The position numbers and the translations under genes were made by a program. From the NCBI GenBank assembly GCA_020891255.1, contig BQFW01000008.1, forward strand, positions 2,542,001 to 2,606,000: a stretch of DNA of 64,000 bases. The letters run 5' to 3'. Position 1 is the first letter of the stretch, and each line of letters opens with the position of its first letter. Below, in pieces: positions 1 through 64,000 of this stretch. Below the pieces are notes generated by a model. It was not told the origin of the DNA. It did no database searches and saw only the letters and a list, made by a program, of their open reading frames with translations. The stretch comes from Entomortierella parvispora E1425 (Eukaryota > Fungi > Mortierellomycota).

Positions 1-1096
1 TCAGTCTAGCCACAGAACCCCCTGCGATCACAATCCCCTCTCTCTCGTTCATTCCTCGCTGACCTGGCTTTTCTCTTGTCAAAAAAAAAAAAAAAAAAAA
101 AAAACAGGGGGGGGGGAAGGACCTCTTGCGCGCGACTCAGTTGACCATCAATGGATGGGAAGGTCCTGGAAACCACAGTCCCTGACATGTTGCTTTTTTT
201 GCTATGGGGTTTCTTTCGCGGGACATTCGACCCCACTCTTTTCACAGGGAGTGTCCCGACATGCATGCAGAGGCACATCTGGAACCAACAACAAATCGAA
301 CCACTGTTCAAAATAGACACACGAATGAAAAACCATTGGGGACTGAGCAGGGGGACATGGCAGTCTAGGGGAAGAAAGCGATGAAAGACGGCCAGGACCT
401 GTAACACAGGTAGGTGCAGGCACAGGCACGGGCACAGGTACAAGCACAGACGGCAACAACAGCACCGCCAGGGCAGTGTTGCCGGGAGAAAGAGAGAAAA
501 AACATGGCGGTGCTACTGTAGTCCTGCTGCGAAATTGCTCAGCCAAGAAAGAGCAAACGAAAAAAAAAAAAAAAAAAGGCGCGCGAGCACAGACGCGGCT
601 TTTGTGGGGACTGGAAGGGGTTTGTCCTTTCCATCGGGTCCTTCGCCCGCCGTAGCCGAGGAAGGAGCAAACTCAATGTAATTGCAGCGCAGAGGAGCGC
701 AGAGAAGAGAACCAAGCCCTTCAGCCCAGAATGCCAATCTGAAGCGAAGAAAGGAGCAAGAGCCAGTCAGCACATGCAGATAGCCGACCAGTCCAGTCCG
801 ACAGCCAAGCGGGGGCTGTGGTTAAAAGGAGGATGAAAGAGAGGAGATCAAACAAAACCTGTTTCAACCAGGGCAGAGGAGCAATGATGATTTGCTGCAT
901 GGGCGTCGTGCGGAGGACAAAGACGACACAGAGGGGGAACTGTCCGCCCGTCTGGCGTCTGTCGGTCTGTCTATCGGTCTCTCTGGCTGTGGGAAGGGAA
1001 TGGGGGGAACATTGACGGGCCGGGCTGCGTTCATTTCTCTCTTCTCCCTTCCTTATTCCCTCATTCCCAATCAGACAATCCCTCACTTTCATCACC

Positions 1097-2629
1097 ATGC
1101 CCTCCATCGAACAAAAATACAACGAATGGCGCTCTGCCTACGTCCGCGCATGGGGCGAAATGCTCTACATCGACTACAACAAGAAAGGCGAGGTCGAGCA
1201 AAAGAATGCAATCACTTGCTCCGAGGGTAAATGGCACTGCAGCGCACTTTGTCGTCTAGGGCTACACGTCTCCTTCCAAGTCTAGGTCTTCAAACGCGCC
1301 TGGCTTTGAAGGCTACCTTCCTACACAGCCTCCCAAAAGACACAGCAGCTCCATCTAACGCAGCAATTACCTATCGTGGGTACGCCTTTGTTCCTTTTCG
1401 TTTCGTTCTTGTGCATAGCCATCGGATACGGCATGTTGATTTCTCAGTTGATGCGCAACCAGCAGGATTTTGACGGACTCTTGCGCTGGTTTTTGCACTT
1501 CAAGAACGCCAACGGCTTGTGCGCCTGGCAACAAATCGACGACAAGCACAACAGGACCTATTCCAATGCACCTGACGGTGGCTCTAACTCTGCAACCGAT
1601 GGAGATATCGACATTGCCACCTCTCTTTTCCATGCGGCAAAGATCTGGGGTCGCTCGCCTTGTGGTCGTTATGATTATCGTCAAATTGGACTCCAGTTGA
1701 CCAAGGCAATCTGGGACCATGAGATTAACCACTACACATTCATGCCCACCTTGGGCGATTGGGTCAAGGTCGCACAACCAACCGTCAGCGCCCAAGGATA
1801 TAGCGGCGGCGCGCATTATGGCGAAGAGAGTTCTTACTCGGATGTCACACGTCCTTCGGATTTCATTTTGGCTGGATTCCTGACCTTTTACAACGAGGAT
1901 GTGGAGCGATCGTCTCAGTGGGCCAAGGTCATGGATGCAATCATTACGACAGTTCAGCATCAGGTGCATCTCAACCCCACTGGATTGATTGCTGACTTTT
2001 TGAAGCTCGCGGCCAATGGCCTGTACGAGCCTTCACAAAAGAAGATCTTGGAGAGTGATAACGACAAGGTAACATCCGTTCACTCACTAGTGCACACACT
2101 ATGACCTTTTTTTTGTGATCATACTCGGTTATATCAACTAATACATCATTCTGAACCGCCTCGATAGGACTACAACTGGAACTCTTGCCGAGTACCGTAA
2201 GTAACTAGTAGAACCCTTGCATGTTTTTTTTGATTGTTGTTGTTCTTAACGGTCCGTCGCTAGTGTCAATTGCTGATCATCACTGTCCCCGATAACGACT
2301 AAACCTGAAATAGTTGGCGCCTCTCGATCTACTATCTGTTGACTCAAGATCCTCGAATCCAGCCCGCATTGATGGCTCAGTCTTCCTTCTTTGGATCATT
2401 GCCAGAGGTCCATGCTGGATACCATCTGAACGGCAAGCGGATCCATGATCGAAGCTACAGCGATATGTCCTATACGGCTCCGGCCTCGGTTGTCATGTGG
2501 ACGATGCGCCATCCAAACCAGTCAAAGATCCAGAACGAGATGGAGGAACTGGAATCAGACAAGTCGTACTTTGGCGACTCGATTCAGCTCCTGTGCCTCT
2601 TGCAGGCAAGAAACCCCACAGGATGCTAA
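1097..2629 (+). CDS. Glycoside hydrolase family 8 (GH8b, chitosanase/licheninase-like), 4 exons: 1097-1226, 1419-2068, 2168-2196, 2314-2629
   Basis: Splicing at GT-AG sites rebuilds the GH8 motifs TCSE-AIGYGM (catalytic acid Glu), SATDGDIDIA, PTLGDW, TRPSDF, TGLIADF and LESDNDK-DYNWNSCRVP-WRL. No N-terminal signal peptide is visible. Confidence 0.9.
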
Positions 2630-4674
2630 AAAAAGAAAGCAGCGAGCAAAAGCATCAGCAAGAGGCGGGCTGTCTACCTTCTTAAATAGTCCAGCAGACA
2701 TCATAGTAATAAGAAAGAATAATATGCACTCGTCGATCCTACTTCACTGATAACGAGAAGGATGCTAGATCTAAACGCGTGATAACCTGAATGGACCACT
2801 AACAGACGTTACCCGTGTATTATGAGGTGGTACGGATCGACTAACTCAATTGGAAAGAGCTTCAAAAACAAAACAAACCAAAACAAATAAAGGCACATGG
2901 AGTAGGGCAACGCGTTCGGTGTTCCTGGCCGCCTGGGCCTGGAAGCAAGTAAGGGAATGGAGAGTAACAGGGGCTGTTGATGTTGAATCCCCGGTAAATC
3001 ATACGATCGGGTTTCAGGAACATGGGGCCATTGTTGGCACGGACTTTTTATCTGCCCTTTTTTCCTGCAGGAGAAGGCGTCGATTTGACATCCAGCAGGA
3101 AAGAGATAACGAAAAGGACGTTCGACGGGGTATCAATTCTCGACAGTCTTTTCATATGCAGGTAATTTCAACGTTAGTGCAGAGCCAAAAAAGAAGAGAC
3201 ATGGTTCTCCTTCTATGTAGTAAACTTCAGAAACTCAAAGAGGCTTGCCTTTTCGCCTCCTTGGGCACAGAATTCTGCACATGGGTACGCAGACTGAAGC
3301 AGCCAATCGCTGACAGAAATGACTGACCCAAAGAACCCTTTTCTTAGAGATGACTCTTTTGTGTCCATGCTCCCAACCCCTGTTGATGAAGACCCGTGAA
3401 ATATTCAAGGCCCGAGGCAAGGCGAGAGCTATGATGATGAATGGTGGGAGTGGCAAAAGGCCCTTAGAACATGGCCCAAAGGCCGAATCCCCGTGTTCTT
3501 ACTGGCTCACGCATTGAAACCGTGGTACATGACTTGTGTCGGAGGACTTTGAACCGGTCGTGGAGGAGTAATCATTGGTCGAGACAGATATCGCCCAATC
3601 AGGATCCGATCAAGACCCGAGAAAGCCCATGGATTTCGCTTTCGCTGTTTGGCCGCTCCCTTTTTTCTGTTGGTTAATCCATTGGGGTTGAAGTGATTTG
3701 CCCTTTTGTCGCTGTGCAGAACATATAGATCGAACGCCTCCTTCTGTCTTGGACCCACCCAAGAATAGTTTATTTCTGTATTTTATCATTTGGGGGAGCA
3801 GGGGGGCGACGCGGGCAAGCATTGGGTTCAACGTAGAACTGCTGGCTTTCAGAAGAGAGTTAGCCCAAGATGTATTCGGTGCGTTGTAGTAGGCACCCAA
3901 GAGTCAAAAGAGCATCCAAGTAGCTGGGATCTAGACCCACTGAGTGTCGGCGACCATCGGTGGGACATTGGTGTCGCACCTGGTTACTGCTGAGCCAGAA
4001 GTGAAGTAACTGTAGTGGTGAAGCTGTATGTCCTTCACTTTCTGTTTGATCCACCACAACCACAATGTTTACAAAAAGTGCATCAATCACCGTACCGAGC
4101 AAGGAGGAGGGCAAGTGGTGCCTGTGTACCGTGCATCTACTGCAGGGCAGGGCAAACGGCCAAACAGATCGCCTTTGTTTATTCGATCGACCCACTCACC
4201 ACGACGAAACAAACAGACAAACAAACAAACAAATCAAAGGAAACCAGATCCGTGGGGTGAGCCGCTGTTGGTGTCTCTAGTGGGCAAAAAAGAAGTCCAA
4301 GGCAGAGGGGCCAAGATACGTAGAGCGCTGTCCATTTGGGTCTCTGAGCCAAGCAGCGCTGTGAGTGGTCGGCGATTGAGTCGTCCATTCATTTCGCTCC
4401 GGAGACTTTTTTTTTTTCAGTTCGGTGCCTGTCCACTGGCAAAAAGGGCTTGAGACATCTTTTCTTATAAAAGGGATCTTTCTTCCCCCCTCTTCGTCTT
4501 CTTCTTCATCCAACTCATCCTTTCTCTCCTCTTGACTCTTCTCTTCTTCAGAGACCCGCTCCCGTTCTCTTCTCTCTTCGTCTCTGCTTCGTTGCCTCCT
4601 TTCTCAAGGCAACTCTCCTCTCTCCCCTCTTTCTCCCTCCCTTTTTTCACTCTTTTTTTTTTTTTTAATTCACA

Positions 4675-6050
4675 ATGGAGAAGCACCCCGAAGAAATGTA
4701 CGAGGTCACCAGCGTCAACAGCGACAAGGAGTCCGTTGCCGTCGATCTCCTCGCTGAGCGTCCTGAGCAGGGCAGCAACTTTCTCGCCTACGTATGTGAA
4801 CCCTCCTCTCTGAACAACCCTCCTTTCAGTTCGATCTACAGTTCAGCTGCTAACCTTATCTTTCTTTTGATAACAAACAGGCCAACGTCGTGTGCGTGGT
4901 TGCTGGAACTGGTACCTTGGGCTTGCCCTACGCCCTCAGATTGGGCGGATGGATCGGTGTCGGCATCTTGATCCTCTCTTTGATCATGTCGGTCTACACT
5001 GCCATCCTCCTCATGAAGTGCTTGTACTACAACGGCAAGTACCGCCTCTCCTCTTACCAGGAGGTCGGTCGCCATGCCTTTGGCAAGCCCGGTCTCATTG
5101 CTGTTTGGTTCTTCCATACTTCCATCGTCCTTGGTGCCCCCATCATGTACTTGATCTTGTCTGGAACTGAGATGGTGGGTTTGGCCCCTTCTGCCGGGTT
5201 GAATGTCAAGGCCTGGATTTGGATTGCTGCCGCTATTGTGGCCGTTCCTTTTTGTTCGATGAAGACCTTGAAGGAAGTCGCTGTCATGTCTGTCTTTGGT
5301 GCCTTGGCCACTGTCGTCTTGGTCATTGTCGCCGTCCGCGGTTCCATCATGGACATGTCCAACCCCGTCTGGGACAAGGCTGGACACGACAACATCATCT
5401 GGGCCAACTTGCCCACCACTGTCGCTTCCATCTCTATCTGCTTTGGAGGCAACGTGGTCTACATGCACGTTGAGGAGGCCATGCGCTATCCCAAGAGCTG
5501 GAACCGTGTTGTTGCTGCTGCTCTCGGCACTTGCTCGATCCTTTACCTCGCCACTGCCATCCCCGGTTACCTTGCTTACGGTAACTTGGCTGAGTCGCCC
5601 ATCCTCTCCAACTTGCCTCAGGATTTGACCACCAAGATTGGAACCATCGTCATCATTGTCCATGTCATCTTGGCCGCCCCTATTCTTCTCACCAGTTTCG
5701 CCTTGGAGTTTGAGCGTCTCTGCGACATCACTGTGGCTCGCCGCGGCAAGGTCATGGAGCGTGTCTACCGCACCTTGGTCCGTCTTGTCATCATCGGTTT
5801 CTGCGGTGGTATTGCCTGCACTGTCCCCTTCTTTGGCGACTTCTTGTCCTTGTTGGGTGCCTTGGGCAACTGCACCTTGATCTTTGTCTTGCCCATCCTC
5901 TGCTACTTCAAGTTGATCGGATGGAGACAGATGAAGTGGTACGAGTTGGTCTGGTGCGCCATCATTGTCATCATTGGTGTCCTCTCCGCCGTCATTGGCT
6001 CCATTGACGCCATCAAGGCCCTCCACGAGGACTTTGTGACCAACAACTAG
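4675..6050 (+). CDS. Amino acid/auxin permease (AAAP, Aa_trans) family transporter, exons 4675-4791 and 4881-6050
   Basis: NVVCVVAGTGTLGLPYAL TM1 motif after a GTATGT...CAG intron, about 11 hydrophobic segments, and PGYLAYG. Confidence 0.92.
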
Positions 6051-6470
6051 ATCTTTTATCCCTAGTTTTCCTTAACCTCCCCTTCTTCGCCTTACCTACC
6101 CTGTACAATAGTCCTCCAATTCTCTTTAGAAAGAACTTCAAACTCTGTAATATATCCACGTCTTTTTGAAAGCGAAAATTTTCTTTTTATTTGTCGGTGT
6201 CAACAATGCCTGGTTATCAGTTGTGAAAAATAATTTTTGTTGGCTGTCTCGCTGACTTGAATGGTACGAAGCGGAACCAACATAAAATACCTGAACAAAA
6301 CTACAGGCTATTACTCTTATTACTCATAGCCCCAGATACCCAGCCGAGAGTCGCTTTGTTCGTTATCATACTTTTCTTTTTTCGTTTTATTTTCGTCATA
6401 AAAATACAGTGGTTGTTGTACACGTACATGAACATGAAAAGAAACAATGGAAGGAGGTGGGATGATACTT

Positions 6471-8014
6471 CTAAACGACTCCGAGCGCCATGTTGCGAAA
6501 GACTTCGAACCCAGCTGTCGTAAGAGTTACACCTGGAGCCGTCCACAAGATCCTTGGCCCCAATCCTCGGGTCATTTGCCTCCAGAACCGGCCGGTCGAA
6601 GACGAAGCGGTTGAAGAGGTTGTAGTCGCTTTTGTGGCATCCAATGTCGTGAGGGCCGGCTCTCGCAGGAGCGGTCGGCGGATATAAGTTGTTTGTTGTT
6701 GTGGTAATGGTTTGAGCATTGTCGCTGTTCCGCGCGAATTAGTGGCGGTGGCAGTGGCGGTGGCAGTGGTGGTCAAATGAGCGTGCTGGCTCTGGAGCTT
6801 TGAAGAAAGGTGTGCTCCAGTCAACAGGGTATGATGGGTCTGAGGAGGGGAGAGGACGGCTGTTGCAAGCGTCATGGATGATCGAGCAACAGAAGTAGGG
6901 CTCGTTGCTGAGGGGGTGGCGATGGTGCTCTTGGCCTGTTCCAACAAAGGAGTCGAGTTCTGAGAAAGAATTTCCAGGAGATGAATTCGAAGAGCTGACA
7001 CCGAATGACAGACTGCTGCAGAAATGGCTACCGCTCCCGAGACACAGACCATATAGGTTCCTAGATCCAACGGGAATGGGGTTTCGTGGATAGTACCGAA
7101 AGCTACGTCCCCGTAGCTGTTACTGCTGCCATTATCTTTCGAGGAGCCATGATTTGATCCCGAGCGGTTGACGATAACCCAGCGAGCCAGTTGCTTCAAT
7201 TGCTCATACGTCGCAAAATAGAGCATAGTGTACGGCAGTAACGAAGTTAGGGTCGATCCGTATCTAGACCATAAGCCCTTCAGTCCCTCAGCTGAACGTG
7301 CCATTCTTTTGATCAGTCCATAGGCATCCCTTAGCGATAGTTTGGTCCCTGCCACAGCCACAGGTTGCCCTTGTGCCCTTGCTTGCATGGTCTGGAGCTG
7401 GGTCATTGGTGCCCACAGTATCGTTCCAGCAGCCTTGGCTGCCATACCACTGATCAAATGGGTCTCAAAGTGATGCAGATGGAATCGAGAAATGTTCCAT
7501 TCCGTCGACAGATAAGCCAGTCCATGCTTGGTCGCATCATACGTCGAGAGAAAGAAGGCCAACGCTGGCACATTGACGAGCAAGGCAAACGGTACACCCT
7601 TGTAGAGCCCGCGCCAGAACTGGATCCGTTCCCGAAGTGTTTGATGATGCTGTGAATGTTGTTTCCTGATCCTGGACTGTGCTGCCAGCTTTTCCTGCTG
7701 CTGTTGTCGAGGATGATCCTGATGTAGTAAAGAGAGATGCCGATGGACCGCCTCATAGATACGCCGACTACTACTTTGGGCAACGGTTAATCCCTCTAGT
7801 CCTGGCAAAGATGCTTTCAAGTGATCCACTAGATCGGATAAAAGAGTCATTTCGGTTACGATCGGATTCTCCTTCTGGAGATATCGAGCTTGACCATGAA
7901 GATGTAGATTTCGGGGAATTCCTTTTTTTCTTTCTTACATGGATGGATACAGAGTCGAGCACAAAAAGCTGCGGCGGCCGACGTCGCGAGGTTGGTCGAG
8001 ACGTCCGTGGGCAT
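6471..8014 (-). CDS. Mitochondrial carrier family (SLC25-like) protein with long low-complexity insertions, exons 8014-7939 and 7828-6471
   Basis: Exon 1 MPTDVSTNLATSAAAAFCARLCIHP joins across a GTAAGA...TAG intron to LDHLKA, giving the Px[DE]xx[KR] signature. Also present: RGLYKGVP, FFLSTYDATK, GLKGLWSRY, LYFATYEQLK, RGLGPRILWTAPG. Confidence 0.85.
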
Positions 8015-8798
8015 GGGTTTGAATCAGTGTTGGGGTATCTTTGCTTTTGTGGGGGACGAAGTAGCTTGTCCACGGCTATTTGTATGATTCCAGGAGGATC
8101 GTCGAGGCTTAGCGTAACCGCAAAGGGGGAAGGGTCTCTGGTCCAAAAGGAGAGTAATGATGTGAAGAGTAAATCCTTGATTATTAAACGATTCAGGTTC
8201 GGCAGGAGGAGGTGAGGGACATGGTAAGAAAAGAAAGAAGAGATGAAGGAGGGGAAAGGAGAGAGAAGAGAATCGAACCTTTCCTCCACTGAGCCAAAAT
8301 AATAAAAAAAAAATAAAAATGGCGGAGCGTCATCGCAAGACGGCGTGCTCAGATATGGACGGACAGGCATTGCTCTTTCTCTCTCTGTCGCCTTCCTTCC
8401 AGTCCCATCCATAGTCAGGTCCCAAGCTTCAGTTCCAGATCCAATGCATGGATCGGCTCCATTCCTCTGCAAGGACTCAGGTCGTTGAGCAGGCGGCGTC
8501 ATGGTGCGTATTGCCGTCGTCTGTATGTGGATGCAGTCACTCCTTATATGGCTTGACCATTCCGCACTTTCAGGCACCCGTTCGACCAGATCAAGCTGTG
8601 CGGGTGGGTAAATGCCTTTTCGTATCCGATCTGAACCGAGAATCCTATCCTAGCGAGATACGCTGCATGGTTTTCATTTCCTGTCTTTTGGATCAACGGG
8701 ACATACCATGCGCACGGACTGAGGCGACTCGTTCGTGCCTCGAAAGAATAAAGTGAAAAGCTGTGCATTTACATTTACACTTTGAAAAATATGAAAGG

Positions 8799-8829
8799 AG
8801 GACAATTCACGCCATAATGACGTCACTGG
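8799..8829. repeat. Terminal inverted repeat (3' end of the Fanzor element); contains TGACGTCA
   Basis: Inverted match to 13485-13515. Confidence 0.7.
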
Positions 8830-8916
8830 ACGAGATTATAGCATAAACTGTGCCCCAATCAACAATGTGGTGTGTGGGTCCAAACACACAAATAAACTAT
8901 GGACTGGCCCAGTCTA
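8799..8916 (-). ncRNA. Putative omegaRNA scaffold of the Fanzor element; the guide would continue into the flank at 8798-8779
   Basis: Lies between the stop codon and the element's 3' terminus, where Fanzor/TnpB omegaRNAs are encoded. Hairpins on the minus strand: GACTG-ggc-CAGTC, TGTGTG-tttggacc-CACACA, and ACGTCA-tta-TGGCGT next to the end. The 5' boundary is unknown. Confidence 0.5.
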
Positions 8917-11900
8917 CTAAAGCTCCCTCGCCATTTTGGATGCTTCCTGGCTCAGGTTGAGGGAGGATGCTCGCTTTCTTGATCTGGAGGGGCCGTCAGA
9001 CGGGCCGATACTGCTCATTTCCGATGAGCTGTGGGTGTCCACCGCGTCTGTCACTTCTCCAGTAGCAGCTTGCCTCTTCGACGCGCGAGACTTGCTGCGG
9101 GAACTTGCACTTGTAGCTGCACTGGCTTCACTCTCGGTCGTAGAAGCACTGTGACTGACAGCCCCGGAGGGTCCTTTGCCATGACTTTTGACGGTAGAAG
9201 ACGCCCGTGCCTTCGTACTGCTGCCGGTCTTTGTCGCTTTGGACCTGCCTCCTCTTACACTGGTGCTGGCCGTAACATGACTGTCCCCTGTGTTTTCATC
9301 TGATTCGGATATCCAGGGGTATCTGCCATCTTCTGTCACTGGCTGTAGGTGGAGGGGTCTTTCTTGCTTCTCAAGACGCTCCCGCACAATCTTTGCCATA
9401 TTCTCTGCAGCCATAATGTCCCGGTGGTGAAAATGCTTGCAATGCGTGCAGTAGAGTTGCCGGATGGTTACTCGAGCAATGAAGTTGTAACAATTGGGGC
9501 ACTTTTGCGAAGTATAATACTCGTTGATGCCAACCACCAAGTACCCCAGGGATCGTACCTAGTTGAAAAAACAAGGTAAGTCATCACTTGTCAAGACTGT
9601 TTGAGAGAAGACTAGACATGGTAAACAGCTTGTACTTACTAGGGGGATGAAATAATCAAGAAATGACGAGTGCAGAGATGACAGTCGACTGGAGCTCTTG
9701 AATTGCCCCAAGCCGACTCCAATTATAACATGGTTGTTTGGGTCGCGATGTCGTCCGGTAGTCCCTCCCACTATTCGTAGCAACCTCTCGGCGATTGCCT
9801 GATACTCGGCATGTTTGGCTCGTTTCATGTCCCAGGTATGCCTTTTAAACCGCCTATTTCGGCCATTATAAAAGGTGCTCAGGCGTTCTTCGACCTCCTC
9901 TATTTTTTTGACATACTCTTCCACGCTTGATTGTGAGCCTCGAAGAGGAGGGAGGTTCGATTCGATGTCCGATATAGATGACGGTTCAGCCTCCGTGACA
10001 ACGCCTTTCTCTGTGTTTAGCCATCTTCGGTATCGAAGTACAGGTTGCATTACCGCCTTTTGGCTAACAGCAAGATTGAGGTGAACGGGGCCGTCTTGCT
10101 CTGCATCTGTTGGTCTTGTCAGATCCACCGATATGTCCATTGTTGTAGAGAGAGCTCCGTTCCTGCCAGGTAGATATGCGTACGCCCCAACTACGAACGC
10201 TTGGCCGGCATCTAGAGTCAAGATTTTGATATCCGTTGGACGCGCACCGGGCCAAAGCTTCTCGAAATCCATGTCGTCCTTGACAACATTTCTGATCTCT
10301 TGCAAATAGGAGTCGGTTCCCCCAACTGTGGATGATATTCTCGGTGGAAGACGATCTGGGGGAAGCCGCCGGTATCGGACGCACTGAAGCTCTCGAAGCT
10401 TATAGGCAAGCAAGTATACTCTGAACCCATCTGTAAGGATGGAGCCCCTAGATACATAGCCCTTGACGGTATAGTCCTTTGGGTCGAATGTTGGATCATC
10501 TAGCATGCGAAGGTGCCTCCTGAGAGCTTTGAGTGACATGAGCTTGATTGCTGCACGATGTCCTGCCTTGCCTTTCTTGCGACTTGTGAGATCTGAGGGG
10601 TCGATATCGGCAAGGTAACGTTTCAAGAGATAACCGGGCTCCTTGGTCCCGACCCATTCTTGCACATCCTGAATAGTCGGAGCCACCCCTTCATTAGATG
10701 CTAGCTCCGTCAACGATGTTTTGAGATCGCCTCCTCTTTTCATGAAAAATCCCGCCAGCTCTCGCTCAGTAAACCCAACAAATGGCTGCTCTACTGATGT
10801 CATGGGAGCGATTCTCCGGGGCTGTTGGATCAACTTGTTGAGCGAAACGTAGTTTTCAACTGCGGAGACGTCATCTCGAATGAGTATCTGTGTGTTTGTA
10901 TCCAAAATCCCGAGATCCTTAGCCTTCTTGAGCTAGAATAAATAGATCGGAAACGTGGCTATGGTTAGCATTATGGATATCAAGGTATTCTCAGATATTC
11001 TTCACATCTTACCTTATTGTGAATTATGCATGTCCCATGCTTATACATCTTTTCAAGCTCAGCCTTCAGCTGCGTGGCCATTGAGCGCACAAGATCCGTG
11101 GGAGTAAAGGGCATTTTTGACTCGTTGATATCAACGGACGGCGAGACGAAGATTCCAAGTTCCGTGAGACGATCGATAAATGCATTGACCTTGTCCCCCA
11201 TGGAAGAGGGTCTCGGTCGTTTTCCAGAGTACACTACTCGTAGAAAGCTCCAGATAAATGGTGCCTGGACCTTGTCATCCTTCTTTTTTTTTGTTGTGCT
11301 CGTGCTTGGTGGTTGCAGGTCACTATCGTCGCTCTCTACTTCAGGTTCTCCACCGTCGGGATCAAGTTCAGCGTCCACAAGACCGTTGATCTGATTGTCG
11401 TCTTCCTCATCCGCAGCAATGTCGTCAGGATCCTTCACGTCCTCCATACTAACAGGTTGACAGAGGTGGCGCAGGATTTCCTTGTCTACAGAGCTGATGT
11501 GGTCGATTCCAATTTTGTCCAGTTTTTCGATATAGCAGCCAATCAGCCTCTGAGCTTCACGCTTCACTCGAGCTGCCTCGCTTGTCGCTCCCTGAATGAC
11601 CTCCATAACTTCCTGCTGCAGGTCCAGCTGGTTAGGAAGCGCAAGTCTGATATTTGCCTCCAGAGTACCAATGCTCAATGAACTTGTTGGGTGGTGATAG
11701 GCCAAATGTCGAGTTATCGCCAGCTTGTCCGTTGCAGCCGTAGATTTTGACAAGGTCTTCAAAGTGGGTGGATCCTTTGGAGCGGATATCTCCTTTTTGC
11801 GCTTAGTCTCAGGCTCCTTGTATGGTTTGTATGCAAGCTGCTTCATCATTGGGGGTCGTGGATGCTCCTGAGTCCCTTTCCTTGGCTTGAACGAGTATCT

Positions 11901-13288
11901 TGGCTGATGGCAAGGGGTTCGTGTTCTTTGAAGTGCTGGGTGTAGTGCCTCTCCTGTCTGGTTGCCGTGTGAGATGGACGAGTCTTGAGGCTGCTCAACC
12001 GGAGGCGGCATGGTGATACGTGCTCGTGTCAGGCGAGAGTGCTGTATTGCAGGTGACTCTACCGTCTTGTAGCGGTTGCTGGTTGACGATGATCGCAACC
12101 GAATGATATCCTTGGAGTTGCTATAGATATCAAAACAGTACGATGAATACAAAAATTGGCTCATTTCCTTCCATATCTTGAGTTTTGAGCTGTTATATAG
12201 GCATTACCTGCTGTTGGAAGTCGTTTGGAGACTTCTGTTTTGTTGATATCGTTTACAGAGGTCCATAAATCTTTGGCGAAGAGCGTTAAAGGAAGAGTAG
12301 GCAGAATCTGATATCTGACAGGTGCTTGGCGTTTGCAGCCGGTCCGCAAAGACTCGAAGAGCGAGTTCAAATGTCTTGTCGCAGGTGTTTTTGGATTGGA
12401 CACGCTCGTGCTCCAGATATTCCGACACAATCGACCTGGGATCTAAAGACGACAGTTATTGTTTAACGTGTGAACGGGATGGCAAATCAAGACATTACAG
12501 TCGTCTCATTTGTTTCATACCTTCGCCCTTGCTGTTCATGATGACAGAAAGGCTGGTGACTGGACCAAGCGAAAAGATGTTCCTGCCGTAGTCATTTGAC
12601 ACCACACAAGCAAGAGCCGTGAGCTGAGCTGATGACAATCCAAGAGTTGGCAAACATCTGCGCGACTATAGGCCAGATGAAGTCCACGAGAGATGGGTCG
12701 CCAGAGCGTGTAGATAGTGCCATATGCAAGCATGTCACTGTCAGCCGATATGACAATGTCTTCTGGCCGGCAGTCCGCCGCGATGGCAACATCAGCCTCT
12801 GTCTCACATATCCGAACAGTCCATCCAGCCTTGATCAGGTAATCGATGAAATCCTGGCGAACTGAGGATGGCCAATAGAAAAGTGATGCAAGGCTCTTCT
12901 TGACATCGACGAAATGTCGCTTCCTAGCCTTTTGGTTGTCGGTGACTCGTTGCTCGAGTGCGTCAAGGTTCTTGTAGCATTTTTCAGCGGCTTTGTCACG
13001 GTTGGCCTTTCGTTTTTTTGCTGTTTCCTCTTTCTCCACCGCTGCGCCACCATCAATGTAAAGAATGAGTCTATCCTTCCCGCCATAACGCAAAAAATTT
13101 GCTTCAAGGACCTGGTGCGCTTCTTCGGGTGCCTTAAAAGAGTATGCGTTGCGGATGATAGAGTAAAACGACAGCACATCAAGACGTTTTGTACGATCGG
13201 TCATAGTTGACTTCACGTTGGAGGGATAAATGACAGAAGGTTCATAGCCCTTTTTGCGCAAAAAGGGGAACCAATCTTGTAATCCCAT
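8917..13288 (-). CDS. EXO1/XPG/FEN1-family nuclease fused to a Fanzor1 (TnpB-like RuvC) endonuclease, ~1348 aa; exons 13288-12521, 12442-12208, 12120-11013, 10932-9640, 9558-8917; 1-bp frameshift at ~12640
   Basis: N-terminus MGLQDWF, RLDVLS, YIDGG-x5-K-x6-R, CETEADV, ISADSDML and, after restoring one G, LGLSSAQLTALACVVSNDYGRNIFSLGP (H3TH). C-terminus ILTLDAGQ (RuvC-I), VIIGVGLGQF, VGINEYYTSQKCPNC...CTHC...HRDIMAAENM (RuvC-II, Zn finger, RuvC-III). Four GT-AG introns of 78-87 bp with phases 1, 2, 0, 0 that join the frames exactly. Confidence 0.88.
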
Positions 13289-13484
13289 CAGAGGCACAAT
13301 TTAGAGAATGAGTAAAAGAGCAGATGATAAAAGGAGATGTAAAAGCGGAAAACGATGTAGATGCGAAGGGTTGTCGCTGGTAATGTGTAATGAGGAGCGT
13401 GGGGGAGCGTGGTGGGCTATATAGGAAAAAGGCAAGGAGCGCGTATGCGCGCTTAAATGGGCCAATTGTAGCTCTCAATCCCAG

Positions 13485-13515
13485 CCAATGAGAGAATTAG
13501 GGCGTGGATTGTCCT
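13485..13515. repeat. Terminal inverted repeat (5' end of the Fanzor element)
   Basis: Inverted match to 8799-8829. Confidence 0.7.
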
Positions 13516-13636
13516 GGGCCCGCCAAAATTCGGTGACGTCATCCGGCACTCCCGGATTCATTTCCGCGCTTTCCTTTGGGACATGCGTGCAAGGTCGAAC
13601 ATCATCCACACTCCTCCATCCCTCCATCACATCACA

Positions 13637-14806
13637 ATGTCTTTCCTTACAAGGGCAGGCATCGCTGCCACCCAGCGTTCAACTCGCATTGTCCAGAAGC
13701 GTTTCGGCTCCCATGCCGCCCACGCTGGTCCTGAGGCTCCTCCTACCCAGGAAGGTATGGATCATCTCGCCACGTCCCAACGTCCGAGCATCACCCAACG
13801 GCTTCGGAATCGACAGCGGAGCACTATGTTTTGTCATTGGATTCGATTCCGGTTGAAAGAAGTGAGCGTAACACTCACGCTGCTTTGTAATTTATGAATA
13901 GGCTTCACGTCCGGTGGTTTCAAGTTGGCCTTGATCGCCGTTGTCGGATGGATCGCCTGGTCCCGCATTGACGAGCACCTCACCAACCAGGGCGAGGTAA
14001 TGAGGCGAATCTAGCGTGGAAATGAACCCGGGAAACACTTGCATGGACAGGATTGCGGCCAATGTGTTACAGGGCTCAATGATCAGGACTGATGGAACCA
14101 GAGATCGCACTGACTAGACAGAGCTGGACCCAAGTCATAAATCCAACAAATAGTGGCGTTCCGAGCAATTGGCATGCTGGGCAAAAGAGCATTGCGGCAG
14201 GAAGTGCAGTAGTGCATTATCATGTTCAGGAAAACCACGGGGCCAGAACACTGCATGGAATACTCGGGACATATGATACAAAGGACGTCGAACGGACATT
14301 AACGTATGATCTGTCATCTGGGATCACTTTTTCTAGGAGAAGCACCCTCTCACTCGCTACATTGAGTACTACATGCGCTCAGAGAAGGAGTCCAACCGCC
14401 TTAGCGAGCAGCACATTGCCCTTGCTCAGAAGGTCGCTGAGGAGAAGTAAGAATCGATTCTTGAATTTGTTGCGTATCTTGCGTATCTTGCAAAGACACA
14501 TAGATCGAGGATGTCAAAACATGGTCCTTATTTTTTTTAATTTTTTTCTTTTGTAGGAAATTCTTCTCCCTTGCCATCCCCCCTCCCAAGGTCCAGCTCC
14601 GTTACCCCGAGTATGTCATCATGAAATCATAGGATTTAATAGCCTCAAGGACTGCTCCCGATATATGTCCAGTGGAGATTGTGTCATAACTAACAACTGC
14701 CACCTCTTTCTTCATTTTCATTAGCGGTTTGGTTAACGCCTCCAGCAGGAACATCGAGGTCGGAACTACCGTCAACGTTGAGGGCCTCATCCCCAAGTTC
14801 CACTAA
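13637..14806 (+). CDS. Mitochondrial complex I accessory subunit, NDUFB6/NUO17.8-like; exons 13637-13754, 13902-13996, 14337-14446, 14557-14610, 14725-14806
   Basis: Arg-rich presequence MSFLTRAGIAATQRSTRIVQKRFGSHAAH, one TM segment (FKLALIAVVGWIAWSRI), HPLTRYIEYY, and C-terminal QLRYPDGLVNASSRNIEVG. Splice phases are consistent. Confidence 0.7.
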
Positions 14807-17520
14807 GTTCCCACTCCTTTTCTCGATCCTCTGATACACCATACACGCCATCTCCCCCTCCTCTCTTCTCTATTACTACCAGAATAAACTAGATTCTTAT
14901 GACCAAGTATGTACAGATGTCCAAAAGCCAATTGACTACTGGAAATATCTTCTGGAGCGAAAGGGTGTTTCCTTTCATTGTGTGCTGTAGGTAATGTTTG
15001 TCTCCTTCTGTATGTTGTTTGCTCTTACGGAGCACAAGAAACACGAATCCTAGAGGATGAGAGACCACATCTATCCTGAACTGTGCACCAGTAGAAAAGG
15101 GCGGGATAGCTTCGTTGGATATTGCACCATTGTTGGCGGAGGATCTGATCTATAGCGTTTTGTTTTAAAAAAAGTGGGTCGTTCCTTGCTCACCGTTTTA
15201 GAGCGCGGCTCGCAATGAAAAAAAAAAAAAGCAATATCAGTCAAATATCCGTTGTAGAAACCAAAGCGCTGAAGTTTCGGGTTGGTACATGTAGAAAAGT
15301 CCCAACCGGCGCTTTTTTAACAAAACGGCGGAAATCCTATTGCCGTTGGATGGTCAACGTCGCACACACCGTGTCCACACCAGCAGGGTGTCGGGCGTAA
15401 AAGAAAAAACATCTTGGCTTTTGCCTAGAATAGAAGGAATATCCCGATTCCGTGACATAGTCTTGTCTCACGGAGGATCTTCATTGATGGGGTTTTACGG
15501 GGGTAGAGGGGAATGGTCCGAGTACAGTACCCCTATTGCCGTAGGCAGCGTAGGTGAGAAAAAAAGATGGAGAGGTATCTTTCGCGAGTCCGAGGCAATG
15601 TCGGAGATTCTGGCCATCGGACATCCTGCCTCAACCACGTTGTTGACCTCCGGGATTCCGAGATATAGAGGATAGCAACTGATGTAGGACTGCATGTTTG
15701 CGATACAGTAGCAGTGATTGCCACGAGTCTCTAACCATCGTCTGCTGCATGCTTGTTTGTAACAGAGTACAGCCTTCAGAGGGCTCGTTTATTGCGACCC
15801 GAGGGAAAAAATAGTGTGGGAAGAACACAGTTGACATAAACATTTGCGCCTCCAAAAAAAGACTTGCAGTGGACGACGACAACAATGGCATCTGCACTCC
15901 TGGCCCATGGTGGTCGTGTGTGATGACCGTCCTGTCTCCCCCTATCTATGCTCGTTGGTTTTACATGGGTGGAAGATGCGGCACTTCTTTTGGTTTCCAT
16001 GATAGCGACTGTTCCGGACCCTTTCCTTCTTCCATCTTTTTTCTCTCTCTTTTTCTTTGCTAGACATACGAAATTTGGGGCGATAATAATATAGTCCTGG
16101 ACAACCAAGGATCACGAGGGTTCATAGTGGGTGAACGGCATGCATGCACCCAAGATTGAAGTCATCCCTCTCCCCCTCTTTCCCTAATCCCCAGCCCCTC
16201 TTCTCTTTGGTCCCTCTAGCCTCTTCAAGGAGGTCGTTCATAAGATCTGGGCCGTACAAAGGCAAGGATATGAGCTTCGCAAAGGAGGTCATAGGAAGGC
16301 GAGAGGCAAGGTCTGAGGAAAGTTGGCTCAAAAGAAACCAATCACACCTCCAGAGTGTTTGAGTGAGAAAAGTGAGTAAGTGAGTGAGGCGATGAATGGA
16401 ATGCCGTGGAAAAGTGTTGGTCAAGAAGGTTCAATACTTGAGTGCCCATCAACCTATTTTGAACAGACAATCGATGAAGATGGCCAACAAAGGCAAGAGT
16501 GTTTTGGTCAGGGGCAGACCAAGCAATGCATCAGAGCCAGTGAGAAGCCCATTTTTTTTTTTTTTTTTTTTTTTTTTGGTGGCTCGTTTCTTTTGTGTAA
16601 CGATGATTTTTTTTCTATATTACGCGTCGGGGTATTCAATCCAATTCTATCGCGTTGGCAAAAGACGACTCATTTCTTTAGTGTAACCACGGGGGGCGCT
16701 TGTAGTGTGCCCGTGTGCCGTTTTTTTCGATTCAGGTTGAAGGCTAAAGGCGAGCTTCGAGCTTGTTCGTCGTGGCCATTTTTTTCTTTTTTTTTTTTTT
16801 TTGCATGGAGTTGAACTGCCTGCCTTCTCCTTTCCGTTCGTTGCTGCAAAGAGAAGCGGGCCATGCAGCATCGGGGAGAGGAGAAGAAAAGAAGGGGAAG
16901 GGGAAGGGGAATATGTCCGTCAAGCGTGCGCTGTGATGATTGAGCCTCGATTGTCAATCTGCTTTGCAATTCAACAGTTTGGACATGCCCGGTCTGGGTG
17001 GTGGCTGGACTGCTTGACTGAACTGACACCCCATTGCCCAGGGACAGGGAGAGCCCTGTTCGGTGATCTCCCCGTCCATCGCCCTTCGCCTGGACGCAGC
17101 GTAATATTCATTTCGGTCTCGATGAATTGATTGACACCCCAATCGCCTGCCTTCGGCTTTTTCGTCCGGACAGGCCCAGGGAGACAGACACCTGTTCAAA
17201 TCAGTCTTAGTGCCACCCCATCAAAACTCATCACCGTCGCTCCCTCGGCTATAAAAGGGTCTCTTCTTTGTCCTCTTCCCTGTTCTCTTTTCATCATCAC
17301 TCTTCATCACTCTTCATACCTCTGTTCTTCTCTTGCCCTCGAGACCCCTTTCCTTTGCTCTTCAAGCCTTCTTTCATATCTCCGCGTCCCTTCCACGTCC
17401 TTCAACTCCGCCCTTCCCAAGCTTCTTTGCTTCTCCACAATCGTGCTTTCAATTTCATCACTGCTTTTTCAATCTCGGCTGTATTTGATCCACCTACTCT
17501 CTCCACTCTATTCTTAAACA

Positions 17521-19287
17521 ATGCTTCGTCAGACCCTCAACCGCCAGGCCACTGCCTCTCTCAAGAACGCCCTCAAGCTCGCTCCTGCATCGACCAAGAC
17601 CTCCGCCCTTGCTGCCGTTGCCCACTCTCTCCGTGTCCAAACCGAGGCCATCCGCCACTCCTCCTCGAACTCGAACCAGCCCAAGAAGTACCGTGCTTTC
17701 CACACTTCGGACGTTCAAGCTCAGGCACGCGAGGTGCCCGGATTCCCCATCCTCGATGACCCCTTGGTCCACAACCACTCGATCCCCTCGTTCATGGTCG
17801 GTACCCAGAACGGATTCTTGCCCCGTCAGGATCCCTTGGACGTCTTGCCCAAGGAGTACGAGGCTCTGGAGCAGCTCTTGCAAAAGATGCCCTTGACCCT
17901 CAAGGACGGTTCCAAGGGCTTGTTGGCCCTGGGCCAGTTTGGCGAGGCCTGCAAGGCCCTTCCCCAGTACGACCTGTCCAAGGTCGAGGACTCTGAGCTT
18001 CTCTCAGGTAAGAAGAAAACAGAGGCTCTTTTTTTTAAACAATATGAGCAGAAAAAGGAAATTTGTGATGGTTACTCTCCCACGCCGATGATCCTCTCCT
18101 TTTCCCCACAACGTTGTGCGTGCACATGACCTTTGACACTGACGATTTGCTGTTCTTGTCACGTGACCTTGAACCAACCAGCTCTTTACCGCGACTACAC
18201 CTTTGTTGCCTCTGCCTACCTCTTGGAGCCTTGTGACATCCTCTACCGCAAGTCCGGTGACTATGGCCTCGGACGTTCGGTCCTGCCCAAGAACATTGCC
18301 GTGCCCTTGGTCCAGGTCGCCGAGAAGATTGGTGCCAAGCCCTTCATGGAGTATGCTCTCTCGTACGCCCTTTACAACTACCGCCGTATCGACAAGTCCA
18401 AGGGTCTTGTCTGGGGCAACTTGGAGTTGATCCGTCCCTTCTCTGGCGACCCATCCGAGTTGGGCTTCATCATCTCCCACGTCACCATGGTCTCTCATTC
18501 AGGAGAGTTGGTCAAGAACACGATGAAGACTTTGGAGGCTGCCGACAAGCACCACCGCCCCTCTTTCAACGATGCTCTGTCCAAGGTCGTGTCGACGTAC
18601 GAGAAGATCAACCAGGAGATGGACACCATGTGGCAGCGCTCTTTGCCCCAGGACTACTTGAAGTTCCGGACATTCATCATGGGTACCAAGAACCAGCCCA
18701 TGTTCCCCAACGGTGTGATCTACGAGGGTGTCTCGGATGAGCCCATGTTCCACCGCGGCGAGTCGGGAGCCAACGATTCCATGGTCCCCATGGGTGACAA
18801 CTTGTTGCAGTTGACCGAGAACATGCCCTCGAACCCCTTGACGGCCGTCTTGAAGGATTTCCGTACCTACAGACCCCACAACCACGCCGAGTTCTTGCAG
18901 TATGTCGAGGACAAGGCTAAGCAGGCCCGCGTCCGTGAGTTTGCAGAGCAGGATTCCAACTCGTCGGCCATTTTCTTGGCCGCCGTGGACCAGATTCGCA
19001 ACTTCCGTAACCGCCACTGGTCTTTCACCAAGGAGTACATTATCAAGTACACCAAGCACCCCGTCGCTACCGGTGGTTCGCCCATCGTCACTTGGTTGCC
19101 CAACCAGTTGGCCACGGTCTTGAGGACCATGCAGGAGGTCGGTGCCAAGATTGACGAGAGTCAGTTGTTGCCCGAGAACAAGACCTTGGTCGATGTCTTG
19201 ACCAAGCGTGCGGATGCTCAGGCTCGTGTCTTGGAGAGAGAGGTGGCTCAGTTGCGCACAGAGATCAAGGACCAGGACAAGGTCTAA
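17521..19287 (+). CDS. Indoleamine 2,3-dioxygenase, gamma (bacterial-like) fungal type, exons 17521-18007 and 18182-19287
   Basis: NGFLPRQDPL, ALYRDYTFVASAYLLEP, PFMEYALSYALYNY, RGESGANDS, FRNRHW (proximal His) and ATGGSPIVTWLPNQL. Confidence 0.88.
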
Positions 19288-19438
19288 AAAAACCAAAAGA
19301 GAAAAAAAAAAAGAAGCGGCTTGTTCGCCTTGTTGTTCAATCATCATACCCCTCCCTTGACTCCTCTTATTCTCGCCCTTGTAGAAAACACACATACTCC
19401 CTCTCCTCTCTTCGCACTTTGTCTTTCGCGTTTATATA

Positions 19439-21243
19439 GAGACCATGCCAAAAACATCCATACCTCTGATTTGAATGTCCGGTTTCATATGGATCTCCAC
19501 CCCTTAATAAAAGTTATGACTTTTCGCGCACTCAAGGGGAGAAAGGGACGCCACTCAGCTCTCTGGAGATGCAACTCCCATCTCTCTACCATGTCGGATC
19601 CTCGATTTAAACGGAATGCAGCACGACTGACTCGTAATGAATACTGCATTCTGGCGAACGTCCAAAGCTACTTGAATGGGACTGGGGCCTTCCACGAGCA
19701 CCGTGGCAAAGTCACCGCCCGCAAGCGTCTTGCCCTCATAACTGGGATCGGTTCAGATACGGCGCGGAAAGCTATTCAGTTTTATAACGGCGTGGGGGAG
19801 GTTTCGGAGAAACGCATTGGTCGACCAAAACACATCATTGAGACTGACTTGGGCGCAGCCATTCGAGAATTTGTGTTGGCATGCAACAAAGATGGAGTGC
19901 CTGTGACAACGAATCTAGTTTTGAAGGAGCTGCGGGAAAAACACGGTATCGTTTTCGCGAAGCGAACCTTGGTCCGTCGATTAAAACGGCTAGGTCTTCA
20001 TTACGGCAAAGGAAGCAGGAGGAATATCCTCCATGACTCCCAAGCGGTGATCGACTATCGTGATGTTTACATCGAGCGTCGCCTCTCGAATCTGAACCCC
20101 AAGGGTCTTCCAATTGTTCCTGAGGTGTTCCTTGATGAGTCATATTGTCATCTAGACCATCACAGTCTTCGGACATGGTTGCCTTCTGGAGGCTCTGTCA
20201 ATGAGCGAGGACGAAAGCCAATGCTTGTCATTTTCGGTGCATTCGTGGTATTCCGAGTTGACAACAAGCTCAGGGCAGAGCTCGTCAAGAAAAGCATCCT
20301 CATCTGGCCGGTCAAGGGTCAATTGCGTGGTCGAGAGGGTGGACGTGCCGCAGACAACGAGCTATGGAAGACTGTTCCTGATTTTGTCCGAGAGGCGGGT
20401 ATTGCCCCTGACTACCATGACTACCACGGTAACTTTGATGCGGATCTGTTTGAGCGATTGTTTGAGGCTCTGTGCACAACACTCCATGAAGACTATGGGC
20501 CTTGTCACATTCACATGGATGGCGCCAAGTACCATGTCCGCGAAGAGAATCCAGTACCGAAAGCAAGCTCCTGTGTGAGAGATATCCATTCGTGGTTCGA
20601 AAAGAATGGCATAGAGCTACCAACAAATGACCGGGGCAAGATCAAGTCTAGACTCGAGCTTCTTGAGCACATCAAAGGTCTCAACATCCCCAAGACCTTT
20701 GCTTCATACCGAATTGCACACGAATACGGACACACCATTTGCAAGACACCTCCGTATCATTGCGAGCTACAGCCGATTGAAATGGTCTGGGGAATGGTCA
20801 AGAACCCAATTGCAGCCAATCCTAACTTGGACGAGACTGAGCTGTCACTGCGAAACCGCCTTTTGGGACTCTTCGCTGGCATTCAGGAGTCACAGCTTAT
20901 TGCTGTTTGGAAAAAGACTGTCCAGGTTGGGAGGGACTATCGGATTCTCTACGAAAGACGACTCGAAAACAATGAAAACTACAGTGAAAGTGACGATGAT
21001 GACCGCGAATTTGATAGTGACACAGACAACAGTGAAATTTCTAGTGACGAGGAGGCATAGTATTTTCTATTTTTTTTCAGTACCATTGTTCTCAGTAGAC
21101 ATGACCCCAGTGAGTCCAGTCCATCATGGAACATCGTTTAGAGTCAATGAAGTTTTTAAAATCAGAAGAGAATAGAAAAAAAAAAGGCAGAGGGGTGTGA
21201 GAATTTAGGTTTTGTGAGGTATGGATATTTGTGGCAAGATCTC
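19439..21243 (+). mobile_element. IS630-Tc1-mariner DNA transposon, Sailor-like (DD86E), 1805 bp, TA target-site duplication
   Basis: 28-bp TIRs at 19439-19466 (GAGACCATGCCAAAAACATCCATACCTC) and 21216-21243 (reverse complement GAGATCTTGCCACAAATATCCATACCTC), 24/28 identical. TA at 19437-19438 and 21244-21245. Confidence 0.9.
19591..21060 (+). CDS. DDE transposase (489 aa, uninterrupted)
   Basis: N-terminal HTH region, VFLDESY (D1), HMDGAKYH (D2) and PPYHCELQPIEMVWGMVK (E). 86 residues lie between D2 and E. Confidence 0.92.
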   Translation: MSDPRFKRNAARLTRNEYCILANVQSYLNGTGAFHEHRGKVTARKRLALITGIGSDTARKAIQFYNGVGEVSEKRIGRPKHIIETDLGAAIREFVLACNKDGVPVTTNLVLKELREKHGIVFAKRTLVRRLKRLGLHYGKGSRRNILHDSQAVIDYRDVYIERRLSNLNPKGLPIVPEVFLDESYCHLDHHSLRTWLPSGGSVNERGRKPMLVIFGAFVVFRVDNKLRAELVKKSILIWPVKGQLRGREGGRAADNELWKTVPDFVREAGIAPDYHDYHGNFDADLFERLFEALCTTLHEDYGPCHIHMDGAKYHVREENPVPKASSCVRDIHSWFEKNGIELPTNDRGKIKSRLELLEHIKGLNIPKTFASYRIAHEYGHTICKTPPYHCELQPIEMVWGMVKNPIAANPNLDETELSLRNRLLGLFAGIQESQLIAVWKKTVQVGRDYRILYERRLENNENYSESDDDDREFDSDTDNSEISSDEEA

Positions 21244-21683
21244 TATAAAAATAAAAAGTTTTTTGAATGAAAAATCTTTGCATATCAAACAAAAAGCTTT
21301 TGCACATACAAATGAACACACAAAAAGCAAACGGTCCGTTGAAGGCTCATTTGAACAGTTGGGCTACTCCTTGAATAAAACATGAGTGTCATTCTCAAAG
21401 GTAAGGTCTCGGTTCAAATGATCATATTAGCCAAAAGGTACAAAAAAAGCTATGGACAATTTAAATTTGGTAATGCTTTCCATCTGCCCTCTCATTCTTT
21501 CTCTTTTCTTGGGGGTGAGTGTGGGTTTTGCGTGTATCCGCAGGGGACTGGTTCCGTTGAAGGGTTGTGTGGGGTCAAGAGATTCCCTCCAGCAAAGAGA
21601 AAAGAAAAAAAAAGAGTATTCCCCTGTGGTCCTGGTATCTGTAATCACGCATGCTGAAAAATACAAGGAGCTGAAAAAGCAAT

Positions 21684-23089
21684 TTAGCAGCATCCGTTGC
21701 CGGCAGGCTTGTCCTGGGGAGTAGGGGTTATGCTGATGGAGGCACCGCCAGCCTTCAACTCGTCCTTGCCACCCTCCTTGGGCATATGATTCGTCACGAC
21801 CTTGTAGATCTGATAGACAGAACATATAGGGGAAAAAAAAGTCAGTTCACCAATAGTCTGTCAAGAGATTCTCTGTCATTTCTCTCCTGTCGCGAACCAG
21901 TGGATAGAAGGTGAGTAGGTGGAGAAACATACCTCAGTCAACAAGTTGGTGAAAGCAATGTCGACGTTGGTGGCGTCCAAGGCCGAAGTCTCGATAAACA
22001 TCAATCCGTTCTCCTCTGCAAAGCCCTTGGCCTCCTCGGTGTGAATGGAGCGCAAGTGTCTCAAATCCGACTTGTTACCGACCAACATGACGATAATGTT
22101 GGAGTCTGCGTGCTCGCGGACCTCGGACAACCATCTTGAGACGGACTCGTAGGTACCGTGCTGGGTGATATCATACAACAACAAGGCGCCGACGGCTCCA
22201 CGGTAGTAAGCCGAAGTGATGGCACGGTAACGCTCCTGTCCGGCAGTGTCCCAAATCTGGGCCTAAATAAATATATAATTTTGTGTCGCATGAGCAAAAA
22301 AGCATCGTCAGAGTCGGGTCCTGGAAGATCACGAAGCTAAGCCGAGAGAAAATAAGAAGGGGATGGCTGTGCCTTTTCTTCGAAAAAGACAGCGGGAAAG
22401 CCAAAAGGGATGACATAGACAGGGGTCCAGCCCAAGACAGGCGCAGACAACCACGAGGACATGGTCTCCTTCCTCCTTTGTCTCCTTCCTTCTCTTCCCT
22501 CCAGCCAACAATTCCTCGCCTCCTTTGCCCTTTGCCCTTGGCTTCCCCCTTGCTCCAGTAGGGCGTGTTGGTCTTCTATTTCCAAAGAGTCCCGTGGGCT
22601 GTATCTTTTTTTGTCTTTCCTCTGCTTTCTACTTCCTGTCGATGCACGCCTTCTCCTGGTTCACCAATAACGAGATATTCCGTGCATGAGACTGAATCCA
22701 TGATAACTGTCCCCAGGGTGCGCCAAAGAAAAGAAAACAACCAAAAAAACAACCAGAGATGGCAAAAAGATGATGACGCTCGTCCTGGGGGTAATGTGGT
22801 CACGCTGGCCTTGTGGTCATTATCACGTCTAAGCATCATCCTTTTCTTCCCCAATGCAGCCCTAGATGAGAATAAGAGGAAAAATACAAGAGGCCGGATG
22901 GAGTACCTTGATCATCTTTCCATCCTCGACCTGGACAGTTCTGGCACCAAAGTCCACACCGATGGTTGACTTTGACTCGAGGTTGAAGTCACCGCGGGTG
23001 AAACGGCTGAGCAAGTTGGACTTGCCGACACCGGAGTCACCGATGAGGACGATCTTGAAAAGGAAATCGTAAGCGTCGTTCTGGGCCAT
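21684..23089 (-). CDS. Rab11/Ypt31-family small GTPase, exons 23089-22907, 22262-21933, 21809-21684
   Basis: [70 protein letters not shown] and a C-terminal GCC prenylation motif. Confidence 0.95.
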
Positions 23090-24662
23090 GATGGATGGTG
23101 TGTTAATTAGGGAAGAGAGGGAAGGGGAGGGAGCGGAAGGGGATGAAGAAAAGAAGGGAAGAGATGAAAGCAGATAGTTCTCAAGCGGGGGACAGTGTAA
23201 AAAAAAAATTTGTGAGCACGGGAGGACAGAACCCAAAAACAGTTCTTTCTTTCTTTCCCTGTTTCCTTTCTTGCTTCTGTCCTTCTGTCCTTCTGTCCTT
23301 CTGTCCTTCTGTCCACCCTGGCAGTAAGAGGAGCATGTGGGTTTGGCTTTGGCTTCTCTTTCTCTGGGTCACTCACTGCCCCCTTGGTGGTTCGGTGCTG
23401 GTGGACTCTCCTTCGTCGTCCTCAACGACCTCTGCTTCCCACCCAGCGACCCCGACAGTTGTTTGCCACCAGCAAAGGAGACGCGTCCGCTTCTTGCCAC
23501 GTTGGTCAATGAACAAGCAGTCACCAGTTGGTCAGGCCATTTGTCCAAGAAATATGTCCGACTGACTCCACACCCGTGCACAGCCTGTTCTTGTTGTTGG
23601 GTGAGAGCCAGGCGTATCCTTGGATTGTACCGCGATGCGATCGCATGTGCACCTCAAATTGGAAGATCTCAAAATTCAAATAAAAGCACAGAGCGACCAC
23701 TCCATCTGCCTCGTTGCTGGGATATTCGGTTTCCAGTGAGGATTGCTAGATATTACTTTTATCTTTCAATCGTACAATCTGGATAAATGTCGCTCATTTT
23801 CTCCATCGTTGCCCAGGAGCAGATACATTATTGCAGGGATTGGCTTGATGAAGAGCAAATGACAAGGTTGACAGGACTTTCACAGCGTGCGCGTGCGCTC
23901 GAACTCACACGAGGGAAAATCAATCGTCGCTGTGAAGGACCCCCCGCTGCATCTTCTTGACAACCCCACTGAAATTTTCTTATCGTTCGTTCCTACATCA
24001 CAAAGAGGGACAGGCTGGATCCAAAGCTTTTATGACAACGGCGATTTGTCGCTGGATGTCATCTAGTATAGGCGAGGGCCATGCTTGTTAAAGCAGAAAA
24101 CCAAAAAAAAAAAAGGAATGAGCAACACGAATGGAAGGGTGAATGTCGCAGTCGAACAGGAACGGAGGTAGGAAGCGGGAGGTGTGAGGTTGAAGGGAAA
24201 GGGAGGAAGAGGGAAAAGTCGATACGACCATGCCATCCTACAGGCAGCGCTCGGGTGGGTGGACCGGTGCCTGTCTGTTTTTTTCTGCTCTCTGTGTCCC
24301 TAACCTACTTTTGGCGCCGGACCAGTGCATGCTTGTGAGTTCAAAAAATATATTGAACTTGTTCTCACTTTCGTCATGGCATTTGAACCACGTTTGAGCC
24401 GCTCTGAACCCACTCTGTGAATCTTTGAACCTTCTCTGTTGACCGCTCTGAACACGCTCAAACCCCCCCCCAAAACGCGCTTTTGTAAATCACTCTTCGC
24501 CGCTGTAGGCCCCGGGACCGTTCCCACTGAACAGATACAATTTGCATTGGCTATTGAGACTGAAGGGCGAAGAGGTACGGATGAACTGCCTTGACTCCCC
24601 AACTTCAATTTTTCCGTAGAATCGAAACATATAATACAATATATACCCATTAATCCTGCAAC

Positions 24663-25271
24663 TCGAACAATGGAGCCCAGGCGCTGTCAGAGGCACTTGA
24701 GACCAACTCGACTCTGACCACTTTGAAGATGTAGTGTAACAATATCGAAGAGAAAGGATATCAGGCGATGGCCGAGGCACTCAAGACCAACTCGACTCTT
24801 ACCATTTTGTACTTGACTAACAACCAGATGGAAGAGAAAGGAAGTCAGGCGCTGTCAGAGGCACTCAAGACCAACTCGACTCTCACCATTTTGAACTTGA
24901 GTAACAACCAGATGGGAGAGAAAGAAATTCGGTTGCTATCAGAGGCACTCAAGACCAACTCAACTCTGACCACTCTGGACTTAGAGGACAATTCGATCGG
25001 TTCCAAGGGAGCTCAAACACTGTCAGAGGAGCTCACTGCCAACTCGACTCTGACCACTTTGAAATTGACCAACAACTCGATCTCGTCCGGATCTGGAACC
25101 TTACCTGCACGATGGGAAAAATGCTTGACATTGGAGGGAGGTTTCTACTACGTGGATCATAATATCAAATCGACCAGCTGGAGAGAACCCAAAACCTCAT
25201 CCGATTGCCCGCAGGATGGAAAATTAGAGAGAGAAAAAGAACAGACTCTAAGTGGAGCCGGCACTCCTTGA
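24663..25271 (+). pseudogene. Truncated RNI-like LRR (NLRC3-like, 28-aa repeats) plus WW-domain gene fragment
   Basis: Five ALSEALKTNSTLTxLxLxxNxI repeats with an in-frame TAG at 24732 and no intact 5' part, followed by the WW motif LPARWEKCLTLEGGFYYVDHNIKSTSWREP. Confidence 0.75.
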
Positions 25272-25358
25272 TCAAAAAAAAAGCAGGGCCATTCGTTCAA
25301 GTCTCGGAATGGTGCCTTGAAAAACATCCATTGGCTATGGCAGTGTTAGAATGAGAGA

Positions 25359-26822
25359 TAGTGGGGCGCCCCAATCTCTACTGCAACGCCAGGTAGACAT
25401 GCATGGACACTGTTGGGGACATGTCGGTAAGATGTATTCACTCATCCGTTCTGAATTATCGTCTCTCTTTACTTCGCCTTTCACAATTGCCTCTTTTATG
25501 TAGTTCACCCAGACTTGATCCCCATCACATTACCAAAACTAATAAAGGTTGTAACCGAGGATGGGTCGACTTCCGATCCTCGGATATCACCCCCTCGGGG
25601 TCGTTTACTATTATTTCTTGGCGTTGGAATGGGTCAATGCATCACTACGCGCCAGGAGTGCGGGGGCGAATGGGGCAAATATTATTCGCCCTTTTCTCGG
25701 CACATTTGGTAGCACACATTCTTGAGCTCGAGGCAAATGTTCTTATAGCATTTCTGACCGTTAAACAGAAAAAAACTTTGCGCCCTGGTGCACCAAGTGA
25801 ACCTACTGATTGCCAAGTGAACCAGCGGCCTGCACGTTCTGACCAGACTGTAGTTCCCTATCCGATACCTGTCACAATCGGTGTTTATAAAGGCTTTCAA
25901 AGAGTCCAAACAGAGTCTTACTGGTGCGAGTAGCAATCCCAAGCTTGCACGCAGAGTACATCCAGGCACTCATAAGAGGAAGACATTGCGGGATTCCAAA
26001 GGCTTGTAACCAGGGAGATAGAAAAACAACATGCAACAACACAAAATAATCTCAGGTGTTCTGTTTTTTTTCCCATCCGCTCCCGGAGCGAGAGAACGAT
26101 TAGTGGGGCGCCCCAATCTCTACTGCAACGCCAGGTAGACATGCATGGAAACTGTTGGGGACGTGTCGGTAAGATGTATTCACTCTTCCGTTCTGAATTA
26201 TCGTCTCTCTTTACTTCGCCTTTCACAATTGCCTCTTTTATGTAGCTCACCCAAACTCAATCCGCCACCACATTACCAAAACTAATAAAGGTTGTAACCG
26301 GGGATGGGTCGACTTCACATCCCCGGATATCACCCCCTCGGGGTCGTTTACTATTATTTCTTGGCGTTGGAATGGGTCAATGCATCTCTACGCGCCAGGA
26401 GTGCGGGGGCGAATGGGGCGAATATTATTCGCCCTTTTCTCGGCACATTTGGTAGCACACATTTCTTGAGCTCGAGGCAAATGTTCTTATAGCATTTCTG
26501 ATCGTTAAAGAGAAAAAGACATTGCGCCCTGGTGCACCAAGTGAACCTACTGATTGCCAAGTGAACCAGCGGCCTGCACGTTCTGACCAGACTGTAGTTC
26601 CCTATCCGATACCTGTCACAATCGGTGTTTATAAAGGCTTTCAAAGAGTCCAAACAGAGTCTTACTGGTGCGAGTAGCAATCCCAAGCTTGCACGCAGAG
26701 TACATCCAGGCACTCATAAGAGGAAGACATTGCGGGATTCCAAAGGCTTGTAACCAGGGAGATAGAAAAACAACATGCAACAACACAAAATAATCTCATG
26801 TTAGGTGTTCTGTTTTTTTTCC
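25359..26822 (+). repeat. Direct tandem duplication with a 742-bp period (copies ~25359-26070 and ~26101-26822), each carrying a 77-bp GT-AG intron; probable duplicated pseudogene fragments
   Basis: TAGTGGGGCGCCCCAATCTCTACTGC starts at 25359 and at 26101, and the sequences stay near-identical to GGTGTTCTGTTTTTTTT. Introns at 25427-25503 and 26169-26245. Confidence 0.92.
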
Positions 26823-26900
26823 TTTTGATGCAGCTTGAAAGCGATGAGGGAGAATTTTAGACCGGATCCTGGATCCGAAGTGAACACAGAATGTGTGGTT

Positions 26901-27186
26901 GATGCAAGAAGTTGAGCATGCTCGATTGCATATCCGCGTTTTGCCTACCAGAATGTTTGGCCTATCCTCTCCAGCCGTTCTGCAACTCTTTGCATACGTT
27001 TGATGCAAACGATGGTCGACTGCATATCCGCACTTTGCCTACCAGCATGTTTGGCCTGTCCTCTCCAGCCGTTTTGCAACCCTTGGCAAACCTTTGATGC
27101 AAACGATGCTCGACTGCATATCCGCACTTTGCCTACAGGTATGTCTAGCTGGTTCTCTCCAACCGCCCTCCGCCCCTTGGCAAACG
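26901..27186. repeat. Three tandem copies of a 94-bp non-coding repeat
   Basis: TGCATATCCGC recurs at 26927, 27021 and 27115. The period of 94 is not a multiple of 3. Confidence 0.9.
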
Positions 27187-27194
27187 TATAAATA
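27187..27194 (+). promoter_or_regulatory. TATA box (TATAAATA) of the secreted-protein gene
   Basis: Canonical TATA about 190 bp upstream of the ATG at 27384, directly after the 94-bp repeats. Confidence 0.45.
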
Positions 27195-27383
27195 TCGAAA
27201 TATCCCTCCATCAAAACATCCTCAACTCAACCAACCTTCTCCTCTTGCCTGTAAGTACCTACCCGCACCATCCTGACCACAAACAGAACTCCCTTGTGTT
27301 CCTGAGACTTTTATACTAACCAGGCCCACCACTTGCTACCCAACACTTTACAGTCCTATCAAGACTCCAACGAACTCCAGAAA

Positions 27384-27818
27384 ATGAAGTCCATCTTTGC
27401 TTTGTTGTCCACTGTCGCTCTTGCCAGTCTCTCTCTTGCCGCTGCCGTTCCCGCCGCGCCAACTGCAACTTTTGCCATTACCAAGGGATCCGATGCATCG
27501 CATGTTTCTCCCATGGGACCTGGATCAAACAAATTCCAGGTCACCGCCTATCAGTCTAACGGCCATGGTTTGGGGTTTTTGGTGTTTGGCGGACGTACTT
27601 GCGTTTGCCTCGCGAACGTCGTCACCTCGTCACTCGATGGCAGCAACGGAGGTGTCATTCAAGTCTACGGTTCGAACGATTGCTCCGGTGGATTCCAGAC
27701 CATGGATTCCAACGGACATCTCGGTAATGCTGAGTGGGTCAACTCTGTCTCGTTTGGTGTTGGCGGTGTCGCGGCCGGTAAATTCCAGAACGGCGAATGC
27801 CCTATTTGGTACTCTTAG
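27384..27818 (+). CDS. Small secreted cysteine-containing protein (144 aa), unknown function
   Basis: Signal peptide MKSIFALLSTVALASLSLAAA, beta-rich body with 4 Cys (TCVCL, NDCSG, GECP), and coding-like codon usage. Confidence 0.8.
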   Translation: MKSIFALLSTVALASLSLAAAVPAAPTATFAITKGSDASHVSPMGPGSNKFQVTAYQSNGHGLGFLVFGGRTCVCLANVVTSSLDGSNGGVIQVYGSNDCSGGFQTMDSNGHLGNAEWVNSVSFGVGGVAAGKFQNGECPIWYS

Positions 27819-30800
27819 ACAAAGATTGGTGACTCTATATCTTTTGTAAAAGAATAAAAGAGTCGCGCTTTCGTGCTCCTGCACCAAATATAACCGATCT
27901 CTTGAGATCGAAGTCTGAAGGCAAATGATTGAAGGATAATGTGATGAGTAAGGTAAGAGATGAATGAAAGAACGAAGGGCTGAACACGAAAGTCGAGGGT
28001 GGGGTTGTATGTGGCAAAGGCAATGAAGGCGTGGGAGTGGTAGCAAATGTGATGGGGTCAGGACACTTCAGCCAAAACATCAAAATTCAAGCCGCAATCC
28101 AGGCAACAAAAAAAAAAGGAAGTGCTCGCTTCAGTACCTTCAAGAAACGGTAGCCACCTGCACAACACGCATCTTCAGGTCAAAGGACTTCATGAACTTG
28201 GTGCAGGGAGAAAGTGCCAGTGAATAAACATCAATCTCCCCCGAAAGATGAGTGGGGCTTGGGCGGGGAGCCGTCAATTGATCAATTGACTCGTCAAAGG
28301 AGGGAGGTGTCAATTGAGAAATCGATTTATTTCCAGGCAAACTTTTGTCTCTATTTCCAGGCATGGAAAATCGATTTTTTTCTGGATGCCTCGTTGTCAT
28401 GTGGAGACGCGTGAAGTGTACCAGAACCAGCCACAACCCTTGCTGTCTTCAGGCTATTCTCTTCTCTCACTTCTGTCGGCCTCCTTTCTTTTTAACGCTC
28501 ACTGGTGTAGAGCCCCTCCCACCCTAACGGTCTATCATATTCTCAACAGCTCCATCTTGTCCTCTATCCCTCCATCATGGCCCTCTCTTTACATGATTGT
28601 AGATCTGAAGAGTTTGGTGACAGTCTGTTCCTAGACAAGGTGCATGGGCTCCCAATGACTGGCCTCTCCTATTTTTGATGCCAGGGGTCAACAGCCGCTG
28701 CTATATTCATTAAGTTCAGGGCCCCTGACAGATCTCGTGGCTCTTGCCCCCACCCCCCTCATCCTCTCTCCCCTTTGTTTCGGCGTCCATGCACATGCAC
28801 TATTTGGAGCCAGTGGTCAAGGATGGGCGCAACACAGGTCTGCAGGTCCGTATTTAGTAGGTGATCTGAAGGGGCGGAGGGCTCAATAACTGCGACAAAT
28901 GTGCATTTACCGAGTTATTTTAGATCTAAGGGTCGACTTGGGCCCTTACGGGTAGCGCAGTTGCACCATCGGCGGACGTCTTTGAACATTGACGTCAACG
29001 TGTAAAATCTTTTTCAATGACACTCGGTCCTAACCTTTTGAGGGAAGTTTGCACATGCGAACACAGTCTAGTTTGGTCAAAGAACTCAGGGCTATCCTAT
29101 AGGACAGACTAGTTTGTTTCAGGGATTAAGTATCGTCATCAAAAGGGGACCCTTTCACAGGACAATCAAACAGCGAAGCGAAACAGGGGATGGTGATTGT
29201 TTAACGTTCTTCTAGACAATAGTCGGGCACGCAACGGATAGCGCGCACTACTTTTTTTCCCTAGAAAAGAGGAACCCCATTTTAATGCTGTGAGACAACG
29301 TGGTGGATGAGAGACGAGAGAGGATCTGAATTGAAAAACGTGTGGACTCACCCACGTCATTGTCAACATTGTCCCTCATCTTTTCCCGTTCTCTCAGCCC
29401 TCTGTTTCTGCATGTGTTTTTTATTTTTTAGACACAACGATTTCAAATGCAACAACACAACGGTTTCTCTGATCTATGCTGCGGCTGAAGAGGAATAGAT
29501 CGTGTTTTCTTTTCTTGTCCAATCAAAGAGTCTGGATCCCATCAGCGTTCACAGCAACCCCCTCGCCCGCCGCGTCTTCAAACATCAACAAGAACAACAT
29601 CAAGAGCAACCAACTCCTACGGATGCTGCTCCCTTTTTATTTTTGAGAGCGAAATAACACAAAGAGGAATCTATCTTCTGTTCTTTGTTCTCTTTGTTCT
29701 TGCCCAACGTGGAATAGAAAGAGCAATTATTTTTTTCCCCTTGTACAGTACCCTCCCTCCATTGCAACCTCTTTGGTTTTATCCCGCACCCAATCGTCGT
29801 GACAACCGAGCGGTGAGGTAGAGACGTTAGGTTCATGAGGGAAAGAGGGGGGCGAAAAAAAAAAAGAGTACCCCTAAAGTTGTCAATTGTTCAAGAGAAA
29901 AACTGAAAATCTCCTAGTGGTTGAACCCTCCTGAGAGAAAAAAGAAAGGGCCAAAAGGGCGAAAAAATAAAAAAAGCCCGATCCCACATAGTTGAGACCA
30001 TGGTGGAGTCCAGATGCACAATAATAATCAAATCCAAACTTACAAGTACATGTCACTTCATACATTACAGTGTGGAATACATGGGGAGGGAAACCTACAG
30101 CAGCAGCAACCAGTAGAGGATGAGCGTGGGTAGATTGGCAAGACCTTATTGCATGTAAGTCCACTTGTCTCTTACGAGTTCATAACTTCCAGACAAGTCG
30201 AGAAAAAAAAAATAACTCGATTGCAAACTGTCCAGAGAAAAAAAAAGAGCCTTGAAACGGAAGACGTCCGAATAAAAACCAGCAGAGCGGGACACGCATC
30301 CGATAGACGGATGCTGGAACCCTAATAGATGAACCTGCTAAGAGCTCAAGGTTGGTTCTCATAACGCCCATCGTTCTTTTTTTGTCCCCTCAGAAACGTT
30401 TCAAAGAGCTGTTCGTGACGAGTTTTGATTGTTTGTCTCTACGGAGTGGAATAACTTGTTGCCAAAGGTCAACAGTTCGTTCTTCAATTGGCTCATCCAC
30501 ACGACAGTAAACTTCGGTTCGTGTTGAAAAAGTAATACTGTAGTCGCTGTAGGGATTAGACCAGCAGGGCGTCTAGATCATGGCCAAACGATTCGCCGGC
30601 GGCACATCGGCTGTGGGTACATGTACATACTGTACTTGCAAAAATTCACAGCAATAAGGGCCCTCTCTTTGTTTGTTGAGGGTATTACTCATCAACGGGG
30701 AACCAGTCATGCGACGGGTACTAGACATGTTTGTTTGGTGTGCGCGTGGTGCATCAAGCGAGGTACGTGAACAACACTTTACGGTACATGTATGTCTATT

Positions 30801-33800
30801 GCTCCATTGCGTTCATGTATCTTTGTCTGCACGTCTGTCTGCGCTAGCGAAATTACTTTAGACCGCGATTGTGACCTCGCTGGGTGATCTTGTCCCTGAG
30901 AAAAAAAAAAGGGAAAAGGAAAAAAATTGATCTTTGGACGATCGATTGAACGGAATGTTTTCTCTTGCGATCAGGAAAAAGAGATATGTAGAGAACTGCA
31001 GAATGCAAAGAGGGGTAAACCTGGCAGCACTGTCAGTGCGCACCACACGGCCCCTTTCTGGATAAATGTCCCTTTGGGTTACTCGCTGTTGTAGTTTTGC
31101 CCACGGGAGGAAACAGAGGCAGACCATCAAATTAGAGTGCCTCCCCCTTCGTCTGGATCTCGGGTTGCGGGCGAATTCTTTTCTCCGATTGGTCCCTCCA
31201 TGCTCAACAGACGCTGCTCTCATCCGATTTTTTTTGTTCAATCTCTCGTTGCCTTAATTTCTTCCCTGAGATAACAAGCACAACAGATGACCTGTTCCCA
31301 TGCAATTGCTCTGGACTTTTAGGCAAGGCGACATATCGATGGCAATCCAGACCAAGTCAGGAGTAGAGCATTGCAAAAGAAAGAGGGAAGAGAGTCAATA
31401 AAGGAAAATCCGTTTGTGTGTGTGTTGTTGTGCGTGTGTTGTGCGTGTGTTGTGCGTGTTTACCGAGTTCAACTTCCCCCCTCTTCTCTTTTTTGCGCCT
31501 TTTTTCCATTCAATCGAATTCAAAAACACAAGAATTCTCCTCACATCACAAACAAGCGAGGTTCAGCCTCCGGAAGGCCTTCCGAGAGTTGGTCCAGGCT
31601 TTTCAACTCATGGGAAGACATGAGCCGTTTTTTTTTGTTTCTCTTCCATTTCTGGGGGCAAAAAAAAATATTATCGGATTCTCTTGAGAGCACCTCTCTA
31701 CGCCCTCATCATTCACCTATTTCCTTCTCCTCCTTTCGAAACAAAGAAGGTCGCCAAGGTAAAAAAAAATAATAAGACGACTCTCTCTCTCTTGGACCTT
31801 TGAAATATATCTCTATAAAAAAAAGTTAGGTCATCGTCTGCAACAGAGCGCCTTGCGCACGCCGTTTTCCTATTTCTCTTTTTTTATTTTCAGATCATCC
31901 AAGGATGTTCTTGAAGAGTGAATAGAAAAATATCCTGGTCTTCGAGAGAGGAACCCTGTGCAGGCTCAATTAATTCTCGCAGCAAAGGTACAGGGTCATC
32001 TTGCGTTGGGGGAATTTGGAGACGCACATGGCGCCGAAAGGGAGGCGGCTGTTGTCGTGTGTGTCTGTGTTATGATCGTATCGTGCCCATCCATCTCAAA
32101 GGTCGAAGCAATAATATTACTCACACAGCGTGACCTTGCCCCTCCTCCCCTCCTTTGGTTTCTTCTTTGTCTTTGTCGGCTGTTGATCCCGAATATGGGA
32201 GCGTAAAAACAGAGAACAACAAAGGACAAACAAGCCATGTGAACAGATTATTGCGCGCGCAAACAAGAAAAAACATGAGCAATTCCAAGGAGAATTCTTT
32301 TGCACCTCGTTGGGAGGGGTGTCACCAACCAACTCACCCTCCGTCCTTCCGCGCTTTGGCACGCCTTCTGAAAAAAAAAAAAAAAAAAAACTGACGTGGA
32401 AGAACCCCTCCTCTCCTTTGTCAACTCTAAGCGCCGCAACCCTAGAAATAAAAAAGAAAAACAAAACAACAACAGCAAATAACATCATCAACACAAAAAA
32501 TTGTCCGAGAGACGACACGCACCCCAACCTTGAATTAAAGCGCCACGAAGGTTGCATGGCTCGCCTTTCAATGCCAAGCCCAAAAGAAGACACTTCAATT
32601 GCTCTTTCCACAGAAAGAAAAAAAGAGAAAACAATCGTTTCCAAATGTGGGCTGGCGCAGGATTGTGTTATTTACGGTTTGCGCCCATCCAATAGGAGAT
32701 TATTCAGCTCGCCTTCGATCATCTGCTGTCCAAACCAACAAAAAACTGTGGGAACACGCTCCCTTCCTCGTTGCTTCACCCCTTTCCTCCCGCTTGGGTC
32801 GAATGATTTTTTTCTCCGCATTCATTGAAAGGGCCTAGCCCTTGAAATAGAATAGCTTTTCCCAGGTCTGCGCGTGTTTTTTTATTCTCCTTCAGCAGGT
32901 TGTTTGTTCACAAGATGCTGTGAACGAATGTCTTGGTCTATTTGTCTCGAAGGCCCCCCATTTGTGATCCATAGTTTCAATTCCATTTGTAGAAGAGAAA
33001 CGTGTGGAGGAGGATAAGACTGAGTCACCCCCCCGTGGCCGGTAGGTTTCAACTGGGGGTGAGTTTTTGTGCCATAACCATACCAGATAACGACGACAAA
33101 GGACGCGACCTAGACAAAGTCAGGTTTACCCATTTTCTTATTTATTTTCCACCCAATTGAGGACTGACCAACATTCTTGGAAGCGAGTTGAGAGAAGATG
33201 AAGGGGTCAGCGACAGAGATCATTCGCCAATCTTTTTAATTTTTTTTTCATGAACCAGTGGGAAAGTCGATGGCGCAAAAAAAAAAAAAAAAAGGAAAAA
33301 AGAAAAAGATAGCCACCGGTCTTGGGGCTATCCACCCCCTTTTTTCCAATTCGTGCACGACGACGCTTTTTTGTCCTCTTTGACAGAGTAGAGAGAAATG
33401 GGGGTGTCTCGAGATCCCCTCGCATCTCGCACACGACGTCCCGTGAACGGTCATGGAGCAGTGACGGTAGGGAAGGTTTCAATGGACAGACGCGGATACT
33501 TTTTTGTCCATCGTCACCGCAGCCCAAGACAAGACACCCCTGTCTGTCTGTCTGCTGGAAGGGATCATTAAAAAAGAATGAAAAGAAAAAGGAAAATGGG
33601 AGCGATGGGAACAAGGACTACGCCCTTTTGTCCCTTGCCTGCGGAATTGGCTCTGTCCCGACCTTAATATTTTTCATTCACGCCGCCCGTTGGGAATGAT
33701 GCAATGAAGAGAGGAGACAAAGGGAAAGGAGGCGCAGGTTGCAACCCTCGATGCAAAACAGCACGAGAGAGAGGCCAGTTGTGCAAGAGATAGTCAGTCA

Positions 33801-35455
33801 TTCGGGTCGGACTAGGGGTTTGTGGGTAGGGCAAGGCCAAGTTCACACGAAGGGAAAGGAAAAGACTGGTCCGGACATTTTTTCTCTTTGGTTTGGTTGC
33901 AGCTCTGAACCATCCAACGATCCGATGGTGAGCATCAGGACTAAAAAAGCGATGGGTGTGAACTGGACTGACCTTTATTTGGTTCCCATGTGTATGTATC
34001 CACTCAGCCGCCAAGGTGAGGTCTGGTGGGCAGGTGGGGAGAGAGGAGAGAGGAGAGAGGAGGAGAGAGCGTGGCCGAGAACTTTTTTTTATGTATTATT
34101 TCAATGAAATTCAATTGAATTGAAAGTAAAGAAAAGACAGACGGACAGGGGAGGAATGGCCAGCCTCGAATGTTCAATTGTTTTCGAGTCGACATGTTTG
34201 CCCTTGTGAGCACTCCCCAAGATGAGGACGGTTGCTCGATCCGAGAAAGGGTCGAGTCATTCACTGGCACTGTATTCTATTCTGTCCGGCTTATTCTCCG
34301 CATCGGTGCCCCTTCTGTGCGCACAACCCTGTCTGGTCGTTGTCTTGTCTTTCTCGCTTTGCACCCCTGTCTCTTTTCTTTTTTTTCTCCGTTGAATTCT
34401 CCTCTTCTCTCCACTTCACATCTCTCTCTTTCTTCTTCTTCTTCATCCATCCATCCACCCTCATTCAATTCATTCATCTGTCCTCGTTCTCCTTTCTCTC
34501 CTCTCTCCCCTCTCCTTCCATTCTCCCATCACCCTCGACTATATTAATTTTTATTTTCCGAGGACAATAACAACCCCCCTTCTCGACTACGCACTCTTTC
34601 CCACCATCGCCCATCCCTCCTCATTCCCCCTCAACCGACTACCTTTGTCTTCAATCTCTACTCCTTGAGCACGTTGACACCCTTGTGCTGCTTTTCCCCT
34701 CTTTCTGTCTCAACAGCTGTAAGTACGTCCTTCCCCTCTCCAGACCACATACATACAGACATACAACACCCACCACCTTACCTTGCCTCAACGACAGCAC
34801 AACACACCCCCTTGCTCCTCTCAGTCTACCTGCCTGCTTGACCCCTTCTCTTCCCACAAATCAAAGCCTGCGCGTGCCCACCATCCAACCCTCGCTCTTT
34901 TATTATCCCATCAACCCTCCTGCTGCCCCTGTCTGCCCTGTCTGTCCTCTCTGTCCGTCCGTCAACCTGCTTGCCGTCTGAATGTGCATCTCCCCCCTTT
35001 TTATTCCGCCCTTTCGCTTTCGCTTTTGCCTCGCCTTGCTGTCTCTGTCTTTTTCCCTCCACGTCGCAGTCTGGGCTGGCCCTGGCGCGGCTGTCAATTG
35101 GTCCTTTTTATTTCCCCTCTCTCTCTGTCTTGTGTCTTTTTCCACATCTTGGATCGGTCCTTTCAAATGTTGTGTGTCTGTGTATCCGTATGTCAATGTG
35201 TCTATCGGGCCCATGCTCTTTCTGTCCTCGGGATGGTCCCGAGACTGAATAGAAGCACAACTGACTTGGCTTGGCTGACCCTAGTCAGTCAGTCAGTCGT
35301 CAGTCAGGCACAGCACTCCATCGTATCCGTTCTCGCCTCAATTCCTCTGTGACTAACGCGCTTTGCCTTCTCTTTTCTTTTCTCTCCCTTGACTCCTCCC
35401 TACTTTGCGTCTTCTCTCCAGTTGTACATAACAACGGCCTCTTGTTCCAAATAGA

Positions 35456-38400
35456 ATGAAGGCCATGTTTGCTCAATCATCGACCTCTGTCGAGTCGACC
35501 CCTGGTCAGTTCGACCCTTATTATCAACATCAGCAGCATAGTCATCATCGTCACTCTTCCTCGGCTGCTCCTTCCTCTCCCACTCTCCAGCATACCCAGC
35601 ATACCCATCACAACCAGCAGCACTCCACACATTATTACTCTTCCTCTTCACAACAACAACAACAACAACCACCTCGCGAGTCTTCTCCCCGTCTGCACCA
35701 TCACTACCCTTCTTCTGCATATCCAATGGAGCATCGCGGCTATCCCGCACCTGAAGAACATCGTCGTTCATCCCAACCACACCCACAGCAACAGCCCTAT
35801 CACTCACAACCGCAGTCGCAACAGCGCGCCGCTTACCCTCCATCACACGACCCCTATCCCAACTATGGCCGCACCGCTGACCGCGCTCCCCGCCCGTCCT
35901 ACCAGCCTTCCTCCTACAACTCATCCCACGTTCGTCATACTGAAGGATATGAGGGTCGGGTAAGGAATACCAACCGCGACCACAATGATCACTTGTTGAC
36001 CTCTGACCATCCTGGCCATGGTCAAGACCAGCAGCAGCACCATGATCAGTACCGTCGGGTCGACTATTCCTTTGGCCCTTCTACGTCTACTCAAGCCCAA
36101 TACCCTCCTTCGATGCAAAGCAACCGGCCTCCAGCCTCATCCTCCTACCCCGAGGACCTGAACAAGTTTCATTTGCCTCCGATTCTTGCTCCCGAGGAGC
36201 CGTTTTATCGAAAGGACATTCCTGGTCGCCACATGCGCTATTTCAGTAATGTGACCAGCCATGATCGCGAAGACCGTCAAGGGTACTACTCTTCTGCGCG
36301 CCATATCGCGCCCAGTAATACTTCGGGCATCTTTGGCCACGGCCCTCCACTCGGTGATGCCTTGGATCGCTTTGGGGCTAGACAATCCCAACAGCACCAA
36401 CGGCAGCTTGAGCAACAACGCCAGGCACAGCAGCAACAACAGCAGCAACAACAACAGCAACAGCAATCGTCGCAGGCACCCCGTCTGCCTTCGCTCTATA
36501 CTGCTTTGCCCGATCAACGTCCTGCATCGTTGGCCTTCCCTCCTGTGGAACACAAGATGTCATCGTCCCGCTCGCCCATCATGTCGTCCCCGGACCAAAA
36601 GCCCGTCGGTTACAGATCTCACCATCCTTCTCCGTACCCTCAGGCTCAGCAGGCCACGACCCCTCCAAGCATCAAGCCCAAGCCCATCCAGCCCAGGTCC
36701 ATTGCTCCTGCACCCTCGAGCCCCTCCTCGCCTGACGCTCAGTCGCCCATGGTCTCGCCTCACGATGGTCCTTCCAAAAAGAATGATCGTTCGTCGTCCA
36801 TGTATGTCAAGATTGAGCCAAAGGAGCATCAGCTTCACCCCTACCCTACGTCTGCCCATCGCCCTGCTCCTCCTTCCCCCCCTGTCAAGCGCAAATGGAG
36901 CCGCGAGCATTCACCCGTTCGTATGAACGCCAACAGCAATGGGCCCCGGTCCATGATCAGTGCTGCCACCGCTTCCAATGCAGAGTCGGCGGTCGTGGTC
37001 TCGGAGCTGGCCGATGAGTCTTCGCAAGAGCTCCATCTCCTGTCCCGTCGCAACCCTTCTTTGGTCGTGTCCACCAAGGCCAAGACCAACGAAGGCAAGA
37101 AGAGCCACACGGCCAACCCCAAGATGAGGATGCAGCGTTATCAAATGACGACGATCCGGTGCTGGCACGGAGCCATTGCGCAAAAGTCGTACGGTATCGA
37201 GAAGCGTTACCTCTGCCCTCCTCCCATGGTCCAAGTCTCTGCAGGTGTGAACGCCAAGCAGATCCGAGCCGAGCAGCCCCATGTGACCATGTCTGTGATC
37301 CATGAAAAGGTCAATGGTCCTCACCATGCCGAGAACTTGATGGAGCAGGATTGTACCTTGGATGATGCTTTGCGCTGCTCGTTCAGGAACTTGCACGTTA
37401 CTGGCACCGGTTCTGACAGCTCCAAGCGTTTCAAGCTGGGTCTCCAGGTCTTCTTGAGCAACAACAAATCAGCAGGAGCAGGAGGCGCTTCAGGAGTCGT
37501 GATGCCTACCGCGATCATGGACTCGAACCCTATCCCCATCATCTCCAAGCCATCCAAGAAGACGGCCAAGGCCGGAAACGCCTCGTGCTTCATCTTGAAC
37601 GGCATGAGTGTCTCGTTGTTGAACCGAATCAATGCCCAGACGGTGCGGACCAAATATATGGCGGTCGATAATAACGCCGTGTGCGCAAAGATTGGTTCCT
37701 GGTCTTCGTTCACCATCAAGATGGTGAAGCCTCCTCCCTCGCCCCCAGTCAAGGTCGTGCCTGCCAGCATGGGTATCTTCAAGGCGCCTACGCACTCGAC
37801 CAAGTTTGTGCCCATTCGCATGAAGGGAGATACTCCAGCACCTGTTACATCCTCTGGACCTGGCCAGGCATCCTCGCCCATGGCTCGTTCTCATTCCCAG
37901 TCGGGTCGCCCTGATTTGGCCCCTGCTGCTCCTTCCCAGGCTTACCAGTACCGCCAACAGCAGCAGCCTCAGCAGGCTCCTCAGCAACAGCAGACTCAGC
38001 CTCAGACGCAGCCTCAGCCATTGGAGACGCCTTATAGCTTTTCCAACTCGGAGCCCGTTCTGTACGGTGCCGAGATTGTGTTGATCAACGACTTGACGGG
38101 CATCATGACAGACCGTCTTATTATCCGCAAGGTTGAGAACGGCAAGGTCTCGCGCTCTGGCACTGGACCTGTGAGTCAGATGCAAAAGATTGTGCTGGAG
38201 CACCCAGACCGGGTGCACCCCGAGGATGGTCGTCCTTACTACTTGAGCGCTTCCTCGATTGGTTCGCCCAAGATTGAGGGCAAGATCCCACTTCAGGCGG
38301 CCATGGACCGCAGTCCCTTGTTGGAGTACAGGACTTCGTCCAAGAAGGCGTCGATCATGGATATGACGGACCACCAGGACGATGATGAGGACGAGGACGA

Positions 38401-39481
38401 GGAAGGGGGAGAGTATGCCAATGGTCAGCACTCGGGCATGTCGAGGCGATCCAACAAGCAGGACAGCATTGCGGTCGATGACTTTGTCTGCTGGACCATT
38501 GCTGGCATTGGTATGTATTCTACCCGGTCTTTGTCCTATTTCTGGAGAGTTTTCCATCTATTTTCTTTTTCTTGCGGCTAACAAACAATATCAATATCTA
38601 TTCCTCTTTCATTAGCTAAATTCGATTACACCTACTTTGGACCTATCCCTTCCTCGGTCGATACCGATGTCGATCCTTCCAAGGTGCCTACCGTCCTCTC
38701 TTGCCCTCAGTACAACTCCTCGTCCAACACGGTCACGATGCAGGTCAAGAACGTCTTTGAGAAGCTCTCGCCCCAAGAGGAGGAGAGCCTCGTCAAGCGT
38801 CAGGAGGACCCTTACCAACGCAAGTTGACCCTCTCCGAGTATGTCTACAAGCGTTGCGAGGATATCCGTCAGCCCATGCGGGATGAGGAGGGCCCCGTTC
38901 AGCTCTGGTTGGCCCAGCACGGTCCTATCCGCATGCGTCGTCGTCCCTTGGAGGAAGTCATGTCCGACGAAGAGTTGGCGCAGTACAAGAAGCAGCATCC
39001 TTCCCAGGAGGAAGAGGCCTCTGAGAGCGAGTCTGAGGAGGACGATGCTGAAGAACAGGAACAGCAGCAACAGCAACAGCAACAGTTGCAGCAGCAAAAG
39101 GAAGCCGCGGCGCGCAAGGCGGCGGAGGATCAATTGCCCAAGATTGCGACCAAGGCGAACGCGGCGCATTTGCTCAAACATGCGCAGAACAACAACAACC
39201 AGCGCCATTACGGAGGCAGCCATTTGCCGCCTTCCTTGAACCCGCTCTTGCTCAAGAACCAAAAGCGTCGCAAGATGGTCAAGCGTCCCATGGGCCTTGA
39301 AGCCGAGCTGCCCTATGGATGCGAGGTGCGCGCTTCCCATGACAGCCAGGGCAATGCCAAGGCCGAGCTGGATATCTTGATGGTCGAGCGGGCCAGCGGT
39401 ATCGCTTACAGGACCGGTTACAAGGTCGTCTACTCTCGTGAACGGGAACGTTCTGAATGGGTCGTAGAAGTCGTTGGATGA
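35456..39481 (+). CDS. Fungal CSL (CBF1/Su(H)/LAG-1) transcription factor, exons 35456-38510 and 38617-39481
   Basis: HGAIAQKSYGIEKRYLCPPP, FRNLHV, IISKPSKK, NRINAQTVRTKYM, PVLYGAEIVL, RLIIRKVE, PVSQMQKI and WTIAGI-AKFDYTYF. Long Q/P/S-rich N-terminus. Confidence 0.92.
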
Positions 39482-39794
39482 ATTTAGTTTTCTCTTTTTT
39501 TTCGTTTTCATTTTTTTCTTTTCTTTCTTTCTTCTCTTTGACGTAAAATTTCTATTCTGTTGAAATGATCAGTATCTTTATCTCTCGTTCTCTCTTCAAA
39601 TGTATGTAGCAAACTTGTACCAACAAACCAAATACATAAAAATACTGTCTTTTATCCCTCCCCTTATACATTTCTGCCTCCAATAATGACAAATGGTATG
39701 GTTCAATAGTTGGCCAAGATCATCCACTTTAATCTAAAAAAAAGGTGTACAGCTGTGTAGAGGATGGATGGATGGATGGATGGAAGGAAGCCAA

Positions 39795-42700
39795 TCAAGG
39801 AATGGGAAGTGCTTCGCCCAAGGGTGTCTTGTCCGAGGAAGCCGACTCTTCTGTTGTGGAGGAGGATGAGGTTGCGGCAGGCGTTGACATCGTCGTCTCG
39901 TTCACGGAAGTCATTGTCGCTGCAGCCGCTGCGACCGGTGAAGGAGGGCCTGAAATTTCGGAAAAGGGCGAATAGGCTTCATTGGTAGGCGTCAGGCTCC
40001 TCGTAGGCGTGACAAGAGCCGATGGCTCTGGGACCTTCACCCTTAACGCAGAGGAAGAGGTGGCCTCAGGCAGTGACTCTAATGCTTCCTGCAGTTCCTT
40101 TTCGATGGCCTGTTGTTGACCTTCTTCTAATGAGGACGAAGCGTCCGTGCTGGAGCCAGCCAATCCGTCGCCGACGCCTCCACCGCGTGTCAAAGTAGGC
40201 GAGATGACGGCAGGTACAACGGGCGAAGGGGCAATAATATTGATCTCACCATCAGCCTCCTTCGAATCAGATGCAACATCGACGGCCTTTGCAACCATAC
40301 TGGAGGGCTTTGGAGAAGTCACGGCCAAGCGAGGTGAGGTGGCTGTTGGGGATCGAATGGGCGGTGACTTGGGTGCCACATAGGCGTACACGTCCGTGTT
40401 CACCTGTTGCGGGGTTGTAGATCGACTGCCGGGTCCCTTAGGAGATATGGCAAACGTCGAGGCCGTTGCACGGGCCCGCTCCTGCATGATCTTCTTTTTC
40501 CGTTCATGCTGATGAACCCGCTGCTGGTATTGCTCCTCTGCTTCCCGCTGAGCATCGATCAGTTCCTTCTTTTTCGCCTGGAAAAAACTCGACATGTTCG
40601 AGAACATGCCTGCTGCCTTTTGACCCAATGCTGCTGTCGCTGCCGTCGCGGGTCCAAGGCTGGAGCTCAATGTGGATGACAAGGGGGATCCCGCGACCGA
40701 TCCTGTTCTCGAGCCTGGTGTTTGGGGTCGTTGTTGAATCGCTGCTGTCCTGGGCGAGGACCGATGTGAGCTTGGGGGAACGACCACATCACGTCGGTCT
40801 TCCTCGTCAGGGTCCACTTCTGGATCGGGCACTGATCGTGATGTGGAACGTTGAACAGGATTGGTGGAAGTGTTAAAGACGAGCCCTTTGCCATCCACAG
40901 AGGGTTCTCTTGATCTGGGAGAGTAAATGGCTGGTTCAAACGTAGTTGGACCCGCCTCACTCTCCTCTGGTTGGAGTTTTTCAAACTCTTGCCATACTGA
41001 ATCAAAGACATTGGAGAGTCGCTCCCGGCTCGTTGTCATAGCCCTTGAAAATGATTGTTTCAGAGGAACAAGGTTCTTGTCAATCCTCATGTCCTTCAAT
41101 TGACTATACAAAGACGACAAAAATAGAGATTGGAGTTTAGGCACAGATGCACGGCGCAGTTCGATTTCAAAGAAAGATCAATGGAATTGTCTGTAGAGTC
41201 AGCCTACTTTGCCAAGCGCCTTTGTACATGCGCCAGTGAAAAATTGCCTTGGCAGGGGTGTCCAGGGGCGACAATTTCGTTCAAGAGTTCCCAGTCCACA
41301 AAGTCATTCCAGAGCTGATAGTTTGGAGTTTGTTGCCAAGCCTTTACAAAGTACGTGCCATAATCTGCAGTCATGTTGCGATCTGGGAACACATGAGAAA
41401 AGAAAGGAAAGATGGTCAGCATTTGACATAGTAGATTGAGGCGAATCCATCTTAAAAATAAAACTCAGCGTTGCCTACCTCCTGAGCTTCCAACTCCATC
41501 AATGGTATCGTCTGGTTGAATGTTCTGGGAATGTTTTACACTGGACAAAAGCGTCAAGATGTACTCTTCAAATTTCGCCCGCAGGTAGTCGTCGCTTCCA
41601 GTGTACTCGGTTTGGGCTGTGAAAGGCAAAGGTGCATAGGGTTCAGAGTCTGGTCCAGGAAATATAGCTAATCCATGGCAGTGACAACAACAAAACAGTT
41701 CCCTACCATCATTTACGCCACCATCGTTCACTGCCTCGATAATTTCGTCCATCCAACGTCGATCAGCAGATGTCAAGTTAAGGGCACTTGAAAGAGAATC
41801 CTGTAAAATGTCAATGGTCCCTGGCTCAGTCTATATTGGGTGGTGGGGAGTACAAGACTGTCAAACACGTGTCCACCCCAGATCAGAGGAATTTGACCTT
41901 GAAGCAGTTTATCTATCCTTACGTTCACAATGACATCTGCACCGCAGTCTCGGTTGTGGAGAAAGATTGCATTGGTGGTTCCGATAATATAACTCCTTGT
42001 CCGAGGATCTTGCAAGATGTCGATCTGCTGCAGAGGCAGATATGGTTGAAAGAACGAGCCCTACAGGATGGATTGCATTCAGATATGGCAGGGTCAGAAA
42101 CGAGACTCTGTCGACAGTGTCAATTTCGACCGCGTGAAGGACATACCTCTCCAAATATGTGTAAGGGAAGTCCAAGGTATTTGAAAAGCTCTTGTTTGTC
42201 AGTCGAGTGAGCGGGTGTTTTTGACATGCTTCTCATGTAAACTTCCTGAGAATCCAGCAAGGGTGATCCAGCATCCTGTAGTGACTTTAGCAGTCCTGGA
42301 ACAAGCGACATCAAAGAGTACTGGTACGTGCATAGCGTCTCTACTGGGTATCCAAAGAAGATGACCTATTCGGACAAGTGTATTAGTTTTTGATGAATGT
42401 GCGCCTCGGGTATATTCTGATCGGATAAATTCCCTACCCTCTTTTCCAGAAGCAGCAGCTTGAGCAAGACCAGCACCTTGTACTTGAACTTTGTCACCAG
42501 CTCTCGAAGCGATGTGCCTGTTTGTAAGAAGCAGCATGTCAGTATCCCGCTTGATCTCTGAATCCGACCAAAAAGAACCTCCCTCACGCGTGCTGCTATT
42601 ACCCATGAGAAACGCAGAGTCGGGTATACTTTCAGAGACTGTTGCGTTTAGACTGTCGTAGAATTGCTACAGTGTGCAAAGAGGCAAAGGACGGTGAGTT

Positions 42701-43574
42701 TGTCTTCAATATTCAAGTACGGCGCCTCCAGTGAGTCTGCTTCCTGCACGAGATATCTCTGTTTCCACGATAGCTTACAGACAAGATTTCCGTCTGGGAA
42801 AAGTCCTTTTGTCCAAACCAGGCCGCTGTCACGACTGCGAGTCTCTGTCGGAGGATTCCAAAAATGGGCTAGAATAAAGACAAGTACAAGGTGAGTTAAG
42901 AGGAACGAGTACACAAAGGACGACCGGAAGAAGGCACGGACAAAAGCCCTGGTGACCCCAGCACTTGCCTGTGTAGCCAGGACGACAACAGCCTTTTGGA
43001 CAGAACTACGCGTGACATCATCCGTCTTGACAACAAGGTCCTTTGTCAGAATCTGGCGATTGCATGATATGCCAAAGAGGGTGGTGGCCACGTCCTTTCT
43101 GTTTTTGACGGGGGGCAGGTGAAAGTAGGTAAAGTCCTCGTCGCTCTGATGACTGCCGTCTGTGGAGGGATGTATGTTATGTGTTAGTGGATAAACCCAT
43201 GGACGACAATGTATGATATGCATGTCCTCCCTGCATCCTTGTGTGTCCACGAGCACACACGTCTCCAGCGGTGTTTGTACCTGGCAGTGCCAAGAAGGGC
43301 AGCAGACTCCATTCCTCAGGCACATCCAGTCGTTTGAGCTGGGTCTGGGCAGTCTGACCGGGGAATGGCGGGAAGGCGTACTCGACGATGGGTCCATGAG
43401 CATGGTGGCTATGGAGCAGTAAGAGAAGGGGAGAAGAGAGAAGAGAGGAAGTAAGTCGACGTTGTGTATACACGCGCGGGGTGGACATGAGACAGACAGA
43501 CGGAAGGAAGGAAGGAAGGAAGGAAGGACAGCTTCGTACAATCCCACGACGATGATGTGGAGAATCACGCCCAT
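39795..43574 (-). CDS. AVL9: AVL9-family DENN-like late secretory pathway protein (multi-exon; internal exon boundaries only partly resolved)
   Basis: MGVILHIIVVGF-HHAHGPIVEY, LPFLALP-DGSHQSDEDFTYFHLP, TLFGISCNRQI, DVTRSSVQKAVVV, KYLGLPLHIFGE, IIGTTNAIF and GSDDYLRAKFEEYIL. Confidence 0.9.
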
Positions 43575-43949
43575 GTGAAGAGAGAATGCGGTGGAGAGGA
43601 GTGCGTGGGCGAGAGTGGCGGTGCTGTGGTTGCAGTTGGTCGCTGGGTTGAGGTGCAGTTGAAGAGAGAAGGAGAGAGAAGGAGAGACGAGAAGAAGAGG
43701 CCAAGGACAGAAGGAGCAATAAATGCCATACAGTGGTAGTATGGTTGTGTGACTGCCAGCCATGGCCCTGTCCCTTCCCTTTCTTAGCATGTCCTGATCA
43801 CTCGTGGAGCAACTGGTCCCTGCCATTCCTTCCTTCTCTCTTCCTGATCCACTTCTCTCATTGTAACCCCATCCAGGACTCAAGGACATCTCCCATCTCA
43901 TTCTCAATTGCTCCATCTCTCAGGACTCAATCTTCCCTGCGTACAGACC

Positions 43950-46032
43950 ATGCTGCTGGCCCATTCCGCCAGGTCCTGTCTCTGGAGGCAGGCCTTGGTC
44001 ACTTCTACACCTTCACTCAAGCCCCGTCTGTGCGTTCAACGGAGACCCTTCATGGACTGGCTCCTGAACCCAAAAGAGGACCCAATATTACCCAAGAGAC
44101 TCACGCCACTCAAAATGGACGATGCCGGATCGCGTCTGCTCTTCTGGGACTCGACCTATACTACGCCGCACCTTAAACCCGAGTTCAACGGTAACAAAAG
44201 ACGTTTTGTTTCTTGACCCTATGCTGCTGATTTGAAAGGCATCTAACAAAAGAACCACACCTTGCCTTTTACCAACTCAAGACCGCGCTGTCTCGTCCCT
44301 CAGCACAGGAGTATGTGACACCCATTGCTATTTGATTTGATTTTCGGCCAATTTTTCTGGATGACTGATCTCGTCTTCTTTTGGTGTTTAGATTGCGCAC
44401 AGTTGTGCTGTCGTGGATGGAAATATTCATGTCTGGGGATCCAACTACTATAGTCAGGTATGGACAGAGAGACTTTCTTCAGTGGCAGGATAGGACAAAG
44501 AATCCAATAAGAACAAGCGCACTAAACCTACTTTTGGATCTGACATAGGTTGGTCTCACCACAGAGTCCTTTCACGACGACGACTCGGAAGAAATCACGG
44601 ACGTGCACTTTGTCAGTCAACTAGCAAACGAGGAAATCATTCAAGTAGCATCAGGTTCGTTCCACAAAAGAAAGAAGGAATGTCTGGCGCCGATCTTTCG
44701 TGAACCAAAAAAAAAAAAAAAAAAAAACCAAAGAAAAACTGACCCTTGTCCTAATTTGGTGATTTTATTTTGTTACATCTTTTCTGATTCATAGGCAACT
44801 TTCACAACATGGCTCTCTCAAAAACAGGAAAGCTTTGGTCATGGGGTTCTGGATGCCTTGGGCGTGGAGACGAAATCTATGATTCTTTGCCGCAGCCAGT
44901 AGAGTTCTTTCATGCATTGAAACGTGACATCAAGCAGGTTTTTGCTGCTGGGTATGTTCTTGGTCCCTGTCAGTGAAATTGTCCAATGTCCAAGGAACCA
45001 GAAAATAACTGACATATCCGAAATTTGTAGGACCTACTCTATGGCACTAGTAAAGCCAGAGAACGGGGATGACGATGAGCTTTACATCTGGGGATATTTC
45101 CCTATGGGCGACGAGGACGATCATGGCAACGTAGTACCGGTGATGAGAAAGAGCTTGAGACCTCTCTTGGTCACTTCTGTACTCGGATACAACATCTCTC
45201 ATGTCGCTTGCAGTCCCTGGCACTTTACAATCGCGGCCACACCAGTAGCCGATGCGTCTTCAGATTCAACACCAAACAAGCCACTCTTGATGACTTTTGG
45301 ACGGTATGATGAAAAGATGCCATTGGAGAAGCCATACAGTCCATTGTTCCTGGAACTTCCCCCGGAGGACGAATTTTATGATGTCAGACCCTGGAGGACC
45401 TTCCAATCCGTGTCTTCCAAAACCGATCTTGTCATCAAGAAGATTGTCGCTTCGAAAGGTATTTCCTTGATCTCGACCGTTGCAGGTGGGGTGTTTGAAA
45501 TCAAAACTAACACTTTTTTATATTTATATTTTTTGTTTCAGGATGCGATGTTGTCCTCATGGAGAATGGCAGTATTGGCGTCAGTGATCACGAGGACCAC
45601 GTAGCACGTTTAATTCATCGGTCTTTGGATGTCGGCATTCTGGATATCGCTGGCGGTAGTTCAGAAGTCATTGCCGTTTCTGAAAAGGGTCAAGTTCTCG
45701 CCTGGAGTGAGCCTTTGTCCATTTTTGCGGCTTCGGGCAACAAGACCAAAGATCCAACGGAGGAGGAGGAGGAGACTGATAGCAGTTTGTTGGCTCGATT
45801 CAACCTTCGCGACATGAGTCCTTCCTCCTTGCACCCTCTTTTGGATTTCTTCAAGGACGAAAAGAAAGCCGAGAGCGAAGTCCTCGAGTTCTTTGATACA
45901 CAACGCAAGGGCCAGGAACAAAAGCAGCGCAAGAGACTGGTGGAGGCCATCTTTGAGTCCTCCAAGTTGGTGGTGGAGAAACCCGGATTGTCAAAGTGTG
46001 CAGCTCAGTACGATCGCTTTACAGTCTGTTAG
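43950..46032 (+). CDS. RCC1/BLIP-II repeat protein, probably mitochondrial (multi-exon)
   Basis: Arg-rich presequence-like start. Spliced RCC1 repeats: AHSCAVVDGNIHVWGSNYYSQVG, IIQVASGNFHNMALSKTGKLWSWGSGCLGRG, SHVACSPWHFTI. Confidence 0.78.
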
Positions 46033-47270
46033 ACGTTTAGACGTGCCTACGGCCATTGAAATATATATAGTCTACACATACTATTCTTTTTTTTTTTTTT
46101 TTTTTTTTTTGAACGGAAAAGATTAGATCAGATTATTTCTCCCTCCGTGTTCAACAATAGATAACTGGGTCCGTGGATAGGGGGGATTGACGATCGACTC
46201 GTTGTCATTCGTCAATTGATGGCGTTCTTCTCAGAATGTCTTCTCTTGTCGTCTCTCTTTCCGATTGATTTGAGACACTCTAAGAGACGAAACTCGTCAT
46301 GCCCTTTCCTTGGCTGTAACCTGTTCAGGAATCTTGGCATGCAAGGGCGGCGATAGCCGGTGCTTACGGAGGCTGCTCTGGCAGGGGATGGTGACGGTGA
46401 GGTCGGGTATTCGATTCCATCATTAGAGCAAATGTGTTCTCCGCAGTGGAGAGAGCGGCCTTCGGCAGATCCACACACCGTCCTCTGCTCTCTTCTCTCT
46501 GTCGATCTGCCGCATACGCCCTCTCGTGTTTTTGTTCTCTGTCCCAGTTTGCCAGCACAATTCCTGGAGGCCCTTTCTAAAGATGCATGCAAGTGTTGAA
46601 CATGGAGTGCGTGTTTCTGAGCTAGCACATTGCTGCTAAAGCCTGCAAGCAACGCGCCTGTCGATCATGGCAACTCGGCTGGATATGAACCATAGTAAAC
46701 TCTTAATTGCTTCCTTCCTTCCCGCTTTCCAAAAAAAAAAATTAGAAAACTGGCATGGAAAAAAAGGTATTTATACATTTTCGTTCAGCCTGGTAGCGGA
46801 TATGGTTCGCGCAACCACCCCCCGTTCCTCTGCTGGGCGTTTGAGCCCAGGTAAAACGCAGTTTCAAATGACAATCTCGACAAAAAAGAGCCGTTCCTCC
46901 CCCCCCCCCCCCCTGTTATTGATGTACCATCACCAAGGCAACTGTGCGCCCTCGGTCTTACTGTAGCGTCGTTTTGCTCGTGTGGTGTTTTTTAAATAAA
47001 AAAAAATCTTGTTCCTGACCGAACAATCCAACAAAAACATACAGCAATGAACGCGATAAACCAAAAAAAAAAACCAGAAACCCTCGGATTTGATTATCCA
47101 AAACTGTTCGGTTCATTTTTTTTTCTTCTTTCTCATTCAATGGGCCAATTCGGGGTGGGCTTTCTTTCCAGAGTAGCAGTTTTTAGTTTTAATTACTTTG
47201 CTTCTATGTCGAGGTGGAGGAAAAGATGATTGAATAGTGGTATCGAGGTTAAAAGTGTTGGCACTCTTAT

Positions 47271-47816
47271 TTAAAGGAGCATCCAGGCAGCAGAGGCAGC
47301 CAAGGCAGCGCCCGAGATGGCCATGGAGGCGGTCATGCCCGAGGCAGCGCTGGTGCTTCCGGTCTTGTCACCGGCACCGGCAGAGGTCTGGGGAGGAGCG
47401 GCACCCTTGACAGCAATCTTGAATCGGCCAGAGTAAACGGGCTGGGAGAGAATGATCTGGAGCGAGTAGAAAGCGTTGGGATCGATCTTGTCGGTGGGGA
47501 CGGTCCACTTGGTGTTGCCCTGCTCAGCAGTGCAGTCGATGGTGGTGACATCAGCGACAAAGAAGGCGTTGGTGCTGTTGGAAGAGTTGATCAACTGGAC
47601 CTGAGCGGCCTTGGGGTTGGCAGCGGTGTACTCGGAAGGAGCCACGCAGGCCTTGTTCCACGAGAAGTAGACCTCATCACCAGTGTTGTAGACGAGAGGA
47701 GGGGTCATGTCCAAGGGGTTGGTGAAGTAGGTGCGGTTGGGCAAACCAGTCTGGGCAGAGACCGAGGTGGCAGCGGCAACGAAGGCCAAGAGAGCGAGAG
47801 AGGCGGACTTGAACAT
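47271..47816 (-). CDS. Secreted, probably GPI-anchored Ser/Thr-rich cell-surface protein (Kre9/Knh1-N-like beta domain)
   Basis: Signal peptide MFKSASLALLAFVAAATSVSA, VYFSW...QVQL...C...WTVP...FYSLQI...YSGRFKI pattern, and a hydrophobic C-terminus after TSAA. Confidence 0.82.
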   Translation of the reverse strand: MFKSASLALLAFVAAATSVSAQTGLPNRTYFTNPLDMTPPLVYNTGDEVYFSWNKACVAPSEYTAANPKAAQVQLINSSNSTNAFFVADVTTIDCTAEQGNTKWTVPTDKIDPNAFYSLQIILSQPVYSGRFKIAVKGAAPPQTSAGAGDKTGSTSAASGMTASMAISGAALAASAAWMLL

Positions 47817-49510
47817 TGTGGATGAGAAGGAGGGGAGGGGAATTTTTTGAGTGGAAGGGGTCGTTAAAGAGAGGTGCAAGAATGCGAGAGAGAGAGAGAG
47901 AAGACGAGGGGGGGGAAAAAAAGAAGTGTAGAAAAGAGAAGAGAGGAAAAAGAGGTGAGAGGATGCGAGGAGATGGTTTTATAGGAAGGACAAAGAGGCG
48001 ACGATGATTGAAAGAAAAAAAGATAACAACAACAGGGGAGGTTCAAGAATAGAAATAAGCAATGGGTGGGGGCAAATGGATGCTATGTGCAATGCGACGC
48101 TAGGAGAGCAAAGTCATCTCGCTCGTTCTCTTTTGTTCGGTACAGCATGCAAAAGACGAGATTTTGACCGATCGTCTGCTCTGTCTGGTGGATAGATCAT
48201 TCGTTGGATCGAAGGACCAGAAGGGGGACGAAAAAGAAACGAGATTTCAAAGGGCGCGAAATTGGATGTAGGTGTACAATATCTATTTTCATTTGCAGCA
48301 GGTACCTACGAACACCCGGGGATTTGCATGCTGTGGAGGGGTGCTGGAGCAGCCTGTCAGAAGAGAGTCAAGAGACTAGGGGGGAAACTGAGAGCAATGA
48401 GACTATATAGACTACCTACTTATGGGTCGTCTTATGCAATCCCAATCCTATTGAGCGGGATGAGCATGGAATGGGCAGGGAAGAAAAGAGAGAAAAAGAA
48501 AGAGGGGATTGGACATGGATATTCGGGGAAGGCTGAAACGGACAAGCATCCAAGAGCTAGCCGCTCTCGGCCACCCTTGCGCCAGGAGGAGAGGAGGATC
48601 GCAAGAAAACGGCAACTGTCCAAGGGCAGGCGTGTCAGTCTGTGTCCATGTCCATGTCCGTGTGTGAGTCTCCCTATGTGCGTCATGATCCACATCCCAT
48701 TGACAGTTACAACAAGACAGGACACAAAAAGTGTTCAGTCGCGTCGTGTTTGGACGTGTTCCAATTGGCTTCGTGTTCGTGTTCGTATCGTGTCCATGAA
48801 CTTGTTTCTGTCAGGCCCCTTGGGGTGGGATGGGGTGGGGTGGGGGAGCAGTGTCACCATAACATCGCAGAGCAACCACATCCGCATCCACATCCACCAC
48901 GAACTGGTCTGCCTGTCTGTCTGTCTGCCTGTCTGTCTGTCCATGACTCTATCTGCTTGTCCAAAGGACTCTCGCTCCCCTGTCTATCCCCCCATTCAAG
49001 CATACAGGGTTCTCTTGCTCACATTGGGAGAGCAAAGAGAGAAAGAAAGAAAATAGACAAAGTACCCTCAATGCTCCCATGCCCCCCCTCCCCCCCAACG
49101 TAAACCAGCCAACCAACCAGGTCAAACCAGCCAAACCATCCATCCGTCCATCCATCCTCCCGGTGCTCTCGTTTGTCATCCCTCCACATCCATCGCTCCT
49201 TCACTCCATCTTGCAATCACTCTTTATTCGCTCTCCCTTTCACCGTCGACTCGCACTCTTCCTTTCCCACCCTTCTATTCCCAGTCGACCTCCTTCCCCG
49301 TGCTTTCATCATTCCTTCGCTCTCTCTCGCCTCTTTATTCTTTTTTTTTTTTTTTTTTTTATTATTTATTCTTGTCCTTTCCTGGCCCGCTGCAGTTCAG
49401 TCGTACCTTCTGTCCCAATATACCCTTCCTTCAGTACCCCATCGTCCTCATTCCACTTTACCTCTTCCAACAGCTTTTTGCCCATAGTGTCACCTGGCAA
49501 CTCGGAGGCC

Positions 49511-52500
49511 ATGGCCACATCGATCCCTTCTTCCCTCCGCCAGTTTGAGCCCTCTCAATGCAAGTCGACGTGTCATGACCCGTTCTTTTTTATGCCCGTT
49601 TTTTATTTTATCCCCGACCTTTTTTTGGGCCTGTTGTCTAACCGTGTCTTTTGGTGTATCGTTTCTTGTTCTTGTCGCTTCCCTTCTTCTAGTTGCCATC
49701 TCTAGCATCCTCCTTCATAATGCAACAGCGTCGCCAGCATTGACCATCTCGGCATTGCCGCCCTCTGGCTTTGCTGTCCGATCACACACCCAGGACAGAA
49801 TCGAGTATGTGCAAGATCCTGAAGTCGCTTGGCCGTCTGGCCAAGAGCCAAACCAAAATAGAGTCGACACCGTTGCCGTAACGACGCCCATCGTGTCGTC
49901 GGTACAGGATACAACAGCGGCAGTAACGGCAGCAACACCAGCAGTGCCTCAACCAGCAGCCTTCGAGATACCAGTCTTGTTACTTAAAGTTCATGGTGAC
50001 CAAGGGTTTAGACTGACGTTCGGGCTGGAGGGCCGACTTGTGGAGCAGCTGTCGTCGGTCGCACAAGAGACTGGGGAACAGCAGCAGCAGCAGCAGCCAC
50101 AACACCAACAGCCCCAACAACTTGACACGTCGTCATTGGAGGGTGGTGCATCCAGTTCCGAACAGCGTGAGAACCCACCAATGGGCAATGCCCACAAAAA
50201 TACTAGCAGTAAGGAGCATGGACCCGCGGCAGGCATGGAGGGACTGGCCAATACATTTCCTCATCCTTCCCAGGCGCCAGACAACTTGTTCTTTGCCGAG
50301 ACTAGTTCTGAACAAGAGCTAGAGAACCTTTGCCAGGAACCCGACTTTCAGTCCATGGTGCGTGCGCGATTTCTTTTTGGCCCTTTTTTTTGGCCCTTTT
50401 TTGTTCTTTTGTTCTTTCTTGCTCCTCCTTGCGCGCCTCCTGATGGACGCAACGACATTTTTGTTGACTCTGAACCTCTCAATTTCCCGATACCAAATAG
50501 ATAAAGGAGCATGCAGTGACGACCGTCGAGTTTCCAGTGATTTATGACGGCACAAAGGCAGCAACAGCAACAGCGACAGCAACCACACCAGATCAGCCGC
50601 ATGAGAGCGTTAGTTCCAAAGTACATGCATGGGACTGGACCTATACTCCCAAGGACCAGGTGGACGATGGCCTGAAAGGGCACAAAACCGTCTTTGCTGT
50701 AAGCTGAGCCAACACTTCCCACCCAGCCCCTCGTCCAAGAAAGAAAAAAAATAACCATTGCACTATCGCACTATTGGTTCAACCATTGCTTGAACCATTT
50801 TGAAAAAAGAGCTTTTTTCGGATAATCATACTAATACTGCCATTTTGCCACGTTTATTTTTATTTTTGCATTCGCCTCTTTTTTCTATTGTGTTTTTCTC
50901 TCTTTTAGTTTCTGCTTCGTGATGCTTCCTCTGGCGCCGTGAAGGTTCTCTCTCGATTCTCTTTCTGGATCATTGGTAAGACGCAGAATTCTGTTGCTCT
51001 AGCGAGACAGAGAATGATCTGTTGTTTGAGAAACCATCTTTTTGACCCTATCCGTCTTTTGTTTGCATGTTGACTTGTAGATCCAGTACGGCCAGACCAA
51101 TTCACAGGGCCACGCAACTATATTCCTTCACCTTCACCTACATCAGCAGTCCACCGACATTGGCGGAGGGCCTCCACTCCTGAAAGACTTAGCTCTAGTA
51201 TGAATCGACTGACCTCTTTTCAGTCCAAGCTGGTGTCGATTCCCACCAGTCATTTGTCCTTGCCAAGTCTACCGGAAGCAGCTGCAGGGGCGACCGGAAC
51301 AGCCACTGGAGGAGCACAGGCAATGTCGTCCTCGACAGCAGCCATGACAGGCGACAACTCGCAAACATCCTTCTCGCCCAACGCCCCGCCATTTGTGCCT
51401 GATACTGAGGACGGTCCTCTCTTCCGTGCCACGGTCGTAGAATGCGAAAGTCACATTCGGGACATGAAGGCATCGACCAAACGTATCATCAAAGCCGCAC
51501 AAACGGTTTTGGACGCCCGGAAATCTTGGACAATGGCAGAGGAAATCTTTGTAAAGGAACTGGAGGGGTTCAAACCAGCCGAACCCCTCCTGAACGCTTA
51601 CATGCGACCCATGACCCAGTGTTTGTCCGATAGTTCAGAAAAGCTGGGACAGCAGATGCGGAACCTGTTGATTGAGCCCCTGACGCGGTTTTACGAGAAC
51701 GACATCAAGGTAGCAGAATCCTACCGCAAGGCCTTTGATGACGAGAGCAAGGAGTACTATACGTTCCTGTCTCGGTACATGGCCATGAAACAGGAGAGCA
51801 ACCGGAAAAAGAGCGATGCGGATGCAAAATACGAAAAGAAGCGGCGTCACTTTGAGCTCAAGCGATTCGAATATTGGGGTTTTTTGCTGGATATGCGGAT
51901 CGGAGGAAGCAAAAGCGACGAGATTCTGCATCATTTGACCAATTATTCAGAAAAATACGGGCGAAATATCATGGAATTGGCCCTCTTGGCGGATGAACTC
52001 AAGCCTGGTCTGGATGGGCTCTCGGCGGATCTCTTGGAGTCCCAAAAGCGCGCTGTCAGTCTAAGACGTGAGCGACAGGAGCGTAGGAAGGAGCTGATGG
52101 ACCTGAATGACGAGGCTTCGGGATCACAAACCTTTTCCAAAAGCGGATCCGGAATGGCTATGAATAGCGGAGGTAGTAGCCATAGTGGCAGTAGTCCAGG
52201 TGGACCGGCAGCCCATGGAGACTCGTTGTCAGATAGTCAGACTTTGGCTTCTTCTCGGGAGCAGAGTGGAGAGCAGTTGATGGAGGGTGGTTCTGCGGGA
52301 CAGGATCACCGTCCTAGACCTATTTCAGGAACCTCTCAGAATTCGTCCACTATTTTCGGATCATCCCCGTCCTCTTCAGCGCCAGCAGGAGCCCAACCTG
52401 CCAAGTTTAGTGGAATCCGCGATCTGGAGCACCAGGATACGGATGCCGGCACTGCTCTAGGACGCCGCAAGGAGGGGTTCTTGTTTGCGACCAGCCGTCC

Positions 52501-55205
52501 CAGTTTGCACAACAACTCGGCCGTCTTGGAAAAGCCAAACATCAACTGGCACAAGTACTGGTGTGTCTTGTCTGAAGGGCAGTTGCACGAGTACTCGCAC
52601 TGGAAGAAGGGAGCGACGATGCCCCATAACGATCCTATCAACCTCAAGATCTCGACTGTACGGGCTTGCAGAAACCAGGATCGACGATTCTGCTTTGAGG
52701 TCATCACGCCAAAGTTCAGACGTGTCTATCAGGCCACCAGCACTGAAGACATGAACTCTTGGATTTCTGTCATCTCCAACGCCATCCAAAGCTTGTTGAA
52801 CGGCACCAGTAGTATGCAAAGTCAGGAGAGCTATCCATCTTCTACTTCAGGAGCTCGGGGACTGGAGGGACAAAATGTGGGCGGGCGATCGAGCATGGAG
52901 CAGGTAATGCAGGCATTACCTTCTTCTGGCCATGTTCAGGGATCAAGCGATGGAAAATCGACCAGTGACTATGGATCCCGTAAAGGAGCTTCAGAGTCGA
53001 GCAATGAGCAGGATCATTACGGATCGAGGCTCTTGCAAGTGATGCGGGAATCGCACCCTTCCAACAGCTTTTGTGCAGAGTGTGGAGCCAAGAACCCGGA
53101 TTGGTGCGCCATCAACCTTGGCATTCTGATTTGCATTGGTAACATAATTTTCTTTTCGAGTGTTTTTTTTTTGTACTTTTCAAGTCTACATTTGAGCTAG
53201 GAGATTTACCCTGTTTCTTTTTTTATGCCATTCTCTAGAATGCTCTGGTATCCATCGTAGTCTCGGAACACATATATCCAAAGTCAGGTCCTTCACACTG
53301 GATACGACCTCATATACCCGCGATCTGTTTGATTTCATCCGAGCGGTGGGCAATAACGTTTCAAACGATATTTGGGAAGCCAGACTCGTTCAGACCGCTT
53401 CTGTCCCAGTCACTCAGGATGAAAATCAACAACAACAGCAGCAACAACAGCAAACGCAGCCGCAGGAAGTCGTGTTCCGAAAGCCTGTCGTGAATGATGG
53501 CCGGGAATACAAGGTCGCCTTTATTCAGAAAAAGTACATTGAGCGAGCGTTCGTGGACAAAAAGAGACGACTGGCGTCTGAAGCAGAAGATACTGGGGCT
53601 GGTGCTGAGGAGGACGATCGAATGGCTGCCACAAAGCTTCTGTTCAAGGCAGTTGTGGCCAATGATATGGCTGCAGTGATTGCCGCCTTTGCCTGTGGAG
53701 CGGATCTCAACGCCGTGGAAGAGGCAGAGCTGGACGATGGCGGTGGAGACACTTGCACAGAGACGAGCGAGTCGAATTCTGTGCCCGCATCAACAGCAGT
53801 GACTGCAGCAGTGACACCAGAGGTTGCAGGCGAGAGCAGTGATTCACTTCAGGTTATCGAGGAGGATTCTGAGTTGGTCTCTCATTCACCAGGGTCAGAG
53901 ACTTCCAAGTCAACAATTTCGTCCTCGGTCTTGAATCTTCCTGGCGCTCGTGGCAGTGGTCAAGGCAGATCCTCCTTCAGAGTCATGGAGACGTCGCCCT
54001 TGCTCCTTGCTCTTCGAAATGGCGTTCCTTTCAGTCTGGACGAGCAGTACGAGGTCTATCCTATGGCTGAGTTTATGTTGCAGAATGGAGCGACCAGCAA
54101 TTTGAGCGTGGAGGTACAGATGATTGACGATGAACTGGATTCCAATACCTCGATCGATAACAGCACTGCCACCGATGGAAACCCCTCTGCGACGGATGCC
54201 AGCAACAAGAATGGTTGGGATTCTACCCAGGTTGACCCAGAAGATATTCGCCACTTTCAACAGCGATCCAACCGCCGAAGTCTTGGTCAGGTTGTCCACA
54301 TGAGAGGCGAGGGAGGATCGGCTGCCATGGAGTATCTGCGTGGGAAGAGCGCAGCCCGAGGAGAAGCTATGCCTGGATCGACCTCTTCGCTGACCGGTCA
54401 TACCTATGGCGATTCTAAAGCGCCCATTGGCTCTAGTTCCCCACCCGCAAACTCGACCCTTGGCAACTTTTCACCGCGATTGCGACCCCAGACGCTGACT
54501 GTGGGCGTCAGTTCTCTCTCGGCGCCTACTTCAGTGGTATCTTCCCCCTCAGGACCAGGAAACTACTCGACCACTGTTCTCCGTGGCACGCACTCGCCTC
54601 ACTCAACGTCAATTCAGCAGGACATTGCAAGTCTCTTTCAAAAGAGAAGAGTAAGCGATGGCGGTCTAGGACCTGCCCTCGTGGCAGCGGCCAAGGCGAC
54701 CGAGGCTGTCCACGATAGACAACAGTCCAAGGCTTCTCACGACTCTGGTTCATCGCAGCAATCACCTCACGCAATGGACCCATCCACGTCTTCGTCTTCT
54801 TCGGCCATGTCTTCGCCTACACATCACCGATCGATCCATGGTTATGGACATGGTCATGGTATCCACTCGTCCTCTTCGCCCCATCAGCATTCATTGCACG
54901 CGTCCAGCAGTCGTGCCCACAAGGTCAAAGCGACCTTGTCCAAGAGCTTACGGCTTTCAGCTGCGTACTTGAAGAACAATGTGTTGAAGGAAGAGCGGGA
55001 TCACCACCCAATGCCCGTGTTTGTGACCTCCACTCAGCCCTCCGCGACCTCTTCTTCTTCTGCCAACAACACCACCCATGCCAACACTAACGCCACTGCG
55101 TCATCAGAGACTGATACCCGTAACCCTCACGACAGCACCGCAGGCACCGAGTCTGAGGAACCCTTGTCAGGACCCTATGTTATTCTGAACCCGAAAGGCA
55201 AATAA
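49511..55205 (+). CDS. BAR-PH-ArfGAP-ankyrin protein (ACAP/centaurin-beta-like); exons 49511-49559, 49693-50357, 50501-~50698, 50909-~50975, 51081-53138, 53239-55205
   Basis: BAR (EDGPLFRATVVECE), PH (RRKEGFLF...WHKYWCVL...DRRFCFEVITP...WISVISNAI) and ArfGAP zinc finger [40 protein letters not shown]. The upstream exons splice in frame, the first through a GC-AG intron; the 5' exons are less certain than the core. Confidence 0.85.
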
Positions 55206-55398
55206 TAATAAAAGCAAAAGCTAGGCCTTCTTTAGTGTCTGTTTCTTTTCTCATCTTTTTGTTCACAGTTCACTGTGCACTACTGTTCCTACACTTATAG
55301 CATCAGGTTTTTTTGTATATATTTTTATTCATATTAATGAGATATGGTATACGTGCGCGAGATTCTGAATAGGATCCTACTCCCCATTTTCAGTTTTT

Positions 55399-56011
55399 TT
55401 AGGCAGAGGTGCTGGTAGGAAGATGGGAGCGAATCCACTGAATATAAAAAGCAATGACCTCCTTGCGATCGTCCTCGGGCTCGTTATGCAACTCGTGGTA
55501 AAACTCTGGCCACGTCTTGAATTCCTTGTCATCGACCTCACACTTGTCAAAGAAGGCCTTGGCGGCGTCGTACGAGGTCAAGCCATCGGCGGTTCCGTGG
55601 CAGATCAAGAGGGGGACGTTTTTGGTGATGTCCTTGTAGCGACTGTTGAGCAACTTTTCACCGTTGGTCAACATGTCGTACATGCCCTGGGCGGTGCCGT
55701 AACCGTGGACCAAAGGATCGGCATCGTACTTGGCCACCTCTTCCTTGTCCCTGGACACGAAATGAGAAGAGAGCTTGACGGGGATCTGGAAGGAAGGCAG
55801 GACCTTGGAGACCACACCGGCCAAACCGACCGTGAGTTTGTTGGGGCGCGTAGGGGCCGAGGCCAGGACCAAGGGCGCAGAGGCAATCAGGCCTGAAAGC
55901 TGGGTGCGGAGAGGTCCAATGCAGTCATAGTTCAAGACAAGACTTCCACCCTAATAATGAAGATCCAGAGTGACAGGGTTGTCAGGAACGCGTTCCTGGA
56001 GTACAAGAACC

Positions 56012-56043
<32 letters not shown>

Positions 56044-56672
56044 TGATGGACTTACATAGCTGTGTCCCATGAGGAACAGGGGAAGACCTTCAATCTTGCC
56101 ACGCTCCAAGGCAGCTGTGATATCGGGAATTGCTTTGGCATAGCCTCCAGTCGATCCCAAAGTCTTTGACTTTTTGCCTAAAAGCACATATGGAGCAAGA
56201 AAACAGTTAGAGATATCGTGCAGCTATCGAATGATAGATCTTTCCCACAGGGGACAGACACCCAGCAACAAAGATGAAAAGGTGGAAAGACAGGAGGTTT
56301 CCTCTCCTCATCCAGTTCTCCATCCCCTTTTTCCCCCTGTTCTCTTTTACCTGTCTGTCCGAATCCACGCTGATCGTAGGCCGAGACCTGGAATCCAGCC
56401 TTGTTGAACTCTTCAAAGACATGGTCGTAACCTAATAGGATGAAGCAAAGTGAGAATAGCGAGTTAGACAACAGGTCCTCCAATGAAGAAAAGTGAACAA
56501 AGCCCTGGAGTGCCGTTCGCTGCTTTGTTGGAGACTTACGGACGCAATGCTCGCCCAGACCGTGGACAAAGACAATGGCAGCCACGGGGGTTCCGACCGC
56601 GTACCAGGTCTTTGTAAAGATCTCATGACCGTCCTCGGTGGTAATCCATTCGACCTTGTTGGGAGCAGCCAT
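55399..56672 (-). CDS. Monoglyceride lipase-like alpha/beta hydrolase (Hydrolase_4 family), multi-exon
   Basis: IVFVHGLGEH, YDQRGFG, PLFLMGHS (nucleophile elbow), PLLICHGTAD and YHELHNEP. Confidence 0.9.
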
Positions 56673-57466
56673 TGTGAGTTTTGGTGTTGTTGATGAAGTG
56701 AAAGAAGAAGAAGAGTCGGTGATGGATGAAAAAATGTTCCAGTCAGAGATGAGATGAGCAGAGATGAAATGTGAATGGAGAAATGAAAAGAAAAAAAAAG
56801 AAGAAAGGAAGCAGACACGCACCATGTCCCTGTTTTATGCCAGCAGTTCCATGGACACCGAAAGACAAGCCCAGACTGCAGGCTCGTGCAAAAATGCATG
56901 GCTCGTTCGCTCATTGGCTGGACCGCTGGCTTTGCTCGGCTTCAGAGTCGCCCCGATGGCGCCCCTCTCTCTCTTCTTCTTACGTTCCATGGACGCCGGG
57001 TAGGTGTCTGAGACAGCCATCCTGGATTCCAGGAACGAACGGGTCTGTCGGCGGAGATGCTTTGCCGAAGACCGATCATCATCGCCATCGCCTGGTTGCC
57101 TTGCTTGCTTGACTTTGGATCTTTTTCTTTTTTTTTTTTTTTGTGGAGAGCAACAGTTGCACCACGCTCCTCTCTCCACACACGAATACAAACAGGGGAC
57201 AGAGATTCGCGGACTTGCGTTCAATTTGTCCATCCTGAGACGTGTTTTCGCCTGACAAAAAAAAAAAAAAAGACAACATGAGAAGCTAATAGCGCCTAGA
57301 CATCTCTTGATTCTGTCTCCGTTGCAAGCTATTGAGTTGGGACAAAAAAGATCTTTATTGAAAATGCATATGTATGACAAGAGTAACAGTCAAAATGGAA
57401 AAGAGAAGGTTTTCACTAATACTGAAAAAAAAAACTCCCGTCCGTCAATTACGAGTAGAGGCTCCC

Positions 57467-60222
57467 TTATTCTTGTGAAAGGGAATCATAGTCCTGAGAG
57501 AGAGAAGGATAGAGTGGGTTGGTTGGGTTCATGAACTCTGAATCATGGCGCCTCATGCCAAAAAAGCTGCCATTGGGTCCGGTGCGGGGTGGGACCTTGG
57601 GCACACCTCGGGTTCCAAAGCCAGTTCTACCGTAGCCAGAGTAGGCGTCATCTATACCGCTATCTTCAGGGCTGTGATGGCGATGGAGGCCACTGCCTGA
57701 ATGTCCTGCTGCCTGATCGCTCAGCACGCCCGAGGCTCCAACCCACTCCCACACACGGTGAACCTCGCCGCGAACTTCTTGTGTGCTCGTGCGCACATTC
57801 GAGTTCCTCTCCACAGCGGCCACGACATTGTCCCAGATCTCTTGTCTCTGCGCGGTCGAGTGAACATTGGCCAGGAGAACATCACGCAGATGCAATTGGG
57901 GGAGGAAAGGCTCTGGGTAGATGACAGGGTCCACATAGTAGTAGTGAGCTTGATCAGAGAGTTTTGTCAAAACATTCTGGACGAGACCGTTGATAACCCT
58001 GGTCTCCTTGTGTCTACGAGTGATATAGTTCTTGACTGCGACTGCTCCAATAACACTGGCCAACAGGGCTATAAAAATGACATGGGTTAGCTCCACTGAT
58101 GATATTCTCAAGGGCAGAAGAATAGTGAAAATTGAACTTGCCAGCAAAGAAAAACTTGAACTTGACAATCCATCCGACAAGAGTCTGTCGGATAGCACAT
58201 CCCAACGATCTTCTGGGCTTGAGGGATCGAATAATGTCCTCACTACGATTCGACAAATGAGCAGACGTCAGCTTTTGAAAATATAGACCTTTGCGACCCA
58301 CATTCCTTTGCGCGCGCTTCTGTACCTGTTTACTCCCTGCTCAAAAGAGACCTTGTTGGGACGGCGTCGAAGTTCCCGCATTGCCAAATCCCAATATTGT
58401 GAAAAGTCCTCATCCGAGACAGAGTCCTGTTCAATGTCGATTTAGCATATTAGAAAAAAAATGTATCTCTGACCGGCATTTGTTCTATGAGCAGAGCAGT
58501 CCTTACATCTTTCAATTGCTCCAACTGGTAGCGCAACTCGTCGACAGGGATTCCTCGGCGACTACGGTAACCAGCGCTGTTGACAGGGAAAGAATCTCTG
58601 ACCATGCTACAATCAACATTGCCTGCGTGGCTGTGCAAAAGCTTCTCTGCTGCATCAGCGACCTGAAGGCTCTGATACTCCTTTGCCTTGTTCAAAACAC
58701 AGACGGGGGTGAGTGGCAGGAGGTTGCCAAAGCTGAACAGTTGCGGCTTAAGAAGGTACTCTGGTGGGCAGATGGGCTCGGCATCCGATGAAATACAAGT
58801 CGCGCGATCGGGGCATGGGATGCAAGAAGGGTAATAGAATGCTTATGTCCGCAAAGTTGCTCCATTAGTAACCATGTTCCTACTACAGGAAACACCCGAG
58901 AGTCATCCCCAAAAATGTTGCTTACCAGTGTTCTTCTCAGTGGTCGTGGGAGTGCAAAATCCAACCTGAATTCTCGTTTGGCGATACCACGCGCCATATG
59001 TCAGAAGAATCGCCGAGAGGGCAACAAGAGCTGGTGCAAGATATTGTTTCAAGTTGTTTCTGTTGAATCCCGTGCGACGATGTCCTGATGAGCTCAAATG
59101 CAGAGGCTTGGGCTCTGGAAGTTCAGAAACTGACAGACGTCGTGGTGTAGAGTGTGCCACAGACGAGGATGCCGATCCTGAATCGTCTTTGATTTTTGAG
59201 GATGGAGGCTGCATGAACCTGGAGAACGCGGGTTGGGCGGGGACTTTGAACACATGATCCTTGACAGGTGTGGTGTCCCTTTCCTTGCCCGAGCTCCTGC
59301 TTGACTGGCGCGATCGCGACTGAGAACGGGTGACAGAACGGGACGAAGTGTCGACAGTTCGAGATCTAGAACGCCTGCGCTCCGATTCACTTTCGCTCTG
59401 AAATGGGTTCTCGTCAGAAAAGTTGCTCCTGTCCGCCTTCTTTCTCGTCTTTGTCTCCTTCTGCTCAGGCGATGGCAATGGGTGGTGGTAGAAGTTAGTC
59501 CCTGCTGCAAAGATTTAGGAAAAGTGATCGTTGCAAGAACGACTCATATCCGTACCTTGACAGGGGTCTTTGCAAAAATAGCGGAGTCGTCATCACTCAT
59601 CAGAGTGGGGCGACGCACTGCCCTGCCTCTAGTGGGCGCCTCTTCTTCCTTTTTTTCCTTGTCAGCCTTGGCCGTCGCAATCTTGGCGCGACTGTTGCTT
59701 CGCTTAAGCTTGACCTACATCAAAAAAAAAAAAAAAAAAAAACGAAAATCTGGGGTTAATTAATTGCAAATTGTAGCGTGTCAAAAAAAAAGAAAGAAAA
59801 GACAAAAAAACAAGGCAAACAGGGCAGCCAGTGTTTTTTCCATGTACCTCTTTGACAGGTTCCTTGTCAGGCTCCTCAGTTGCCAATGATTGTTTACTAG
59901 CGGATCGGCCAAGACGCGGTTTGGGTGCGGGCTTGGTCTCTGTCGCGTCCTCGTCCACTTTAGGTTTACGCGCTTTTGGAGCCTTGGCAGGTGGGGGTGG
60001 GGCAGCATCAGATTCATCCTGAGAGTCGACTGCATTTGGGTTGTATTCGGGGATCCTGGGTTTGATGTGCTCGTTGAACAGATCCACCAACTTCTGCTTC
60101 CTCACTACGCCTGTGGGGGTCTTGACATTGTGCTCAATCAAGATTTCCCTAATTTGATCCATCGTGATTTTCCAGGGATCAAAGTCTGGATGGAGGTAAG
60201 GAGGCCTTTCCGAGGATGCCAT
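57467..60222 (-). CDS. Inner nuclear membrane protein SRC1/HEH (HeH/LEM-like N-terminus, Man1-Src1 C-terminal domain), multi-exon
   Basis: YLHPDFDPWKITMDQIREILIEHNV...KQKLVDLFNEHI, two TM segments, CPHKHSITLL...CLP, and EPFLPQLHLRDVLL...WDNVVAAVERNSNVR...WEWVG. Confidence 0.88.
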
Positions 60223-60959
60223 GGTTGTCTTTTCTTGCTCCGTGTCTCGTGTGTCTATGCGCGGATGCGATGTTGTTGGTGAATGGAGAGGGTGCAAGTG
60301 GCCAAGAAAGAGTCGGATTGTTGATTGCCCACTAAGTGCGCCCAAAAAAAAGGTGACGTCACCCGTCACGGCCGTGTGAGGGCCATGGGGAACCACTGCC
60401 AGGGCGATCCAGGTTCAGCCTTTGCTAGGACGCTTCCCCCGGAATGTTAAGAGCCTTATCGTTACGGACTGGGACCCAAGTGGACCCTTTGTAGATATCC
60501 ACTTTTTTAGGGCTTAAAGAGGCTGTGCGATGCGTTTCGAAAAGGAAGGCCAAGAGGGCACAAAGCTGCAGAGACAATTTCAATCCTCTCTTCACTTCTT
60601 AATTTTTGTCCTTTCCTTTTTGTATCCTCATAGTATAGGTGGAGTGTAGATCTCTCTCAGTTTAGAAAACGAGATACCAATCTCAACCACGCAACACTGT
60701 TGTCATTGGAGCGCCAATCATCCATGGTCGATCCTAATCGGCGGACACAGGCCGCCTTCCAACTATCCTTGGCATTGTTTCCATGAAACATGTGCCGCTA
60801 TCCTTCATGTGGCACTGGTGGATGCTACCTCCAATTTAAAGCTGGAGATCTCAATCCGACAGAGAAAGGGCAATGCGGCACTGGAAAAAAGGGAAAGGAC
60901 CTGCTGTTGCACCCAGTACCACATCAACCACCCAGGACGTCACAAGGGCCACCTCTGCC

Positions 60960-61140
60960 TCTTCTTTAAGGATATGCCTTATCCAAAGACCTTCTACAAC
61001 ATATCCGTCAACCAAAAGGCTGTGTACAGCCTGCATTCAAGTTGCACATATATTGCTAAATCCAGTTACTACTAGTTCAGGCCAGCTGTCTTGCCTCTTT
61101 TCTCATGCCGCTTCGTCTACAAAAAGATGTTTCCCAAGGT
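60960..61140 (+). pseudogene. Possible highly degraded Fanzor-family fragment
   Basis: FYNISVNQKAVY(frameshift)QPAFKL and LASFLMPLRLQKDV resemble, in the same order, HLNLAVSQKAVMQPVLRY and IESNLPPLRGSQSSV of the Fanzor in this window. Confidence 0.35.
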
Positions 61141-61863
61141 AAAGTTTAATATATTGGCATTGGAAGGAAATCACGGCCATGATGAAGCTGATAGTTGTTG
61201 TTTTTCTTCTAAAGTTATCAACCTAATATCTCCTGGCACAGGAGTCAGGAAAGCGCCTCGAATCCTCGTTCTGTTCATTGTGATGTGGGAGAAAGGTCGA
61301 GCATTTCAAGTTCTCCGAAAGGACATTACGAAACACTACAAAGGATGTTTTTCAACTATTCGCCGACATCTGCCCCAGAGGCTTAGCCTAGGAGAACCAC
61401 AAACTCAGAGTTTTATGGAGAGTCTTATATGATTTATACCTGAAGGCTCGAACTCACTGTCGTCCTAGCACAAGTAATCTGTGCGAGAAAAGTACACACT
61501 TCAAGCGGCAAAGACGGAAGAATATGATTGTCTGGTGATGCGCTTTTGAAGATTAAATCCTGCACAGCAGTGAAATAAAACCTGGATGCCTCGAGCGCGC
61601 CAGATGTTTAGATTGTTGTAGGATGCCGTGAAGGGCTGAGGCTAGAGTGTGAGGTGCTAGCTAGATCTCCGCAGTCATGGCAGTATCGCATGCAGAGAAG
61701 AAGAGGACGTCTTGTCATTTGCATGACGAGGACGCGTCCTAAAAGGGAAAACGTTTTAGCGCATGGACAATATAAGAAGTTGTCCTTGCTCCTTTGTTGC
61801 ATTCTCTCTTCCACAGTATTTTTTTTCCCACGAACACCAAACCCCACACTAACCAGACACATC

Positions 61864-62796
61864 ATGCAGTCAGCTCAAGACAAGGTGGGATGGATCGGCC
61901 TCGGTGCCCTGGGTTTCGAAATGACACAGAACCTTCAAAAGTACTTGAAGTCCCAATCGATGCCCAATCTCACAGTCTGGAACAGGACCGTCGAGAAATC
62001 CCAGAAGCTGGCCAAAATCAACCCAGAGATCCAGATTGCAAGTTCAATCGAAGACCTCTACTCCCGATCCAACATCATCTTTACGTCCCTGGCTAACGAC
62101 CCGGCTGTGGAGGAGGTCTACGAGATCCTTATTCGATGTGCCGAGACCGCATCGAACCAGCTAATCTTTGTCGAGACTGGTACCATCTACCCAGAGCTAG
62201 CCATAAGTCTCAAGAAGCGACTCTCCAGCTTGCCAAAACAACACATCTATCTCCAGTGCCCTGTCTTTGGACGGCCCGAGGCCGCGGCGGCTGCACAACT
62301 TCTCTGGGTGGCGAGCGGTGATGCCGCGACGATTGAGAGGCTCCATCCCATGTTCAGGTCAATGTCCAATCGAATCCTCGATCTCAAGACCGAGGACGTG
62401 GCAGCAGGTTGTACGATGAAGCTCATCGGAAACTTCTTAATGATCGCTCAAACAGAGCTCATTGCAGAGAGTGTTAATCTGGCCAGAAAGTCGAATCTGG
62501 ACACTCAGCACCTGCTTTCCTTTGTGGAGACGATCATGCCGGCCCCTATCATGGTCAACCTTCTCCAACGTACCATTGCTGGAGAAGATGCTGAGGAAGG
62601 CGTCAAGACAACACTGACAATCGCGTCCAAGGATCTGCGTTGCATCGACAAGTGGGCTCAGACGCAAGGCGCGCCGCTGCCAACCGCCCGTACGATCTTG
62701 GACCATTTCGAGGTTGCGAAAGAGAAGGGATACACCAAGAATTGGAACTTTATGATCGACAGTATCAATCACGCCGCAGGATCAAAGGAGCATTAG
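61864..62796 (+). CDS. NAD(P)-dependent beta-hydroxyacid dehydrogenase family (3-hydroxyisobutyrate/6-phosphogluconate dehydrogenase-like)
   Basis: VGWIGLGALG Rossmann motif, VWNRT, FVETGTIYP, YLQCPVFGRP, catalytic MKLIGN and KDLRCI. Confidence 0.92.
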   Translation: MQSAQDKVGWIGLGALGFEMTQNLQKYLKSQSMPNLTVWNRTVEKSQKLAKINPEIQIASSIEDLYSRSNIIFTSLANDPAVEEVYEILIRCAETASNQLIFVETGTIYPELAISLKKRLSSLPKQHIYLQCPVFGRPEAAAAAQLLWVASGDAATIERLHPMFRSMSNRILDLKTEDVAAGCTMKLIGNFLMIAQTELIAESVNLARKSNLDTQHLLSFVETIMPAPIMVNLLQRTIAGEDAEEGVKTTLTIASKDLRCIDKWAQTQGAPLPTARTILDHFEVAKEKGYTKNWNFMIDSINHAAGSKEH

Positions 62797-63699
62797 GAGC
62801 ATAGGAGCCTCGAATGTAAAAGTAAAAAAAAAAAAAAAAATGGAGCTGCGGGTCTCAGTAAAATGAGTAATCATCGATGCCATGTGTGGAAGGAAGGACC
62901 ATTGGACGCGCCGAATATATTTTACGCGCAAAGAGTTAAACAGTTGAAATACACCTCTGATGGCCCATTTTGGCAATTGGGTCATGGGATGCGTAATACG
63001 ACCGACTTTGGGGGTTACTTGATGAACCCAAGTTTCCGCGGTAGATCAGAATGTCCAAAGGACGTCCGAGGAATGACCACGAGCACGGAGGATAGGCGAT
63101 CTCGAGAGCATTTGTCGGTGCTGAGAGTCCCAAGTGAAGCTCAGGTAAATATTAACGGAGCAGTGGCGGTGTCAGGCGACCGAGCGATCTTTGCAAGATC
63201 GTTAACTATTTGCCCATGGGCGCTCGGTGCCAGCGCAGCTCGAGTATTAAAAGACCGCCACGCCGTGTTTTGTTAAGCTTCCTGCGAGAGAGGGGTACAG
63301 CAGGAGAGCACTTGAATCCGAGAGAAGAGGTTAAGAAGAGGGAGAGGGGCATGACAGAGATGACAGACAGACAGGGGCGTGGTCTGTGAAACGAGACCTA
63401 AACAAGAAACAAGAGGGGACTGCTTGGTGGGAAATGTGCTTGCGGCTCTTCTGCTGCGGCTGCGGGGAGACGGCGTCGTCTTTGTGGGATTGCTCCAAAG
63501 GGGGATATAAAAGGGGAAGGAGCCTTGGATTGGATGTCCTTGTTTGTTCTTTACCTTCATCGATACCCACCATTGCTGCTGCTACTACTGCGGCTACTAC
63601 TGCTACCACTACTACAACTGCTACTGCTACAACAACCACTTCCATATCGCACCACTTGCCCCTCCCTGCAAACACCTCCGTTCTCGCTCCTCCTACCAA

Positions 63700-64000
63700 A
63701 TGAACAACGGCCCATCCATATGGAACCTACCGCCTTCTACTGAACAGCCTCCCCCTTCTTCTGATCCTACCCTTGTTTGGATCCACGTCCTCTTTAACCA
63801 TGGTGGCTTCCTCTCTCTGATCGGCACGCCCGCCATTCTGGCCTTCCTGGCCTTTGTTTTTCGTATTCGATGGCTCCATCGCCACCGCCAGCCTCACGGC
63901 TTTGGCCGCACTGCGTTGATCTACTGGCCCAGCCAGATCTTGATCACCTTGTCTTTGCTGCCTCTCCTTTCTCTGCTTCTGTTGTTTAACGGCCATAGCT
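63700..64000 (+). CDS. 5' end of a probable ABCC/MRP-type ABC transporter (TMD0 region), runs off the window
   Basis: Open frame MNNGPSIWNL... with hydrophobic segments and HGFGRTALIYWPSQILI. No nucleotide-binding domain lies inside the window. Confidence 0.5.
   Translation, partial: MNNGPSIWNLPPSTEQPPPSSDPTLVWIHVLFNHGGFLSLIGTPAILAFLAFVFRIRWLHRHRQPHGFGRTALIYWPSQILITLSLLPLLSLLLLFNGHS

Follow-up and report, generated by a model that had tools for sequence, protein, structure and literature searches.

The window analysed here is a stretch of 64,000 nucleotides from the fungus Entomortierella parvispora E1425. On its minus strand, between positions 13288 and 8917, lie five exons separated by four GT–AG introns, which together form a frame of 1348 codons (Table 1). 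The evidence described below supports a single gene model in which a Rad2/XPG-superfamily 5' nuclease domain, with its complete active-site set, is joined to a RuvC nuclease of the Fanzor1 type. The pieces of the encoded protein are collinear with an intact 1284-aa protein from Podila horticola (P0159; intact family member in this species, KAF9310920.1) at 40–65% identity, which far exceeds what chance would produce.

Table 1. Features of the element and its gene (positions are those of the window)
Feature	Positions	Strand	Description
Terminal inverted repeat, gene 5' side	13477..13515		AGGACAATCCACGCC...; contigs from other copies or strains depart from the window sequence at 13514-13542
Exon 1	12521..13288	-	FEN/XPG-like nuclease core: MG..., D37, D79, K86, R93, E164, D166, D183, D185, H3TH D233; carries the frameshift
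Intron 1	12443..12520	-	78 nt, GT..AG, phase 1; position and phase common to five homologous gene models
Exon 2	12208..12442	-	Conserved tail of the nuclease domain, helical in the homologue model (EYL...FELALRVF...); 49% identical to residues 259-326 of P0159
Intron 2	12121..12207	-	87 nt, GT..AG, phase 2; in-frame ATG at 12164
Exon 3	11013..12120	-	Linker of ~370 aa with abundant Ser, Pro and Lys; TKKKKDD run; 40% identity to P0159; no Pfam match
Intron 3	10933..11012	-	80 nt, GT..AG, phase 0; branch-point-like CTAAC motif
Exon 4	9640..10932	-	RuvC-I (D945) and RuvC-II (IGVGLG, Gly in place of the canonical Glu), preceded by a Fanzor1 stretch that matches SpuFz1; 627 relatives
Intron 4	9559..9639	-	81 nt, GT..AG, phase 0; flanking exons contiguous, without the intron, in metagenomic homologues L009-L011
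Exon 5	8917..9558	-	Alternative Glu E1148 (NEYYTS), C4 zinc ribbon CPNC...CTHC, RuvC-III D1182 (HRD), Ser-rich tail with SRKR; stop codon 8917-8919
Conserved 3' non-coding segment, stop codon to element end	8799..8916	-	118 nt, the last ~20 nt being terminal inverted repeat; candidate omega-RNA scaffold
Terminal inverted repeat, gene 3' side	8799..8837		AGGACAATTCACGCC...; contigs from other copies or strains depart from the window sequence at 8792-8799

The window copy is frameshifted, because a single base is missing from exon 1 between 12648 and 12647; the reading frame switches between about 12668 and 12640. The literal splice product is 4046 nt long, which is not divisible by 3, and translation with an X placed at the break yields 1348 aa with no internal stops. 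Same-species contigs from three runs have one extra base behind position 12647 of the plus strand. This base restores ...LAYSRADVCQTLGLSSAQLT..., and with it a residue-for-residue alignment with the homologues. Given the one-base deletion, the window copy is either a very young pseudogene or the product of an assembly indel. A preliminary description of this DNA had joined five minus-strand open reading frames through four GT–AG introns. Its coordinates and phases proved exact, and every residue that it named was found at the number given, in translation of the reconstructed protein. The ~1348-aa protein that it proposed agrees with the 1348-codon frame; the exon 1 frameshift went unstated there, although a 'repaired protein' was spoken of.

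The four splice junctions, and the reading of the exons as a single mRNA, are predictions from comparative evidence. All four intron positions and phases are the same in the five gene models inspected, which are computer-predicted and come from five genera. Intron 4 is missing from metagenomic homologues, in which exons 4 and 5 run together, and these two exons are thus truly contiguous coding sequence. We considered whether metagenome and Logan contigs with exons 4 and 5 joined might be cDNA, and rejected it; they keep introns 1–3, and are genomic copies that lack intron 4. Contigs from four runs (DNA-type or unknown-type) contain no intron-skipping joints.

The carrier element

The region from about 8799 to 13515 is best explained as one member of a family of DNA elements found throughout the Mortierellaceae; these elements are bounded by terminal inverted repeats (TIRs), lack a transposase and have the fusion gene as their only gene. 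No transposase is encoded within 8799–13515. A MULE/MuDr-type or Academ-type carrier would be marked by a diagnostic target-site duplication (9–10 bp for MULE) and a cognate transposase. At the ends of the window copy, a search for direct repeats of at least 7 bp as a target-site duplication found none, and a MULE assignment thus finds no support in this copy. At a homologous locus (L001), an 8-bp direct repeat, AAATTTCA, lies 6 nt outside the AGGACAAT repeats.

The non-coding segment downstream of the stop codon is 79% identical to that of the Podila locus, compared with 63–73% for the coding sequence. It is predicted to fold at -43.4 kcal/mol (z = -4.36), in a layout of two hairpins that recurs at L001. 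A consensus RNA fold of six such 3' ends displays weak covariation, and an Rfam search with the 3' non-coding end gave no relevant match.

Two nuclease domains on one chain

By sequence and by model, the N-terminus is a 5' nuclease of the FEN1/EXO1/Rad2 superfamily, from a divergent branch. All seven active-site carboxylates are present (D37, D79, E164, D166, D183, D185 and D233), together with the gateway residues K86 and R93; these align with FEN-1 and Rad2 motifs, and are kept across homologues. Against PDB sequences, the family profile matches FEN-1 (8.4e-11), Rad2 (1e-10), human FEN1 (4e-9) and EXO1 (1.4e-8). Pfam XPG_I scores 19.0 bits on the window's N-terminal piece, below the gathering score of 24.9; among the homologues P0021 alone passes (30.2 bits), and XPG_N was never reported. 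The N-domain of the Podila homologue (P0159:1-335, 57% identical to the window) was modelled with a pLDDT of 90.2. The model has a FEN-type fold with helical arch and H3TH, and places helices at 84–116 and 123–136 after the DG..K..R motif. With this model as query, the top Foldseek matches are EXO1 (E = 2.5e-10) and FEN1 (TM about 0.62–0.64).

With FEN1, EXO1 and Rad2(XPG) the domain shares the MG.. start, the DG-x5-K-x6-R gateway motif, the E-A-D and D-S-D acid pairs, the Asp of the H3TH 'NDY' and the overall fold. Identity to the solved structures, however, is 13–17%, and family members fall mostly under the Pfam gathering scores. A linker and the Fanzor part follow the nuclease domain where the cellular enzymes have a C-terminal tail, and unlike them this nuclease is fused to an RNA-guided one and carried by a mobile element. 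The preliminary label, EXO1/XPG, holds in part. All nine residues ascribed to a Rad2/XPG-family active site are in place, the profile match is significant, and the structural match to EXO1 that it called for was obtained with the Podila homologue model. An assignment to EXO1 specifically, over FEN1 or Rad2, is not supported: the profile puts FEN-1 and Rad2 above EXO1, and Foldseek gives the best E-value to EXO1 but the higher TM-score to FEN1.

Pfam and NCBIfam searches with exons 2–4 returned no significant family. The final ~100 aa of exon 3 are better conserved than the rest of the linker, and run into the Fanzor part.

The C-terminus is, on the same two kinds of evidence, a Fanzor1. Its RuvC residues are D945 (LTLDAG), the IGVGLG stretch at 1108–1113, E1148 (GINEYYTS) and D1182 (HRD), and its zinc finger comprises CPNC at 1155 and CTHC at 1172; basic, NLS-like runs occur at 611 (TKKKKDD) and 1328 (SRKR). 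Exon 5 matches Pfam PF07282 (Cas12f1-like TNB, OrfB zinc ribbon) at 45.8 bits, against a cut-off of 26.3, and NCBIfam guided_TnpB at E = 3.9e-10. Bao and Jurka defined the Fanzor1/TnpB motif as D-X(125,275)-[TS][TS]-X-X-C4 zinc finger-X(5,50)-RD (PMC3627910). Every element of it can be placed here: D945, TS 1151–1152, CPNC 1155, CTHC 1172 and RD 1181–1182. RuvC-II is rearranged, with Gly at the canonical Glu position and an alternative Glu, E1148, about 40–45 residues downstream, a pattern that the homologues keep. E1148 aligns with E467 of ApmFz, a residue reported to be experimentally essential (PMC10530073). In sequence, the similarity to Fanzors of solved structure is remote (profile E = 0.026 to SpuFz1). 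With a model of the C-terminal part of the Podila homologue (P0159:690-1284, 55–65% identical to the window; pLDDT 83.6), Foldseek places SpuFz1 first (E = 1.2e-8 over 546 columns), with PpFz and GtFz next. The Fanzor1-type RuvC with relocated Glu and zinc finger, described from the letters beforehand, is thereby borne out by its motifs, by a TNB score above gathering and by the top fold match; a TnpB/RuvC structural match had been proposed as a check, and SpuFz1 provides it for the Podila model.

In fold, the C-terminal ~600 aa resemble Fanzor1 proteins such as SpuFz1 of Spizellomyces punctatus (PDB 8GKH/9CEU) and PpFz of Parasitella parasitica. The Bao and Jurka motif, the Gly/alternative-Glu pattern, introns, NLS-like runs, a TIR DNA element as carrier and a structured 3' non-coding end are likewise shared. 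To these the window family adds an N-terminal FEN/EXO1-like domain of ~330 aa and a ~370-aa linker, for a total of ~1350 aa, whereas the SpuFz chain in the PDB entries has 600–607 residues. The RuvC and zinc-ribbon nuclease is also homologous to bacterial TnpB of IS200/IS605 (NCBIfam guided_TnpB); a guide RNA from the element's 3' end and a role in element maintenance are presumed to be alike. The window family differs in being eukaryotic and spliced, in residing in a TIR element without TnpA, and in having a second nuclease domain on the chain.

A fusion family in the Mortierellaceae

The architecture is conserved, and both active sites are jointly kept in the full-length homologues. Six or more genera of the Mortierellaceae have computer-predicted models of collinear proteins, 1130–1315 aa long, with full-length homologues annotated in Podila, Actinomortierella, Dissophora, Mortierella, Entomortierella and Linnemannia; Haplosporangium and Gamsiella have partial or fragmentary models of the same family. 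Homologues with both domains on one chain, which the preliminary description had proposed to look for, thus exist. An ESM Atlas cluster has 58 members, some of them from Mucoromycota, and a representative of 1312 aa. A word-index protein search with the N-domain of one homologue (P0042) as query returned 5 matches, and is unfit as a census. In GenBank, family proteins carry names such as 'hypothetical protein', 'Rad2 nuclease' or 'putative transposase', and the family is unrecognized there.

To our knowledge, Fanzors are the only RNA-guided DNA endonucleases known from eukaryotes. The Fanzor papers that we examined describe them as single-nuclease proteins. No publication describing this nuclease–Fanzor fusion was found in a literature search, in keeping with the preliminary description, whose author knew of none; the natural pairing of a FEN1/EXO1-like nuclease with a Fanzor is apparently undescribed so far.

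A possible coupling of cutting and end processing

We consider it probable that these genes constitute a Mortierellaceae family of TIR elements whose single-chain protein of ~1350 aa combines a FEN1/EXO1/Rad2-type nuclease, a long NLS-like linker of low complexity and a Fanzor1, and would act by guided cutting followed by 5' processing. For the cut-and-resect, or homing, mechanism we infer the following course. The Fanzor part would take up an omega-RNA that is transcribed from the element's conserved and structured 3' end, and would cut a matching site that lacks the element. The tethered 5' nuclease would then thread the free 5' ends or flaps of the staggered RuvC cut, and trim or resect them. 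This would bias repair towards homologous recombination with the element-bearing copy, leading to retention or homing as in bacterial TnpB, for which homing by recombination stimulated by double-strand breaks is reported (PMC10690162). That the protein is in this full sense a natural, family-wide, two-nuclease RNA-guided effector—Fanzor1 cutting, the FEN/EXO1-like module processing 5' ends or flaps, and the break being steered into homologous recombination—is a possibility that we put forward tentatively.

The tethered domain might alternatively be a second strand-cutting site, one that cleaves the displaced non-target strand, or a 5' flap, at the R-loop junction, the two sites sharing the double-strand cut or altering its geometry. 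Rad2/XPG-family enzymes are established as cutting at single-strand/double-strand junctions, the two active sites are kept together on a single chain, and the flexible ~370-aa linker would let the nuclease domain reach the R-loop. Within that family, FEN1 and EXO1 thread free 5' ends, and XPG and GEN1 act on bubbles or junctions. The long helix pair modelled after DG..K..R resembles that of FEN1 and EXO1, however, rather than XPG or GEN1. The Fanzor1 RuvC triad, moreover, is intact, and Fanzors are reported to be RNA-programmable DNA endonucleases (PMC10530073). We rate a second strand cutter as unlikely.

It is improbable, too, that the nuclease domain works in transposing the carrier, or in releasing omega-RNA from the mRNA 3' UTR, and is fused to the Fanzor solely for co-expression, uncoupled from it at the cut site. 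XPG-type nucleases are known as accessory genes of Academ-type transposons. The element here does bear TIRs. DNA transposons have also captured Fanzor1 genes repeatedly, MuDr-like ones in Mucoromycota included (PMC3627910). But the element has no transposase, and different genera have kept the fusion, its linker and all four intron positions, which argues for selection on the single chain. Most doubtful of all is the reading of the fusion as a gene-prediction artefact that conceals two products, namely a ~335-aa XPG-like protein ending at a TAA made by the intron-2 donor, and a Fanzor that starts downstream. If translation continued past exon 2, it would meet a stop after a single codon in four of six loci, and in the window the ATG of intron 2 opens the exon-3 frame; this ATG is missing from all five other loci, however, and a two-gene model that uses it was accordingly rejected as the conserved state. 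The intergenic gap of ~40 nt would be implausible in a eukaryote, exon 3 is open and conserved directly from the acceptor site, and the phase-2 intron recurs in five genera. We judge this reading very improbable.

Cas–exonuclease fusions have been engineered to promote homology-directed repair or to produce defined deletions, and the fungal protein, if it acts by guided cutting and 5' processing, would be their natural counterpart. In both the engineered Cas9/Cas12–exonuclease fusions and the Mortierellaceae protein, an RNA-guided cutter is tethered to a 5'–3' nuclease that processes DNA ends, a function predicted from sequence in the fungal case; the latter protein occurs naturally and is conserved within a fungal family. 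If correct, this mechanism would offer a ready-made template for genome editors biased towards homology-directed repair. In this protein family a Fanzor and a 5' end-processing nuclease are built into one chain, with both active sites conserved across the whole fungal family. This makes it a testable hypothesis that break processing and the choice of repair pathway are part of the element's strategy, in which case the element would act as a self-sufficient 'cut-and-resect' device for homing in a eukaryotic genome.

Gene model and the break in exon 1

The gene is read from the minus strand, where the span 13297–8917 holds six open reading frame (ORF) pieces. The preliminary description had joined five exons through four GT–AG introns into one protein, and much of this stood: all four introns were found (see the table), and every residue that it listed carries the number it was given. 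What its text omitted is that exon 1 is frameshifted, since the frame opened by the ATG at 13288 meets a stop at 12536, and the phase-1 frame leading into intron 1 is open only from about 12653 on. The literal splice is 4046 nt, no multiple of three; inserting an N (read as X) at the point of the frameshift gives a conceptual product of 1348 aa that is free of stops. Its N-terminal part contains D37, D79, K86, R93, E164, D166, D183, D185 and D233; its C-terminal part contains D945, IGVGLG (at 1108), E1148, CPNC (1155), CTHC (1172) and D1182; and basic runs occur at 611 (TKKKKDD) and 1328 (SRKR).

At the break, where homologues have an uninterrupted LVYDVNGVMATLGINQAQLT, the window splits the match between two frames, with ...LAYSRADVC in the first and LPTLGLSSAQLT in the following one. 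Contigs from four sequencing runs labelled as the same species were compared with the window, and three of the four (X1, X3 and X7) have one extra base behind plus-strand position 12647. This base restores LAYSRADVCQTLGLSSAQLT, a position-for-position match to the homologues, and so the window copy has a 1-base deletion. The X1 contig at the break (216 nt) shows only two other differences from the window; elsewhere X1 differs by 0.3–3%, and thus represents the allele of a different strain or else a close paralogue. Either the base was lost by a true and very recent mutation, or the assembly has an indel here: the window copy is broken, or mis-assembled, by one base.

Coordinates of the gene, the element and related loci (L001, Podila locus; L009–L011, homologous metagenomic/Logan loci)
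Feature	Position	Strand	Description
Intron 1	12520-12443	minus	GT..AG, 78 nt, phase 1
Intron 2	12207-12121	minus	GT..AG, 87 nt, phase 2
Intron 3	11012-10933	minus	GT..AG, 80 nt, phase 0
Intron 4	9639-9559	minus	GT..AG, 81 nt, phase 0
Inverted repeats, 39 nt	8799-8837 and 13477-13515		bracket the gene; terminal sequence AGGACAATYCACGCC
3' non-coding stretch	window 8799-8916; L001:7208-7336	minus in window	
Outer-flank similarity	window 8787-8798, 13516-13539; L001:1991-2014, 7337-7350		
Intron-4-less homologues	L009:2923-4389; L010:2025-3491; L011:786-3260		metagenomic/Logan

Two nuclease domains and the evidence for one chain

Against Pfam, the 209-aa N-terminal piece of the window gives sub-threshold scores only (Pox_G5 20.6, XPG_I 19.0 and XPG_I_2 15.9 bits); archaeal FEN-1 is matched weakly, once on either side of the frameshift and in collinear order. 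Searched against solved structures, a profile (A1) built from 15 N-termini of the family matches M. jannaschii FEN-1 (8.4e-11), the yeast Rad2 core (1e-10), human FEN1 (4e-9), human EXO1 (1.4e-8) and XPG (about 5e-8). In these alignments, the catalytic motifs of FEN-1 and Rad2 coincide with YxDG-x4-EK-x6-R, TEAD, DSD and NDY of the family. E164, D166 and D185 are invariant in the family, and D183 and D233 are conserved in at least 90%. An AlphaFold2 model of residues 1–335 of P0159, the closest intact homologue, was built from a 19-row alignment (mean pLDDT 90.2, pTM 0.85); directly after DG..K..R it has a 33-residue helix and a second helix, the location of the arch in FEN1 and EXO1. Free 5' ends pass through this helical gateway in both enzymes. 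The top 50 Foldseek matches of the model in the PDB are EXO1, FEN1, Rad2 and XPG only (EXO1 at 2.5e-10; FEN1 with TM 0.62–0.64). By these profile and homologue-model matches, the domain is a divergent, genuine member of the Rad2/XPG/FEN1 superfamily. The original EXO1/XPG assignment thus holds for the superfamily; EXO1 is not singled out, as FEN-1 and Rad2 rank above it by profile, and by Foldseek EXO1 has the best E-value and FEN1 the higher TM-score.

Exon 5 scores 45.8 bits for Pfam's Cas12f1-like TNB zinc ribbon, above the threshold of 26.3, and also matches NCBIfam guided_TnpB. The family profile of the C-terminal part (A2) matches mimivirus Fanzor2 L79 (6.6e-5), LaTranC and SpuFz1 (0.026), and places the Glu of NEYYTS on E467 of the mimivirus protein. 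According to Jiang et al. (PMC10530073), Fanzors have Gly or Pro at the canonical RuvC-II Glu and an alternative Glu ∼45 residues off, and E467A abolishes cleavage; IGVGLG and E1148 of the window form exactly this pattern. The window protein also satisfies the Bao and Jurka motif (PMC3627910). For a model of P0159:690–1284 (60-row alignment, pLDDT 83.6), the best PDB match is SpuFz1 (1.2e-8 over 546 columns), next Parasitella PpFz and Guillardia GtFz, then Fanzor2, Cas12 proteins and TnpB. The C-terminal part is a Fanzor1: zinc-ribbon score, Gly/alternative-Glu pattern and top structural match of the homologue model all uphold the Fanzor1-type RuvC first read from sequence, and the structural comparison then suggested pairs the two homologue models with EXO1/FEN1 and SpuFz1, respectively. 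The linker encoded by exon 3 (∼370 aa, rich in Ser, Pro and Lys) has no family match in Pfam or NCBIfam; it is 40% identical to that of Podila, and its last ∼100 aa are better conserved.

An exon 4 HMMER search of 1.84 billion representatives yielded 627 relatives, 190 with E < 1e-30. When the six window pieces were compared with these hits by local BLAST, proteins emerged that have every piece on a single chain with the order kept, and so both domains do occur together in full-length relatives, as proposed. The homologues are P0159 of Podila horticola (KAF9310920.1, 1284 aa; identity to the window 57% in exon 1a, 60% in 1b, 49% in 2, 40% in 3, 55% in 4 and 65% in 5), P0029, P0040 and P0151 of Actinomortierella ambigua (1310, 1185 and 1269 aa), P0156 of Mortierella sp. 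AD094 (1315 aa), P0042 of Dissophora globulifera (1166 aa), P0051 of Entomortierella parvispora (1191 aa) and P0005 of Mortierella sp. NVP41 (1132 aa). Fragmentary gene models add Linnemannia, Haplosporangium and Gamsiella, and an ESM Atlas cluster from Mucoromycota (1312-aa representative, 58 members) matches at 0.99. Every full-length homologue keeps the nine residues of the N-domain together with those of RuvC and the zinc site.

The argument that the five exons would form a single mRNA is comparative throughout. All five homologue gene models with exon structures recovered from genomic loci share the four intron positions and phases 1, 2, 0 and 0; additional introns occur in some. These models are computer predictions, and predictor-independent support was also examined. 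In two metagenome/Logan lineages (L009/L010 and L011), which lack intron 4 and keep introns 1–3, exon 4 runs directly into exon 5 without a change of frame; intron content therefore varies within the family. Intron-skipping joints were absent from the same-species contigs (four runs, of DNA or unknown type). Were nuclease and Fanzor instead two separate products, the sole support for a ‘Fanzor-only’ ORF would be an in-frame ATG at 12164, inside intron 2 of the window, which opens a 394-aa ORF running into exon 3; however, this ATG is peculiar to the window copy and missing from all five other loci. Read past the donor, the exon-2 frame stops after one codon in four of six loci, so that an unspliced transcript would end just past the nuclease domain.

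Runs X6 and X7 (same species, unknown type) gave only very short contigs (55–109 nt) of very high word depth, mostly 90–95% alike with a few closer, scattered over 11156–11289, 11812–11891, 12729–12817 and 13047–13289. Possibly they are repeat fragments from copies that have diverged.

Element ends and the 3' segment

Same-species contigs cease matching the window at 8792–8799 and 13514–13542, which fits other copies or strains with different surroundings. No transposase ORF occurs among the window ORFs inside the element, and no target-site duplication of at least 7 bp was found for the window copy. Identity to the Podila locus is 79% over the 118 nt from stop codon to element end, versus 63–73% for coding segments. 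This stretch folds at −43.4 kcal/mol (z = −4.36) into two modules that are repeated in the Podila locus. The first is a GUGUGU/ACACAC hairpin; the second, long and terminal, is formed by the terminal inverted repeat (TIR) and its subterminal inverted copy, which pair about a GUGACGU loop region. Covariation across six loci is weak, and Rfam has no match for the segment. Its conservation and fold would fit a candidate omega-RNA scaffold.

A CRE/ATF-like palindrome, TGACGTCA, lies near both element ends, within the 3' TIR region (8818–8825) and ∼19 nt outside the 5' TIR (13534–13541). The motif CGGTGACGT recurs at the 3' ends of four homologous loci (L001, L002, L007 and L008). Just outside the AGGACAAT repeats, window and Podila locus are similar (CCTTTCATATTT versus GCTTTCAAATTT; GGGCCC versus GGGTTC); this points either to true ends beyond these repeats or to elements that favour similar targets. 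In L001, an 8-bp direct repeat, AAATTTCA, occurs 6 nt outside each AGGACAAT repeat. An unrelated block of tandem and direct repeats occupies 24669–25088, 25359–26762 and 26918–27199 of the window; it contains an 84-nt periodic array, three 94-nt units and a ∼660-nt tract repeated at ∼743 nt spacing (96–99% identical).

Possible function and place of the family

The feature is real, its anatomy was correctly drawn and the domain assignments are verified; the architecture is conserved, with two complete active sites. Fanzors are RNA-programmable DNA endonucleases (PMC10432273, PMC10530073), and bacterial TnpB maintains its element by homologous recombination stimulated by double-strand breaks (PMC10690162). 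The Fanzor part would make a guided cut first, and the tethered 5' nuclease would then trim or resect 5' strands or flaps; such trimming would favour recombinational repair from an element-bearing copy. Such a mechanism is plausible. Less probably, the FEN-like domain would act at the R-loop as a second site of strand cleavage, or would serve transposition or RNA processing.

A full-text search of non-subscription literature found no natural Fanzor–XPG/flap-nuclease fusion, in keeping with the preliminary description, which knew of none, and no match for Fanzor with Mortierella; a term search of the main Fanzor papers likewise found no natural nuclease fusion. Papers that pair TnpB with XPG, or Fanzor with flaps, included a Cas12a R-loop mechanism study, with one mention of each term, and genome-editing papers, mostly reviews. 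The family adds a FEN/EXO1-like nuclease to the N-terminus of a Fanzor1, which sets it apart from Fanzor1 proteins such as SpuFz1. In GenBank, its members are labelled ‘hypothetical protein’, ‘Rad2 nuclease’, ‘putative transposase’ or ‘Cas12f1-like TNB domain-containing protein’: the fusion proteins are already in public databases, unrecognised for what they are.
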